64,000 nucleotides of DNA from an uncultured Actinomycetota bacterium (GCA_963790295.1 CAWBOE010000009.1:15810-79809), one strand, 5' to 3'; numbered from the stretch's first letter, positions 1-64,000 are shown. Program-made: numbers and translations. Notes: a model not told the origin generated them from the letters alone.

Positions 1-2
1 CC

Positions 3-413
3 AACGACCGCGGCATCAAGATCGTCACCGGCGGCGCCCACGGCCTGAAGGTCTTCGGCAACGAGGAGCAGGTGCGCGCTGCCGTGGCCAACCTCGTCGC
101 CAACGCCGTCGCCTACTCCGGCGCCGCCTCGACGGTGCTCGTCTCGACCAAGACCGACGAGCAGATGGTCGAGATCTCCGTCGTCGACCAGGGCATCGGC
201 ATCCCCAGCGGCGAGCTCGACCGCATCTTCGAGCGCTTCTACCGCGTCGACCCGGCACGCCACCGGTCCACCGGCGGCACCGGTCTCGGACTGTCCATCG
301 TCAAGCACGTCGCGGCGACCCACGGCGGCGACATCCGCGTGTGGTCCGTCGAGGGCCAGGGCTCCACGTTCACCCTGACCCTGCCGCGCGCCCACCAGGA
401 AGCCATCACATGA
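3..413 (+). CDS. senX3: Sensor histidine kinase SenX3, C-terminal HATPase domain (5' truncated by window)
   Basis: N box (NLVANAVAYS), DQGIGI, FERFYRVD and GGTGLGLSIVKH motifs; TGA overlaps the ATG of the response regulator. Confidence 0.9.
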   Translation, partial: NDRGIKIVTGGAHGLKVFGNEEQVRAAVANLVANAVAYSGAASTVLVSTKTDEQMVEISVVDQGIGIPSGELDRIFERFYRVDPARHRSTGGTGLGLSIVKHVAATHGGDIRVWSVEGQGSTFTLTLPRAHQEAIT

Positions 414-1087
414 CCCGTGTTCTCGTCGTCGAGGACGAGGAGAGCTACTCCGACGCTCTCGCCTACATGCTCCGCAAGGAGGGGTACGACGTCGCGATCG
501 CCGCGAACGGACACGACGCCCTCGCGGAGTTCGACCGCCACGGTGCCGACATCGTGCTGCTCGACCTGATGCTCCCGGGCCTGCCGGGGACCGAGGTGTG
601 CCGGCAGATCCGGCAGACCTCCAACGTCCCGGTCATCATGGTCAGCGCCAAGGACGACGAGGTCGACAAGGTCGTCGGCCTCGAGCTCGGCGCCGACGAC
701 TACGTCACCAAGCCCTACTCGCCCCGCGAGCTGGTCGCCCGCATCCGCGCCGTCCTGCGCCGCGGCCACGAGTCCGAGCTCGCCCCGATGACTCTCGAGG
801 CCGGCCCCATCCGGATGGACGTCGAACGCCACGTGGTCACCGTCGACGGCACCGACCAACGGCTCCCGCTCAAGGAGTTCGAGCTGTTGGAGATGTTCCT
901 GCGCAACCAGGGACGGGTGCTCACCCGCGGCCAGCTGATCGACCGGGTCTGGGGGTCCGACTACGTCGGCGACACCAAGACCCTCGACGTCCACGTCAAG
1001 CGCCTGCGCGCCAAGCTGGAGCCCGACCCCAGCGACCCGAAGTACCTCGTCACCGTCCGCGGCCTCGGCTACAAGCTGGACCTGTAA
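410..1087 (+). CDS. regX3: OmpR-family response regulator RegX3
   Basis: MTRVLVVEDEESYSDAL, LLDLMLPG, GADDYVTKPYS and DRVWGSDYVGDTKTLDVHVKRLRAK; ATGA overlap with senX3. Confidence 0.93.
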   Translation: MTRVLVVEDEESYSDALAYMLRKEGYDVAIAANGHDALAEFDRHGADIVLLDLMLPGLPGTEVCRQIRQTSNVPVIMVSAKDDEVDKVVGLELGADDYVTKPYSPRELVARIRAVLRRGHESELAPMTLEAGPIRMDVERHVVTVDGTDQRLPLKEFELLEMFLRNQGRVLTRGQLIDRVWGSDYVGDTKTLDVHVKRLRAKLEPDPSDPKYLVTVRGLGYKLDL

Positions 1088-1095
1088 GCGGGCGG

Positions 1096-1156
1096 GATAC
1101 CCGGTCGACCGGGTATCGCGGACGTTAGTGGGGGTTGCAACCCTCACGAACGTCCA
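1096..1156. terminator. Two adjacent palindromes after regX3 (terminator or REP-like)
   Basis: Perfect 22-bp palindrome GATACCCGGTCGACCGGGTATC (1096-1117), then an imperfect palindrome GGACGTT..GTG..TTGCAA..CAC..AACGTCC. Confidence 0.5.
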
Positions 1157-1244
1157 GGAACGACGCCAAAGTTCGGCGGGAAATCGGCGAACGCCGTCCG
1201 ATAACCGCTCGAACGGTGTCGGTCGTCATCCCTAGGCTCGTCTG

Positions 1245-2180
1245 GTGAACGCGACCCCTGCTCGGACCTGGCTCCCGCTCGCCGCCGTGGCGGTGACCTT
1301 GGTGCTGTGGGCGTCGGCGTTCGTGGCGATCCGCCACCTCGGCAAGGACTTCGAGCCCGGCTCGCTGTCGCTCGGCCGGCTGGTCGTGGGCGCCGCGGCG
1401 CTGGGCGCCGTCGCGGTGCCCAAGCTCAAGGCGGTGCCCCGGCTCACGGTGCGCGAGTGGCTGTCGATCGTGGTGATCGGCGTGCTGTGGTTCGGCGTCT
1501 ACAACGTCGCCCTCAACGAGGGCGAGCACCACGTCGACGCCGGCACCGCGTCCATGCTGCTGCAGGTCTCGCCGATCCTGATCGCGGTGCTGGCGACGAT
1601 CTTCCTCAGCGAGCGGTTCACGACCTACCTCGCCCTGGGTCTCGCACTCGCCTTCGCCGGCGTCGCCCTGATCGGCACGGCCGACAGCGGTTCAGGCGGC
1701 AGCCGCGACCTGCTCGGCGTGGTGCTGTGCCTGGTCTCGGCCGCGGTCTACTCCATCAGCGTGATCCTCCAGAAGCCGCTCGTGAGCAGGCTGCCCGCTC
1801 TCCACATCACCTGGCTGGCGTGCACGGTCGGCGCGGTCGCGTGCCTGCCGTTCGTGGGCCAGCTGGTCGACGACACCCGCAACGCCCCGGCGTCCTCGGT
1901 CCTGTGGGTGATCTACCTCGGCGTCTTCCCGACAGCCATCGCGTTCACCACCTACGCCTACGCTCTGCGCCACATGAGCGCCTCGAGCCTCGGCGTGACG
2001 ACCTACCTCGTGCCGCCGATCACCATCGTGATGGGGCTGGTGTTCCTGTCCGAGACCCCACCCACGATCGCGTACGCCGGCGGCGTGCTCGCGCTGCTCG
2101 GCGTCGCCGTCGCGCGGCGCAAGCCCAAGCCCAAGGCCGCCATGCCCCAGCCAGAGGAGACCGCGCGCGTCCACGGATAG
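1245..2180 (+). CDS. EamA/DMT family transporter
   Basis: About 10 hydrophobic helices; LWASAFVAIR, duplicated EamA halves, YLGVFPTAIAFTTY. Confidence 0.9.
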   Translation: MNATPARTWLPLAAVAVTLVLWASAFVAIRHLGKDFEPGSLSLGRLVVGAAALGAVAVPKLKAVPRLTVREWLSIVVIGVLWFGVYNVALNEGEHHVDAGTASMLLQVSPILIAVLATIFLSERFTTYLALGLALAFAGVALIGTADSGSGGSRDLLGVVLCLVSAAVYSISVILQKPLVSRLPALHITWLACTVGAVACLPFVGQLVDDTRNAPASSVLWVIYLGVFPTAIAFTTYAYALRHMSASSLGVTTYLVPPITIVMGLVFLSETPPTIAYAGGVLALLGVAVARRKPKPKAAMPQPEETARVHG

Positions 2181-2195
2181 TGGGATGCTGCGCAC

Positions 2196-2549
2196 GTGAA
2201 CGCCGTCGCGGCCGCGCTGGTCGCCATCGTGGCCCTGATCCACCTCTACATCGTCGTGCTCGAGATGGCGCTCTGGACCAAGCCGCAGGGGCGGGCAGCG
2301 TTCGGCACTGACGCGGAGTTCGCGGAGGAATCCAAGACGCTGGCCGCCAACCAGGGCCTCTACAACGGCTTCCTCGTCGCCGGCCTGGTCTGGGGCCTGG
2401 TCGCCGACAAGATGGACGTCCAGGTGTTCTTCCTGCTCTGCGTGATCGTGGCCGGCGTGTACGGCGCCGCGACGGTCAGCCGCCGGATCCTGCTCGTGCA
2501 GGCGCTACCGGCCGCTCTCGCCCTCGTCGCCGTCCTCGTCGCCGACTGA
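2196..2549 (+). CDS. DUF1304 family membrane protein
   Basis: HLYIVVLEM and LAANQGLYNGFL motifs. Confidence 0.85.
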   Translation: MNAVAAALVAIVALIHLYIVVLEMALWTKPQGRAAFGTDAEFAEESKTLAANQGLYNGFLVAGLVWGLVADKMDVQVFFLLCVIVAGVYGAATVSRRILLVQALPAALALVAVLVAD

Positions 2550-3047
2550 CGGGTCCCCGCCGGACTCGAGCCAGCCCCGGAACGCCTCGAGGTTCGCCGT
2601 GGACTCGCCGCGAAGGTTGCGCCACTCCCACTCCTTGCGGATCGAGGAGGCGAAACCGAGCTCGAGGATCGTGTTGAACGACTCGTCGGCGTAGGTCAGC
2701 ACCGACCCGAGCAGCCGGTCGAGCTCGTCGGGGGTCACCGACGACAGCGGCAGCCTGGCGTCGAGGTAGATGTCGCCCAGCCGGTCGAGCGCGAACGCCA
2801 CGGCGTACATCCTCAGGTTCCGCTGCAGCAGCCACCGGTAGACCGCCTCGTGGTTCTCGTCGGGAGCGCGGCACACGAAGGCGTGGCAGGCCAGCGCGTG
2901 CGGGCCGACGTCGAGACGAACCGCCGTCTGGAGCTTGCGCTCGCCGGGCAGGGCGAAGCTGAACACGCCCTCGGCGGGCTCGGTGAAGTCGATGTCGTGG
3001 TCGGTCAGGTGCCGCCGGACGGCGACGATCGGGTCGGCCGCGCTCAC
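2505..3047 (-). CDS. YbjN domain protein (Rv0487-like)
   Basis: LPGERKLQT, AFVCRAPDENHEAVYRWLLQRN and ILELGFASSIRKEWEWR; conserved position downstream of mshA; start set at GTG 3047. Confidence 0.85.
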   Translation of the reverse strand: MSAADPIVAVRRHLTDHDIDFTEPAEGVFSFALPGERKLQTAVRLDVGPHALACHAFVCRAPDENHEAVYRWLLQRNLRMYAVAFALDRLGDIYLDARLPLSSVTPDELDRLLGSVLTYADESFNTILELGFASSIRKEWEWRNLRGESTANLEAFRGWLESGGDPSVGDEDGDEGESGR

Positions 3048-3058
3048 ACCCGACAGGC

Positions 3059-3219
3059 TAGGGGTCTGCTGAACAAGGCGCCCGTCGCGAGTGTCGCGAT
3101 GTGCGTGCGATGGCAAGGCGGAGGAACGAAGGCGGGTGGATACCCGTCGAGTGACGACAACGCGGCCAGCGCGCGTGCAGCGCGGCGCGTAGCAGCGCGG
3201 ATTGTTCAGCAGACCCCTA
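3059..3219. mobile_element. MITE-like non-autonomous element with perfect 18-bp terminal inverted repeats
   Basis: TAGGGGTCTGCTGAACAA (3059-3076) and TTGTTCAGCAGACCCCTA (3202-3219); CTAG/CTAA at the ends; no transposase inside. Confidence 0.8.
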
Positions 3220-4476
3220 AGCAACAGCTTCGCGCATGAACGACCTGGCCCGTTCGTAGGTCTCGAGCGTCTTCTCGGCGGTGAGGTCCCACGAGAACTG
3301 CGCGGCCTGTCGGAGCGCACCGCGCGAGAGCCGCTCGCGCAGCGCCGGGTCGCGGACCAGTGACGCCAGGGCGTCGGCCCAGTCATCGGGCCGGTGGGAG
3401 TCGACCAGGATGCCGCTGCGCCCGTCGTCGACGACGGTGGTCAACCCGCCGACGGCAGCGGCCACTACGGGCGTGCCGGAGGCCTGGGCCTCGACGGCGA
3501 CCAGGCCGAACGACTCGTTGTAGGAAGGTACGGCGACCAGGTCGGCCGCGGCGTACCACTGCGCCAGCTCTGCCTGCGCGACCGGCGGCACGAACCTCAC
3601 CACGGCGTCGAGGCCCAGCGCCGCGGCCAGCTGGGCCAGCGACTCGGGATGCTCGAGGCCCGAGCCGGAGGGCCCACCGACGATCGGGACGACCAGGCGC
3701 GAACGGAGTCCGGGCTCGCGCTCGAGCAGCACCGCGACCGCGCGCAGCAGCACGTCGGGCGCCTTCAGCGGCTGGATGCGGCCGGCGAACAGCAGCACCG
3801 AGGCGTCGGCCGGCAGGTCGAGCCGCCGGCGGGTGTCGGCGCGGTCGCGCGGCCGGAACACGTCGAGATCGACACCCGGGTGGATCACGTCGACGCGCGT
3901 GGCGCAGGCGTCGTACAGGTTGATCAGCTGCTTGGCCTCGGTGTCGGTGTTGGCGATCAGGATGTCTGCGGCCTCGACGACCTGCTCCTCGCCGATGATG
4001 CGGGCGACGGGCTCGGGGGTGTCGCCCTCGGCGAGCGCGTCGTTCTTGACCTTCGCCATGGTGTGCATCGAGTGCACCAGCGGCACTCCCCAGCGGTCGC
4101 GCGCCAGCGCGCCGACCTGACCGGAGAGCCAGTAGTGGGAGTGGACGGCGGAGTAGTGCCCCAGCGGCTGGGAGGCCTCGCTGCGCAGCACCTCGCGCGC
4201 GAACACGCACAGCTGCCCGGGCAGCTCGTCCTTGGTGAGTCCTTCGAAGGGGCCGGCGTGGATGTTGTGGACCAGCACGCCCGGTGCCGCCTCGACGACC
4301 GTCGGCAGGGACGAGGACGTGGCGCGGGTGAAGATGTCGACCGGGATGCCCTGCGCGGCGAGCCGCTTGGAGAGCTCCATCACGTAGACGTTCATGCCGC
4401 CGGCGTCCCCGGTGCCCGGCTGGTCGAGCGGGGACGTGTGCAGGCTGATCATCGCCACACGGTCGGTAGCTCCCAC
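3217..4476 (-). CDS. mshA: D-inositol-3-phosphate glycosyltransferase (mycothiol biosynthesis)
   Basis: [40 protein letters not shown] and [16 protein letters not shown]; start GTG 4476 is approximate. Confidence 0.95.
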
Positions 4477-4599
4477 GTGCGTGCGTCCCTTCGCGTCGGC
4501 GGACTCCTCCAGAGGGCCCAACCGCCCAGTTCCCGGAACGATTCCCGCCGAGCGCTCTTTCGGCGAGCTTGCGAGCCGGCAAGAGCTAGCGAGCTGTCT

Positions 4600-4995
4600 T
4601 CAGAGAGTGGCCCCGCGCGGGGCTCGGACCAGCAGGAGGAGGGCGAACACGGCGACGGCCGCGCCGGCCACCCCCCACACGATGCCGTCGTCGGAGGCCG
4701 AGGTCGCCACGAAAGCGATGACCATCCAGAACAGCAACGGCAGCGCGCAGGCCACGAACAGGCGCAGTGCCATCAGGCCGCGCTTGACCAGCAGCGTGCC
4801 CAGCTCGAGGAGGAACAGCGTCGCGAGCGCGGCGCCCGCCCAGAACAGTCCGAGCTCCACGGGATCGTCACCGCGCTCCCAGACGTACCAGGCCGCAACC
4901 CAGGCAAGGCCTCCGAGGATCCCGAGCACCTGAGCCACCCTGCGCACGAGCTGGCTCCGTTCCCGTCTCGCCTGGTGTCTGTGGGCTTCCGGCAT
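4600..4995 (-). CDS. Hypothetical membrane protein (about 4 TM)
   Basis: Four hydrophobic segments in a 131-aa ORF filling the gap between mshA and the SDR gene. Confidence 0.6.
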   Translation of the reverse strand: MPEAHRHQARRERSQLVRRVAQVLGILGGLAWVAAWYVWERGDDPVELGLFWAGAALATLFLLELGTLLVKRGLMALRLFVACALPLLFWMVIAFVATSASDDGIVWGVAGAAVAVFALLLLVRAPRGATL

Positions 4996-5039
4996 GACCG
5001 GTCAGTCTGCCGGGGGACCCGTCGCGGCACAATCGCGCC

Positions 5040-5798
5040 ATGAGCACGACCCCCATGGACCACAGGATCGCCGTCGTCACGGGTGCCAGCAGCGGAATCG
5101 GCGCGGCCACTGCTCGCCGGCTGGCGGCCGAGGGCTTCCTGGTGCACTGCGCCGCGCGGCGTACCGACCGCATCGAGGCCCTCGCGGCCGAGATCGGTGG
5201 CGTCGCGACGGGCTGCGACGTCACCGACCGCGACTCGGTGGCCGCTCTCGCCGAACGCGTCGGCCCGGTGCTGCACGTCCTGGTCAACAACGCCGGCGGC
5301 GCCTTCGGAGGCGACCCGGTCGAGCCCTCCGATCCCGACGACTGGGCCAGGGCGTACGACGTCAACGTGCTGGGCACCCTGCACGTCACGCAGGCCCTGC
5401 TGCCGGCGCTGCGGGCCAGCGGCGACGGGCTCGTCGTCAACATGGGGTCGACGGCCGGCCGGGTCGTCTACGAGGGTGGCGGCGCCTACACCGCCGCCAA
5501 GCACGCCCTCAAGGCGCTGACCGGGACGCTGCGGCTCGAGCTGTGCGGCGAGCCCATCCGCGTCACCGAGGTCGCGCCGGGCATGGTGCGCACCGACGAG
5601 TTCGCGCTGAACCGCTTCCGCGGCGACGCCGAGAAGGCCGCGTCCGTCTACGCCGGGGTGCCGGACCCGCTGACAGCCGATGACATCGCCGACGTCGTCG
5701 GCTGGGTCGCGACCCGCTCGTCACACGTCGACATCGACGAGATCGTGGTGCGACCGCGCGCCCAGGCCGCCCAGCACAAGGTGCACCGCGTCACCTGA
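5040..5798 (+). CDS. SDR family oxidoreductase (Rv0484c-like)
   Basis: TGASSGIG, NNAG, YTAAK catalytic motif and RPRAQAAQHKVHR C-terminus. Confidence 0.92.
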   Translation: MSTTPMDHRIAVVTGASSGIGAATARRLAAEGFLVHCAARRTDRIEALAAEIGGVATGCDVTDRDSVAALAERVGPVLHVLVNNAGGAFGGDPVEPSDPDDWARAYDVNVLGTLHVTQALLPALRASGDGLVVNMGSTAGRVVYEGGGAYTAAKHALKALTGTLRLELCGEPIRVTEVAPGMVRTDEFALNRFRGDAEKAASVYAGVPDPLTADDIADVVGWVATRSSHVDIDEIVVRPRAQAAQHKVHRVT

Positions 5799-5835
5799 GC
5801 GGGCCATCGGGCCGGGCATCGGGCAGACTTCCCCC

Positions 5836-6525
5836 GTGCAGACCATCGGCCTCGTGGGGGGCATGAGCTGGGAGAGCAGCGCGGTCTACTACCGCGACCT
5901 CAACCTCGGCGTGCAAGAACGGCTCGGCGGGCTGTCGTCGCCGCGGCTGGTGCTGAGCACGGTCGACTTCGCCGAGCTGACCGACCTCGAGGAGGACGAG
6001 CGCTGGGACCAGATCGGCGAGCTGCTCGCCGAGGCCGGACGCGGCGTCGAGCGGGCCGGAGCCGACTTCCTGCTGCTGTGCACCACGACGTTCCACAAGG
6101 TGGCCGACCAGGTCGAGGCGGCGGTCGACATCCCGCTCCTGCACCTCGCCGACGTGGTCGCGTCGGCGTGCCTCGAGCAGGACGCCACGACCGTGGGCTT
6201 CATCGGCACCAAGGTCGCGATGGAGGACGAGTTCTTCTCCGAGCGCCTCGGCCGCCACGGCGTCTCGGTGATCATGCCGGCGGCGGAGCACCACGACTGG
6301 CTCAACGCCGCGATCTACGACGAGCTGGTGCACGGCCGGGTCGTCGACGCCACCCGCCGCAGGGTAGTCGCGCTGACCGAGGAGCTCTGGGACGCCGGCG
6401 CCGGCGCGATCCTGCTCGGCTGCACCGAGATCGAGCTGCTCGTCTCACAGGCCGACATCGAGCTGCCCGCGATCCCCTGCACCACCCTCCACGTCAACGC
6501 CGCCCTGGACCGCGCGCTGCGTTGA
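5836..6525 (+). CDS. Aspartate/glutamate racemase family (YgeA-like) amino acid racemase
   Basis: IGLVGGMSWESS, LLLCTTTFH and ILLGCTEI two-cysteine motifs. Confidence 0.9.
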   Translation: MQTIGLVGGMSWESSAVYYRDLNLGVQERLGGLSSPRLVLSTVDFAELTDLEEDERWDQIGELLAEAGRGVERAGADFLLLCTTTFHKVADQVEAAVDIPLLHLADVVASACLEQDATTVGFIGTKVAMEDEFFSERLGRHGVSVIMPAAEHHDWLNAAIYDELVHGRVVDATRRRVVALTEELWDAGAGAILLGCTEIELLVSQADIELPAIPCTTLHVNAALDRALR

Positions 6526-6545
6526 TTGGCTCGCTCCGCTCGCAT

Positions 6546-6635
6546 GTCCGCCGCGCTGATAACCCCTGGTCTTCCTCCTCGACTCGCTCGCTGCGCTCGC
6601 TTCGCTCGTCGTGCAGACCAGGGTGCGCGGCGGAC
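6546..6635. repeat. Nested-hairpin REP-like element between convergent genes
   Basis: Outer stem GTCCGCCGCGC/GCGCGGCGGAC, inner stem CCCTGGTCT/AGACCAGGG, core GCTCGCTGCGCTCGC shared with 44327-44418. Confidence 0.7.
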
Positions 6636-7997
6636 TCAGCGTGGGGTACCGCCCGCGCTGGTGTCGAGCACGATGACGGCGAGGCGGGAGAGGTCGGGGG
6701 TCAGGTGCTGCTCGGGCACCTGCGCCCGGCGGCCGCAGAGGTTGAACGCGTAGACGAACATGTCGGGGTGCGGGTTGCCACCCGGCACGTGGCTCAGGTC
6801 GATGCGGTCGACCAGGCTGCGAACCTCCGGCACCCGGGCGTCGTGGCTGGCCAGGTCGACCGAACCCTCGGTGGTGCGCCCGGCGAAGCCGCCTGTACGG
6901 CGGACGACGACGAGGGTCTCGTCGGCGCCGGGCTCGGGGGTGGTGGGGGCGGAGGTCGAGCCGTCGGCAGGGGTGATGCCGACGGTCTCCCAAGCCTGGC
7001 GCACGGCCTCGGCGTGGTCACCGGCTGCCGCGACCGTGGCGGCCGCGAAGCCCGCGAAGTCGGTGTCGGGACCTACCGGACCTCCGGTCAGGGCGGCGTA
7101 CCAAACAGCCCCGGCACCCTCCCACGAGCGTCCGCCGATGGCCGTGGCCGCGAGGTGGAAGGCGCGGTTGGGGATCCCGGAGTTGAGGTGGACCCCGCCG
7201 TTGTCGTCGGTGGTCTCGATGTAGGCGTCCATCGAGGCGCCCTGGGGATCCTTGCCCAGCTGCGGGTCGTCGTAGGCCGTGCCGGGGTTGGCCATGTCGC
7301 GCAGCCCGCGGGCGTTGACGCCCGGGAGGAACAGGCCTGCCCCGACCAGCCAGTCGGCCTGGTCGACGGTCTGGCCGAGCAGCCACTGCTTGAGGCAGCT
7401 GCCGAAGACGTCGCTGACGGACTCGTTGAGGGCACCGGACTGGTCCCGGTAGCGGAGCCCGGCACTGTGCTCGGTGACCGCGTGGCTGAGCTCGTGGCCG
7501 AGCACGTCGACGGGCTTGGTGAACCGGTCGAAGATCTCGCCGTCGCCGTCACCGAAGACCAGCTGGGTGCCGTCCCAGAAGGCGTTGTCGTAGTCGCGGC
7601 CGTAGTGGACCGTCACCGACACCGCAGCACCCGCGTCGTCGTAGGACGAGCGGTCGAAGACCTCGGCGAACAGCCGCAGCGCGCCGTCGATGCCGTCGGC
7701 GGCCTCGTCGACGGCTGCGTCGCCCGAGGCCGCGTCGCCGGCGCCGCGCACGGGCGTGCCGGGCAGCGTGGTGGTGTTGCCGGCGGTGTGGACGGTCCAG
7801 TCGGGGACGGTCGCGACAGCCCCGGGCTGGCTCACCGTCGCGGAGGGGTGCGGATGCGGCGCGGTCGTCGCGCGGAGGTCGCGGAGCTGGGCGTCGACCG
7901 AGAGCGTCGCGGTCGCCCGAGCGGCGGCACTGCTGCCGCCGGCGGCCGAACGGGCGATCTGCTCGAGGAGGTACGGGGGGATGAAGGAGCAGGTCAT
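6636..7997 (-). CDS. Protealysin-like M4 metalloprotease fused to a C-terminal emfourin (M4in) inhibitor domain
   Basis: Propeptide CSFIPPYLL; DNAFW, HELSH, NESVSD and DNGGVHLNSGIPN; P/T linker, then VRRTGGFAG...PDMFVY...VPEQHL emfourin-like domain. Confidence 0.85.
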   Translation of the reverse strand: MTCSFIPPYLLEQIARSAAGGSSAAARATATLSVDAQLRDLRATTAPHPHPSATVSQPGAVATVPDWTVHTAGNTTTLPGTPVRGAGDAASGDAAVDEAADGIDGALRLFAEVFDRSSYDDAGAAVSVTVHYGRDYDNAFWDGTQLVFGDGDGEIFDRFTKPVDVLGHELSHAVTEHSAGLRYRDQSGALNESVSDVFGSCLKQWLLGQTVDQADWLVGAGLFLPGVNARGLRDMANPGTAYDDPQLGKDPQGASMDAYIETTDDNGGVHLNSGIPNRAFHLAATAIGGRSWEGAGAVWYAALTGGPVGPDTDFAGFAAATVAAAGDHAEAVRQAWETVGITPADGSTSAPTTPEPGADETLVVVRRTGGFAGRTTEGSVDLASHDARVPEVRSLVDRIDLSHVPGGNPHPDMFVYAFNLCGRRAQVPEQHLTPDLSRLAVIVLDTSAGGTPR

Positions 7998-8035
7998 GGG
8001 TCCTGCCTACCGGCCCGGACCGACAACTCCAAGCA

Positions 8036-9157
8036 TCAGGAGCTGTCGGCGGCTGTCCCGTTGAGGACGTCGCCCGCGCCGGCGCCGGCCTGGGTGCCGC
8101 GGCCGACGCCCTCCTCGGGCACGAGCAGGCGCAGCGCCATCAGGTCGCGGACCGCTGCCGCGACGAGCTGGACCGAGATCGGCCACTTGCCGGCCAGCTC
8201 GCGGTTGGCCGCGGCGTGCAGCTCCTCGATCGACGCACCGCCGGCGGCGGCCATCCAGACCACCCGCCGTAGCCCGTCGAGCGCGAGGTGGTGCCCGCTG
8301 ACCGCGGTGGGCCGGTCGTCGCTGTCACCGATCCCGACGGCGACGTAGAGCTGCCCGGGCCCGACAGGATGCTGCGTACGGACCAGCAGCAGCTCGGCCA
8401 GGACCGGGGCCGCAGCGTGGATCTCGCCGTAGCGCAACACCCACAGACCGTCGACCTCGTCGATCAGGTCGGGCAGCGCGGTGTCCGACCACGCGTCCGG
8501 GGAGCCGACCAGGGCGCCCTCGAGACGGCGTACGTCGTCGGGCCGGCGCACGCGGGTCAGCTCGGGGATGCCCCGGTGAGCCGGGTCGTGCTCGAGCAGC
8601 ACGGCGGCGGCCAGGTGCAGGGGCCCGGCGGGACAGGGGCGCATGCCCAGGGCGTCCGGACCGGCCAGGATCGAGGACTCGGGGCCGAGCTCATCGTCCT
8701 GCTCGAAGCGCAGGGGCTCGGGGAACGGCACCACGTCGAAGGACTCGTCGGTCGCCAGCAGCTCGTCGGTGACGTAGCCGAAGCCGCGACGGCTCAGCTC
8801 CGCGGCAGCACCGGCGCGCAGGGCGGGGTCGGTGGAGAACAGGCCGAGCACGCTGCCGTCCGGCGTCGCTACAGCGGCGGCGCGAAGCACCACCAGCCGG
8901 TCGGCGGCCGCGGCGAGGGCCAGGTCGCGGAGCTCGTCGGCAAGGTGCAGACCGTCCTCGGGCTCCAGGGGACGGTCGGAGCGCGGCAGCGTGATGACGG
9001 TCTCGTCACCGTGCGCCGAGCCGGGGTCGGTCGAGCGGCAGCGGGACCAGAGGGCGTCGACCTGCGCGGCGGCGGGATGTCCGCCGGCCTCGATCCGGAC
9101 TCGTCGGCCCAGGACGTCGAGCAGCACTGCAGGGGGCTGGGAGGAGGCGCGCGTCAC
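8036..9157 (-). CDS. Degenerate HPr-kinase-like domain plus C-terminal PqqD/RRE-like domain
   Basis: LRAAAVA, GFGYVTDE and PFPEPL align with the intact paralog at 32661, but the P-loop is replaced (FSTDPALRA); C-terminal LDGLRRVVW..SIEEL..AVRDLMALRLL; start uncertain. Confidence 0.6.
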   Translation of the reverse strand: MTRASSQPPAVLLDVLGRRVRIEAGGHPAAAQVDALWSRCRSTDPGSAHGDETVITLPRSDRPLEPEDGLHLADELRDLALAAAADRLVVLRAAAVATPDGSVLGLFSTDPALRAGAAAELSRRGFGYVTDELLATDESFDVVPFPEPLRFEQDDELGPESSILAGPDALGMRPCPAGPLHLAAAVLLEHDPAHRGIPELTRVRRPDDVRRLEGALVGSPDAWSDTALPDLIDEVDGLWVLRYGEIHAAAPVLAELLLVRTQHPVGPGQLYVAVGIGDSDDRPTAVSGHHLALDGLRRVVWMAAAGGASIEELHAAANRELAGKWPISVQLVAAAVRDLMALRLLVPEEGVGRGTQAGAGAGDVLNGTAADSS

Positions 9158-9421
9158 CGGGGCCGCCCCGCCGCCGGCCCGTGAGGCCGTGCGGGCAGGG
9201 GCCTGCGCAGGCAGGCGTTGCCACCCATCGAGATCCCCCCAGATTCGACGTACGAGTGCTGACGCACCAGCGCCCGCCGCCCCCGGCGGACGCACCACAA
9301 AGGTAGCCAGCGGGCTCGGGAGGGGTAAAGGACGATGCGGCGGTGGACCATACCGGCCCGTAGACTCTGCGGGTTTCGCCTCCGCCGACTCTCGAACCCC
9401 TGTAAAGGTGCCCGCCTCGTC

Positions 9422-11331
<1,910 letters not shown>

Positions 11332-11413
11332 TCGAGTTGCGGCGTGCCGAGTTGCGACGCTGTCACGGCGCACTGAAGCTTGGACGGAGGCGCAACTCGC
11401 GAACATCGCGGAA

Positions 11414-11520
11414 TGTGAGAGCGCTTCCACATTGAACGATCCAATCTTTACGCGGGTATTGACACGGCCATGTGGCGCCGGTCATAGTCCGACGCAACCG
11501 AGAGTGGAAGCGCTCTCACA
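11414..11520 (+). promoter_or_regulatory. ceb operon promoter with two CebR/CelR-type operators
   Basis: TGAGAGCGCTTCCA (11416-11429) and TGGAAGCGCTCTCA (11505-11518) resemble the CelR/CebR box TGGGAGCGCTCCCA; -35 TTGACA at 11459-11464 and -10 CATAGT at 11483-11488. Confidence 0.85.
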
Positions 11521-11538
11521 CCCACCAGGAGGCACCCG

Positions 11539-12819
11539 GTGTACCGCAGCACCCCACGGATGGCCCTGACCGCGGCCTCGGCGGTCGTCCTCTCCCTCGG
11601 ACTGGCCGCGTGTGGCGGCGACGACGGTGACGGCGGCTCCGGCAACGGAGGCGACGGGCCGGTCGAGATCACGATCGCGACGTTCAACGAGTTCGGCTAC
11701 GAGGACGTCATCGAGGAGTGGAACGCCGACAACCCCGACATCCAGGTGACCCAGAAGAAGGTCGGCACCTGGGACGAGGCCAAGGAGAACCTCTACACCA
11801 AGCTGGCCGCAGGCTCGGGACTGTCGGACATCGAGGCGATCGAGGGCGACGCGATGCCGGCGATCCTCGCCGAGTCGGACGCGTTCGTCGACCTCACCGA
11901 CCCTGCGCTCGACGGCCGGTGGCTCGACTTCAAGGCCGAGGCGGCGACCAATGCCGACGGCCAGATGATCGGCTACGGCACCGACGCCGGCCCCGAGGGC
12001 ATCTGCTACCGCGCAGACCTGTTCGAGAAGGCGGGCCTGCCGACCGACCGCGACGAGGTCGCCGCGTTGATGGGTACCTGGGAGGACTACTTCGCGACCG
12101 GCGAGGAGTTCGTCGCGAAGGTGCCGGGCACCGCGTGGTACGACTCCACCGGCGGCACCGCCCAGGCGATGCTCAACCAGGTCGAGAACCCCTTCGAGCA
12201 GTCCGACAACACCATCGACGTCGAGAACCCCGAGCTCCAGGCCGTCTACGAGACGTTGACCGCCAACGTCGAGAAGGGTCTGTCCACCAAGCTCACCCAG
12301 TGGAGCGAGGACTGGACCGCGTCCTTCCAGAAGGACGGCTTCGCCACCATGGCCTGCCCGGGCTGGATGCTCGGCGTGGTGTCGGGCAACGCCGACGGCG
12401 TCGAGGGCTGGGACTTCGCCAACGTCTTCCCCGGCGGCGGCGGCAACTGGGGCGGCTCGTTCCTGGTGGTGCCGCAGCAGTCGGAGCACCCGGACGAGGC
12501 CAAGGAGTTCGCGGCGTGGATCACCGCGCCCGAGCAGCAGGTGAAGGCGTTCGAGGCGATCGGGACGTTCCCGAGCCAGGTCGAGGCCCTGTCGTCGCCG
12601 GAGATCCTCGACGCCACCAACGAGTTCTTCAACAACGCCCCGGTGGGCCAGATCCTCAGCGACCGCGCGGCCGCGATCACGGTCCAGCCCTACAAGGGTC
12701 CGAAGTACTCCGACATCCTGCAGGCCTTCCAGGCCGCGCTCATCCGCGTGGATGACGGCAGCAACTCGCCCGACGAGTCCTGGCAGACGTTCCTCTCCGA
12801 CGTCGACCAGCTCTCCTGA
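11539..12819 (+). CDS. cebE: Cellobiose/cellodextrin ABC transporter substrate-binding lipoprotein
   Basis: Lipobox LAAC; ATFNEFGYED, KLAAGSGLSDIEAIE and GGGNWGGSFL; context with GH1 and LacI genes. Confidence 0.88.
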   Translation: MYRSTPRMALTAASAVVLSLGLAACGGDDGDGGSGNGGDGPVEITIATFNEFGYEDVIEEWNADNPDIQVTQKKVGTWDEAKENLYTKLAAGSGLSDIEAIEGDAMPAILAESDAFVDLTDPALDGRWLDFKAEAATNADGQMIGYGTDAGPEGICYRADLFEKAGLPTDRDEVAALMGTWEDYFATGEEFVAKVPGTAWYDSTGGTAQAMLNQVENPFEQSDNTIDVENPELQAVYETLTANVEKGLSTKLTQWSEDWTASFQKDGFATMACPGWMLGVVSGNADGVEGWDFANVFPGGGGNWGGSFLVVPQQSEHPDEAKEFAAWITAPEQQVKAFEAIGTFPSQVEALSSPEILDATNEFFNNAPVGQILSDRAAAITVQPYKGPKYSDILQAFQAALIRVDDGSNSPDESWQTFLSDVDQLS

Positions 12820-12843
12820 CGGCACGGGACACGGGACTGCACC

Positions 12844-13905
12844 GTGCCTCAGGATGTCGAGGTGAAGTCCGGGGACGTCGCCCCTCGCGATGAGCGCAGC
12901 GCGGCGTCCCCGGCCTCCCCTCCCACAGAACCACCCGCCGTACGACGTTCGGCGTCTCGCCGAAGCTCTCCGTGGCGGGAGCGGCTCAGCCGCTGGGACG
13001 TGCGGTTCTCGCCGTACGCGTACATCTCGCCGTTCTTCGTCCTGTTCCTGGTGATCGGGATGTTCCCGCTGGTCTACACGGCGGTCGTCTCGGTCTACGA
13101 CTGGAACCTGATCGGCGGCAAGGGTGAGTTCGTCGGGCTGCAGAACTACCGGGACGTCGTCGGCAACCCGTACTTCTGGAAGTCCGCGGTCAACACGCTG
13201 AGCATCTTCGTGCTCTCGTCCGGTCCCCAGATCATCATCGCGCTCGCCCTGGCCGGGCTGCTGGACACCGCCCTGCGCGGCGCGACGCTGTGGCGGATGG
13301 GCGTGCTGCTGCCGTTCGTGGTCGCGCCCGCCGCGGTGGCGATCATCTTCGGCAGCCTGTTCGGTGACCGCTACGGGCTGATCAACGAGGGCCTCGGCTG
13401 GCTGGGGTTGTCGGGCGTGCCGTGGCACACCGACCGGCTGGCCAGCCACGTCGCCATCGCGACGATGGTCAACTGGCGCTGGACCGGCTACAACGCGCTG
13501 ATCCTGCTGGCGGCGATGCAGGCCGTGCCGCGCGACCTGTACGACGCCGCGGCGATCGACGGTGCGAGCCGGCTGCGTCAGTTCACCTCGGTCACGGTGC
13601 CGAGCATCCGGCCCACGGTGATCTTCGTGGTCATCACCTCGACGATCGGCGGGCTCCAGATCTTCGCCGAGCCACGGCTGTTCGACACCACCCTCGCCCA
13701 GAACGGCGGCAGCGACCGCCAGTTCAGCACCATGACGCTGCTCGTCTACGACTTCGGCTGGCACCTGCGCGACCTCGGCCGCGCCTCGGCGACGGCATGG
13801 CTGCTGTTCCTGCTGATCATCGTGATCGCACTCGTGAACTACTACCTCTCGCGGCGGTTCGGGACGCTGGCACACCTGCGGCGGCACGGAGGGAGGCGGC
13901 GATGA
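12844..13905 (+). CDS. cebF: Carbohydrate ABC permease
   Basis: YAYISPFF, NWRWTGYNALILLAAMQ, EAA-loop-like DLYDAAAIDGAS and STIGGLQIF. Confidence 0.88.
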   Translation: MPQDVEVKSGDVAPRDERSAASPASPPTEPPAVRRSASRRSSPWRERLSRWDVRFSPYAYISPFFVLFLVIGMFPLVYTAVVSVYDWNLIGGKGEFVGLQNYRDVVGNPYFWKSAVNTLSIFVLSSGPQIIIALALAGLLDTALRGATLWRMGVLLPFVVAPAAVAIIFGSLFGDRYGLINEGLGWLGLSGVPWHTDRLASHVAIATMVNWRWTGYNALILLAAMQAVPRDLYDAAAIDGASRLRQFTSVTVPSIRPTVIFVVITSTIGGLQIFAEPRLFDTTLAQNGGSDRQFSTMTLLVYDFGWHLRDLGRASATAWLLFLLIIVIALVNYYLSRRFGTLAHLRRHGGRRR

Positions 13906-14721
13906 CGCGGCGTCCCGGGTTCCTCGTCTACGGCCTGCTGTCGGCGTTCATCGTCGGCTCGGCGCTGCCGCTGTACTGGTCGTTCCTGATCGGGTCGCAC
14001 ACCAAGGAGGTCGATCACCCGCGACGTCCCGCCCTTCCTGCCCGGTGGGCACTTCATCTCCAACGTCCAGCGGGTCTTCGACTCCGTGCCGTTCTGGAAG
14101 GCGCTGGTCAACAGCCTGATGGTCTCGACGGTCGCGGCGACGTCGGTGGTGTTCTTCGCGACGCTGGCGGGCTACGCCTTCGCCAAGCTGAGGTTCCGCG
14201 GCAACACCCCGCTGCTCATCTTCGTCGTGGTCACCATGGCCGTGCCGACCCAGCTGGGCGTGGTCCCGCTGTTCATCGTGATGGCCGAGCTCGGCTGGAC
14301 CGGCACCGTGTGGGCCGCGATCGTGCCGTGGATCGTCACGGCGTTCGGCGTGTTCTTCATGCGGCAGTACCTCGTCGACGCCGTGCCCGACGAGCTGATC
14401 GAGGCCGCCCGCGTCGACGGGTGCAGCCAGTTCCGGACGTTCTGGACCGTCGCGGTCCCCGCCGCGCGCCCGGCCATGGCGGTGCTGTGGCTGTTCACCT
14501 TCATGCAGGTGTGGACCGACTTCTTCTGGCCGCTGATCGTGCTGCCGGCCGAGAACCCGACCGTGCAGGTCGCGCTCAACCAGCTCCAGAGCGGCTACTT
14601 CAAGGACTACGCCCTCGTGCTCGCCGGCACGTCGCTGGCGACGATCCCGCTGCTCGTCCTGTTCGTCGCCACCGGCCGCCAGTTCGTCGCCGGGATCATG
14701 CAAGGAGCCGTCAAGGGATGA
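13902..14721 (+). CDS. cebG: Carbohydrate ABC permease (1-nt indel near 14012)
   Basis: MTRRPGFLVYGLL joins the frame with LAGYAFAKLRFRG, DELIEAARVDG and GIMQGAVKG. Confidence 0.85.
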
Positions 14722-16205
14722 CGACCCCCCTCACCACCCAGCCCGCCGCCGCTCTCTCGGAGGCCGTGTCCTTCCCCCCGGGTTTCGTCTGGGGCGCAGC
14801 CACGGCGGCGTACCAGATCGAGGGGGCCGCCTCGGAGGACGGGCGGTCCCCCTCGATCTGGGACACCTTCTCCCACACGCCCGGGATGGTCGCCAACGGC
14901 GACCACGGCGACGTGGCCTGCGACCACTACCACCGGATGCCCGAGGACGTCGCGCTGATGGCCGAGCTCGGGCTGGCGTCGTACCGGTTCTCGGTGTCCT
15001 GGGCCCGCGTGCGCCCCGACGGCGGCCCGGTCAACGCTGCCGGGCTGGACTTCTACGACCGGCTGGTCGACGAGCTGCTCGCCCACGGCATCGACCCGTG
15101 GCTGACGCTCTACCACTGGGACCTGCCGCAGGCCCTGGAGGACCGCGGCGGCTGGACCGACCGCGACACGGCGTACCGCTTCGCCGACTACGCGACCTCG
15201 GTGTACGACGCCCTGGGCGACCGCGTGCCGACCTGGACGACGCTCAACGAGCCGTGGTGCTCGGCGTTCCTCGGCTACACCTCGGGAGACCACGCGCCCG
15301 GCCGCCAGGAGGGCCCCGCCGGCCTGGTGGCCGCACACCACCTGCTGCTCGGGCACGGCCTGGTGCTCGACGCGCTACGGGGCAGGGACGAGGTGAGGTG
15401 GGGGATCAGCCTCAACTGCACGGTTGCCGACCCCGTGTCCGACCAGCCTGTGCACCTCGACGCGGCCCGGCGGATCGACGGCTTGCACAACCGGTTCTTC
15501 CTCGACGCCGTGCTGCGCGGCCACTATCCCGCGGACGTCATCGAGGACACCGCACACCTTGCCTGGTACCACGCCGTCCGTGAGGGCGACCTCGCGCTCA
15601 TCGGCGCACCGATCGACGTGCTGGGCGTGAACTACTACCACGGCGACGCGGTGTCGGGCCATCCTCAGGTTGAGGGGCCCACACACGCACCGCCGACGAA
15701 CCACCACGGGGTCGAGGCCCGGCGAGGAAGGTCGCCGTTCCCGTCGGCCGAGCACGTGTCGGTCGTCCCCCGCGACCTGCCGCGCACGGCGATGGACTGG
15801 GAGGTGCAGCCAGACGGGCTGCGCCGGCTGCTGGTGCGGATCCACGACGACTACCTGAGCGGGCACAGTGCGCCCCCGCCGATCTACGTGACCGAGACCG
15901 GGGCGGCGTACGTCGACCGGCTGGCGGACGGCCGCGTCGACGATCCCGAGCGCCTGGCGTTCCTGGACTCCTACCTGCGTGCGGTGCGCGACGCCATGGG
16001 CGAGGGCGTGGACGTCGGTGGGGTGTTCGTGTGGTCGTTCCTCGACAACTTCGAGTGGGCCTACGGATACGACAAGCGGTTCGGCATCGTGCACGTCGAC
16101 TACGAGACGCAGCGACGGACGCCGAAGGCGAGCGCGCTGTGGTACTCCCAGGTCGCCCGGACGAATGAGCTGGCCGCGGTCTCGACAAGCTCGACCGGCG
16201 GTTAG
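14718..16205 (+). CDS. bglC: GH1 beta-glucosidase
   Basis: FVWGAATAAYQIEG, TLYHWDLPQ, TLNEP, YVTETG and DNFEWAYGYDKRFG. Confidence 0.93.
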   Translation: MTTPLTTQPAAALSEAVSFPPGFVWGAATAAYQIEGAASEDGRSPSIWDTFSHTPGMVANGDHGDVACDHYHRMPEDVALMAELGLASYRFSVSWARVRPDGGPVNAAGLDFYDRLVDELLAHGIDPWLTLYHWDLPQALEDRGGWTDRDTAYRFADYATSVYDALGDRVPTWTTLNEPWCSAFLGYTSGDHAPGRQEGPAGLVAAHHLLLGHGLVLDALRGRDEVRWGISLNCTVADPVSDQPVHLDAARRIDGLHNRFFLDAVLRGHYPADVIEDTAHLAWYHAVREGDLALIGAPIDVLGVNYYHGDAVSGHPQVEGPTHAPPTNHHGVEARRGRSPFPSAEHVSVVPRDLPRTAMDWEVQPDGLRRLLVRIHDDYLSGHSAPPPIYVTETGAAYVDRLADGRVDDPERLAFLDSYLRAVRDAMGEGVDVGGVFVWSFLDNFEWAYGYDKRFGIVHVDYETQRRTPKASALWYSQVARTNELAAVSTSSTGG

Positions 16206-16215
16206 CGTGACGGCG

Positions 16216-17223
16216 ATGAACAGCAATCCGACGCTCGACGAGGTGGCCCGGGTCGCGGGCGTCTCGCGGGCGACGGCGTCGCGCGCGATCAACGGCGGGT
16301 CGCGGGTCAGCGTGGCGGCGCAGCAGGCGGTCGACCAGGCGGTCCGCTCGCTCGGCTACGTGCCGAACCCCGCCGCGCGCAGCCTGGTCACGCGACGTAC
16401 TGACTCCGTCGCGGTGATCGTCCCCGAGCCCGACGAGCGAGTGTTCAGCGACCCGTTCTTCGCCCGTACCCTGCGCGGCGTCGACCGCATGCTCGCCGCC
16501 AGCGACCTCCAGCTGGTGCTGCTGCTCGCGACGCCCGGGGCCGAGGGGGCGCGCACGATGCGCTACCTCTCGCACCGGCACGTAGACGGCGCGGTCGTCG
16601 CCTCCCACCACCGCAACGACGGGCTGGCCGACCACCTGATCGCGATCGGGCTGCCGTGCGTGTTCGTGGGCCGGCCCTGGGTCGGCGACCGGGTGACGTA
16701 CGTCGACGTCGACAACGTCGCCGGCGGCCGCGAGGCTACGCGGGTCCTGATCGACCGCGGCTGCACGCGCATCGGCACCATCGCCGGGCCCGCCGACATG
16801 ACCGCCGCCGTCGACCGACTGCACGGCTGGCACGAGGCCATGGGCGCGGCCGACCTGCCCACCGAAGCCGTCGCGATCGGCGACTTCACCGAGGCCGGTG
16901 GCGAAGCCGCCGCGCGCGAGCTGCTCGACCGCCACCCGGACCTCGACGGCATCGCCGTCGCGTCCGACCTGATGGCGGCCGGCGCGCTGCGGGTGCTGGC
17001 CGACGCCGGCCGGCGGGTACCCGACGACGTGGCCGTGGTGGGGTACGACGACCTCGGCGTCGCCGAGCGGACCTCACCACAGCTGACCACCGTGCGCCAG
17101 CCCATCGTGGAGATGGCCGAGCGCGCCACCCGCCTCCTGCTGGAGCAGATGGACGGCACCGGCCCGGCCGGCGCGATGCGGGTCATCATCCCGCCGGTGA
17201 TCGTTCGGCGGGAGAGCGCCTGA
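16216..17223 (+). CDS. cebR: LacI-family repressor CebR/CelR-like
   Basis: PTLDEVARVAGVSRATASR, YVPNPAARSLVTRRTD and FSDPFF; cognate operators upstream of cebE. Confidence 0.88.
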   Translation: MNSNPTLDEVARVAGVSRATASRAINGGSRVSVAAQQAVDQAVRSLGYVPNPAARSLVTRRTDSVAVIVPEPDERVFSDPFFARTLRGVDRMLAASDLQLVLLLATPGAEGARTMRYLSHRHVDGAVVASHHRNDGLADHLIAIGLPCVFVGRPWVGDRVTYVDVDNVAGGREATRVLIDRGCTRIGTIAGPADMTAAVDRLHGWHEAMGAADLPTEAVAIGDFTEAGGEAAARELLDRHPDLDGIAVASDLMAAGALRVLADAGRRVPDDVAVVGYDDLGVAERTSPQLTTVRQPIVEMAERATRLLLEQMDGTGPAGAMRVIIPPVIVRRESA

Positions 17224-17335
17224 CCGGATCGGCCGCGTTCCCGGCGGTGAGCTAGCGCACCGTTCAGCCCGAGACAACGGTGGCAGGGGTTCACCGCCTG
17301 CCCGAGGTCACTACCCTCGGTCATGGAGGTGGGGC

Positions 17336-20236
17336 ATGCACGTCGTGGTGCTGGGGCCGGTGACCGTGGGGGTCGCCGACGGCACGGCCAGCCCGGCAAG
17401 CGAGCCCGGGCGCTGGCGGCGGTGCTGGGGCTCTCGAGCGGCAAGGCGAAGGTCCACCGACCACCGAGGAGCTCGTTGCGCGGGTCTGGCCCACTGCACC
17501 GCCCGACCCGGTCGCTGCCCTCGACGGGCTGCGAGCCCAGCTCGGCCACAGCACGACCTTCGACACGGACGCGGCGCGGTTCGCCGAACTCACCCGGCGC
17601 GCGGACGAGGACGCGGCCGCGGGCAACCTCGCCGCAGCCGAGGCCACGCTCGGCGAGGCACTCGGCCTCTGGCGGGGCGAGGCGCTCGAGGACGTCCGCG
17701 ACACGACGTACCTCCAGCAACAGGCCCGGCGGCTCACCGAGATGCGGCTGACGGCGATCGAGGACCGGCTCGACCTTGCCGTCGGCCAGGACCGCGCCGG
17801 GGACTTGCTCGACGAGATCCGCGCCGACGTCGACGCCCACCCCACCCGCGAGCGGCTGTGGGCGCTGCTGATGAGCGCGCTGTACGCCAGCGGTCGCCGC
17901 GACGAGGCGATCGCGGTGTACGCCGAGGCACGAGCCACGCTCGCCGACGAGCTGGGCATCGAACCCGGGGAGGCGCTGCAGCAGCTGCAGGCCGGCATCC
18001 TGCACAACGGCCCCGACGGGCCGGCCGTAGGCACGACCGACCGCACGTCGGTTCAGCCACGCAAGCGTGCGCGGATCCCGGTGCTGGCCTCGACCACCTA
18101 CGGCCGGGACGAGCTACGGGCCGAGGTCGCCGCGCTGCTCACCGACGAGGACGTCCGGCTGGTCACGCTCACCGGGATCGGCGGCAGCGGCAAGTCGCGG
18201 GTCGCGACGCTGGTGGCCACCGCCGTGCAGGAACGCTTCGCCGACGTCGCCTACCTCCAGGTGACCGAGGCGGTCGACGCCGGGCAGCTGGTCGGAGAGA
18301 TCGCGCTGGCCCTGGACGGCTCGCTCACCGGCGACCCCGCCGACGCACTCGCCGCGCTGGATCCCGCGAAACCCGTCCTCGTCGTGCTCGACAACCTCGA
18401 GTCGCTCGACGCGGGCGCCGGCGTGGTACGGCGCCTCCTCGACGTGTCCGCTGCCCTCACTGTCCTGGTCACCAGCAGGCTGCCGCTGCGGACCGAGGGC
18501 GAGCACGAGCTGCCGGTCCCGGCGCTGGACGTGCCCGGTACGGCGGCCGACCTGGCCGCCGTCGCGGCCGCGGCCTCGGTGCAGCTGTTCGTCGACCGGG
18601 CGACCAGCGCCGAGCCGACCTTCCGGCTGGCGGGACACGAGCACGACGTGGCGGAGGTGTGCAACCTGCTCGACGGTCTGCCACTGGCCATCGAGCTCGC
18701 CGCGGCGCGGGTCAAGCTGCGCAGCCTCGACCGCATCATCGACGGGCTGCGCACCAACCTGGACCTCCTGGCCACCGGCTCGCAGGCGTTGCCCGAACGG
18801 CAGCGCGCGATGACGACGGCGATCCGCTGGAGCTATGACCGGCTGACGGCCGACGCCCAGCTGGTGTGCGACCGGCTGGCGCTGTTCGAGCGAGGTTTCA
18901 CCATCGAGGCGGTCGAGGCGGTGTGTCCCGACGTGGCCGAGGTGATCGAGTCCCTGGCGACGATCGTCGACGCCCGGCTAGTGCGGCAGATGCCGAGCCG
19001 CGCCGACGTCCGCTTCGTGGTGCTGGGCACGGTCCGGGCGTTCGCCCGCGAACGGCTGCTGGTCCGGCCCGACCTGATGCGCAGCCGCGAGCTCCTGGCC
19101 GCCCATCTGACCCAGCGCGCCGAGGAGGCCCGGACTCGCCTGTACGGCGCCGACGGCGTCCTGGCCGCCGCCCGCTTCGACGACGACGCGGCCGACATCG
19201 CGGCCGCGGTCGAGTGGGCCCTCGAGTCCGGGCGCCGAACCGTCGCCGTCGAGCTCATGCTGGCCAGCCTCGACTGCTGGGTGGCGACCGACCGCCACAA
19301 CGAGGCGCTCGGCCTCACCGTTCGGGTGCTCCAGGACGTCCCCCAGCAGGGCCCGGAGGCTGCCCGGCTGCTCGCTGCGGCGACCCTGCTGTCCCACCAG
19401 CTCAGCGACCACGACCAGGCCATCGACGTACGCCCGGCTGGCCCTGGAGCTGGCGGAGCGACACGGCGACCGGGTCTCGGCGGCGACGGCCCGTACCTTC
19501 CTCGGCGCGGAGCTGGTGTTCGCCGGTCAGTTGACGGACGGAGTGGCGCTCGCTGAGGCCGCGGCTGCGGAGGCGGAGGCGCTGGACCTCTACCCGCTGT
19601 CGACGCAGGCCCTCACCGTGCTGGCGATGGCGCTGGCGTTCAGCGGCGACTTCGAGGGCGAACGCCGCGCCCACGAGGCCAAGCTGGCGATGGTGCGAGC
19701 GAAGGGTGACGTTGCCCGTACCGCCGACGTCCTCAACACCCTGGCCGAGATCGCCCTGGACGACGGCGACGGCGAGGGCGCCCACGCCTTCGCCGTGGAG
19801 GCGCTCGGCGATCGCCGGGCAACGCTTGCCGACCGTGGCGCGCGACACCGGGATCACGTTGGCGCGCGCTGCCCTCCTTCGCGGCGATATCGCCGGGGCC
19901 GCGCACCGGCTGGCCGAGGCGCTCGACCAGAGCGACCGCCTGGGCCAGGCGTTCGCCGTCGCCCAGTGCCTGCGCGTGGGTGGCTGTCTGGCCGCGGCTC
20001 ACGGCGAGCCCGATAGAGCAGTCCGGCTGTTCGCCGCGGCGCAGAGCCTCTCGCCGTCACCCGGCGGCGGCGACGTACCTCCCGAACAGGACTTGGCGGC
20101 GACGCTGGTGGAGGCCCGGACCACGTTGGGGGAGCAGGCTGCCCGGCGCGCCTGGACTCTCGGCTCGGGGCTGCCGCTCGCCACGATCCGCGGGCAGCTG
20201 GCCGAGCTGCTCGGCCGGGTCAGCGCCCCTGCGTGA
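17336..20236 (+). CDS. AfsR/SARP-like regulator: BTAD, NB-ARC/STAND ATPase and TPR (several indels)
   Basis: LWRGEAL and HPTRERLWALLMSALYASGRRDEA (BTAD); GIGGSGKS P-loop; LVVLDNLE, LDGLPLAIELAAAR and AIRWSYDRL; frames join near 17400-17520, 19430 and 19815. Confidence 0.85.
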
Positions 20237-21167
20237 GGGCCTGGGTCGCCGCTTGCAGGTCCTTGGTCCACTCCGCGCCGAACAGGTCGCGACCCGACGG
20301 GTCGGCCGCCCACTCCAGCGACTCGGGCGTCACCGGCAACGGCTCGAACCGGTCGAGCACCTCCGGCCGCAGGGGGTCGGCGCCGCTCTTCTGCTCCAGG
20401 AAGTAGGCCAGCAGTCGCGCCCGGGCCCGCAGGCTGACGAGCAACGGCTCCACCGCCTGAGGGTCGTCACCGAGGTGGGCCTCGAGCTCGACGAGGTCCT
20501 TGCGCAGCTCGGCGATCGCCACCAGCACGCGCGTTCCGTTGCGGGACGTGGCGATCAGCGGCGTCCAGTCGCGCAGTGCCACCAGCAACCGCCGGATGCA
20601 CTGGTCGACGAGCTCTTTGCGCCACTCGGGGTCGCTGGTCTCGGGCAGGGTCGCCGGCCACGTGCGCGGGTCACCCGTGCGGTCGATGCCATCGCGATGC
20701 AGCCGCTCGCGACCCTGCCGCAGCCACTGGAGCGGCTTGCCGGGCGCCCAGGTCCAGCCGTGGGCGTCGGGCGGCTCGGGTGACGACAAGAAGGCGATCC
20801 CCACTTCGGCGTCGACGAGGTGGTCGACGATGCCGCCGAGACCCGCGGCCGTGACACTCTCGTCCAGCCGCTCCTGGGCCCGCAACTGGCCAGCCTCATA
20901 GGACAGCAGGCCGACGCCGAACAACAGCACGGTCTGGACGATGCCGCTCACCACTCCGTGCTCGTCCCAGAACTCGTTGATCGCCGGGGTCGGCCAGTCG
21001 GTCAGCGGCCAGTCGGTGGCGATCAGGAGCATCAGCAGGACCGCGCAGCCGCCGGCGAACAGGGCAGCGGCCCGCGCCGTGAGCTGCTGCTTGCGGGCCC
21101 GGTCGGCGAGACGCCAGACCAGTACGGCGATGCCGATCTCGACCAGCAGCAAGAGCACCGCCGTCAC
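20220..21167 (-). CDS. Hypothetical membrane protein (about 3 N-terminal TM plus helical soluble domain)
   Basis: Clean 315-aa ORF; its GTG overlaps the inferred TGA of the upstream RelA/SpoT gene. Confidence 0.75.
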   Translation of the reverse strand: MTAVLLLLVEIGIAVLVWRLADRARKQQLTARAAALFAGGCAVLLMLLIATDWPLTDWPTPAINEFWDEHGVVSGIVQTVLLFGVGLLSYEAGQLRAQERLDESVTAAGLGGIVDHLVDAEVGIAFLSSPEPPDAHGWTWAPGKPLQWLRQGRERLHRDGIDRTGDPRTWPATLPETSDPEWRKELVDQCIRRLLVALRDWTPLIATSRNGTRVLVAIAELRKDLVELEAHLGDDPQAVEPLLVSLRARARLLAYFLEQKSGADPLRPEVLDRFEPLPVTPESLEWAADPSGRDLFGAEWTKDLQAATQALTQGR

Positions 21168-22175
21168 GACGATCCCTCCAGGGCCTCACGTACGGCGGCG
21201 CACTCACGGTCCAGTGCCTCCGCAGCGGCCGGCTCGGTGACCTCGCGGCGGGCGAGGTATTCGGCGCCCGAGGGCGAGCCGCAGCGCGAGGTCGGCGACG
21301 TACGACGCCGTGGCCCACGGCCGCGTGGCGCGCACGGTCCGCGCCAGCTCCGGTCCTCGGAACACCCACTCGCCCACCAGCGTGGTCGCCTCGTCGGCGG
21401 TGGTGACCCCGAGGCCGGTGAGCACGGTCCTCAGCGCCGCCGCCCACTCGACCGGCTCGGCGCCGTTCTCGTCGCCGGCGAGCCGCTCGGCCCAGGCCCG
21501 CACCCCGGCCACGTCGAAGCCCCCCGCGTGGGCGTCGTCGAGCATGCCGGCGGTGTCGCCGTGGGCCAGCCGCACCGACATGAACTCCTGGTCGGCCAGC
21601 TCGAGCAGCCCCGCCAGCGCGATCAACCGGCGGCGCACCTGGTCGGTGGGCGCCCGCTCGCCCTTGTACATCAGGTCGTGCTGCAGTGCCGCCCACGCGT
21701 GCTGGAGGATCGACCGGACCTGCAGCTCAATGACCTGGTCGGACACGCCGAGCTCTTCGCGCTGCTCCTCGCGGAACCTAACCAGGAAGTGCAGGCTCTG
21801 GTAGCCGGGTACGTCCAGCAGGGAGTCCGCGCGCTGGTCGGACATCTCCTCGACGACGTACAGCCGCTGCACCAGCCGCGCGACCGGCGCCACGTCGGCG
21901 CTGAGCGGGACGAGCACCCGCGCACCGACGAAGTCGGTCAGCTCGGCGGCGGGGTCGGCGTACTTGAAGCCACCGCGGCCGTCGGACTTGGTCGCCTTGT
22001 CGAGGAAGCTGTCGAGCGACTTGGTGCGCGTCTCCAGCCGAGCGTCATCGAGATGGGCGGCGCGCAGCGCGCTGCCGAGGTGTTCGAGGAAGGCTGCCTC
22101 GAGGGCCTGGAACTCTCCGACGTGCTGCTCGAACCAGGCCCGCAGCTCCTGGCGCCGCGCCTCGCGGGTGGTCAT
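21164..22175 (-). CDS. RelA/SpoT-domain small alarmone synthetase-like protein with C-terminal extension
   Basis: RTKSLDSFLDK, LTDFVGARV, GYQSLHFLV and ELQVRSILQHAWAALQHDLMYK; removing 1 nt near 21268 extends the frame (LGAEYLARREVTEPAAAEALDRE...) to TGA at 21164. Confidence 0.88.
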
Positions 22176-22187
22176 CGGCTCGCCACC

Positions 22188-22647
22188 TCAACCCGCCCCG
22201 AGCTCGTCGGTCGACGACGCGGACCGCAGCAGGTCGAGGTCGACGAACCGCTGGAACATCGTCCACGCGGCGTCGCCGTCGTGGGCGACCGGCTCGAACG
22301 ACGCCGTGTCGGGGTCGTCGGGCAGTGAGAGCAGCGCGACCGTGACCCGCGGCGTGGTGAGCCCGTCGTGCAGCGCCGCGGCCAGGACCTCGCCGACGCG
22401 GCGTTCGACAGGGTCGGCACTCAGCGCCCGGTCAGCGGCGTCCTCGCTCGGTCAGCGACACCGAGGCGACGACCTCGCGGATGCGTGGCGCCAGTCCCTG
22501 CACCTGACGTCCGGAGTAGAACCCCAGCCGCGCGGCGTCGCGGAAGCGGCGCTTCTCCGGGCCGACCCAGGCACCGTTGGCGAGGTAGAACGGCCACGCG
22601 CCTGCCCCGGCGACCACGCACACGCGCTCACTCGTTGCCGGAGCCAT
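22188..22647 (-). CDS. Hypothetical protein of about 152 aa (1-nt indel near 22447)
   Basis: RBS GGGAGG before ATG 22647; MAPATSERVCVVAGAGAWPFY...GFYSGRQVQGLAPRI joins ...LSLPDDPDT...AWTMFQRFVDLDLLRSA; stop lies 12 nt before the SAS start. Confidence 0.7.
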
Positions 22648-22740
22648 CCACCCACCTCCCGGCGCTCACCGTAGTGCTCTCGACGCCCGGGCTCTATCGT
22701 GCGAGGGGCCAGTTCGTCACCGTGTCGTGAGAGGCCCCGG

Positions 22741-24150
22741 ATGACTCGATCGCGCCTGTCCGCCCTGCTCGTCGCCCTCCTGCTGAGTGCAGGCGCGCTG
22801 GCCGCGGTCCCGGGGCCTGCGGCTGGGTCATCGGCTGGGTCATCGGCTGCGTCATCGGCTGGGTCCTCGGGTGCATCGGCCGCCCCGGAATGCCGGTGGG
22901 GTGCGCGCGGCCTGGTCGAGAACCGCTGGCTCGGCGGCGCCGGCAGCTGGTCGGATGTCACGAAGTGGTCGCGCGGCGTCGTGCCCGGCATCGCCGCCCG
23001 CGACTACGCCTGCATCCCCCAGGGCTCCGACGTCGTGGTCGACACGCAGACGCTGCGCGTCGACCTCGACGTGCTCGAGCTCGGCCTGGGGTCGCGGCTC
23101 ACCCTGCAGCCCGGCACGGCGATGTACGTCTGGGGCGACCAGGACGCCGTTCGCTCGATCACCAAACGTGACTCCGTCCTCGAGGTCGACGGCGCGACCC
23201 TGGGCGGCGGCGGCCGGCTGCACGTGATCGGCACCCTGAGCGTCCACCGGTCGTCCAGCGGCGCTCCCGCCACCTTGACCACCCACCCCGAGTCGTCGGC
23301 GTACTCCGGGCCGCCCGGGATCCTGGAGATCGGGGACGAGGGAACTCTTGACCTACGCGGCAGCGGCAGCGTCCGGCTTGCCACGCAGTACATCGTCGAC
23401 GTCCACGGCCGGGCGCGCCTGCGCGGCGACGCGGGACTGGTGGCCGACCACGGCACCACGTTCCTGCTCCAGAAGCACTACTTCGGCGGAGGCGTCGGAC
23501 GGCTGGTCCTGCTCAACGACCACGGTTTCGCCGAGGGCGACGCCGCCGGCGTCAAGGAGCTGGCGACGTTCGTGAATCGCGGCCGCATCGTCAAGCGCGA
23601 GTCGACGGGCACCAGCCGCATCGAGGCCCTGTATGTCGAGCGCGACGGCGAGGTCAGGAAGGTGTCGGGAGAGATCGAGCTGCCGCCGCCGCTGCCGCTG
23701 GAGCCGCCGGCGACCGACACGTGCGGCGACCCGGCGTCCTGCAACCCCCTGCAGAGCGCCTCGCTGCGGCCGCCCGACGCCGACGTCGACGGCATCGAGG
23801 ACCTGTTCGTCGAGCCGCTCGACGGCGAGAGCGTGACGGGCGCGATCGGGGTCCCGATGAAGGTGCACGCCCTGGGGCTCGATGCGAGCATCGCCGACCC
23901 GGCGGTCATCCGGCTGCGCTACGACCTGCAGCTTTTCGACCTGGCTGGCATCCCGCCCAACGCGACCGAGCTCGTGGTCGGCCACGCCGACGGTCCTGAC
24001 GAGAAGTACGTCGACATCCCGTGCCTGTGCCGGCAGGGGCCTGCCGCTGGGCGCCACGGCCTGCCTCGACGTCCGCGCGAGCACAAGGACGGTGGCGATC
24101 TCGTGCTGGTGGTGCGCACGACCGACACGAGCCGCTGGATCGTCAGGTAG
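22741..24150 (+). CDS. Secreted hypothetical protein, beta-rich
   Basis: Signal peptide MTRSRLSALLVALLLSAGALAA; WLGGAGSWSDVTKWSRGVVP motif; Cys pairs; probable indels near 24025-24080. Confidence 0.65.
   Translation: MTRSRLSALLVALLLSAGALAAVPGPAAGSSAGSSAASSAGSSGASAAPECRWGARGLVENRWLGGAGSWSDVTKWSRGVVPGIAARDYACIPQGSDVVVDTQTLRVDLDVLELGLGSRLTLQPGTAMYVWGDQDAVRSITKRDSVLEVDGATLGGGGRLHVIGTLSVHRSSSGAPATLTTHPESSAYSGPPGILEIGDEGTLDLRGSGSVRLATQYIVDVHGRARLRGDAGLVADHGTTFLLQKHYFGGGVGRLVLLNDHGFAEGDAAGVKELATFVNRGRIVKRESTGTSRIEALYVERDGEVRKVSGEIELPPPLPLEPPATDTCGDPASCNPLQSASLRPPDADVDGIEDLFVEPLDGESVTGAIGVPMKVHALGLDASIADPAVIRLRYDLQLFDLAGIPPNATELVVGHADGPDEKYVDIPCLCRQGPAAGRHGLPRRPREHKDGGDLVLVVRTTDTSRWIVR
22821..22868 (+). 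repeat. 4 x 12-bp tandem repeat encoding an AGSS linker
   Basis: GGCTGGGTCATC x2, GGCTGCGTCATC, GGCTGGGTCCTC. Confidence 0.85.
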
Positions 24151-24179
24151 TCCCGGACGCAGGGCGGCGCGCGGCCAGA

Positions 24180-24837
24180 TCAGTGCGTGAACCAGCGCCC
24201 GAGCAGGGTGCCGTCCTCCTCGACGAGCGAGTGCAGCCGGAGGTGGACGTCGACGGGCGGGCCGTCGGTGATCCGCGGGTGGGTGCCGGCGACCAGGCGC
24301 GGCACGAAGGTGCAGTCGACCTCGTCGGCGACGCCCTGGTCGAGCAGGTCGCGGAGCAGATGGGGGCCGCCCTCGCACAGGATGTCCTCGAAGCCGCGGT
24401 CGACCAGTGACTGCTTGAGCGCCGCGAGGTCGACGCGGTGCGAGCCGAGCACGAGCACGTTGTCGGCGCCGAGCAGGTCGCGCGCGGAGTCGAGGCCGGC
24501 GGCCACGCCGACGGTCGCGAGCAGCACCTGGCCCGGCTCGGCCTTGCGCATCGTCTCGGGCACGCTGCCGCTGCGCGAGACCACGACCGTCGGGACGGCG
24601 AGCGGGCGGGTAGCCCTCGGTGCGGGCCGTGCCGGCCCCGACGACGACACAGTCGGCGAGCTCGCGCAGGAGGTGGAAGACCTGCTGGTCGGGGTCGTTG
24701 TTGATCGAGGAGGTCAGACCGGACTCGCCGGTCGCGGCTCCGTCGATGGTGGAGACCATGTTGACGCGCAGCCACGGCGTCTGCGGGGCGGCGTACACCT
24801 CCCGGAGGTCGCCGTCGGGTCCGAGCAGGGTCCTCAT
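24180..24837 (-). CDS. RibD C-terminal / dihydrofolate reductase-like protein (indel near 24610)
   Basis: WLRVNMVSTIDGAA, VVVGAGTARTEGY and ILCEGGPHLL. Confidence 0.85.
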
Positions 24838-24941
24838 GTCGTGGGGATGCCTTCCGCGCTGGTCATCGGTCTGGGCCGCCGCGCCCACCTTCCTCGTCGG
24901 TATCGGTTCGGGCGCCTGGTCGTCCCCATAAGATCACGCGC

Positions 24942-25830
24942 ATGCCTTTGTCCCTGCGGCGGAGGCGGTTCTTGCGCCGACTGGCCGGCTACGCCACGAA
25001 CCCCGCCGCGCGCCGGGCCCGCGTCCTGATGCACCGCGAGCAGCACCATGTCGTGGCCGGCCTGCCGCTGGTGCTGCCCCCGACCACGACCTGCCCTTCT
25101 ACCAGCGCCGCGACCCGACGTACGACGCGTACGCCGAGCTGATCGTCGCCGAGCTCGCGGCGGCCGTGGAGCGGATGCTGGTGATCGACCTCGGTGCCAA
25201 CGTCGGCGACACCGCCGTCGCCTGCCTCGGTGCCGCCCCCAACGTCGACGTGATCGCCGTCGAGGGCCTGCCGGCCTTCGCGACGTACCTGCGCCGCAAC
25301 ACCGCGGCGTACGGCGACCGGTGCCGCGTCGTCGAGTCGTTCGTCGGCCCGGTGGCCGGCGTGACCGACCGCGGGTTCATCACCACGGGCTCCTCGACCG
25401 GGCGCTTCGCCAACAAGGTGGAGAAGGGTGAGGCCGTCGACGACTTCGTGACGCCCGAGGAGCTGCTCGCCGGGACGGACGGCTACGACCAGGTGACCTG
25501 GAAGAGCGACATCGACGGGCTCGACATCCATGTGCTGGTCCAGCACTGGGACGCCATCGACAGCGGCTGCGACACGCTGTGGTTCGAGTTCGACCCGCCC
25601 TCGACACTCGGTGACCGTGACGACATCGGGCGGCTGATCGACCTGCTCGCGGACAGCGGGCGCACCGTCGAGGCCTACGACAACCTGGGCCGCCGCATCG
25701 TCACCCTGGAGCCGGGTCGCGCGGTCGGCACCGGGCTGAGGTCGCTCGAGGGGTGGCTCAACGTGCAGCGCTGGGGCCACATCACCGTGCCCTACCTGGA
25801 CCTGTGGGCGTTCTCGCCCGGACTCCCAGC
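24942..25830 (+). CDS. FkbM-like SAM-dependent methyltransferase (indel near 25080; 3' end unresolved)
   Basis: VIDLGANVGD SAM-binding motif, VIAVEG, WKSDIDGLD and LWFEF. Confidence 0.7.
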
Positions 25831-26308
25831 GCATCACCCAGTAGGCCACGCCGTAGGGGTCCCCGGCGTAGTCGACACCGGCCGTGCGCATCCCTCGCAG
25901 CAGGTCGCCCAGCCGCGCCAGCCCGGCCGGGTTGCCGACGAGCAGCTCGCCGGCGAGCGGGACGTCCAGCAGGGACAGCCCCTCCGGGTCGGGTGCCCGG
26001 AGGGCGGCCTCGACCTCGGTGTCGAACGGCACCGCGCGCTCGTCGACGTAGCCCGGGGCCGCGTCGTTGCGGCGGGCGCTGCCGTTGGCGACGACGAGGT
26101 ACGCCGGGCCGTCGCCCTGCTGTGCGCCGGCCAGGAGCTGCCTCCCGACGCGGGCACCCTGCTCGTCGGCGACGACCGTGACGGCCCCCGCCTCCGCCAC
26201 CCAGGCCGCCGCGGCCAGCGACGCGGCCCGGACCTCGGCCACGGGGTCCTCCTGGCCGGCGTACTCGGGCAGGAAGGCCAGCACGCCCGGCACCAGCGCG
26301 ACCCTCAC
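25815..26308 (-). CDS. Conserved actinobacterial hypothetical protein (LigB-like fold fragment; 3' end unresolved)
   Basis: GTGA overlap with folP; ALVPGVLAFLPEY, VVANGSARRNDAAPGY and DPYGVAYWV. Confidence 0.6.
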
Positions 26309-27171
26309 TGGCCAGTCGCCCTGATGGCACGAAGCGGGGGTCTGCGACCAGCGATGGACCAGACCATGTCGACTGTCTCGCGGGTCTCGCGGACCTGGTG
26401 GACGCGGTAGATGCGCGCGCCGGCCAGCGCGCAGACCGAGGTCGCGGCAAGGGTTCCGGTCAGCCGCTCGCGGGTCTGCGCGCCGAGGGTCTCGCCGACG
26501 AAGTCCTTGTTGGACAGTGACACCAGCACCGGCCAGCCCGTGTCCACCATCTCGCCCAGGCGGCGGGTCACCTCGAGGGAGTGGAAGGTGTTCTTCCCGA
26601 AGTCGTGCGCGGGGTCGATGACGATCGACCCGCGCGCCACGCCCGCGGCCAGTGCTCGTTCGGCCAGCGCGGTCGTCTCGGCGATCGCGGCCGCGACCAC
26701 GTCGTCGTACTCGACGCGGTAGGGATCGGTCCGCGGCGGCAGCCCGCCGGTGTGCGTGCACACCACGGCCGCGTCGAACTCCGCCGCCACCTCGACCAGC
26801 CGCGGGTCGTGCCCGCCCCAGGCGTCGTTGAGCAGGTCGGCCCCCGCCGCGCAGACCTCCCGCGCCACCTCCGAGCGCCAGGTGTCCACGCTGATCACCA
26901 CGCCGGGGTGGGTCTCGCGTACCCACGCCACGAACGGCACCACCCGCCGGATCTCCTCCGCAGCGTCGACCACCTCGCCGTATCCCGCGCGGACGCCGCC
27001 GACGTCGACGATCTCGGCGCCTTCGTCAACGACCTGGTGGACGCGCTCCTGCGCCGGCCCGTCGTCGTACGTCGCCCCGCGGTCGTAGAACGAGTCGCGC
27101 GTGCGGTTGACGATCGCCATCATCAGCGTCGCGTCCGGCCCGAACCGGTGACGGCCCAACCGCAGCTCCAT
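26305..27171 (-). CDS. folP: Dihydropteroate synthase (FolP2-type)
   Basis: MAIVNRTRDSFYD, ISVDTWR, IDPAHDFGK, SLSNKDFVGE and RVHQV. Confidence 0.9.
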   Translation of the reverse strand: MELRLGRHRFGPDATLMMAIVNRTRDSFYDRGATYDDGPAQERVHQVVDEGAEIVDVGGVRAGYGEVVDAAEEIRRVVPFVAWVRETHPGVVISVDTWRSEVAREVCAAGADLLNDAWGGHDPRLVEVAAEFDAAVVCTHTGGLPPRTDPYRVEYDDVVAAAIAETTALAERALAAGVARGSIVIDPAHDFGKNTFHSLEVTRRLGEMVDTGWPVLVSLSNKDFVGETLGAQTRERLTGTLAATSVCALAGARIYRVHQVRETRETVDMVWSIAGRRPPLRAIRATGQ

Positions 27172-27264
27172 GCCGCCCAATCTTGCAGCACAGCCTGCCA
27201 GGCGCCGCGGGCATGACGAAGGCGAGGGACCAACCCCTCGCCACTATCAACGTATAACGCACCA

Positions 27265-27285
27265 GGGGTCTTGCGGCAAGACCCC
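27265..27285. promoter_or_regulatory. Rifamycin-associated element (RAE)
   Basis: Palindrome GGGGTCTTGC-G-GCAAGACCCC upstream of helR, just downstream of a -10-like TATAAC (27253-27258). Confidence 0.88.
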
Positions 27286-27341
27286 CGTCGTGCCGCAGAA
27301 TCGCCGACCCTGGCCACCCTCGGCGGACTGGAGAGCAACAG

Positions 27342-29504
27342 GTGACCTCACTGGCAAGCACGGCGTTCGACCTTCCCGACCACCTCGCCCCCAAGGCCGA
27401 TCCGGCGTTGGTCGCGGGGGACGAGCAACACTTCGCGGCGATCGCCGAGAGCCTCGAGCAGACGATCGCGGACCTGTCCGGCCGCCTCGACGAGGAGCGC
27501 CAGGCGCCAGCAGGGACGGGCCAGGAGGCGATGGACCGCGACTTCGAGGTCCACCGGCTGACTGCCCGCCTGCGTGCCCTGCGGCGGTTCACGTTGGACC
27601 TGTGCCTGGGCCGCATCGTCGCCGAGGGCGCCTCCGAGCCGGTCTACATCGGACGGCTCGGGCTCACCGACAAGACCGGGCGCCGGTTGCTCGTCGACTG
27701 GCGCTCCCCCGCAGCCGAGCCGTTCTTCGGGGCGACGCACGCCAACCCGATGGGACTGAGGAGCCGCCGTAGGTACCGCTGGACCCGTGGCCGGATCAGC
27801 GACTACTGGGACGAGGTGTTCACGCCCGACGGGTTCGAGGGGCACGCCGCACTCGACGACCAGTCGGCGTTCATCGCCAGCCTGGGCAGCAGCCGGTCGC
27901 CCCGGATGCGCGACGTGCTGAGCACCATCCAGGCCGACCAGGACGCCATCATCCGGGCTGGGTCTCGCGGCGCGCTCGTCGTCGACGGTGGTCCGGGCAC
28001 GGGCAAGACCGTCGTCGCCCTGCACCGCACGGCCTACCTCCTGTACGCCGACCCGAGGCTCGGGCACCGGCGGGGCGGCGTGCTCTTCGTCGGCCCGCAC
28101 CAGCCCTACCTCGCGTACGTCGCCGACGTACTTCCCAGCCTCGGCGAGGAGGGCGTGCAGACCTGCACCGTGCGGGACCTCGTCGCCGAGGGAACCGATG
28201 CCGTGCCCGAGGCCGACCCCGACGTGGCGCGCCTGAAGTCGTCAGTGGACATGGTGAAGGCGATCGAGCCGGCGGTCCGGTTGTACGAGGAGCCGCCCGG
28301 CGAGGGCACGGACGTCGAGACCCCGTGGGGCGACGTCTGGCTCTCCGCCGACGAGTGGGCCGAGGCGTTCGAGTCGCCCGACCCGGGTACGCCGCACAAC
28401 GACGCCCGCGACCAGATCTGGGAGGTGCTGGTCGCCATCCTCGCCGACAAGCTGGACGACGAGGACGTCTCGCCCGACGAGCTCAGCCGCGCGATGGCGC
28501 GGAACGAGGAGCTGGTGACGACGCTCGGCAAGACCTGGCCACTGCTGGAGGCGGCCGACGTGGTCGGCGACCTGTGGGCGGTCCCGGCGTACCTGCGCCT
28601 GTGCGCGCCGTGGCTCACGCCCGACGAGGCCGGCTTGCTCAAGCGCCGCGAGCCGCAGGCATGGACGGTCTCCGACCTGCCGCTCCTGGACGCCGCACGG
28701 CAGCGGCTCGGTGACCCGGAGGCGTCCCGTCGCAGGCGTCGGCGCGAGGCCGTCCTGGCCGCCGAACAGGAGCAGATGTCCCAGGTCGTCGACCAGCTGG
28801 TCGCGACCGACGACTCGGAGATGCAGGTGATGTCGATGCTTCGCGTCGACGACATGCGCGACAAGCTGGTGAACGACGAAGCCCTGCCCAGCGTCGACCC
28901 GGACCTGCTCGCCGGCCCGTTCGCCCACGTCGTGGTGGACGAGGCGCAGGAGCTCACCGACGCCGAGTGGCAGATGCTGATGCTCCGATGCCCGTCCCGC
29001 AGCTTCACGATCGTCGGCGACCGCGCGCAGGCCCGGCACGGGTTCGCGGAGTCGTGGCACGAGCGGCTCGAGCGGGTCGGGCTGGAGAACGTCGACCTGG
29101 CGTCGCTGACCATCAACTACCGGACGCCCGAGGAGGTGATGGCTGAGGCCGAGCCCGTCATCCGGACGGCGTTGCCGGACGCCAGCGTGCCCACCTCCGT
29201 CCGCAGCAGCGGCCTCCCCGTCGTACACGGGTCCGCCTCGGACCTCCAGTCGGTCCTGGACACCTGGCTCGCCGCGAACGCCGAAGGCGTCGCCTGCGTG
29301 ATCGGGCTGCCTGCCTACCTCCCTGCCTTCGAGGGCGGGCCCCGGGTCCGGTCCCTCACCCCGGAGCTCGCGAAGGGCCTCGAGTTCGACCTGGTCGTGC
29401 TCGTCGACCCGGAGTCCTTCGGCGAGGGCATCGAGGGAGCGGTCGACCGCTACGTGGCGATGACCCGCGCGACCCAGCGGCTGGTCGTCCTCATCAACCG
29501 CTGA
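27342..29504 (+). CDS. helR: HelR RNA polymerase recycling / rifamycin-protection SF1 helicase-like ATPase
   Basis: FDLPDHLAPKADPALV N-terminus; DWRSPAAEPFF, GGPGTGKT, VVDEAQE, KGLEFD and YVAMTRATQ; RAE upstream. Confidence 0.92.
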   Translation: MTSLASTAFDLPDHLAPKADPALVAGDEQHFAAIAESLEQTIADLSGRLDEERQAPAGTGQEAMDRDFEVHRLTARLRALRRFTLDLCLGRIVAEGASEPVYIGRLGLTDKTGRRLLVDWRSPAAEPFFGATHANPMGLRSRRRYRWTRGRISDYWDEVFTPDGFEGHAALDDQSAFIASLGSSRSPRMRDVLSTIQADQDAIIRAGSRGALVVDGGPGTGKTVVALHRTAYLLYADPRLGHRRGGVLFVGPHQPYLAYVADVLPSLGEEGVQTCTVRDLVAEGTDAVPEADPDVARLKSSVDMVKAIEPAVRLYEEPPGEGTDVETPWGDVWLSADEWAEAFESPDPGTPHNDARDQIWEVLVAILADKLDDEDVSPDELSRAMARNEELVTTLGKTWPLLEAADVVGDLWAVPAYLRLCAPWLTPDEAGLLKRREPQAWTVSDLPLLDAARQRLGDPEASRRRRRREAVLAAEQEQMSQVVDQLVATDDSEMQVMSMLRVDDMRDKLVNDEALPSVDPDLLAGPFAHVVVDEAQELTDAEWQMLMLRCPSRSFTIVGDRAQARHGFAESWHERLERVGLENVDLASLTINYRTPEEVMAEAEPVIRTALPDASVPTSVRSSGLPVVHGSASDLQSVLDTWLAANAEGVACVIGLPAYLPAFEGGPRVRSLTPELAKGLEFDLVVLVDPESFGEGIEGAVDRYVAMTRATQRLVVLINR

Positions 29505-29799
29505 CGTCGTCGCTCCGTATGGTCGTCGGTGGGCGTTCGCCCATCCCGGTTGGGCGGGCTTCCAGCTGCCGTCTGGGCGAGCGAGACCTGGTCTGGGCGA
29601 GCGACGTCCCGCTCGTTCGTTGGTTGAGAGTGCCGTCAGGCCCGTCACGAAACCCTTCCTCGGAATCCCGGGCGGACAAGGGCTTCTGAGCCGGTCGGGT
29701 GGTTGCCAGGGCATGGCCGTGGCGCGGACGGCCCAATGCGCTCTGACCCGGACCAACCCCTTCCTCAGGGCGGTCGGGGCTGAGGAGCACGGGAGGACA

Positions 29800-30138
29800 A
29801 TGGCTCAAGCCGTCCAGGGACTCCAGAAGGGCGTGATGAAGATGCCGGACATTTGGACAGAGCATCCAGAGATCGTGCGAGATCTCCTTGAGGAGGCCGG
29901 CTTCACCTGCGGGGTCGAGCCCAGGATCTTGGAAGGCCGGGACCCGGACTGGACCTGCATCATCGACGGGCAGCGCATCGGAGGTGACATCTACATCCAC
30001 CAGGCCGACACGGTCCTGGGCGTCAGCATGGGGGCGGTGGCGCTCGCTCTGCTCGGTGCGCTGGTAGCAGTCCTGCTCGTGGTTCTCTGGCAGACCCGGC
30101 TGATCATCAGCCTGAAGCGACAGGCTCGTGGTTCATGA
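29800..30138 (+). CDS. Small orphan protein with C-terminal TM anchor
   Basis: RBS GGGAGG before ATG 29800; two Cys; hydrophobic tail followed by basic residues. Confidence 0.55.
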   Translation: MAQAVQGLQKGVMKMPDIWTEHPEIVRDLLEEAGFTCGVEPRILEGRDPDWTCIIDGQRIGGDIYIHQADTVLGVSMGAVALALLGALVAVLLVVLWQTRLIISLKRQARGS

Positions 30139-30216
30139 GTACGTCAGGGGCCGGGAGAGCCAGTGGAGCACCGCGACCGCCGCCCGAGGCTGGCGCGAGC
30201 GCCGTTCGAATCTGAA

Positions 30217-30253
30217 CGGAAGATCCCCAGCACCAGGTGCTGGGGATCTTCCG
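30217..30253. terminator. Perfect 18-bp inverted repeat (likely terminator)
   Basis: CGGAAGATCCCCAGCACC-A-GGTGCTGGGGATCTTCCG followed by ATTTCT. Confidence 0.75.
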
Positions 30254-30414
30254 ATTTCTCACCCATCGCGTGCACTCGGCCGCACTGGCGCGGCTGATCC
30301 TGACGTTGTAGGTGTTGATGGCCGCGCTTCCCTACAGCTGACGGCTCGGCTGACCTCTTGACCCGTCCCCGTGGAGGGTGACCGGCCGGTGGGGTGATCT
30401 GAGATCCTGCCGCG

Positions 30415-31374
30415 ATGGGCGAGCGAACAGGGAGCGCGGTGGCGTGGTTGCTCGCGGCGGAGGAGCCCGCGGTGCGACACCTGGCTCGCCGCGACCTGCT
30501 GGGCGAAGACTCAGCGCCGAAACGGGCAACCATCATGTCGGGGCCCTGGGTGTCGGCTTTGCTCACCGGGCAACAGGCCGACGGCGGATTCGGAGGCGAT
30601 CCCTACCGCAAGTGGACCGGCGCACACTGGCGGTTGGTCTCACTGGCGGAGCTTGCCGTGCCGGCGACCGACCCGCGGGTCGCAGCCGCTGCTGAGCATG
30701 TCCTGGCCTGGATCGTCGACGACCTGAGGTACCCGCCACGCGTCGTCGACGGGCTGCCGCGCTCGCACGCCAGCGTGCAGGGCAACGCGCTCGGCGCGTG
30801 TGCGCGGCTCGGACTCGCCGGGGATCAGCGCACCGAACGCCTGGCCGAAGCGATCATCTCCTGGCAGTGGCCGGACGGCGGCTGGAACTGCGACAACCGG
30901 GCCGACGGTCACCGCTCGTCGTTCCACGAGTCGTTGCGCACCGCCTGGGGTCTGCTGGCGTACGCCGCGGCCACCGGTCACACAGGTGCCCGCGAAGCCG
31001 CAGACCGGGCCGTTGAGCTGTTCCTGCAGCATCGCGTGTTCCGCAGTGGCGGGACGGGCGAGCCGATCAACGCCCGCTGGCTGTCGATGCCCTACCCGTC
31101 GTACTGGCACTACGACGTGCTGTCGGCACTGCTCGTCATCGCACAAGCGGGCAGGTGCACCGACCGCCGAGCCTCCGATGCCCTGGACCTCCTCGAGAAG
31201 AAGCGTCGACCGGACGGCAGGTGGAACGCGCAGGCACAGTGGTGGCGCGCGAGGAACAGCATGACCACTCCCGAGGTGGTCGACTGGGGCCGCGCCGGCG
31301 AGCCCAACCTCATGGTGACCCTCAACGCGCTGCGGGTGCTGACCGCGGCCGGCCGGATCTCCGTCAGCCACTGA
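30415..31374 (+). CDS. Prenyltransferase/squalene-cyclase-repeat (QW) protein of unknown function
   Basis: QQADGGFG, QWPDGGWNC, SSFHES, YWHYDVL and KRRPDGRW. Confidence 0.75.
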   Translation: MGERTGSAVAWLLAAEEPAVRHLARRDLLGEDSAPKRATIMSGPWVSALLTGQQADGGFGGDPYRKWTGAHWRLVSLAELAVPATDPRVAAAAEHVLAWIVDDLRYPPRVVDGLPRSHASVQGNALGACARLGLAGDQRTERLAEAIISWQWPDGGWNCDNRADGHRSSFHESLRTAWGLLAYAAATGHTGAREAADRAVELFLQHRVFRSGGTGEPINARWLSMPYPSYWHYDVLSALLVIAQAGRCTDRRASDALDLLEKKRRPDGRWNAQAQWWRARNSMTTPEVVDWGRAGEPNLMVTLNALRVLTAAGRISVSH

Positions 31375-31399
31375 CACGATCCCGCCACGAAAGCACCCC

Positions 31400-32582
31400 T
31401 CAGCCCAGGTGCCCCCGCACCGACACGTGGCCGGACAGCAGGTTGCGGGCGATGGTGCGGCGCTGGATCTCGTCGGTGCCCTCGTAGATGCGGAGCACAC
31501 GGAGCTCGCGGTACCACCGCTCGATCGGGAGCTCTCGGGTGTAGCCCATGCCGCCGTGCACCTGGAGGACGCGGTCGACGATCTCGTTGGCCTTCACACC
31601 GCCGTACAGCTTCGCCATCGACTGGGCCTGACGGGAGTCGATGCCCTGGTCGACCTGCCAGGCGGCGGTGAGCACCAGCCACCGCAGGGCCTCGATCTCC
31701 ACGGCCGAGTCGGCGAGCATCCACTGGATGGCCTGGCGGTTGGCGATGGGTTCGCCGAAGGTGACCCGCTGGCGGGCGTGCTCCATGCCCATCTCGACCA
31801 GCCGTTCGCAGGCGCCGAGCGCGCGGGCGGGGAGCAGGTAGCGCCCCCGGCCGATCCAGCGCATGGCCAGCTCGAAGCCGCGGCCCTCCTCGCCGAGGAT
31901 CGCCGAGTGCGGCACCCGCACGTCCTGGAAGCTCAGCGACGCGGGACCCCACTGACCCATCGTCGGGATCGGGGACGAGGTCCAGCCGGCCTCGCGGTCG
32001 ACCAGGAAGCACGTCACCGACTCCGCTGAGCGCCCTTCCCGATGGACTTCCGGGTCGGTCACGGCGAACACCATCACGAAGTCGGCCAGGTCGCCGTAGG
32101 TGATGAAGGTCTTCTCCCCGTTGATCACCCACTCGTCGCCGTCACGTACGGCGGTGGTGCGGATGTTGCGCGCGTCGGACCCTGCGCCCGGCTCGGTGAT
32201 CGCGAAGCAGCTGATCCTCTCGCCGTTGATGGTCGGGCAGCAGGTAGCGCTCCTTCTGCTCGTCGTTGGCGGTGTAGAGGATGTTGTCGGCGTCGCCGCC
32301 GAAGCTGAACGGTACGAACGACCGGCCGAGCTCGACCTCCATCAGGGCCGCCATGACCGCGCCGAGGGCCATCCCGCCGTACTCCTCGGGCGTCTGCACC
32401 CCGAAGAACCCCGACTCCTTCGCCTTGTCGCGCAGCCCGCGCAGCTCCTCGCGCGTCAGGCCTCGCTCGCCGCGGCGCTCCCGCTCCAGGACGGTCTGCT
32501 CGAGCGGCATGATCTCCCGGGTGACGAAGGTACGCACCCAGTCGCGGATCTCACGCTCCTCGTCGGTCAGGCTCAGGTCCAT
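31400..32582 (-). CDS. Acyl-CoA dehydrogenase (indel near 32237)
   Basis: MDLSLTDEERE, PEEYGG, INGEKTFIT, QVHGGMGY and RIYEGTDEIQR. Confidence 0.9.
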
Positions 32583-32660
32583 GTCCGCACCTTAGGAGAG
32601 GCGACGCGCCGACCAGGATGCCATTGGTCACGGCACGAGCTCGATCGACACAATGGCGCG

Positions 32661-33770
32661 GTGACCAGCGATCCCCGCGTGCCGCCGCTCCACGTGCGCG
32701 CCATGGGGGTCACCGTCGAGATCGCCGTGCCCGACCAGCCGACGCGGGACCGTCTGGCCCGCCAGTGGTCGCGAGCCGTCGTGCCTGCCCCCGACGAGCC
32801 GGCGGCGGCGCACACGACGGCGCAGCCGGGGCCGAAGGAGACCGAGGCCTCCCGCGACTACGGCCTCACGACCCAGGTCACCATGGCCGCGCTCCGAGCA
32901 ACCGCCGGCCGGCGGATCAACCTGCACGCAGGGGGCGTCGCCGACGAACGCCGGCGCGTGCTGGCGGTCGTGGGCCCGTCGGGCACCGGGAAGACGACGG
33001 CGACGGTGGCGCTCGCACGACGGCTGGGGTACGTCTCGGACGAGACGGTGTCGATCGACGCCGCCGGCACGGTCGCGCCGCACCCGAAGCCGCTCTCGGT
33101 GGTCGTCGACCCGCAACGACTGCGCAACAAGGAGCAGCTCTCGCCCGACGACCTCGGGTTCCTGCCGACCCCCGACGAGGGACGGCTGGCCCGACTGGTC
33201 GTCCTGCACCGGGGCGCCGAGGGCCGCAGAGGCCTGGCCAGGCTCGCCACCGCGGAGGGGATGCTGCAGCTCATCGAGCAGTCGTCGTCGCTCGCGCAGG
33301 TGCCCCGCCCGCTCCAGGTCCTGATGGGCCTGATCGAGGAGTGCGGCGGCCTGTGGACGCTGGCCTACGACGAGATCGAGGATCACGTCGACGAGCTGGT
33401 CGAGCTGCTCGACGAGCCGCCTCCGCACGCCGAGCCGGCTTTCGGTCCGAGGCTCACCTGGCACCCGGGCGAGAGCGAGCTGCCCGCTGGTGCCCGACGA
33501 GAGCGGTCCGCTCCTCGCCCGCCGTCCGTGGGCCGAGGCGGTGGAGATCGACGACGAGCTCGTCGTGCTCGCCGAGTCGCGCGCCCTGCTGCTGGCCGAC
33601 CTGACCGCCACGGCCTGGCTCCACCTGGCGCGGCCGTGCTCGATGGAGGAGCTGGTCCGCGCGGCCGAGCAGGCGCCACGGCGCGCATCCCGAGGCCGCG
33701 GCGATCGTCGGCGAGGCCGTGGCCAGCGTTGGTGGAAGAGGGCCTGGCTGCGCGCGGGTCGCTGGCATGA
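32661..33770 (+). CDS. HPr-kinase-like P-loop kinase fused to a C-terminal PqqD/RRE-like domain (indels near 33486 and 33675-33730)
   Basis: LHAGGV, GPSGTGKTT, YVSDE and PHPKPL; C-terminal IDDELVVLAESRALLLADLTATAWLHL..SMEEL..LVEEGL. Confidence 0.75.
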   Translation: MTSDPRVPPLHVRAMGVTVEIAVPDQPTRDRLARQWSRAVVPAPDEPAAAHTTAQPGPKETEASRDYGLTTQVTMAALRATAGRRINLHAGGVADERRRVLAVVGPSGTGKTTATVALARRLGYVSDETVSIDAAGTVAPHPKPLSVVVDPQRLRNKEQLSPDDLGFLPTPDEGRLARLVVLHRGAEGRRGLARLATAEGMLQLIEQSSSLAQVPRPLQVLMGLIEECGGLWTLAYDEIEDHVDELVELLDEPPPHAEPAFGPRLTWHPGESELPAGARRERSAPRPPSVGRGGGDRRRARRARRVARPAAGRPDRHGLAPPGAAVLDGGAGPRGRAGATARIPRPRRSSARPWPALVEEGLAARGSLA

Positions 33771-33777
33771 TCGAGCC

Positions 33778-34873
33778 GTGACCGCCCTCGCTCTCGTCCT
33801 CGCGCCCGTGGCCGCGGCCGTCGTGCTGCTGGTGAGCGGCTGGGCCAAGGTCGGTGACGTCACCGGCATGCGCCTGGCGTTCGTCGCGATGCGGGTGCCG
33901 GCCGCGCTCTCGCGACCCGCCGTCGTACGCGCTCTGCCCTACGCCGAGATCGCGCTCGGACTGGCTCTCCTGCTGACCTGGGGCTGGCTGCTGGCCGTCG
34001 TCGGCGCGGTCGCGACCGCGCTCTTCGTCGCGTACGCCGTCCTGGTCGCGCGGGTGCTGCGGACGGGCGAGAGCGTCGAGTGCAACTGCTTCGGCAGCCT
34101 CGGCGGCGACCAGGTCACCTCGGCCACCCTCGCCCGCAACATCGTGCTCGTGGCGCTGGCCGCGATCGCGACGGCGTTCGGCGTCGGGGGCTCGGGGGTG
34201 ATCCCCGCGCTGGGCGACCTCGAGGGCGCCGCGTGGTGGTGGCCGGTGATGACGGCGCTCCTGGTCCTGCCGCGGTGCTCGTCGTCCGCCCCGGCCCGGC
34301 GACGGACGCGCGCCGTCGTCGAGGCCGTCGACTACCTGCGCCAGCCGATCCCCATCGGCGTCCTCGTCGCCAGAGGACGGCCGACGCGTCCAGCTGCGCG
34401 ACCTGGCCGCCCAGCGCCCCCAGCTGCTCGTCGTTCATGTCCGTGGGCTGCGGCTCGTGCCACGTGCTCGCCGACCTGCTGCCCGGGCATCGCCGAGCGG
34501 CTGGGCGTCGTGGAAGTGGCGACCGTCTTCTCCGAGCCGCTCGACACCTTCCCGGACGACCTGGAAGGGGCCGGGCATCACGCCGTACCACGACCCCGAC
34601 AAGGTCGGTCACCGACCTGTTCACCAGCGTCCGGCCGGCGGCCGTGCTGCTCGGTGCCGACGGGCTGCTCGCCGGCGGGCCCGTCACCGGGGTCCGCGAG
34701 ATCGAGGCGTTCGTCGACGACATCGTGGGCGAGCTCGAGGCGGCACCCGAGCTGCCGGCCCCGGTCGAGCCACACCACGACCACGGCCACGACCACGACC
34801 ATGGGCACGACTCACGACCACGAGCTGGTGGTGAAGCTCGAGGAGGACCACGCCGACGCGGAGCGCGGGGTAG
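33778..34873 (+). CDS. MauE/DoxX membrane domain fused to a thioredoxin-like domain with His-rich tail (several indels)
   Basis: LLVSGWAK, ECNCFG and TLARN (MauE); FMSVGCGSC CxxC; HHDHGHDHDHGHD tail; stop inferred at TAG 34871-34873. Confidence 0.72.
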
Positions 34874-34877
34874 CGAG

Positions 34878-36760
34878 TCAGTTGCGCCGCGAGCCGGCGG
34901 GCGGCTCGTCGAGGCTGTCAGCCTCCATGCCGGCGGCGACGTCGAGCCGGCCGAGCTCGACCAGCCGCGCGAAGTCGGCGTTGGTCGCGCGCACCTCGTC
35001 GAAGGTGCCGCGGCCCTCGATCCGGCCGTCCTGCATGAAGATCAGCTGGTCGCAGTGGCGCACGGTCGAGAGCCGGTGCGCGACGACGATCAGCGTGGTG
35101 TCGCCGTGCAGGGCGGCGATGGTGGTGGCGACCTTGTGCTCGGTCTCGTTGTCGAGGGCGCTGGTGGCCTCGTCGAGCATGATCAGCTGCGGGTCGCCGT
35201 AGAGCGCCCGGGCGATGCCGACGCGCTGACGCTGGCCACCGGAGATGCGCAGGCCGCGCTCGCCCACGGGAGTCTCGAGCCCGTTCGGCAGGGAGGCCAC
35301 GAGGTCCGCGAGCTGGGCGCGCTGGACGGCGTTCGCGAGGCGCTCGTGGTCACGCTCCTCGACGGGTACGCCGAACGCGATGTTGGCGGCCAGCGTGTCG
35401 TCGATCCAGAACACGTCCTGGGGCACCATCGCCACGCCGGTCTGCCACTCGGGCAGCAGCTCCTGGATCGGCCGCCCGGCCACCGTCACCTCCCCCGACG
35501 TCGGGCGTGTGGACGCCGAGCAGCAGGTCGACCAACGTCGTCTTGCCCGACCCGCTCGGCCCGACGATCGCCAGCGACGTGCCGTGCGGCACCGTGAAGC
35601 TGACGTCGCGCACGACCGGCTCGGTCGTGTCGGGATAGCGGAACGTCAGGTTCTCCACGACGAGGTCGCCCACCGGTGCCCGCTCAGCGGGCGGGCCGGG
35701 CAGCACGGCCGGCGCGGGGAACTCGTGCAGGTCGGCGACGATCATCCGCATGGCCGGCAGGCCGACGCTGATGGCGCTCAGGGCCGCGATCAGCCGGACC
35801 AGGCACGGCAGCATCCGCGTGCCGGCCGCGAGGAAGAGCGCGAGCGTCGGGACGGCCGACCGGCCGCTCTCGGTGGCGAACACCACGACCGCCATCAGCG
35901 CCATGCCGACGACGAAGAGGATCTCCAGCGCGTACTTCGGGCAGCTCACCGAGCGCGGTCGCCAGCCGCTGCGCCTCGGCGGTCTGCTTCTTGTTCCGCG
36001 CGAAGTCGCTCACGAAGTACTCGCCGTTGCGGCGCAGCTGGATCTCCTTGACGCCGCCGATGGCGTGGATCGCCGCCTTGAACTGGAGCAGCGCGTGCTC
36101 CACCAGGCGCGTCCCGACCTCGACGCTGCGGTGCTTGAGCTGGCGGTTGAGGAAGAACGAGGTGATCCCGAAGAACACGATCGCACCGGCCGCCGCCACC
36201 GGGCTGGCGACCAGCAACAGCAACGCCAGGCCGAGCAGGGTCAGCGACTCGGTGCCGAGGGACAGCATCCCGACCACGACCTTGCCGTAGGTCATGCTCA
36301 CGCCCTCGCCGACCCGGTAGACCTGCATCGAGAGCCCGCGCGAGGTGAACACGACGTACGGCGCCACGAGGTAGCCCCGCAGCAACCGGGCGGCGGTCCG
36401 GCGTTCCTGCCGGGCCACGAAGCCCAGCTGCCACCACCGCAGCGAGATGCCGAGCACGCCCTTGAGCACGAACGCCGTCACCATGAAGACCGCGATGACG
36501 ACCGCCAGCTTCGCGTCGCTCGGCTGGTCGCTCGGCGGGTCGCCGACCAGGCGCGCGATCACGCCGATGACGCCGGTGTCGCGGTCGGTCGAGGTGGCCA
36601 GCTGCACCAGCGGGACCAGCGCGGCCACGCCCACGATGTCGAGGACCGACATGGTGACCGACCCGACCATGGCCACCACGAGCCGCCAGCGGGTCCCCGG
36701 CCCGAAGAGGATGCCCGCCCCGGCGGGAAAGCCCAGGAGGCGCAATGCTCGCCTGACCAC
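34878..36760 (-). CDS. ABC transporter permease/ATPase (PglK/MsbA-like glycan flippase; indels near 35942 and 35500)
   Basis: 6-TM domain; GPSGSGKTT, ISGGQRQR, LDEATSALD and VAHRLST. Confidence 0.88.
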
Positions 36761-36914
36761 GCGCTCCTCCGACCCGTCCGATCCCGACCGGCCCAGGCTA
36801 CCGGCCCGAGCGCGGGTCGCGGGCCAGCACGACAGCGCGGCCTATCATGTGCCGTTCGACGACCGGGCCGTCAGGTCCGGCGGCCCGCTCGACGGGCACA
36901 GTGGGAGGTGGCAG

Positions 36915-37748
36915 GTGCCGGGGATCGGGTCCGCGCTCAGGTCGGCGCTGCTGACACCGATCCGCCAGGGCGACCGCACCGTGCTCTGGGCCGGGCCGGA
37001 CCGGGGCTTCGCCAACCTGCTGTATCTCTGGCTGGTCGCGGCGGCCCGGCAGGCGCGCGGCGAGGACGTCGTCGTACGTCATCAGCCGGCGATGGACGCC
37101 TGGCTCCCCGTGCTGCCGCGGCTGCGCGAGCTGACCGTCGACGCGTCGGCGGTGCGGTTCCGCGACCGCCGCGACCTCGGCTGGCACCAGGCGTTCGGCA
37201 CCGACTACACCCCCGAGGAGCTCGACGCCTTCGTCCGCGGCTACCTGCTCGACACCCCGTTGCTGGAAGACCTGCTGCCGGACGACGCGCAGGCGCTGAC
37301 CGTCAACGTCCGGCGGGGCGACTACTACTCGGTCACCCGGTTCCGCGGCATGTACTCCTTCGACGTCGCCGAGTACGTGCGGGTCGCGGTGGCCGACAGC
37401 GTGGCGGCGGACGGTGCCGTGCACGCCGTGCGCGTGGTCAGCGACGACCCCGACTGGTGCCGGCTCAAGCTGGGCTTCCTCGCCGACGTCGCCGACCGGG
37501 TCGAGCACATCGAGGCCGGCCAGCCCAGGGAGCACTTCCGCACGCTGGCGTCGTCCCGGCGGCTGGTGCTGGCGAACTCGACGTTCTCCTACTGGGGCGC
37601 CTACGTGAGCAACACCGCCCACCAGGACAACCACGCGCAGGTGTGGGCGCCGTGGTTCCACCGCCGCGACATCGACGGCGGCCGTGCCTGGCACCTCGAC
37701 CCACGCTGGTCGGTCGTGCGCGACATCCCCGGCGGGTGGGACGGATGA
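36915..37748 (+). CDS. GT11 alpha-1,2-fucosyltransferase-like
   Basis: GFANLL, VNVRRGDY, VVSDDPDWC and ANSTFSYWGAY; RBS GGGAGG before GTG 36915. Confidence 0.85.
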   Translation: MPGIGSALRSALLTPIRQGDRTVLWAGPDRGFANLLYLWLVAAARQARGEDVVVRHQPAMDAWLPVLPRLRELTVDASAVRFRDRRDLGWHQAFGTDYTPEELDAFVRGYLLDTPLLEDLLPDDAQALTVNVRRGDYYSVTRFRGMYSFDVAEYVRVAVADSVAADGAVHAVRVVSDDPDWCRLKLGFLADVADRVEHIEAGQPREHFRTLASSRRLVLANSTFSYWGAYVSNTAHQDNHAQVWAPWFHRRDIDGGRAWHLDPRWSVVRDIPGGWDG

Positions 37749-38680
37749 GCGCGTACGTCGCGTCTCGCCGCTGGGCGGCCGCGGCGGTGCGTGCCGGCCG
37801 GCGGTACGTCGTGCCGCGCGAGGCCGCCGAGCACCGCGCCGCCGTCCGTGGGACCCGGCTCCCTCAGCTGCCCCGCTCGCACCGCAGGCCCGGCTCGGTG
37901 TGGGCGGTGAGCATGGTCAAGGACGAGGCCGACATCGTGGTCGGCACCGTCGAGCACCTGCTGGGCCAGGGCGTCGACCATGTGCTCGTCGCCGACAACG
38001 GCTCGACCGACGGCACCCTCGACCTGCTGCACGACCTGGCCCGGCGGGCACCGGTTCACGTCGCCGTCGACGCCGAGCCGCGCTACTTCCAGGCAGCCAA
38101 GATGACGCGCCTGGCCGACGCTGCGCGGCGGGCCGGCGCCGACTGGGTGGTGCCCTTCGACGCCGACGAGTACTGGTTCGCCGCCGGCATCTCCCTGGCC
38201 GACCACCTGCGGGCCACCCGAGAGGGGTTGGTGCGCGCCCGGATGTTCAACGTCTTCCCGACGGCGGCCGGCGGCTGGCGCCTCGACCTGACCTCGCACT
38301 CGTTCGGCAAGGTGGCGGTCCGCGCGCACTGGGCGGCCCGCCTCGGCATCGGCAACCACACGGCCTCCCATCCGGGCGAGCACGTGGAAGGGCTCTACAT
38401 CGCCCACTACCCGTGGCGGTCGGCCGCCCAGCTGCGCCGCAAGGGCGTGCAGGGCGGCGCCGCGCTCACCGACGACCAGGTCGCCCGGGGGCAGGGCAAG
38501 CACTGGGCGAGGTTCCGCGACGCCGGCGTGGCCTGGACCGACCAGGCGTGGGCCGACGTCCTGGCGGGCCGGCCCCGTCCGGACCTGTGGTGGTCGCCGG
38601 TCGGCCCGTTCCGCGAGGAGGACCCACGGACGTGGGACAGCTGGCCCGTCGACCTGACGATTCCAGCCCCGCGCCCCTGA
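37745..38680 (+). CDS. GT2-like (Glyco_tranf_2_4) glycosyltransferase
   Basis: MVKDEAD, VADNGSTDGT, WVVPFDADE and AHYPWRS. Confidence 0.85.
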   Translation: MSAYVASRRWAAAAVRAGRRYVVPREAAEHRAAVRGTRLPQLPRSHRRPGSVWAVSMVKDEADIVVGTVEHLLGQGVDHVLVADNGSTDGTLDLLHDLARRAPVHVAVDAEPRYFQAAKMTRLADAARRAGADWVVPFDADEYWFAAGISLADHLRATREGLVRARMFNVFPTAAGGWRLDLTSHSFGKVAVRAHWAARLGIGNHTASHPGEHVEGLYIAHYPWRSAAQLRRKGVQGGAALTDDQVARGQGKHWARFRDAGVAWTDQAWADVLAGRPRPDLWWSPVGPFREEDPRTWDSWPVDLTIPAPRP

Positions 38681-38703
38681 GCGCGCCTTAGGCTCGTTGT
38701 CCG

Positions 38704-39675
38704 ATGCACGACTCACTGCGCGCCCAGCTCGGCCAGCTCAGCTGGTCGGCGCGTGAGTTCCGCGACCCCCGGCGCTGGGGCCGCCTGGCGCGCGCGGTGC
38801 GCCGCAGCGACCTCCCCGACCTGCCCCGGCGCCGTCGCCGGCCGGGCGAGGTGTGGGCGGTGTCCACCGTCCGCGACGAGCGCGACGTCGTCGGCGCCGT
38901 CGTCGAGCACCTGCTCGACCAGGGCGTCGACCACGTGCTGGTGGCCGACAACCGGTCGACGGACGGCACCTACGAGCTGCTGGCCGGGCTGGCGCGGTCA
39001 GACCCGCGGGTGCACGTCGCCCGCGACAGCGAGCCGGTGCACATCCAGTCGGAGAAGAACACCCACCTGGCCCACCGGGCCTGGCGGGCCGGCGCCGACT
39101 GGGTGGTCCCGTTCGACGGCGACGAGTTCTGGTTCGCCCGCGGGCAGCGGCTCTCCGACTTCCTGCGCGAGCAGACCGGCGACGTGGTGTTCGGCGACTT
39201 CCTCCACATGGTGACGGTGACGCCGGCCGCCGACGCCCGGGACGCGACGTACCTCCTCGACGCGACCCCGTCGTTCCCCAGCAAGGCGGCGTTCCGCTCG
39301 CACCCCCTGGCGGTGGTCGGCCACGGCAACCACGACGTGGCGCGGGTCGGGCCGCGCTCCCGCGGGCTGTACGTCGCGCACGCCATCTACCGCAGCGAGG
39401 AGCAGGTGGCTCGCAAGCTACGCCAGGGACTGGCTGCCGCCCGCCGGGCGCCGGCCCCGGTGCTGGGCGAGCACTGGCGGGCCGGCGGCACCCTCACCGA
39501 CGACGCCATCGACGACGTGTGGCGCACCATCACCTCCGGAGCGCCGGACGTCCGCATCCGCTGGGATGCCGCAGGCCCGATGACCAGGGTGCGACCGGGC
39601 CGGTGGCCGACGTGGGACCCGGACGGCGAGGTGCCCGTCGTGGACCGTGCCGGCCGGAGGAGCAGCACGCCATGA
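38704..39675 (+). CDS. GT2-like (Glyco_tranf_2_4) glycosyltransferase, tandem paralog
   Basis: TVRDERD, VADNRSTDGT and WVVPFDGDE. Confidence 0.85.
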   Translation: MHDSLRAQLGQLSWSAREFRDPRRWGRLARAVRRSDLPDLPRRRRRPGEVWAVSTVRDERDVVGAVVEHLLDQGVDHVLVADNRSTDGTYELLAGLARSDPRVHVARDSEPVHIQSEKNTHLAHRAWRAGADWVVPFDGDEFWFARGQRLSDFLREQTGDVVFGDFLHMVTVTPAADARDATYLLDATPSFPSKAAFRSHPLAVVGHGNHDVARVGPRSRGLYVAHAIYRSEEQVARKLRQGLAAARRAPAPVLGEHWRAGGTLTDDAIDDVWRTITSGAPDVRIRWDAAGPMTRVRPGRWPTWDPDGEVPVVDRAGRRSSTP

Positions 39676-40784
39676 GCAGTGGCCTGACCGAACCGATCGC
39701 CGGCGAGGAGCCCGCACCCCGCCGCGACCTGCCGCGGCTCACCAGCCTGCGGGCCTTCGCGGCCTTGGCGGTCCTCGGCTACCACCTGATGCGGCACACC
39801 GAGCTGCTGCCCAACGACGAGTGGTTCCGCTACGGGTTCGCCGGGGTCGGGTTCTTCTTCATCCTGTCCGGGTTCGTGCTGACCTGGTCGATCCGGCCCC
39901 ACGACGTGGCGGCGGACTTCTGGGTCAGACGATTCGCGCGGGTCTACCCGAGCCACTTCGTGATGCTGGTCGTCGCGGTGGTGCTCCCGGTCGTGCCCGG
40001 CGCCATCACCTGGCTCGGCGCCGTCGCGGGCCTCCTGCTCGTCCAGTCGTGGTTCTCCGACTGGGACGTGGTGTTCGGCATGAACGCCGTGAGCTGGTCC
40101 CTGGCGTGCGAGGCGTTCTTCTACCTCTGCGCGCCGTTGGTGATCCGGAGGCTGGCAGCGTCCTCCCGGTCGGGTGCGGTCGTCGCAGCGGGCACGTGGG
40201 TCGCCGTGACGACGGCGGCGGCGGTGGCGTTCGGGCTCCACAGCAGCGCCGCTGACGTCTACGCCTACACCAACCCGCTGATCCGCTCGGGCGAGTTCGT
40301 GCTCGGCGTCCTGCTGGCGGTGCTGGTCGAGAAGGGCTGGCGACCGCGGCTGCCGTTCGTCCCGTGCGTGCTGCTGCTCCTGGTCGTCGCCGGCGCCCTG
40401 TCCGTCAGCCCCGGCAACCTCCGCCAGTCGATCGCCGACATCGTCCTCGACCCGTTCTTCGCCCTCGTCATCCTCTCCGCCGCACTGGCCGACCTGGGTG
40501 GGCGGAGCGGGGTGCTCCAGCGCCGGCCGCTGACCTACCTGGGCGAGGTCTCGTTCGGCTTCTACCTCGTGCACGAGCTGGTCATCGTGAACCTCGCTCC
40601 GCACCTGCCCACCACGAGCCAGGTCGACCACGTGGTGTCGCTGACCGCGATCGGCGCGGCAGCGCTCGGTTCGGCGATGGCGCTCCACCACCTGGTCGAG
40701 CTGCCCTGCCAGGGCGCCGTACGCCGCTGGTGGGCCCGCCGGCGTACTCGTTCGGGCAAGACACCGACTTCCGCGAAGCGCTGA
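39672..40784 (+). CDS. Acyltransferase family 3 (O-acetyltransferase)
   Basis: LTSLRAFAALAV, FFILSGFVL, RRFARVYP, SWSLACEAFFY and YLGEVSFGFYLVH. Confidence 0.9.
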   Translation: MSSGLTEPIAGEEPAPRRDLPRLTSLRAFAALAVLGYHLMRHTELLPNDEWFRYGFAGVGFFFILSGFVLTWSIRPHDVAADFWVRRFARVYPSHFVMLVVAVVLPVVPGAITWLGAVAGLLLVQSWFSDWDVVFGMNAVSWSLACEAFFYLCAPLVIRRLAASSRSGAVVAAGTWVAVTTAAAVAFGLHSSAADVYAYTNPLIRSGEFVLGVLLAVLVEKGWRPRLPFVPCVLLLLVVAGALSVSPGNLRQSIADIVLDPFFALVILSAALADLGGRSGVLQRRPLTYLGEVSFGFYLVHELVIVNLAPHLPTTSQVDHVVSLTAIGAAALGSAMALHHLVELPCQGAVRRWWARRRTRSGKTPTSAKR

Positions 40785-40843
40785 GGCCGCCCCTCCGACA
40801 CTCCTAGACTGAGCCGCCTGTCCAGACCAGCAAGGAGGCGAGT

Positions 40844-41755
40844 GTGGGAGCGGAGTCGGTCACGGCTGTCGTCCCCCACTTCGGCGCACCCGAGACCCCG
40901 ATCCCGCTGCTCGAGGCGCTGGTGTCGCAGGCGCCCGGCGAGGGCACGTCCGCCCTCCAGGTCGTCGTCGTCGACGACGCCTCACCCGAGCCGTTCCCCG
41001 GCCTCGCCGGGGTCGAGGTCGTCCGGCGGGAGACCAACGGCGGCTTCGGTGCGGCCGTCAACACCGGCGCCTCGGTGGCCGAGGGCGACCTCCTGCTGGT
41101 GCTCAACAGCGACCTCGAGATCGGCCCCACGTTCGTGGCCGACCTCGTCGCCGCGGCACGTCCGTGGCAGCCGGCAGTCGTCAGTCCGCGCGTCGTCGGG
41201 CCGGACGGCGCCGAGCTGCCGACCGGGCGACGCTTCCCGCGGGTGCGGCACCAGGTCACCGAGTGGCTGGTGCCGCTCGCGCGGTGGCGTGACACCGACA
41301 CGCTGCACCGCGCCGTCGGCCACGACGTCGACGCACGCGACACCGAGACCGTCGTCGACTGGGTGGTCGGGCGCCGCAATGCTGGTGCCGGTCGCCGACT
41401 TCCGCGCCGTGGGTGGCTTCGACGAGCGCTTCTTCATGAACTCCGAGGAGGTCGACCTCCAGCGCCGGCTCCGGGAGCGCGGCCTGCCGTCCGTCGTGCT
41501 CTCCGCGCCGACCGCCGTGCACGCAGGCGGCGGCTCGAGCGAGTCCGCCCGCCGCCGCGAGTGGCTGGTGCAGTCGCGGCTCGCGTACGCCGACAAGTGG
41601 GGTGGACGACGACGGCTGCAGGCTCGCCCTGGGTGCGGCCACCGCCACCAACCTGGCCTGGAACACCGGCCGCCGCATCGCCGGTCGCGACGTCGCGCCG
41701 CTGCGCACCGCTCGCCAGGAGGCCGCCCTGCTCCGTCGAGGGGCCCGCGCGATGA
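40844..41755 (+). CDS. GT2 glycosyltransferase (WbbL/rhamnosyltransferase-like; indels)
   Basis: VVVDDAS, NGGFGAAVN, LNSD and GGFDERFFMNSEEVDL. Confidence 0.8.
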   Translation: MGAESVTAVVPHFGAPETPIPLLEALVSQAPGEGTSALQVVVVDDASPEPFPGLAGVEVVRRETNGGFGAAVNTGASVAEGDLLLVLNSDLEIGPTFVADLVAAARPWQPAVVSPRVVGPDGAELPTGRRFPRVRHQVTEWLVPLARWRDTDTLHRAVGHDVDARDTETVVDWVVGRRNAGAGRRLPRRGWLRRALLHELRGGRPPAPAPGARPAVRRALRADRRARRRRLERVRPPPRVAGAVAARVRRQVGWTTTAAGSPWVRPPPPTWPGTPAAASPVATSRRCAPLARRPPCSVEGPAR

Positions 41756-42684
41756 GTCCCGAGGTCTCCGTGGTCGTGCCCTCCCGAGGCGGCGCCGAGC
41801 GGCTGCCGGTCCTGCTCGGGCTGCCTCGAGCGCCAGACCCACGACGACTGGGAGGTCGTCGTGGTGCTCGACGGCGACGTCGACGGCAGCGAGCAGGTGC
41901 TGGCGGCGTGGGCCGACCGCGTGCCCGTGCGGGCCGTGGTGTTCCCCGGCCAACCGCGGCCGGCCGGCAGCCCTCAACGCCGGCCACGCCGACGCGAAGG
42001 GCGACGTCCTGGTCCGCTGCGACGACGACCTGGCTCCCGGCCCCGACTACGTCCAGCTCCACGCCGCCGCCCACGCAGTCGGGTCCAGCGGGGGTGGTCG
42101 GGATGTGCCGCAACGTGTTCCCGGAGACGGCGTACGCGCGCGTCTACGGCCGCCCGGCGTACGAGCGGTTCCGTGCCGGTGCGCACGCCGCCTCGCCCGA
42201 CACGCGCTGGCGCTACTGGGGCGGCAACGTCTCGGTCGACCGCGAGCACCTGGGACCGCGTCGGCCCGTACGACGAGGGCTACCGCGGCTACGGCTGGGA
42301 GGACGTCGACTGGGGCTACCGCGTGCACAGTGCGGGCGTACCCGATCACGGTCGTCCCCGGGCTCGAGACCGACCACCACATCGCCGCCACCACGACCGC
42401 CGGCCGCGCGCTGCGCGCCTACTACTCCGGGTCCGCCCGGCGCCGCTTCGAGGCCAAGCACGGCTTCCAGGTGGTGGCCCCGGCCGGGCCGCGACCCTTG
42501 GAACCTGGCCGTCGGCGCGGCCGCGCGACTGCTCAGCGAGCGGGGCATCGGCCGGGCCGGCCGGGCCGTCGACCGGCTGGCCGACCGCCTGCCGCGCTGG
42601 GTCGCCGAGAAGGCCGTCGCGCTCACCGTGGAGGCAGGTGCCCTCGCGGGCTACCGCCGCAGCGACGCCGGGCAGGCGATCTGA
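41752..42684 (+). CDS. GT2 glycosyltransferase (indels)
   Basis: VSVVVPSRG, VVLDG, RCDDD, WGGNVS and YGWEDVDWGYR. Confidence 0.8.
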   Translation: MSPEVSVVVPSRGGAERLPVLLGLPRAPDPRRLGGRRGARRRRRRQRAGAGGVGRPRARAGRGVPRPTAAGRQPSTPATPTRRATSWSAATTTWLPAPTTSSSTPPPTQSGPAGVVGMCRNVFPETAYARVYGRPAYERFRAGAHAASPDTRWRYWGGNVSVDREHLGPRRPVRRGLPRLRLGGRRLGLPRAQCGRTRSRSSPGSRPTTTSPPPRPPAARCAPTTPGPPGAASRPSTASRWWPRPGRDPWNLAVGAAARLLSERGIGRAGRAVDRLADRLPRWVAEKAVALTVEAGALAGYRRSDAGQAI

Positions 42685-42842
42685 GATGGACAACACACGA
42701 CGAAATCGGTGGCCGAACCCCAGGCGGCATAGACATTTGCCAGGGTCCTGGCTCGTTTCCTTCCGGAATGCCGACAGGAGGGGCAGAATCAGTCGGGGGC
42801 CGCGTGGGGGCGCGTCCCGTTCGTTCGGGGGGAACACATCAC

Positions 42843-44304
42843 ATGACGTTGCTCGACAACGCCGTCCGCAGGATGGCGCGTACGCAGCCGTCACATTCGG
42901 CGCGCCTGATCCCGCTCGTCGCCGCGATCGGCGACTTCGTCCTGCTGGCGTTCGCTGTGTTCGTCGCGATGATCGGCCGGCAGGAGCTGACGTTCTTCGA
43001 CCCGCGCGACGACGTCGTCGACTTCGTGAGCGTGGCCGCCGGCCCGCTGCTCGTCGGCTGGGCCGCGATGCTGCTCGCCGTCGGCGCCTACGCCCGCGAC
43101 ATCTTCGGGGCCGGCACCGAGGAGTACAAGCTGGTCCTCAAGGCCTCGCTGCTCAGCTCTGCCCTGGTCGGTATCGGCTGCTACCTCACCGGCTTCCCGC
43201 TCTCTCGCGGCTTCTTCCTGCTGGCGTTCACGATCGGGACGCCGCTGCTCCTGGCGTGGCGCTTCGTGTTCCGCCGCTCGATCCAGCACACCCGCCGCCA
43301 CGGCCACCTGCGCCAGGGCGTGATCATCGCCGGCAACGCCCGCCACATCGACGAGGTCGCCGCGGTGCTGCGCCGCGAGTCGTGGCTCGGCTACACCGTG
43401 CTCGGCGCGCTGACCACCGCCGACCAGCCAGGTCATCGAGACCCCGGCCGGCATCCCCGTCCTCGGCTCGACCACCGACGCCGCCGCCGCCATCGACGGC
43501 GTCAGCGCCGACGTCATCGTCTTCGCCGACGGCGCGTTCTCCAGCGCCCACGACCTGCGCCGCGCGATGTGGGACCTCGAGGGCTCACACGGTCCAGTGC
43601 GATCGTGGTCCCGAGCCTCACCGACGTCTCCAGCGAGCGCCTCAAGGTCCGCCCGGTCGCCGGACTGCCGCTCGTCCACGTCGACGCCCCGCGCACGCTG
43701 CACGCCTCTCACTGGGCCAAGCGCGCCTTCGACGTCGTCGGCTCGCTCGGTCATCCTGCTGCTGATCTCGCCTGTCTGGCTGGCCACCGCGGTCGCCATC
43801 AAGTTCCACGACGGCGGCCCGGTGCTCTTCCGCCAGACCCGCATCGGCCGCGACGGCCGCCCGTTCAGCTGCCTGAAGTTCCGCAGCATGGTCATCGACG
43901 CCGAGCAGCTGCGCGCCGACCTCGAGGTCAACCACGAGCGCAGCGCCGTGCTGTTCAAGATGGCCGACGACCCGCGCGTGACCAGGCCCGGCAGGCTGAT
44001 CCGCCGGCTCTCGATCGACGAGCTGCCCCAGCTGTGGAACGTGCTGCGCGGCCAGATGAGCCTGGTCGGCCCGCGCCCGCCGCTGCCGCACGAGGCTGCC
44101 CGCTACGGCTCCGACATGAGCCGTCGCCTGCGGGTGCGCCCCGGCATGACCGGCCTGTGGCAGGTCTCCGGCCGCTCCGACCTCAGCTGGGACGAGACCG
44201 TGCGCCTCGACCTCTACTACGTCGACAACTGGTCGATGGTCCAGGACCTCAACATCCTGGCCCGCACCGTCTCCGCCGTCCTGAGCTCCCGCGGCGCGTA
44301 CTGA
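42843..44304 (+). CDS. Priming polyprenyl glycosylphosphotransferase (WcaJ/WbaP family; indels)
   Basis: N-terminal TMs; KRAFD, KFRSM, DPRVT, SIDELPQLWNVLRGQMSLVGPRP, PGMTGLWQVSGRS and DLYYVDNWS. Confidence 0.92.
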
Positions 44305-44326
44305 CAGCCGACCCTCGCCACAGACC

Positions 44327-44418
44327 GTCCGAGCGCGCCGCCCCGTCTGGACTGAGGAGCGAGGCGAGCGCAGCGAGCCAGCGACGAGGCAAGACGGGGC
44401 GCCGCAGCGCGCTCGGAC
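44327..44418. repeat. Nested-hairpin REP-like element, second copy
   Basis: Outer stem GTCCGAGCGCG/CGCGCTCGGAC, inner stem CGCCCCGTCT/AGACGGGGCG, core GCGAGCGCAGCGAGC. Confidence 0.7.
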
Positions 44419-44451
44419 TCGCCCAAGCGAAGCGGCCTGGCAGGATGTCCG

Positions 44452-45020
44452 GTGTCCGACTCCGCCGACCGGTTGCAGGTGCTTGTTCGTCTGCACGGCG
44501 AACATCTCGCGGTCGCCGTACCTCGAGCTGCGGGCCAGGTCGCTGGCCGGGGACGCCCCGGTCGACTTCGCCAGCGCCGGGGTGCACGCTCGCGACGACA
44601 CCCTGATCGACCCGGCGATGGCCGTCGAGCTGACGGCACGCGGGATCTCGTCCGACGACTTCCGCAGCCGCCGGGTGACCGGCTCGATGCTCGGCCGCGC
44701 CGACCTGGTGCTCACCGCCGAGGCGGCGCACCGGGCCGCCATCCTCGACGAGCACCCGATCGCGACCCGCAAGGTGCTGACCGTCGGCCAGGCCGACCGG
44801 GCCCTCGACCGGATCGACCCGGGCACTCCCGCCTCGGAGCTCGCGGCTGCGCTCGTGGCCGCCCGAGGCGGCGCTACCGCCGACCTCGACATCGTCGACC
44901 CCTACCGTCGCGGGCCCGAGGCGGCCCGGGCCTGCGCGCTGATCCTCGACAAGATCGTCGACCGGCTGCTCGCCCGTCTGGCTGCTCGACGCCGACGGAG
45001 GCCCGGTGACCGCGCGGTGA
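44452..45020 (+). CDS. Low-molecular-weight protein tyrosine phosphatase (Wzb-like; indels)
   Basis: FVCTANISRS (CX5R) and DIVDPY. Confidence 0.82.
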
Positions 45021-46044
45021 CCAAGGTCCTGGTCGTCACCCCTGCGTTCCACGGCTACGGCGACTCGATCGGCAACGCCCTGCGCCGACGCGGCCACGAC
45101 GTCACGGTGCACCCGTACGACGCGCACGTCGGCACCTGGGAGAAGGCCCGCCACAAGCTCGACGGTCGAGCTGCCCGAGAGGTTCCTCGGCCGGCTCGGC
45201 GCCGACCGGCACTGCGAGCGCCGCACGGCGCGCCACCGACAGCGCCCTCGAGGTCCACGCCGCGGTCCGGCCCGACGTGGTGCTGGTGATCCGGGGCGAC
45301 CTGTTCGAGCACGCGGTTCTGGGACCGGCTCGAGGAGTCCGGGAGGCCGTTCGTCGTCTGGCTCTACGACGAGGTGCGCCGGATGAGCCACGACGTCGCC
45401 AACCTTGCGCGGGCCACGGCGGTGACCAGCTACTCGCCGCTGGACGTGCAGTGGCTGCGCGACCAGGGCATCGACGCCCACCATCTGCCCAACGCCTTCG
45501 ACCGCGACCGGCAGGTCGTGCGGCCGATGGTCCGGCGCGACGAGATCAGCTTCGTCGGCGCGCGCTACCCCGACCGCGAGCAGACGCTGCGTCGGGCTGC
45601 ACGAGGCCGGCGTGCCCGTCCGCGCCTACGGTCGCGACTGGTCGCGCCACCCGGTCGACCGGCTGCGCACCTGGGGCTGGCACCGCCCGGACGTGCCGCC
45701 GAGCGCGACGTCGACCGCGACACGGCGTACGCCGTGATGGCCGCGTCCGCGGCCACGCTCAGCATGCACACCGACCAGGACGGCTTCGCGATGCGCACCT
45801 TCGAGGCGTGCGGCTCGGGCGCCGTCCAGCTCATCGACCGTCCCGACCTGGCCGGCCTCTACGACGACGGCGTCGAGCTCGCCACGCTGGGAGACGTTCG
45901 AGGAGCTGCTCGAGCTGTGCGTCGCGGGCCCGCATCGACCTCGCCGTGGGCGCGAGGGCCTGCGCGAGGCGGGGCGCCGGCGCACCCTCGCCGAGCACAC
46001 CTTCGACCACCGGGTCGCGCGTCGTGGAGCAGCTGTGGGGCTGA
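45017..46044 (+). CDS. CgeB-like (Glyco_trans_1_2) glycosyltransferase (indels)
   Basis: TPAFHGY, VWLYDE, FVGARYPDRE, MRTFEACGSG and EHTFDHRV. Confidence 0.75.
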
Positions 46045-47059
46045 ACCACCCGCGCGACCTCGACGCCTGGCACGCCTGGCAGCGCTCGCGCTCGCCGCTG
46101 CGAGCGCTGCGTCGACCGCGTTCCGCACCGCAGCCGCCGCTCGCGCGGCACGCCTGACGACCATGGTCTCCGGGCCGCGCGTGCTCGTCGTCCTCGACTG
46201 GCTCGCCCCGACGAGCCTGATGGCGCTGTTCGAGATGACGGCGCATCTGTCGGCGCCGTACGCCGTGCTCTCACCGGCACCCTCCGGTCCCGACCGGCTC
46301 GACCGCCGAGGCCGCTCCCTCGTCACCCGCGACGCGACGTCGTCCCGGAGGAGCTCGCGTCGGTGCGGTGGTGGTCGGCCGCCGGCCACTACCTGCCGCT
46401 CGGCGCGGTCGCCCACGCGTGGTCGCGACGCCTGGGCGCGCGCGTTCGTCGCCGTCCAGCACGGCCTGCTGACCCCCACGCGCCGCCGCTCGCCCCCGAC
46501 TCCGCACCTGCTGGCCTGGTCGGACGCCGACGCGGACTTCTGGACGGTCGGGGCGGGCCGACGTGCAGACGCAGGTCGTCGGCTCGCAGCTGCTCTGGGA
46601 GGCCGGGCCGGGGGCACACCCGCGTGACCGACGACCGGCCGACGTTCCTCGGCCAGCTGCACAGCGCCGAGATGGGCCGCCGCGAGATGGCGCGGTTCAC
46701 CGGCGCGTTCTGCCGCACCGAGGGCGCCCGCTACCGGCCGCACCCGGGCGAGCGCGACCGGCTCTCGCGGTGGCAGCACGCGCGCTGGCGGCGCCAGGGC
46801 ATCGAGCTCGACGACGGCTCCGTGCCGCTGCGCGAGCTGCCGACGCCGGTGGTCAGCGTCTTCTCGACGGGCATCCTCGAGGCCGCCGCCCGCGGCGTAC
46901 CGGCCTGGGCGGCGTACGACCGACCCGCCTGCGTGGCTCGAGGAGTTCTGGGAGCGTTACGCCATGTCCCGCTACGGCGCCGAGCCCACGCCCGCGCCCG
47001 CCACGCCCGAGCGCGAGCCCGCCGTGGCCGTGGCCGCCGCGATCGAGGCCCTCCTGTGA
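46035..47059 (+). CDS. Hypothetical GT-B-like protein, candidate CMP-ulosonate transferase (many indels)
   Basis: VQHGLLTP, FLGQLH, YRPHPGE and SVFSTGILEAAARGVP; TGA overlaps the neuA start. Confidence 0.55.
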
Positions 47060-47736
47060 CGGCCGTCTGCGTGATCCCGGCGCGCGGCGGCAGCAAGGGC
47101 GTGCCCGGCAAGAACCTCCGTGAGGTCGCCGGCAAGCCGCTGATCGTGTGGACCATCGAGCAGGCGCTCGCGGTGACCGAGCCGCTCGAGGTCGTCGTCT
47201 CGACCGACGACGACGAGATCGCCGCGGTCGCGCGAGCCGCCGGCGCGTCGGTGCCGTTCCTGCGCCCGGCGGAGCTCGCCCAGGACACCACCGCGACCGA
47301 GCCCGTCGTCCGGCACGCGCTGGCGACCCTCGACGCGCTCGGCACCCAGGCCTCGACCGTGATGCTGCTGCAGGCGACCTCGCCCGGTACGCCTGCCCGG
47401 GCACCCTCGACCGCGCGCTCGCGGAGTTCGCCGTCGACCGGCGTCGACTCGATGGTGGGCGTCGTCCCGCAGGCGCCGTTCCTGTGGTGGGCCGGCGACC
47501 CGCCGCGTGCCGACTACGCCGTCGACGCCCGTCCGCGTCGCCAGGACCTCACCTCCGAGACGCTGCGCTACCGCGAGACCGGTTCGCTCTACGTCACCAA
47601 GCGATGGGTGTACGACGACCTCGACAACCGCCTCGGCGGCCGGATCGGCCTGTTCGTGATGGACGAGGTCGAGGGCACCGACGTCGACACCGAGCTGGAC
47701 CTCGCGATCGCCGAGCAGCAGCTGCGAGGGCTGTGA
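47056..47736 (+). CDS. neuA: Acylneuraminate (ulosonate) cytidylyltransferase
   Basis: IPARGGSKGVPGKN, VSTDD, RPAELAQD, LQATSP, RRQD, ETGSLY and DVDTELD. Confidence 0.9.
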   Translation: MTAVCVIPARGGSKGVPGKNLREVAGKPLIVWTIEQALAVTEPLEVVVSTDDDEIAAVARAAGASVPFLRPAELAQDTTATEPVVRHALATLDALGTQASTVMLLQATSPGTPARAPSTARSRSSPSTGVDSMVGVVPQAPFLWWAGDPPRADYAVDARPRRQDLTSETLRYRETGSLYVTKRWVYDDLDNRLGGRIGLFVMDEVEGTDVDTELDLAIAEQQLRGL

Positions 47737-48633
47737 ATGGGGTCCCCTGTCTACGCGGTGCTGGCGCACCACCAGCCCGGCCAGCTCGCCCGGCTCGTCG
47801 ACCGGCTGTCGCGGCACGGGTCGACGGTCGTGGTGCACGTCGACGGCCACGCCGACCTGCGCCCCTTCGACGAGGCCGTCTCCGGGCGGGCGAGCTTCAG
47901 CCGGCGGCGACTCAAGGTCACCTGGGGAGGCTTCTCGCTGGCCCGCGCGCTGCTCACCGTCGTCGAGGACGCCCTGGCTGCCGACCCGGACGCCACCCAC
48001 GTGCAGCTGCTGTCGGGCCTCGACTACCCCGCCCGCCCGGAAGCCGAGCTCGAGGAGCACCTGGTGCCCGGACGCTCGTACGTGAACTTCTACCCGATGC
48101 TTCCGGGCAGCCAGTTCGACACGATCCCCCATACCTGGTGCTTCCACGACCAGTACGCCCTGCTGCCGGGCGACTGGGGCAAGCGGGCCTACCGCTTCGT
48201 CGACCGCCTCAACCGACGGCTTCCCCGGCGTACTCCACCGGTCCCGCTCTACCGCGGGTCGACCTGGATGTGCCTGGCCCGGCCCGCCGCCGAGTACGTG
48301 GTCGCGGCCGCGCACGACCGCGAGCACCGGCGGGTGATGCGGTACCTGCGCACCATCAACGTCCCCGACGAGATCGCCGTGCAGACCCTGCTGGCCAACT
48401 CGCCGCTGGCCAGCACGCTGGAAGGTTGGGAAGGCGGCGCCTTCCGCCCCGAGGAGAAGCGGGTCTACCACCACTACATCGACTGGGACCCGGCGCGGGA
48501 GAACCCCGCCGTTCTCGACCTCGACGACCTGCCTGCCATCCGCGGGTCGGGTCAGTACTTCGTGCGGAAGGTCGACCCCGCCCGCTCCGCGACGCTGATG
48601 GACGAGCTCGACGCGACCTCGACACGACGTTGA
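47737..48633 (+). CDS. GT14 core-2/I-branching beta-1,6-GlcNAc-transferase-like
   Basis: VHVD, VTWGGFSL, LLSGLDYP, GSTW, PDE, YIDW and FVRK. Confidence 0.85.
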   Translation: MGSPVYAVLAHHQPGQLARLVDRLSRHGSTVVVHVDGHADLRPFDEAVSGRASFSRRRLKVTWGGFSLARALLTVVEDALAADPDATHVQLLSGLDYPARPEAELEEHLVPGRSYVNFYPMLPGSQFDTIPHTWCFHDQYALLPGDWGKRAYRFVDRLNRRLPRRTPPVPLYRGSTWMCLARPAAEYVVAAAHDREHRRVMRYLRTINVPDEIAVQTLLANSPLASTLEGWEGGAFRPEEKRVYHHYIDWDPARENPAVLDLDDLPAIRGSGQYFVRKVDPARSATLMDELDATSTRR

Positions 48634-48696
48634 CCCCGGGCTGGTCCCGGGCGAGGCTGGCGAGTACCGCAACCATCGACGCCAAGGAGGATTGCC

Positions 48697-49083
48697 ATGT
48701 CAGGCAGGGTCGTCCACTTCGAGATCCCCTTCGACGACGGGGACCGCGCCCGCTCCTTCTACCGAGACGCCTTCGGGTGGCAGCTGACGGAGATGCCCGA
48801 GATGGGCTACACGATCGTGACGACGGGGCCGACCGACCAGCAGAGCGGCCCGACCGAGCCCGGGTTCATCAACGGCGGGTTGTTCGAGCGGAGCGAGCAG
48901 TTCCCCGGCAAGGCGCCCAACCTCGTGATCGACGTGGCGAACGTCGACGACGCGCTCGCGAAGGTCAAGGACGCCGGCGGCACGGTCGTCCACCAGCGGA
49001 TGGCCGTCGGCGACATGGGGTTCACCGGCTACTTCACCGACACCGAGGGCAACCTGATCGGCCTGTGGGAGACCGCCACGTGA
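48697..49083 (+). CDS. VOC/glyoxalase family protein
   Basis: VVHFEIP, GFINGG and YFTDTEGNLIGLW; RBS AAGGAGG. Confidence 0.9.
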   Translation: MSGRVVHFEIPFDDGDRARSFYRDAFGWQLTEMPEMGYTIVTTGPTDQQSGPTEPGFINGGLFERSEQFPGKAPNLVIDVANVDDALAKVKDAGGTVVHQRMAVGDMGFTGYFTDTEGNLIGLWETAT

Positions 49084-49496
49084 CTCGGATGCTCACCGAC
49101 GACGAGCTGCATCAGGCGTTGCGTCGTCACTGGGAGCACTCGGGCAAGGACGAGGACGTCGCCCACGAGATCTACCACGACGACGCCGTCTTGGAGTTCC
49201 CACAGTCCGGCGAGCGCTTCGAGGGCGTGGACAACTTCCGCGAGTGGCGCCGGCAGTACCCCGCCGACCTCAAGTTCCACCTCCGGCGCATCAGCCATCG
49301 CGACGACCTGGTCGTCACCGAGTACCTGATCAGCTACAACGGTGCGCCCTGGATGTTCACCGTCAGCATCATGGACTTCCGGGGCGACCGGGTCGCCCAC
49401 GAGCGGATCTACATCATGGACGGCTGGGAGGCCGCAGAGTGGCGCGCCCCGTGGCGGGCCGAGCGCAGGGCCGACCCCGAGCCCCCGGCTCCGTGA
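49080..49496 (+). CDS. SnoaL/NTF2-like protein
   Basis: HEIYHDDAVLEFPQSGERF and VAHERIY. Confidence 0.8.
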   Translation: MTRMLTDDELHQALRRHWEHSGKDEDVAHEIYHDDAVLEFPQSGERFEGVDNFREWRRQYPADLKFHLRRISHRDDLVVTEYLISYNGAPWMFTVSIMDFRGDRVAHERIYIMDGWEAAEWRAPWRAERRADPEPPAP

Positions 49497-49547
49497 TCGA
49501 CCCAGCGCGCCGCCTGCCGAGAGCCGGGGTCCCTGCGCTCGGTCGCC

Positions 49548-50283
49548 TCAGAGCTGGGATCTCAGCACGTCGATCTCGCAGCCTGGCGAGGCCGGGTCGA
49601 AGCCGTGCTCGACCAGCCACCGGACCGCCGTCAGGCAACGCATCGACCACCAGCCGCGGATCACGTCGAGGTCGACGTCGGTGCCATAGCCGGCGATGAC
49701 GTCGCCGAGGTGCTCCGGGTGTCCGAGCGTCAGGCTGGCGAGGTCGTAGAGGGCGTCGCCCTGGCCCGCCTCGGACCAGTCGACCACGCCGGTGATCTTG
49801 TCACCGTCGACGAACACGTGGGCGACCTGCAGGTCGCCGTGCATGAACACCGGTGTCCACGGCCGGAGCGCAGCCTCGGCGACCTGGCGGTTGCGCGTGA
49901 CCAGGTCGGCGGGAAGGACGCCGTTCGTGAGGAGCCACGCGCACTCGCGGTCGAGGTCGGATGCCTTCTCGTCGAGGCTCCGACCAGGCCAGGGAGGCAG
50001 CGGCGCGTCGTGCAGCATCCGTACGGCGGCACCCGCCGCGGCCCACGCCGCCGACGACGCGATCGACGGCTCGCCGAGGCGGCCGAGTGCCTTCCCAGGG
50101 AGGGCGGCGAGCGCGAGCACGGGCGGGTTCCGCCACAGGACCTCCGGAGTCGGGATCGGCGCCAAGGCCATGGCCTCGACCTCGATGTCGGTGTGCGTCT
50201 GGTCAGCGTCGATCTTCAGGAACACCTCACCGACGCGCAGGGTCGCGCGCTCGTGATGGGCGACGACGACCTCGACCTTCCAC
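49548..50283 (-). CDS. Aminoglycoside/choline phosphotransferase (APH) family protein
   Basis: FLKID, HGDLQ and VVDW; small indel near the start. Confidence 0.85.
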
Positions 50284-50357
50284 GTCGGCCACTATCGCGG
50301 GGACGACCGCCGACGTCACCGGGTTTAGCTGCCCGAGAGCCGTGCCCTGGGCAGCGC

Positions 50358-50777
50358 TCAGGAACCTTCCGCGGCCCGCTTCATGCCTTCGGCTTCCAGG
50401 TTTAGGTACCGGTTGGTCAGTCCCTTGTAGAACAGGGCGACTGGGATGAGGAAGCCCCGCATGTCGAGCGCCAGCGTGAGACGTGCGCGACGCTCGTCCA
50501 GCGCCTCGACGCGGTGACCCGCGGTGCTGGTGATGCCGCTGGTCTTCTGCGTCCACACGAAGTACGAGGGCGCGTCCCAGACGGTGATGTCCCAGGTGCC
50601 TTCGGGCAGCTTCGGTTGCTTGAGGCGCACGCGGCTGCCCTGGGTGATCGGCGCAGCCGTGAGCAGCTCGACGACGTCGACGGTCTCGATGCGCTGTGGC
50701 CACGCCTCGAGGTCTGCGAGCACGTCCCACACCCGTTGTTGCGGTGCGTCGATCTCGATGGACTTCTCGAAGTGCAT
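50358..50777 (-). CDS. SRPBCC family protein
   Basis: SIEIDAPQQRVWDVLADLEAWP and YLNLEAEGMK. Confidence 0.85.
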   Translation of the reverse strand: MHFEKSIEIDAPQQRVWDVLADLEAWPQRIETVDVVELLTAAPITQGSRVRLKQPKLPEGTWDITVWDAPSYFVWTQKTSGITSTAGHRVEALDERRARLTLALDMRGFLIPVALFYKGLTNRYLNLEAEGMKRAAEGS

Positions 50778-50994
50778 TTGAGCCGCACTCTAGCCGGGAC
50801 GCGAGCTGCCTCACAGGCGTCAACGTCGGCGAAAGGCGGACCATCGGCAGCAGGACACGCGAAGCGTGAGTGCGGGCCACTCGGGGCAACATTCGTGAAC
50901 CTGGTTCAGAGGAGTTACCCCAGCCTCCTCAGCCAGCGCCTGGCTGCCCTGGTACGCCTTGACGTCGTACAACGCCACGGCAGACCCTGCCGCC

Positions 50995-51468
50995 ATGGCT
51001 GAGCCGTACGTCGTGCTTCCGGACGAGGGCAGGGTGCTCGACCTCGGCAACTTCGAGGCGGTCGTGCTGGCGACCGCCGAGGACAGACCGACGGGGCGTT
51101 CGCGCTGCTGCAGACCCGCCGCGAGCCGCCGGGTTTCGGTCCGCCGCTCCACCGTCACCACGACAGCGCGGAGGGGTTCTTCGTGCTCGAGGGCGACTAC
51201 CTGATGATCCTCGAGGACCGTCGCCAGGTCTGCCCGCCAGGCAGCTTCGTGTACGTGCCGCAGGCGTGGCGCACACCTTCCAGGTGGTGTCCGAGACCAC
51301 CGGGCCGCAAGCTCAACCTGTTCTCGCCGGCCGGCATGGTCGGGTTCTTCGAGGAGCTGGCCCGTTGCGAGGCCACCGGCGGGGCGACACGCCGGAGCGC
51401 CTGGACGAGATCGCGGCCGGCGATACCACATGGAGGTCCTGGGGCCCGTGCCGGACGCCTATCTCTGA
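50995..51468 (+). CDS. Cupin domain protein (indels)
   Basis: PPLHRHHDSAEGFFVLEG, PGSFVYVP, HTF and NLFSPAGMVGFFEEL. Confidence 0.75.
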
Positions 51469-51542
51469 GCCGAAACGCCACGGCCACCGGCTCTTTACCC
51501 AACCTCCGGACCCGCAGGCGCCCGAGGTGACAGGATTCTGTG

Positions 51543-53843
51543 GTGATCATCGAGCGCAACCTGGCGGCGTACCTCGTCTACGCCGAGGACCCGGTGCTGC
51601 GCGCCCTCGAGAAGATCACCGCCAACCAGGCGCGGATCATCTTCCTCGTCGACAGCCACGGCCACCTCGAGGGCTCGCTGTCCGACGGCGACTTCCGCCG
51701 CTGGGTCAGCCACGCCAGGCCCGCGTCGACCTCAACCGCGCCGCGCCGCGAGGCCGCGCAACACCGAGGTCCGCGTCGGCCTGCCGATCAGCACCACGCC
51801 CGGCCGAGATCGCGCACGCTCTTCGGCGCCGGGCATCGACCACGTGCCGCTGGTCGACGAGCGCGGCCACCTCGTCGCCGTCGCGATCAACCGCGACAAC
51901 GAGCTCCGGATCGGCCGCTACCAGGTCGACCGCGACAGCGCCGGCCTGGTGATCAGCGAGATCGGCATCAACCACCAGGGCTCGGTCGACTTCGCCAAGG
52001 AGCTCGTCGACCGGTCGGTCGAGGCCGGCGCCGACGTCGTGAAGTTCCAGCTGCGCGACATGGACGCGCTCTACCGCCAGGGCGTCGGCCGGCAGCGGCG
52101 GCGAGGACCTCGGCCCGCAGTACACCCTCGACCTGCTCGCGAAGTTCAACCTCGACGGCCGACCAGCTCTTCGAGGTCTTCGACCACTGCGCGCGACGTC
52201 GGCGTCGAGGTGATGTGCACGGCCTGGGACCCGCCCAGCGTCGACCGCCTCGCGGCGTACGGCATCCCGGCGCTTCAAGGTCGCCTCCGCCGACATGACC
52301 AACCACACGCTGCTGCGCGCACATGGCCGCGTACGGCGTCCCGATGGTGATCTCGACCGGCATGTCGACCGAGGCCGAGATCATGCGAGACCGTCGAGCT
52401 GGTGCGCGGCACCGGCGCGTCGTACGCCCTGCTGCACTGCCAGTCGACCTACCCGGCGCCGTTCAAGGACGTCAACCTCGCGCTACCTCGACGCGGCTGG
52501 CCGAGATCGGCCAGTGCCCCGTCGGCTACTCCGGCCACGAGCGCGGCTTCCACGTGCCCGCTCGCCGCCGTCGGCGCTCGGCGCCAAGATCATCGAGAAG
52601 CACTTCACCACCGACCGCACCCTCGAGGGCAACGACCACAAGGTCAGCCTGCTGCCCGGCGAGTTCAAGGAGATGGTCGCAGCGCATCCGCGAGGTCGAG
52701 GAGGCGCTCGGCACCGCCGCCCCGCGCGGGGTCTCCACCGGCGAGATGATGAACCGCGTCAACCTCGCCAAGTCGCCTGGTCGCCGCCCGCCGCATCGAG
52801 GTCGGCGACACCATCGACCGCCGACGCCGTCGACATCAAGAGCCCCGGCCGCGGCCTCCAGCCCAACGCCCTCGACCGGCTCGTCGGGCCGCACCGCCGC
52901 CGCGCGCCTTCGAGCCCGGCGACTTCTTCTACGCCAGCGACCTCGGCGACGCCGCGCCGCAGCGGCCGCGCAGTACGACTTCAAGCGCCCGTGGGGCCTG
53001 CCGGTCCGCTACCACGACATCGACGCGATGACGCGCGACTGCACTGCCCGACTTCCTCGAGTTCCACTTCTCCTACAAGGACCTCGAGATCGACCCCGCC
53101 GACGGTCTTCGCGAAGTACGACGGCCGGCTGCCGACACGGCGTTCGCCTGCCACTCCCCCGACCTGTTCGCCGGCGACTTCATGCTCAACCTCGCCAGCG
53201 AGGACGACGCCCACTGGGAGCGCTCGATCGCGCGAGCTCCAGCGGGTCATCGACGCTGACCCGCGTCGCTCAAGGCGCTACTTCCGCAGGCGACGCGCCG
53301 CGACCCGGTCGTGATCGCCAGCCTGGGCGGCTTCACCAAGGACGCCCACGTCGCCCGACCACGAGCTCGGCGACATGTACGCCCGGGTCGCCGCCGGGCC
53401 TCGACCGCATCGACGACACCGGCGTCCGGCTGTGCGCCCAGACGCTGCCGCCGTTCCCCTGGTACATGGGCGGCCAGCTCGTTCTGCAACCTGTTCGTCG
53501 GCGCCGCCGACACCGCGCGCCTGGGCCGAGCAGCTACGGCCGGCGGCTGTGCCTCGACGTCTCCCACTCCAAGCTGGCCGCCAACTTCAAGGGCCAGGCC
53601 GTTCTCCGAGGCCATCGACCTGCTCGCCCCGCACGCCGACCACCTCCACCTCGTCGACGCCACCGGGTGTCGACGGCGAGGGCGTCCAGGTCGGCGACGG
53701 CGAGGTCGACTGGGCGCTGCTGGCCCGACAGCTCGACGAGCATCGCGCCCGGCGCCGGCTTCATCCCCGAGATCTGGCAGGGCCACGTCAACGACGGCGA
53801 GGGGTTCTGGATCGCCCTCGAGCGGCTGGAGCAGTGGTTCTGA
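51543..53843 (+). CDS. neuB: Multidomain ulosonate synthase: CBS pair, NeuB, SAF and C-terminal AP-endonuclease-2/xylose-isomerase-like barrel (heavily indel-damaged)
   Basis: GSLSDGDFRRW (CBS); ISEIGINHQGS, KFQLR, GYSGHE and IEKHFTTDR..GNDHKVSL; CLDVSHSKL, HLVDA and FIPEIWQGH. Confidence 0.82.
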
Positions 53844-54926
53844 GACGACCGGCACCGCGGCACCCGGCCGACCGCCCTGTGGGTCGATCCCCGTCAGCGA
53901 CCTGGGCGGGGTGGCCCGCCACGTCGCTCGACGTCGTCCGGGCCGGCCTGCCCGGCTGGCGGCTCGGTCGTGCTGTGCCCGCCCGGACGCCTGGTCGCCG
54001 AGGTGCGCGCGGCCGGCGGCGCGGTGGTCGCGGCGCCGTTCGGCCCGGAGCACGGGCTGCGCGCCAGCGTGCGCTCGCTGCGCCGCACGCGTCGAGCGAG
54101 CTGCGCCCGCGCGTGGTGCACACCCACCTCTCGTACGCCGACATCGTCGGCCGCCCTCGCCACGCCGCGACGCGTCGCGCTGGTCACCACCGAGCACGGC
54201 ATCGCCGCCGACGACAGCGTCTACCACGGTCGGCGCGCGCGAAGTCGGCGGTGATGGCGCCGGGCCCACCGAGCCCGGCTGCGCCGCTTCGACGCGGTCA
54301 TCGCGGTCTCCGAGGCGACCCGCCGCGCGATGGCCGACAAGTGGCACCCGCGCCAGCGAGGTCCGCGTGATCCCCAACGGCGTCGACCCGCGTCCCGGCG
54401 CCGCCGCGCCACGCAGGCCGGGCTGCGGGTCCTGTCGCTCGCCCGGCTGGCCCCCGAGAAGCGGCTGGCCGACCTCGTCGACGCGCTTCGCCCTGGTCGC
54501 CCGCGACCACGCCGACGCGACGCTCACCCTGGCCGGCGTCGGCGAGCTCGAGGCCGACCTGCGCCGCCAGGTGACGCGCGCTCGGCCTCGACGACCGGGT
54601 CGCGCTGCCCGGCTACGTCGACGCCGGCCGGCGCGCTGGCCGAGGCCGACGTGCTGGCGATGCTGTCGGTCTGGGAGAACTGCCCGTACGCCGTCCTCGA
54701 CGGTCTCGTCGCACGGCACCGGCGTCGTGGCCGCGCCCGTCGGCGGGATGCCCGAGATGCTGCCCGACCACTGCCTCGTCGACCCGGCCGACCACGATGC
54801 CGTGGCCGCCGCACTCGTCGAGCAGGGGCGAGCCTCGACGCCCGGCCCAAGGTGCCGGCAGGCTGGCCGACCGTCGCCGACATGACGGCCGCGATCGGCG
54901 AGGTCTACGCGGAGGCCCTGCGGTGA
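53834..54926 (+). CDS. GT4 glycosyltransferase (many indels)
   Basis: GGVARH, VHTHLSYAD, TTEHG, IAVSE, IPNGVD, RLAPEK and WENCPY. Confidence 0.75.
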
Positions 54927-56130
54927 GCGCGGGCACGTTCTCGAGCCGCTCGGGCACCTGGGACGCGTTTCCGGTGCTCTCCGACGAGTCGCACCGTCGC
55001 GACAGCAACGACGGTCGGCTCATCGACTTCTTCGCTCTTCGCCACGTTCCCCATGGCGCACGCTCCAGTTCGGCGGCCTGCCAGGCTCCGAGCTCGCGGC
55101 CGGTCTCGCCGTCGGTCTGGCGCTGCCTCCGGAGACCGCGCGTGCGGTCGAGCCCGTGGCTGACCTGGACGCTCCTGTCACTGCTCGCGCTGATGCTCCT
55201 GTCGGCGCAGCTGAACGCCGCCAACATCGACCCCCAGCCGCCGGGTTCTCCACCTCGTGCTCTACGTCGCGTTGGCCCTGATGGCGGCGCAGGGCCGCTT
55301 TCACACCCGATCCATGGCCAAGGGGCTGGCCGTCGGGCTGCTGGTCTCCGCCGCGGCGTACTACGCGGGCTACGGCACCGGCTACGAAGGCCGGCTGGCC
55401 GGCCTGATGGCCGACCCCAACGCGGCTGGCTTCATGCTCACCACGCTGGGCTGCCTCGCGCTCGCCGGCCTGCCAGGCAGCCGGTTCCGCGTACCTCTGG
55501 GCCTGATCCTGGTGGTCCTCGTGGTCCTGACCTTCTCCCGCACCTCGTTCCTGGCGGTCGCGCTGATCGTGGTGTGGGTGGTCATCGGGCGGTTCCTCGC
55601 AGCCTCGTTGGGGACGCTGCTCCTGGTCGGCATGATCTGGGTGGTCACCAACATCCCGGTCACGCTGCGCACCCTCGGCCCGTTCAGCGACCGCAGCGGC
55701 AGCGACGCACTCCGCACGCGCATCGCCAGGCTCGAGGAGCTGCAGATCGACCAGGCCCCCTGGTACGGCCACGGCCCCGGCACCAGCTACGTCGACGTGC
55801 TGGGCGGTCGGTTCTTCTTCCACAACAGCTACCTGTCGATCCTCAACGAGGGTGGCCAGGTCAGCCTGGTCCTGATCGTCGCGGCGGGCGTCTTCACCCT
55901 GTTCGCGCTCCTGCGACTGCGCACCGGACCTTCGCAACCCCTGGTACGAAGCGGGCATCATCGCCGTCTCCATGTGCGCGGTGAACCTCGGCGAGGTGCT
56001 GCTGGAGCTGCCGGCCGCCCTGGCGCTCGGCATGGCCGCGGCCTACGTGCAGACCCAGCGCGGCTCCCCGGCCGTCGGCGCGGACGACACCGTGTGGGCC
56101 CCCGACCTCGATACCGTGAGGCTGAGATGA
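54923..56130 (+). CDS. Wzy/O-antigen ligase-like polymerase (indels)
   Basis: Multiple TMs; RLAGLMADPNAAG, LTFSRTS, GHGPG and HNSYL. Confidence 0.78.
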
Positions 56131-57197
56131 CGCGGGTCTACGTCGCCGCCAACCGCGGTGACATCGGTGGCGGCGAGGTGATGCTGCTGCGGCTCGCGAG
56201 CGCCCTCTCCGACCTCGGCTACGACGTCACCGCGGTCGTCCCGTCGACCCCCGGCCACCTGGGGGCCGAGGCACGCGCGGCCGGACTGGACGTCCACGTC
56301 GTGCCCTGCCAGGGCCGGCGGTCGTACGCCCGGGCCCTGCGCCGCTGGGACCGCAGCCGCGACGGCGTGCTGTGGTGCAACGGACTGCTCCCCGCGCTCG
56401 CCACGGCCGGACGGGCGCGCCGGATCGTGCACCTGCACCAGCTGCCAATCGGGCTGAACAGGCGCCTGGCCCGGATCGCGCGCATCGGCGCCGCCACCAC
56501 CGTCGTACCGTCCCGCTACCTTGCCGACCGCCTCGCCCCCGCCGAGGTGCTCCCCAACTGGACCGACTGGTGGGCCGCAGACTCGCCCAGGCCGGCCCCC
56601 GGCGACCAGGTCTCGGTCGGGTTCATCGGCAGGGTCGGGCTGGAGAAGGGCGTGCACGTGCTGGCCGCCGCGTGCGGCCTGCTGGACCCCGGGCTGCGGG
56701 CGAGGGTGCGGCTCGTGATCGCGGGCGACGACCGGTTCGTGCCCTCGGCCGACCGCGAGAAGGTCCAGGCGGCCTTTGCCTCCTCGGGAGCGCGCGTGGA
56801 GCAGACCGGCTGGGTGTCGCCGGTGGAGTTCTTCGCCCGCGTGCACGTCGCGGTGGTGCCCTCGGTCCAGGCGGAGTCCTTCGGGCTGGTCGCCGCGGAG
56901 GCGATGGCGTCGCGGTGCCCGGTCGTGGTCACCGACGCGGGCGCGCTGGCCGAGGTGGTCGGCCCTGACCACCCGTGGGTGGTGCCCCCCGGCGACGCCG
57001 CCGCGCTCGCCCGCACGCTCGCCGACGCGATCCGGGCGCTGCCTGCCGCCGACGTGACCGCGGCGGGGCGCCGGCGGTGGGAGGCCGAGTACTCACCCGA
57101 CGCCGGCCGCACGCACCTGCACGCCCTGGTGGGCCGGCTGGTCGGCCTCGGCGTCCTCGACGGGCCGCCCCGGCTCCGCGGCGAGGCGCCGCGGTGA
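56127..57197 (+). CDS. GT4 glycosyltransferase
   Basis: IGGGEVML, GRVGLEKG and ESFGLVAAEAMA. Confidence 0.88.
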   Translation: MTRVYVAANRGDIGGGEVMLLRLASALSDLGYDVTAVVPSTPGHLGAEARAAGLDVHVVPCQGRRSYARALRRWDRSRDGVLWCNGLLPALATAGRARRIVHLHQLPIGLNRRLARIARIGAATTVVPSRYLADRLAPAEVLPNWTDWWAADSPRPAPGDQVSVGFIGRVGLEKGVHVLAAACGLLDPGLRARVRLVIAGDDRFVPSADREKVQAAFASSGARVEQTGWVSPVEFFARVHVAVVPSVQAESFGLVAAEAMASRCPVVVTDAGALAEVVGPDHPWVVPPGDAAALARTLADAIRALPAADVTAAGRRRWEAEYSPDAGRTHLHALVGRLVGLGVLDGPPRLRGEAPR

Positions 57198-58324
57198 GCC
57201 GCCCCCGCGTCGCGATCGCTCACGACTACCTCACCCAGCGCGGCGGAGCCGAACGCGTCGTGCTCGCCCTGCTGCGCACCTTCCCCGGCGCGGAGGTGCA
57301 CACCTTGCTGTACGACGCCGACGGCACGTTCCCGGAGTTCCGCGACGTCCGCGTGGTGACCTCGCCGCTCAACCGGATCGCGGCGCTGCGCCGCCACCAC
57401 CGCGCCGCTCTGCCGGTCCTGGCCCGCGCCGCCTCGCGGATGACCGTCGACGCCGACGTCACGGTGATCTCCACCAGCGGCTGGGCCCACGGCTTCGACG
57501 TGCGCGGGCGCAGCGTCGTCTACTGCCACAACCCCGCGCGGTGGCTCTACCAGGGCGATGACTACCTCGGCGGCCGCTCCCACTCCCTGCCCGGACTCGC
57601 GCTCGGTGCCCTCGCGCCGCGCCTTCGCCGCTGGGACCGCGCCGCGATGCTGCGCCACGACGCCTACCTGGCCAACGCGACGGTCGTGCGCGAGCGGGTC
57701 CGCGCGGCCTACGGGATCGATGCCGAGGTGGTCTTCCCGCCCACCGTGGTGCACCCCGAGGGCGACGAGGCGCCCGTCGGCCCGTTCGCGCCGGGCTACC
57801 ACCTGGTCGTGTCGCGGCTGCTGCCCTACAAGAACGTCGACAAGGCCGTCGACGCCTTCCGGCGGCTGCCCGCCGAGCGGTTGCTGGTGATCGGGCGCGG
57901 GCCGGAGGACGAACGGCTGCGGGCCACGCTGCCTACCAACGTCGCGATCGTCTCCGGGGTCAGCGACGCCCAGCTGCGCTGGGCCTACCGCCACACCGTC
58001 GCGCTCGTGGCGCCGAGCATCGAGGACTTCGGGCTCACCCCGCTGGAGGCCGGTGCCTTCGCCAAGCCGACCCTCGCGCTGCGAGGCGGCGGGTACCTCG
58101 ACACGGTGGCCGAGGGCGTCACCGGGTTGTTCTTCGACCGTCCGGACGCCGAGAGCATCGCGGCCGCGGTCGTGGCCGGACGTCGTACGCCGTGGGACCA
58201 GGACGCGATCTTGCGTCACGGCCGCCGGTTCGAGGAGGGCACCTTCCGGGCGGCCGTGCTGGCCGCCGTCGAGGGCGTCCTCGCGGGCGGCCCTAGCGTC
58301 CGGCCAGCCAGATCCGCAGGCTGA
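57194..58324 (+). CDS. GT4 glycosyltransferase (mannosyltransferase-like)
   Basis: AHDYLTQRGGAERV, YCHNPARWLY, SRLLPYKN and EDFGLTPLEA. Confidence 0.88.
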   Translation: MSRPRVAIAHDYLTQRGGAERVVLALLRTFPGAEVHTLLYDADGTFPEFRDVRVVTSPLNRIAALRRHHRAALPVLARAASRMTVDADVTVISTSGWAHGFDVRGRSVVYCHNPARWLYQGDDYLGGRSHSLPGLALGALAPRLRRWDRAAMLRHDAYLANATVVRERVRAAYGIDAEVVFPPTVVHPEGDEAPVGPFAPGYHLVVSRLLPYKNVDKAVDAFRRLPAERLLVIGRGPEDERLRATLPTNVAIVSGVSDAQLRWAYRHTVALVAPSIEDFGLTPLEAGAFAKPTLALRGGGYLDTVAEGVTGLFFDRPDAESIAAAVVAGRRTPWDQDAILRHGRRFEEGTFRAAVLAAVEGVLAGGPSVRPARSAG

Positions 58325-58336
58325 TCCCGCGGCTCG

Positions 58337-59299
58337 TCAGGAGGCGGCGGCCGTTGACCCCTCGACCACCGAGGGCTCGCCCACGGTGTCGAAGCTCTCG
58401 CCGTCGTCTTCACTCACCAGCAGGTCGTTGCCGAGCTGGACGACGAGCACCCCGTCGGCCGAGGCAATGGCCAGCGGCGCCCTGTCGTCGCCGAAGCACT
58501 CCAGCTCGTCGACGGACTGGTCCTCGGGCGAGCTGAGGCCGACCGACGCCGCGCAGTCGGGGGTCGCGCCCAGCACGAAGTAGCGCTCGTCGTCCGGCCC
58601 CGCGGTCACGCTGAGCTGCTTGTAGTCGTTGGCCGTCAGGGTGCGGCCCGGCTCCCCCGGGGCGAGCGTGAAGTAGTTCAAGCGCTCGCAGCTGGCGATC
58701 GCCCGCGTGGGCAGGAGGTTCACGATCTGCACGGCCACGCAGGGAGTCCCGATCTCCGCTCCCCGCGGACCGGTGACCCTGCTCGCCGTGGTGTCACCGG
58801 CCAGGCGCCAGATCGTCACGGCGTCGTCGTTGGCCTGCCAGGTGGCGCCGCCGTCGGTGGAGTCGAACGTGACCGGCTCGCACTTCTCCTCGACGAGCTC
58901 CAGCCCGGACACCCGGAACCTGCCGTCGGCGTAGACCATCAGACCGAGCACCTCGCGCAGCCCGGGCGGCGGCTCGACGGCCGTCAGCGCGACACCGTCG
59001 TCGACGTTCCCTGCCCAGAGTCGCGTCGGGTTGTCGAACCGCTCCTCGCACGCACCGCGCGTGGCCCGCAGCACGTCGCCCGCCTTGTTGACGCCCAGCA
59101 GGATCGGCCCGACGACGCTGTCGTCGTCCGCCGGCGGTCCCGTGGGCGCCGCCGTCGGTGTCTGGCTGACCTCGAAACCCACGGACGATCGCTGCATCGG
59201 GGGGAGGTTGCCCGTGTGGGCGCGATAGCCGACGGCCACGACCGCGACGTCGACGACGGCCAGCGCCGCCAGCGCGGCGAGGGTCCTGCCGCGCATCAC
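58337..59299 (-). CDS. Exported, membrane-anchored hypothetical protein with Asp-box-like motifs
   Basis: N-terminal TM; STDGGATW and SEDDGESF; multiple Cys; overlaps the wzc stop. Confidence 0.7.
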   Translation of the reverse strand: MMRGRTLAALAALAVVDVAVVAVGYRAHTGNLPPMQRSSVGFEVSQTPTAAPTGPPADDDSVVGPILLGVNKAGDVLRATRGACEERFDNPTRLWAGNVDDGVALTAVEPPPGLREVLGLMVYADGRFRVSGLELVEEKCEPVTFDSTDGGATWQANDDAVTIWRLAGDTTASRVTGPRGAEIGTPCVAVQIVNLLPTRAIASCERLNYFTLAPGEPGRTLTANDYKQLSVTAGPDDERYFVLGATPDCAASVGLSSPEDQSVDELECFGDDRAPLAIASADGVLVVQLGNDLLVSEDDGESFDTVGEPSVVEGSTAAAS

Positions 59300-60735
59300 T
59301 TTGCCCGGGCGCCGGTCTTGGCCAGGCTCGGCTTCTTGCGGGCGCCTGGCCGGTGGGACGGCGGGTTGTCACCGTAGCTGGAGGTGTAGCTGCCGTAGCC
59401 GTAGCCGTAGACGACGGCGCCCAGGCCGCTGAGCGGCGCGCGGTTGAGGACGACACCGAGCATCCGGCCGCCGGTCTGCCCGAGGCGACGCTTGGCCAGT
59501 CTGGCCTGCTCCTTGTAGGTCTGGCCGATCGCGAAGACGACGATGGCACCGTCGGCGATCCCCGCGAGCAGCGCGGCGTCGGTGACGGGCAGCAGCGGCG
59601 GCGCGTCGAGCACGACCAGGTGCTCGCGCGAGAGCTCCTGGAGCAGCAGCTGCATGCGGTGCGAGCCCAGCAGCTCGCTGGGGTTGTGCGGCACGCGGCC
59701 GGCGGACATCACCTTGAGGTGCTGGATGCCGGACTCCTGGAGCGCCTCGTCGGCGGTGACGTCGCCGACGAGCACCTGGGCCAGGCCGATCTGCGAGTCG
59801 ACGCCGTAGACGCCGGCGACGACCGGCCGCCGGAGGTCGGCGTCGACGAGGACGGTCTCCTGGCCGGCGTTGGCGAGGACCCGCGCGAGGTTGGCCGCGA
59901 CCGTCGACTTGCCCTCGCCCTCGTTGGCGCTGGTGATCACCACGGAACGGATCGGGTTGTCGACGTCGACGAAGCGGAAGTTGGTGCGCAGCTGCCGGAA
60001 GGCCTCCGCCGCCGGCCCGCGGTTGGACGCCTCGAGGCCCTCGGTCTGGCGGCGGTCGAGGTCCTTGACGTCCGGCACGATCGCGAGCACCGGGGTCTCG
60101 ATGAGCTCCTCCACCTCGTCGACCGAGCGCAGCTTGCGGTCGAGGTTCAGCCGGATGAAGGCGGCGAGGTAGCCGAGCAGGATGCCCGCGATCCCACCGA
60201 ACAGCAGGTTGCGGACGTAGTTGGGCGTGTACGGCGCCGCTGGCACGGTGGCGTCGTAGACCGGCGTCAGGCGCACCAGGCTCTCGAGGCTCGTGCCCTG
60301 CGGCAGCGACTTGTCCTCGTTGGCCTTGGCGACCTCGGCCGTCGCCTCGACGCCCGCCTGCGACAGTGCCGCCGCGGCTTGGGGCGTGGCGGCGTAGCCG
60401 GTGACGACGACCGACGAGGTGATCGAGTCGGCGCGGCCGCTGATGCTGACCAGGCCCAGCGGGATGTCGAGCTTCTCGGCCACCAGGCTGCGAACGGGCT
60501 GCGAGCCGACGTAGGCGGCGTAGGTGTCTGCCTTCTTCTGCGACAGGCCCAGCGAGGCGCTGAGCTGTCCGATGTCCGTGGAGTCGCCGACGTACACCTG
60601 TCCGGTGGCCACGCTCGCGTAGGTCACGGGCCGGGTCAGGGTCCACAAGAACGCCGCGACCAGGCCGACCGAGGCGACCACGAAGATCAGTCTCCAGTTG
60701 GCCCGCGTCAGCCGGACGAAGTCGAGAAGTGTCAC
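59296..60735 (-). CDS. wzc: Polysaccharide co-polymerase / tyrosine autokinase (Wzc-like)
   Basis: Wzz-like N-terminus; AEAFRQLRTN, GEGKST, VDADLRRP and DAPP; Tyr-rich tail YGYGYGSY. Confidence 0.9.
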   Translation of the reverse strand: MTLLDFVRLTRANWRLIFVVASVGLVAAFLWTLTRPVTYASVATGQVYVGDSTDIGQLSASLGLSQKKADTYAAYVGSQPVRSLVAEKLDIPLGLVSISGRADSITSSVVVTGYAATPQAAAALSQAGVEATAEVAKANEDKSLPQGTSLESLVRLTPVYDATVPAAPYTPNYVRNLLFGGIAGILLGYLAAFIRLNLDRKLRSVDEVEELIETPVLAIVPDVKDLDRRQTEGLEASNRGPAAEAFRQLRTNFRFVDVDNPIRSVVITSANEGEGKSTVAANLARVLANAGQETVLVDADLRRPVVAGVYGVDSQIGLAQVLVGDVTADEALQESGIQHLKVMSAGRVPHNPSELLGSHRMQLLLQELSREHLVVLDAPPLLPVTDAALLAGIADGAIVVFAIGQTYKEQARLAKRRLGQTGGRMLGVVLNRAPLSGLGAVVYGYGYGSYTSSYGDNPPSHRPGARKKPSLAKTGARAK

Positions 60736-60742
60736 GCGATCC

Positions 60743-61630
60743 TCAGCTCGGGAGCCGCGCGAAGGCGCGCGGGTGTTCCCGAGAACCGTAACCGTTCCGG
60801 CAAGCCGACACGGTCACTTGACACTTTTCGAGCGCCAGGAAACGGCGCACTGCGGCGGCCAGCGCCCGGGCGTAGCGCTCCCGCCCCGGAGCGCTGGTCA
60901 TCGTCGCCGCGTCGCGCGGATGGCGCATGTTGCCCAGCTCGACCATCACCACCGGCACGTCGGAGAGGTTGAGCGTGCCGAGGTCGCGACGTACGTCCAG
61001 ACCGTCACCGCCGGCGACGTACGTCGCCCGGGTCAGACCGCGGTCCACCAGCGCAGCGCGGGTGGCCAGGGCGAGCCGGCGGGAGGACCGGTAGATGTCG
61101 TGGGTCCACGGGCGCCGGTCGGGTGGCGCGATGACGTGGAAGCCGTGAGCCCCCCGGGCGTAGGCGCCGTCGGCGTGGATGCTGATCTTGAGGTCGGCGG
61201 CCCGGCCGTCGTCGAGGCGGTTGCCGGCGCGGCCGCGCTCGTCCACGCACGGGCCCCAGCGGTCCGGACGGTTGCTGTGCCGCGTCATCCGGACCTCGGC
61301 ACCCAGCGCCCGCAGCCGCTCCCGGAGCCGCAGGGCGACGTGCCACGTGAGGCTGGCCTCGGGGTAGCCGCCGTTGGTGGCCGTGCCGGTGGTGTTGCAG
61401 GCCTTGCGGAAGCCGCCGGCCGGGACCAGGCGGCTGGTCCGGCGCGGGAAGTTGCGGTTGCCGAGCTGGTGACCGGGGTCGATCACCACCACCCGGCCGT
61501 CGAGGGTCGCGGGGCCGCGTCGCGCGTCGGTGTCGGGCGCCGCGGCTGCCGGGACCGGAGCAGCGGCGAGAGCCGAGGCCAGTGTCACCGCCACTGTCAC
61601 CGTCAGGGCCACCGCGAAGCGCCGGGTCAT
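60743..61630 (-). CDS. N-acetylmuramoyl-L-alanine amidase (Amidase_3, CwlM/Rv3717-like)
   Basis: Signal peptide; VVIDPGH, SIHAD and VELGNM. Confidence 0.88.
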   Translation of the reverse strand: MTRRFAVALTVTVAVTLASALAAAPVPAAAAPDTDARRGPATLDGRVVVIDPGHQLGNRNFPRRTSRLVPAGGFRKACNTTGTATNGGYPEASLTWHVALRLRERLRALGAEVRMTRHSNRPDRWGPCVDERGRAGNRLDDGRAADLKISIHADGAYARGAHGFHVIAPPDRRPWTHDIYRSSRRLALATRAALVDRGLTRATYVAGGDGLDVRRDLGTLNLSDVPVVMVELGNMRHPRDAATMTSAPGRERYARALAAAVRRFLALEKCQVTVSACRNGYGSREHPRAFARLPS

Positions 61631-62634
61631 TCGTAGCCCAGGATCTCCTGGCGCTTCGCGGTCCAGGCCAGGGCAGAGGCGATGGCTTCCTCGATCGTCA
61701 GCTCGGCCCGCCAGCCGACCAGCTCGGCGATGCGGTCGACGTTGGCGTAGGAGCCAACGGCATCGCCGGGACGCGGAGGGGCCTCGCGCACGGGTACCTC
61801 GCGGCCGGAGACCCGCTCGAACGTCGAGACCAGCTCGCGCACCGACAGACCCTCGCCGCGGCCGATGTTCAACACGACACTGGGCTCGCCGACGCTGTCG
61901 ATGACGTCGTCGAACTGCTCGATGGCCCGCACGTGGGCGCGCGCGACGTCCCACACGTGGACGTAGTCGCGGATGCCTGTGCCGTCGGGGGTCGGGTGGT
62001 CGACACCGGTGATGGTGAACGCCTCCTGCTGCCCCAGGGCGGCCCGCACCAGCTGGCCGAGGACGTGCGAGGGCTCCTTGGCGTAGACGCCGGTCGTCAG
62101 CTCGGGGTCGGATCCGATCGGGTTGAAGTAGCGCAGGATGACCGCCCGCAGGTCGGTCGCGGACGCGACGTCCTGGAGGACCTGCTCCATCATCTGCTTG
62201 GTCCGGGCGTACGGCGACGGCGGGTCGAGGGCGTCGTCCTCACGCACCTCGAAGCCTTCGGCCGGGGCGGCGTACAGCGAGGCCGACGACGAGAAGAGCA
62301 CGCGGTGCTTGCCGAGCCCCTCGAGAGTGTCGAAGAGCTCCAGCGACTTGGCGACGTTGTCGCGGTAGTACTCGTAGGGCAGCTCGACCGACTCGGGCAC
62401 GATGATCCGCGCCGCCATGTGGATGGTGGCGTCGAGGTCCGGGTGCTCCTCCACGACCCGCGCCAGGAGGGCGCGGTCGGCGATGTCGCCCTCGTAGAAG
62501 GCCCGGTCGCCGACGAAGACCCGCGGGCCGGTCAGCAGCGAGTCGAGGACGACCGGCGTGTGGCCCGCCTCCTCGAGCGCCTTGGCGGTCGTCGAGCCGA
62601 TGTAGCCGGCTCCGCCGGTCACGAGAACCTTCAT
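61627..62634 (-). CDS. galE: UDP-glucose 4-epimerase
   Basis: VTGGAGYIGS, YARTK, LRYFNPIG and DGTGIRDYVHV. Confidence 0.9.
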   Translation of the reverse strand: MKVLVTGGAGYIGSTTAKALEEAGHTPVVLDSLLTGPRVFVGDRAFYEGDIADRALLARVVEEHPDLDATIHMAARIIVPESVELPYEYYRDNVAKSLELFDTLEGLGKHRVLFSSSASLYAAPAEGFEVREDDALDPPSPYARTKQMMEQVLQDVASATDLRAVILRYFNPIGSDPELTTGVYAKEPSHVLGQLVRAALGQQEAFTITGVDHPTPDGTGIRDYVHVWDVARAHVRAIEQFDDVIDSVGEPSVVLNIGRGEGLSVRELVSTFERVSGREVPVREAPPRPGDAVGSYANVDRIAELVGWRAELTIEEAIASALAWTAKRQEILGYE

Positions 62635-62708
62635 GCCGGTCAGGGTAGTGGCCGCCCCTCGACCCTCCTGAATCGGCCGGACTGCGCCCGGCTGGCACAA
62701 TCCCCCGC

Positions 62709-63689
62709 ATGCCTTCTGCACTGATCACCGGCATCACCGGCCAAGACGGCCTCTACCTGGCCGAGCTGCTGCTCGCCAAGGGGTACGACGTGCACGGCCT
62801 CATCCGCGGACAGAACAACCCGCGTCGCGACCTCGTCGAACGCCTGCTGCCCGACGTCCGCCTCCACAACGGCGACCTGACCGACCTGTCCAGCCTGATC
62901 CGCGCGATGCGCGACTCCGACCCCGACGAGGTCTACAACCTCGGTGCCGTCTCGTTCGTGGCCTACTCCTGGGAGAACGCGCCGCTGACCACCGACGTGA
63001 CCGGCAAGGGCGTGCTCAACATGCTCGAGGCGGTGCGCCTGCACGCCGGAGACGACCTGGGCCGGATCCGCTTCTACCAGGCGTCGAGCTCGGAGATGTT
63101 CGGCAAGGTGCAGGAGGTGCCGCAGCGCGAGACGACCCTGCTGTGGCCCCGCTCGCCGTACGGCGTGAGCAAGGTCTTCGGCCACTACATGACCATCAAC
63201 TACCGCGAGTCCTACGGGATGCACGCCTCGTCGGGGATCCTGTTCAACCACGAGTCGCCGCGTCGCGGGCCGGAGTTCGTGACCCGCAAGATCAGCCTGG
63301 CCGTCGCGCGGATCCACCTCGGCACCCAGAAGGACATCGTCCTGGGCAACCTCGACGCCGAGCGCGACTGGGGCTTCGCAGGCGACTACGTCGAGGCGAT
63401 GTGGCTGATGCTCCAGCAGGACCGTGCCGACGACTACGTCATCGCCACCGGTCAGACCCACTCGATCCGCGACTTCCTGCACGCGGCTTTCGCACACGTC
63501 GGCCTCGACGACTGGGAGCGCTACGTCAAGCAGGACGAGCGCTTCATGCGGCCCGCCGAGGTCGACCAGCTGATCGGGGACGCGTCGAAGGCCAGGGCTG
63601 CGCTCGGCTGGGCGCCGAAGGTCAGCTTCACCGAGCTCGTCGCGATGATGGTCGACGCCGACATCGCGGCGCAGAAGGCTGGCTGGTGA
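62709..63689 (+). CDS. gmd: GDP-mannose 4,6-dehydratase
   Basis: [37 protein letters not shown] and RDWG. Confidence 0.93.
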
Positions 63690-64000
63690 CGAGAGCGTTC
63701 GTCACCGGGATCGGCGGTCAGGACGGCAGCTACCTGGCCGATCGCCTCCTCGCCGACGGGCTCGAGGTGCACGCGCTGACGTTCGACCCTGACGGCCCTC
63801 CCCTGCACTGTCCCGCCGACGTGGTGCTGCACCGCGGTGACCTCGCCGACGTGGCCGCCGTACGCGCGCTGCTGCTCGACGTCGACCCGCACGAGGTCTA
63901 CAACCTCGCCGCCATCAGCTCGGTCGCCCAGTCCTGGCAGGAACCCGACCTCACCGCCCGCGTCAACGGGATCGGTGCGGTCGGACTTCTCGAGTCGGCC
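63686..64000 (+). CDS. Second Gmd-like NDP-sugar dehydratase/reductase (3' truncated by window)
   Basis: GTGA overlap with gmd; [15 protein letters not shown] and [10 protein letters not shown]. Confidence 0.8.

What the first reader, a model, noticed from the sequence alone, without database searches (positions are those of the whole stretch)
20220..22647. Three-gene operon: unknown small protein, alarmone synthetase and novel membrane protein (candidate nucleotide-signalling defence or toxin module)
Seen: three co-directional, tightly coupled minus-strand genes (12-nt gap, then a GTGA overlap once a single indel is corrected). They sit in an accessory spot between a SARP/STAND regulator and an orphan secreted protein. 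The middle gene keeps all RelA/SpoT synthetase motifs, and no HD hydrolase is present. Known: small alarmone synthetases include toxSAS enzymes ((pp)pApp synthesis or tRNA pyrophosphorylation) in toxin-antitoxin pairs and anti-phage systems such as CapRel. CBASS and Pycsar pair a nucleotide synthetase with a TM effector. Inference: this could be a sensor or antitoxin, a second-messenger synthetase and a TM effector. I do not recognise this architecture as a described system.
Basis: partly seen in the sequence, partly recalled or inferred. Interest (0 to 1): 0.82.

Follow-up and report, generated by a model that had tools for sequence, protein, structure and literature searches.

The report
Base-reader-gated alarmone synthetase with membrane partner
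In a group of Nocardioides-type bacteria, three tightly coupled genes encode a small protein with a predicted modified-base-reading fold, a stress-nucleotide (alarmone) synthetase that it is predicted to bind, and a membrane protein whose relatives travel with likely alarmone-destroying enzymes; together they likely form an undescribed sensor-to-alarmone-to-membrane switch against phage.

Summary
The three-gene operon is real. The assembly has two one-base insertions (in gene 1 and in the synthetase); relatives and short-read contigs lack both.

Gene 1 is a stand-alone domain with a predicted PUA-superfamily (ASCH/EVE/YTH-like) fold. Elsewhere it is fused to nuclease-like, TIR, Abi/HEPN and methylase domains. 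Gene 2 is a small alarmone synthetase of its own clade with an intact active site. A co-fold docks gene 1 on its C-terminal domain (0.86, best control 0.00). Gene 3 has three membrane helices and a cytosolic bundle. Outside this operon its relatives are fused to, or overlap, HD-domain hydrolases of two kinds, once in a defence island.

The trio stays together down to about 45% identity, but reader and membrane genes lie together in only 12 of 400 sampled genus genomes, always at one chromosomal site.

Best reading (0.42): modified-base sensor, then alarmone, then membrane effector, as phage defence. Rivals: reader as antitoxin of a toxic synthetase, or domesticated stress signalling. Fixed position and no phage or plasmid copies argue against defence. 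Closest described systems are PANGU and Metis; it belongs to neither, and I found no paper on it.

The parts
22188..22647 (-). Gene 1: stand-alone PUA-superfamily (ASCH/EVE/YTH-like) domain, about 150 aa; predicted sensor and partner of the synthetase; interrupted in this assembly by one extra base
   Evidence: intact in relatives; 426 relatives, fusions; pLDDT 96.4; fold
22655..22659 (-). GGAGG ribosome-binding site upstream of gene 1
   Evidence: sequence
22446..22450 (-). One extra base in gene 1, likely an assembly error
22368..22452 (-). Approximate position of the helical hairpin of gene 1 (residues 62-89 of the L018 protein) predicted to contact the synthetase
21164..22175 (-). Gene 2: small alarmone synthetase, about 337 aa, with a C-terminal helical domain; interrupted near its end in this assembly by one extra base
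21657..22031 (-). RelA_SpoT synthetase domain (residues 49-173) with R50, K52, S56, K60, D81, G84, R86, Y125, H129, E150, Q152, R154
21210..21455 (-). Approximate position of the synthetase C-terminal region predicted to bind the gene 1 protein (L018 residues 242-322)
21265..21270 (-). One extra base in gene 2, likely an assembly error
20220..21167 (-). Gene 3: 315-aa membrane protein of no known family, with three N-terminal hydrophobic helices and a cytosolic helical bundle; start overlaps the synthetase stop (GTGA)
20901..21161 (-). Three predicted membrane helices (residues 3-21, 33-51, 71-89)
   Evidence: (three segments in 33 of 41 homologues)

Best explanation
The operon likely works as a three-step alarmone switch: the gene 1 protein, which has a predicted PUA-type base-reading fold, is predicted to sit on the C-terminal domain of the intact-looking alarmone synthetase and would switch it on when it binds a likely phage-linked modified base or nucleotide, and the alarmone would then act on the co-encoded membrane protein, likely halting the infected cell. 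Shown: gene order, tight coupling, co-conservation, catalytic residues, hydrophobic helices, and the fusion and neighbourhood patterns of relatives. Inferred: the ligand, activation rather than inhibition, the nucleotide product, the membrane protein as alarmone receptor and effector (about 0.4), and phage defence as purpose (about 0.55).
For: (1) Reader: the AlphaFold2 model has pLDDT 96.4. Its best matches are ASCH (Z 7.8, rmsd 3.6, 119 aligned; Foldseek E 5e-3), YTH domains, the VcaM4I restriction enzyme, McrB N-terminal domains, PD-T4-3 and THYN1; 27 of the top 28 rows are PUA-like by title or my recall. Seven positions are aromatic in at least 93% of 76 sequences. Of 150 listed relatives, 34 share an unclassified N-terminal domain with a PD-(D/E)XK-like motif; others carry TIR, GIY-YIG/PD-T4-3, N6-methylase, HEPN and Abi_2 domains. 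One Abi fusion lies beside two Thoeris ThsB genes. (2) Complex: score 0.86 against best control 0.00; 116 of 157 solved and 2 of 215 mismatched pairs reach the mark; runs agree in at least 94% of contacts; partner pLDDT 88 (intact L018 proteins, my alignments). Hairpin positions 67, 71 and 85 are apolar in 9 of 9 operon-type readers against 40%, 39% and 9% of 67 others. Synthetase W245 and Y307 are invariant and P287 and D296 nearly so in 47 sequences. (3) Synthetase: catalytic residues invariant or nearly so in 47 sequences; the 4 operon genomes tested also have a long Rel and a second, RelZ-like synthetase, so it is an extra enzyme. (4) Membrane protein: 4 of 95 homologues end in a fused HD domain. 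In G520 the gene overlaps a separate HD_4 gene (69.4 bits, cut-off 27.2) of another kind, next to two GmrSD genes, a type IIG restriction-modification gene and helicases. Pairing once with a synthetase and twice with hydrolases fits a shared small molecule better than a shared protein surface. (5) Linkage: trio in 12 of 12 loci from 11 genomes and at 45-60% identity in G684, G486 and G551; 29 of 94 membrane-protein hits share an exact contig length with one of 120 listed synthetase hits (null mean 0.9, maximum 6).
Against: The operon sits at one site, between a SARP/STAND gene and a secreted-protein gene, with no known defence gene beside it. All 5 of 300 genomes with a close SARP orthologue (67% or more) carry it, and I found no empty site. 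dN/dS is 0.22-0.26, like folP (0.25) and LacI (0.16), so there is no sign of an arms race. The genomes are kin, so co-occurrence counts are not independent. PADLOC has no hit for genes 1 or 3 and only a partial one for the synthetase domain. The fold match is moderate (Z under 8), and ASCH-type domains also act in RNA metabolism. The HD partners were not shown to hydrolyse alarmones; three of four fused ones score below Pfam cut-offs. A hydrolase partner fits an antitoxin role for the membrane protein equally well.
Confidence: 0.42

Rival explanations
1. Toxin-antitoxin module: the synthetase itself is the toxin ((pp)pApp synthesis or tRNA pyrophosphorylation). The gene 1 protein is a bound antitoxin released on a trigger, and the membrane protein is a second antitoxin or accessory, as in the tricistronic FaRel locus.
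For: Conserved, overlapping tricistronic layout, which 10.1101/575399 (passages) reports as an indicator of toxicity. Predicted tight gene 1-synthetase complex. Membrane protein fused to or beside HD hydrolases; the FaRel antitoxin ATfaRel is such a hydrolase.
Against: The predicted contact is on the C-terminal domain, whereas described antitoxins block the donor or acceptor site (PMC11782079 passages). The nearest characterised relatives by sequence are guanosine-type synthetases: RelZ-like proteins at 41% over the catalytic domain and RelP/RelQ structures. No close copy was found in phage or plasmid records.
Confidence: 0.25
2. Domesticated stress signalling, not defence: the reader detects a cellular modified or damaged nucleic acid and tunes a non-toxic (pp)pGpp synthetase, much as RelZ couples an RNase H-type domain to alarmone synthesis. 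The membrane protein is a receptor or anchor.
For: One fixed site with retention across species whose synthetases are 45-90% identical; purifying selection like neighbours; no GC anomaly; kinship of the catalytic domain and, weakly, the C-terminal domain to stand-alone RelZ-like proteins; RelZ described as a replication-stress sensor (PMC7591505 passages).
Against: The host clade already has Rel and a RelZ-like enzyme. The operon is found in about 3% of genus genomes searched.
Confidence: 0.25
3. Only the reader and synthetase form a unit; the membrane-protein gene is a co-inherited passenger.
For: The membrane-protein gene occurs without an operon-type synthetase in G520 and G361 and in L028; all full trios descend from one locus.
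Against: Start-stop overlap or a gap of a few bases in the close loci; linkage kept at 45-55% identity; a decayed synthetase-plus-membrane remnant in a different, defence-like context (G621); hydrolase partners elsewhere.
Confidence: 0.08

Closest known systems
Type I PANGU (Pag1A nucleoid-protein sensor + GRel synthetase Pag1B, sometimes with a SLATT membrane protein); 10.64898/2026.04.06.716658, abstract, passages and section 11 read
   Same: A separate nucleic-acid-binding sensor binds a synthetase that has an extra C-terminal domain; some loci add a membrane protein as third gene.
   Different: The sensor here has a PUA-like fold, not a YejK-like nucleoid protein. The membrane protein has no SLATT hit. 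GRel membership was not testable. PANGU is spread over several phyla; this operon is confined to one lineage in my searches.
Metis / PUA-Cal-HAD (10.1101/2025.11.05.686725, abstract, sections 8-9 and passages; 10.64898/2026.01.15.699771, section 5 and passages)
   Same: A PUA-like domain senses a modified nucleotide. Type II pairs a three-helix membrane effector (MisC) with a phosphatase that clears the trigger, which parallels the membrane protein plus HD hydrolase pairs seen here.
   Different: The main texts I searched or read list no RelA/SpoT partner. Homology to MisA's PUA domain or to MisC could not be tested.
toxSAS toxin-antitoxin modules (FaRel, FaRel2, PhRel, PhRel2, CapRel); 10.1101/575399 and PMC11782079, passages
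   Same: Synthetase-only enzyme in a conserved, overlapping operon; same donor-site residues; hydrolase association.
   Different: Partners are a PUA-like domain and a new membrane family; predicted docking is on a C-terminal domain; toxicity unknown; no close copy in the phage records searched.
RelZ-type actinobacterial synthetases (DUF429-RelA_SpoT proteins; PMC7591505, passages; equating DUF429 with RelZ's RNase HII domain is my recall)
   Same: 41% identity over the catalytic domain; a nucleic-acid-handling partner domain coupled to a synthetase.
   Different: No DUF429 domain; separate branch of the tree; coexists with a RelZ-like gene in the same genomes.
PUA-domain modification-dependent restriction enzymes (VcaM4I, TspA15I, YenY4I, PD-T4-3; PMC6765204 and PMC7641849, passages)
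   Same: Same fold class; relatives of gene 1 are fused to nuclease-like domains.
   Different: Gene 1 has no nuclease, matches no Pfam family, and has gained an apolar hairpin face predicted to bind the synthetase.
CBASS / Pycsar (recalled)
   Same: Logic of nucleotide synthetase plus membrane effector.
   Different: The enzyme is a RelA/SpoT synthetase, not a CD-NTase or pyrimidine cyclase; no known messenger-binding domain was detected in the membrane protein.

Membership tests
Small alarmone synthetase (RSH, synthetase only) | RelA_SpoT domain above the Pfam cut-off | tested here: met
   54.1 bits against 27
Small alarmone synthetase (RSH, synthetase only) | Catalytic and donor-site residues intact | tested here: met
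   invariant or nearly so in 47 sequences; they match the FaRel2 residue types listed in PMC11782079
Small alarmone synthetase (RSH, synthetase only) | No HD hydrolase domain | tested here: met
Small alarmone synthetase (RSH, synthetase only) | Pyrophosphate-transfer activity and product | not testable with these tools
   needs an assay
PUA superfamily (ASCH/EVE/YTH-like) | PUA-like barrel fold | tested here: met
   27 of top 28 rows PUA-like by title or recall; best Z 7.8, rmsd 3.6, 119 aligned; Foldseek E 5e-3; moderate scores
PUA superfamily (ASCH/EVE/YTH-like) | Aromatic pocket that binds a modified base | tested here: inconclusive
   conserved aromatics at 14, 17, 23, 39, 40, 124, 130; their place in a pocket and any ligand not checked
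RelZ-type dual-domain synthetase | N-terminal DUF429 / RNase H-type domain | tested here: not met
   present in L007, absent here; separate branch
toxSAS toxin-antitoxin module | Conserved, overlapping bi- or tricistronic operon | tested here: met
toxSAS toxin-antitoxin module | Toxicity neutralised by a neighbour | not testable with these tools
   needs a toxicity-neutralisation assay
toxSAS toxin-antitoxin module | Member of the FaRel, FaRel2, PhRel, PhRel2 or CapRel subfamily | not testable with these tools
   subfamily HMMs not available; PDB sequence hits were RelP/RelQ types only
Type I PANGU | YejK-like nucleoid-associated sensor | tested here: not met
   148-aa protein with a confident PUA-like model; no NCBIfam or PADLOC hit for the intact protein and no Pfam hit for its closest relatives
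Type I PANGU | GRel-subfamily synthetase with DNA-mimicking C-terminal domain | not testable with these tools
   no GRel sequence or model at hand
Type I PANGU | Optional SLATT membrane protein | tested here: inconclusive
   no SLATT-named Pfam hit at E 0.1 or 0.05
Metis / PUA-Cal-HAD | PUA domain fused to a calcineurin-like effector | tested here: not met
   stand-alone 148-150 aa gene in the intact relatives
Metis / PUA-Cal-HAD | HAD phosphatase (MisB) in the operon | tested here: not met
   no room for a further gene between the trio and its SARP and secreted flanks
Metis / PUA-Cal-HAD | MisC-type three-helix membrane effector | tested here: inconclusive
   three helices predicted; no MisC sequence available for comparison
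Metis / PUA-Cal-HAD | Activation by m6dAMP | not testable with these tools
   needs binding or activity assay
CBASS / Pycsar | CD-NTase or pyrimidine cyclase | tested here: not met
   enzyme is RelA_SpoT
CBASS / Pycsar | Membrane effector with a known messenger-binding domain | tested here: inconclusive
   only generic helical-bundle matches; one homologue has a weak Cap15_TM hit below cut-off, E 0.023

The most novel reading that the evidence does not exclude
An immune pathway that uses an alarmone as a dedicated second messenger: a stand-alone modified-base reader turns on its own RelA/SpoT synthetase, and the product opens a new family of alarmone-gated membrane effectors. Where that effector occurs with an HD hydrolase instead, it would guard against alarmone surges directly, with the hydrolase setting the threshold.
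Probability: 0.3. Interest if true: 0.9.

Novelty: new variant of a known kind. Interest (0 to 1): 0.72.

Why it matters
It would be the first case I could find of a PUA-type modified-base reader wired directly to an alarmone synthetase, joining two recently described defence principles (modified-nucleotide sensing as in Metis; sensor-activated synthetases as in PANGU). It defines a membrane protein family that keeps company with both alarmone makers and likely alarmone breakers, a strong candidate for a membrane-bound alarmone receptor. It bears on the open question of why bacteria carry extra small synthetases, and gives a residue-level, testable interface. It also exposes an unclassified reader family whose nuclease-like fusions are candidate modification-dependent restriction enzymes.

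Tried and rejected
Family libraries: no hit for gene 1 or gene 3 above a cut-off in Pfam, PADLOC, NCBIfam or PHROGs; the PADLOC PDC-S33 hit covers only the catalytic domain and was not taken as membership. PDB sequence search with the gene 1 alignment: one chance hit. Membrane-protein fold: no specific match in PDB (Foldseek best E 1.0; VIA best Z 9.8 to designed four-helix bundles) or among viral models (best E 0.09); I take this only as 'helical bundle'. ESM Atlas: P0028 gave unnamed clusters and one low-score lead (MJ1433, 0.79), not followed; no Atlas result was obtained for gene 1 or the synthetase. A search for longer forms of gene 1 by shared words gave 4 hits that look like frameshift read-throughs. 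Mobile copies: membrane protein not found in viral contigs or plasmids; gene 1 had one weak plasmid hit; the synthetase had only 25-38% partial hits in phages and plasmids. Membrane-protein alignment: 1 of 400 in the family draw, 0 of 400 in the phylum draw; two weak genus hits (G712, G772; E about 1e-4) were dropped from the co-occurrence count. Metagenome scan for the HD-fused form gave one fragment of the gene and four HD-only matches. No empty insertion site was found. No sigma-70-type promoter or terminator. No RNA holder listed. The tree is the quick version, unfinished, with long-branch warnings; I use it only to show separation from the RelZ-like group. Real pseudogenisation of genes 1 and 2 was considered and rejected. 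Literature: no paper holds both 'PUA' and 'alarmone synthetase' or 'ASCH', 'RelA SpoT' and 'conflict systems'; six wider searches listed nothing on this trio. Earlier scan findings: nothing by sequence, place or specific words; eight shown by general words concerned other systems.
Full report
OBSERVATION. The operon is there. On the minus strand, gene 1 (22647-22188) is followed after 12 nt by the synthetase (22175-21164), whose stop overlaps the start of the membrane-protein gene (21167-20220) in GTGA. The assembly (G000, 63% complete) has two one-base insertions, near 22448 and near 21267. Six of 6 aligned relatives lack each, near-identical short-read contigs lack them, and similar insertions occur in neighbouring genes. 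I therefore treat them as assembly errors and used intact relatives, mainly L018, for modelling. Named homologues place the window among Nocardioides.

DISTRIBUTION. All three genes, in the same order and between the same SARP/STAND and secreted-protein genes, occur in 12 of 12 loci found with gene 3 (11 genomes), and at 45-60% identity in G684, G486 and G551. In one draw of 400 genus genomes, gene 3 matched 16 (14 after dropping two weak hits) and gene 1 matched 13; 12 have both, about 1 kb apart on one strand. The family draw gave 1 of 400 and the phylum draw 0 of 400. Among metagenomic proteins, 29 of 94 gene 3 hits share an exact contig length with one of the 120 listed synthetase hits (jittered null mean 0.9, maximum 6), including pairs where gene 3 is 46-55% identical; this is indirect evidence. 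Searching with the flanking SARP gene instead, all 5 of 300 genomes with a close orthologue carry the trio; eight more distant SARP loci lack it and lie in other contexts. So the operon is rare in the genus and fixed within a clade. These genomes are kin and count as roughly one event. dN/dS over five loci is 0.22, 0.26 and 0.22 for the three genes, against 0.16 for LacI, 0.25 for folP and 0.36 for SARP.

GENE 1. It has no family hit, but a profile search found 426 relatives. Of the 150 listed, 57 are 250 aa or longer and 34 share an unclassified N-terminal domain with a PD-(D/E)XK-like motif, judged by eye and pattern. Of 76 scanned in Pfam, five carry TIR_2 and single ones GIY-YIG, N6-methylase, HEPN, DUF6508, LGFP or TrkA_N; most had no hit. 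The GIY-YIG fusion matches PD-T4-3 at E 4e-43. Abi_2 fusions occur, one beside two ThsB genes in G585. The model (pLDDT 96.4) matches ASCH, YTH, VcaM4I, McrB N-terminal domains, PD-T4-3 and THYN1; best Z 7.8, rmsd 3.6, 119 residues. The scores are moderate, but the list is consistent. PUA-superfamily domains are known readers of modified bases in restriction enzymes (PMC6765204, PMC7641849; passages) and of m6dAMP in Metis and PUA-Cal-HAD. The ligand here is unknown.

GENE 2. All catalytic residues are invariant or nearly so in 47 sequences. The homologues form a group with a clear score gap from other synthetases and branch apart from DUF429-fused RelZ-like proteins in a quick tree, although they share 41% identity over the catalytic domain. 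Four of 4 operon genomes tested also encode a long Rel and a RelZ-like protein, and the 3 of these tested have no separate HD_4 hydrolase gene. Substrate specificity cannot be read from these data.

GENE 1-GENE 2 COMPLEX. The co-fold scored 0.86 against a best control of 0.00. The mark is reached by 116 of 157 solved and 2 of 215 mismatched pairs (roughly, as my own alignments were used); runs agree in at least 94% of contacts; partner pLDDT 88. This supports binding but does not show it. I found no solved look-alike by sequence. Interface positions are better conserved than the rest of that domain (mean top-residue frequency 0.59 against 0.46). Three hairpin positions are apolar in 9 of 9 operon-type readers and mostly not in 67 others; four of those nine were assigned by score alone, their context unseen.

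GENE 3. Three hydrophobic segments are predicted in 33 of 41 homologues; six showed two and two fragments none. A basic first loop suggests that the C-terminal bundle is cytosolic (inference). The model (pLDDT 87.7) matches only generic helical bundles. Four of 95 homologues end in an HD domain; P0085 matches the N-terminal part of the RelA/SpoT family model at E 6e-9, though three of the four score below Pfam cut-offs. In G520 (100% complete, no gene 1 and no operon-type synthetase) gene 3 overlaps an HD_4 gene in an island with two GmrSD genes, a type IIG enzyme, helicases and an ADP-ribosylglycohydrolase. That HD protein aligns with the fused ones over only 45-56 residues, so the link to hydrolases probably arose twice. 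In G361 a gene of the fused type is cut by the contig end and no synthetase match was found. G621 has a decayed synthetase end plus gene 3 beside NERD-helicase and HNH genes.

MECHANISM. The most economical reading is reader, then synthetase, then membrane protein. A reader without its own effector must act through a partner, and the model supplies one. A membrane family that pairs with one synthetase and two unrelated hydrolases is most simply linked to them by the alarmone. Defence is inferred from the company these families keep elsewhere. Against it stand the fixed site, housekeeping-like selection and absence from the mobile elements searched. I give 0.42 to the full chain, 0.25 to a toxin-antitoxin reading with gene 1 as antitoxin, 0.25 to domesticated stress signalling and 0.08 to gene 3 as passenger.

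COMPARISON AND NOVELTY. It would work most like type I PANGU, where a separate sensor activates a synthetase and some loci add a SLATT membrane protein (10.64898/2026.04.06.716658; abstract, passages, section 11), and like Metis, where a modified nucleotide triggers a PUA-fused enzyme or a three-helix membrane effector kept in check by a phosphatase (10.1101/2025.11.05.686725; abstract, sections 8-9, passages). It fails defining features of both. The PUA-Cal-HAD survey lists HEPN, DrHyd, TIR, HNH and McrB fusions, and its main text has no 'ppGpp' or 'alarmone' (10.64898/2026.01.15.699771); its family may or may not be that of gene 1. I read no supplements; neighbourhood tables of these preprints and of the toxSAS survey (10.1101/575399; passages) could contain this operon. 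Eight literature searches found no description. Verdict: a new variant of sensor-gated alarmone modules, with two unclassified protein families; interest 0.72.

Noticed in passing
P0121, P0127, P0132, P0140, P0144 and others: 34 of 150 listed relatives of gene 1 share an N-terminal domain with a PD-(D/E)XK-like motif; those scanned had no Pfam or PADLOC hit. Candidate new family of modification-dependent restriction enzymes.
   Followed up: partly
L100:2633-10113 (G585): Abi_2 (HEPN-type) domain fused to the gene 1 domain, beside two ThsB TIR genes, a ThsC-like HIT gene and a radical SAM gene (QueE-like by recall).
   Followed up: partly
L057:1517-9319 and L101 (G520): Defence island: type IIG restriction-modification gene, large DEAD helicase, UvrD helicase, two GmrSD genes, ADP-ribosylglycohydrolase-phosphatase fusion, then the membrane protein overlapping an HD_4 gene. 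The last pair is a candidate two-gene system in its own right.
   Followed up: partly
P0107, P0113: The gene 1 domain joined to a uracil-DNA-glycosylase-like domain (P0107: Pfam UDG E 0.0014, below cut-off; P0113 by eye).
   Followed up: no
window 17323-20236 and 22741-24150; L126-L133: SARP/STAND regulator genes lie beside homologues of the secreted protein at 8 of 8 other loci without the trio, in varied orientations; a recurring regulator-secreted protein pair.
   Followed up: partly
window, e.g. 14012, 19421, 19811, 24604, 25895, 26318, 32017, 32235: Many single-base insertions relative to close relatives split ordinary genes; broken genes in this assembly should be distrusted.
   Followed up: yes
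L064:657-2203 (G621): Decayed synthetase end plus membrane-protein gene at a contig start, followed by NERD-helicase, HNH, NrtR and ARPP-1 genes.
   Followed up: partly
L080:3944-4963 (prophage prophi68-1, gene 42): Stand-alone synthetase of about 340 aa, 33% identical over the catalytic half, on the strand opposite to its neighbours and next to a holin gene.
   Followed up: no
L002-L008 and L007, L009-L015: Stand-alone synthetases of about 340 aa in family f3 and DUF429-fused synthetases of about 560-640 aa in many genus genomes; the f3 proteins share a weakly similar C-terminal domain.
   Followed up: partly
window 22815-22870: Short near-repeats encoding an Ala/Gly/Ser linker after the signal peptide of the secreted protein (seen by eye).
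   Followed up: no
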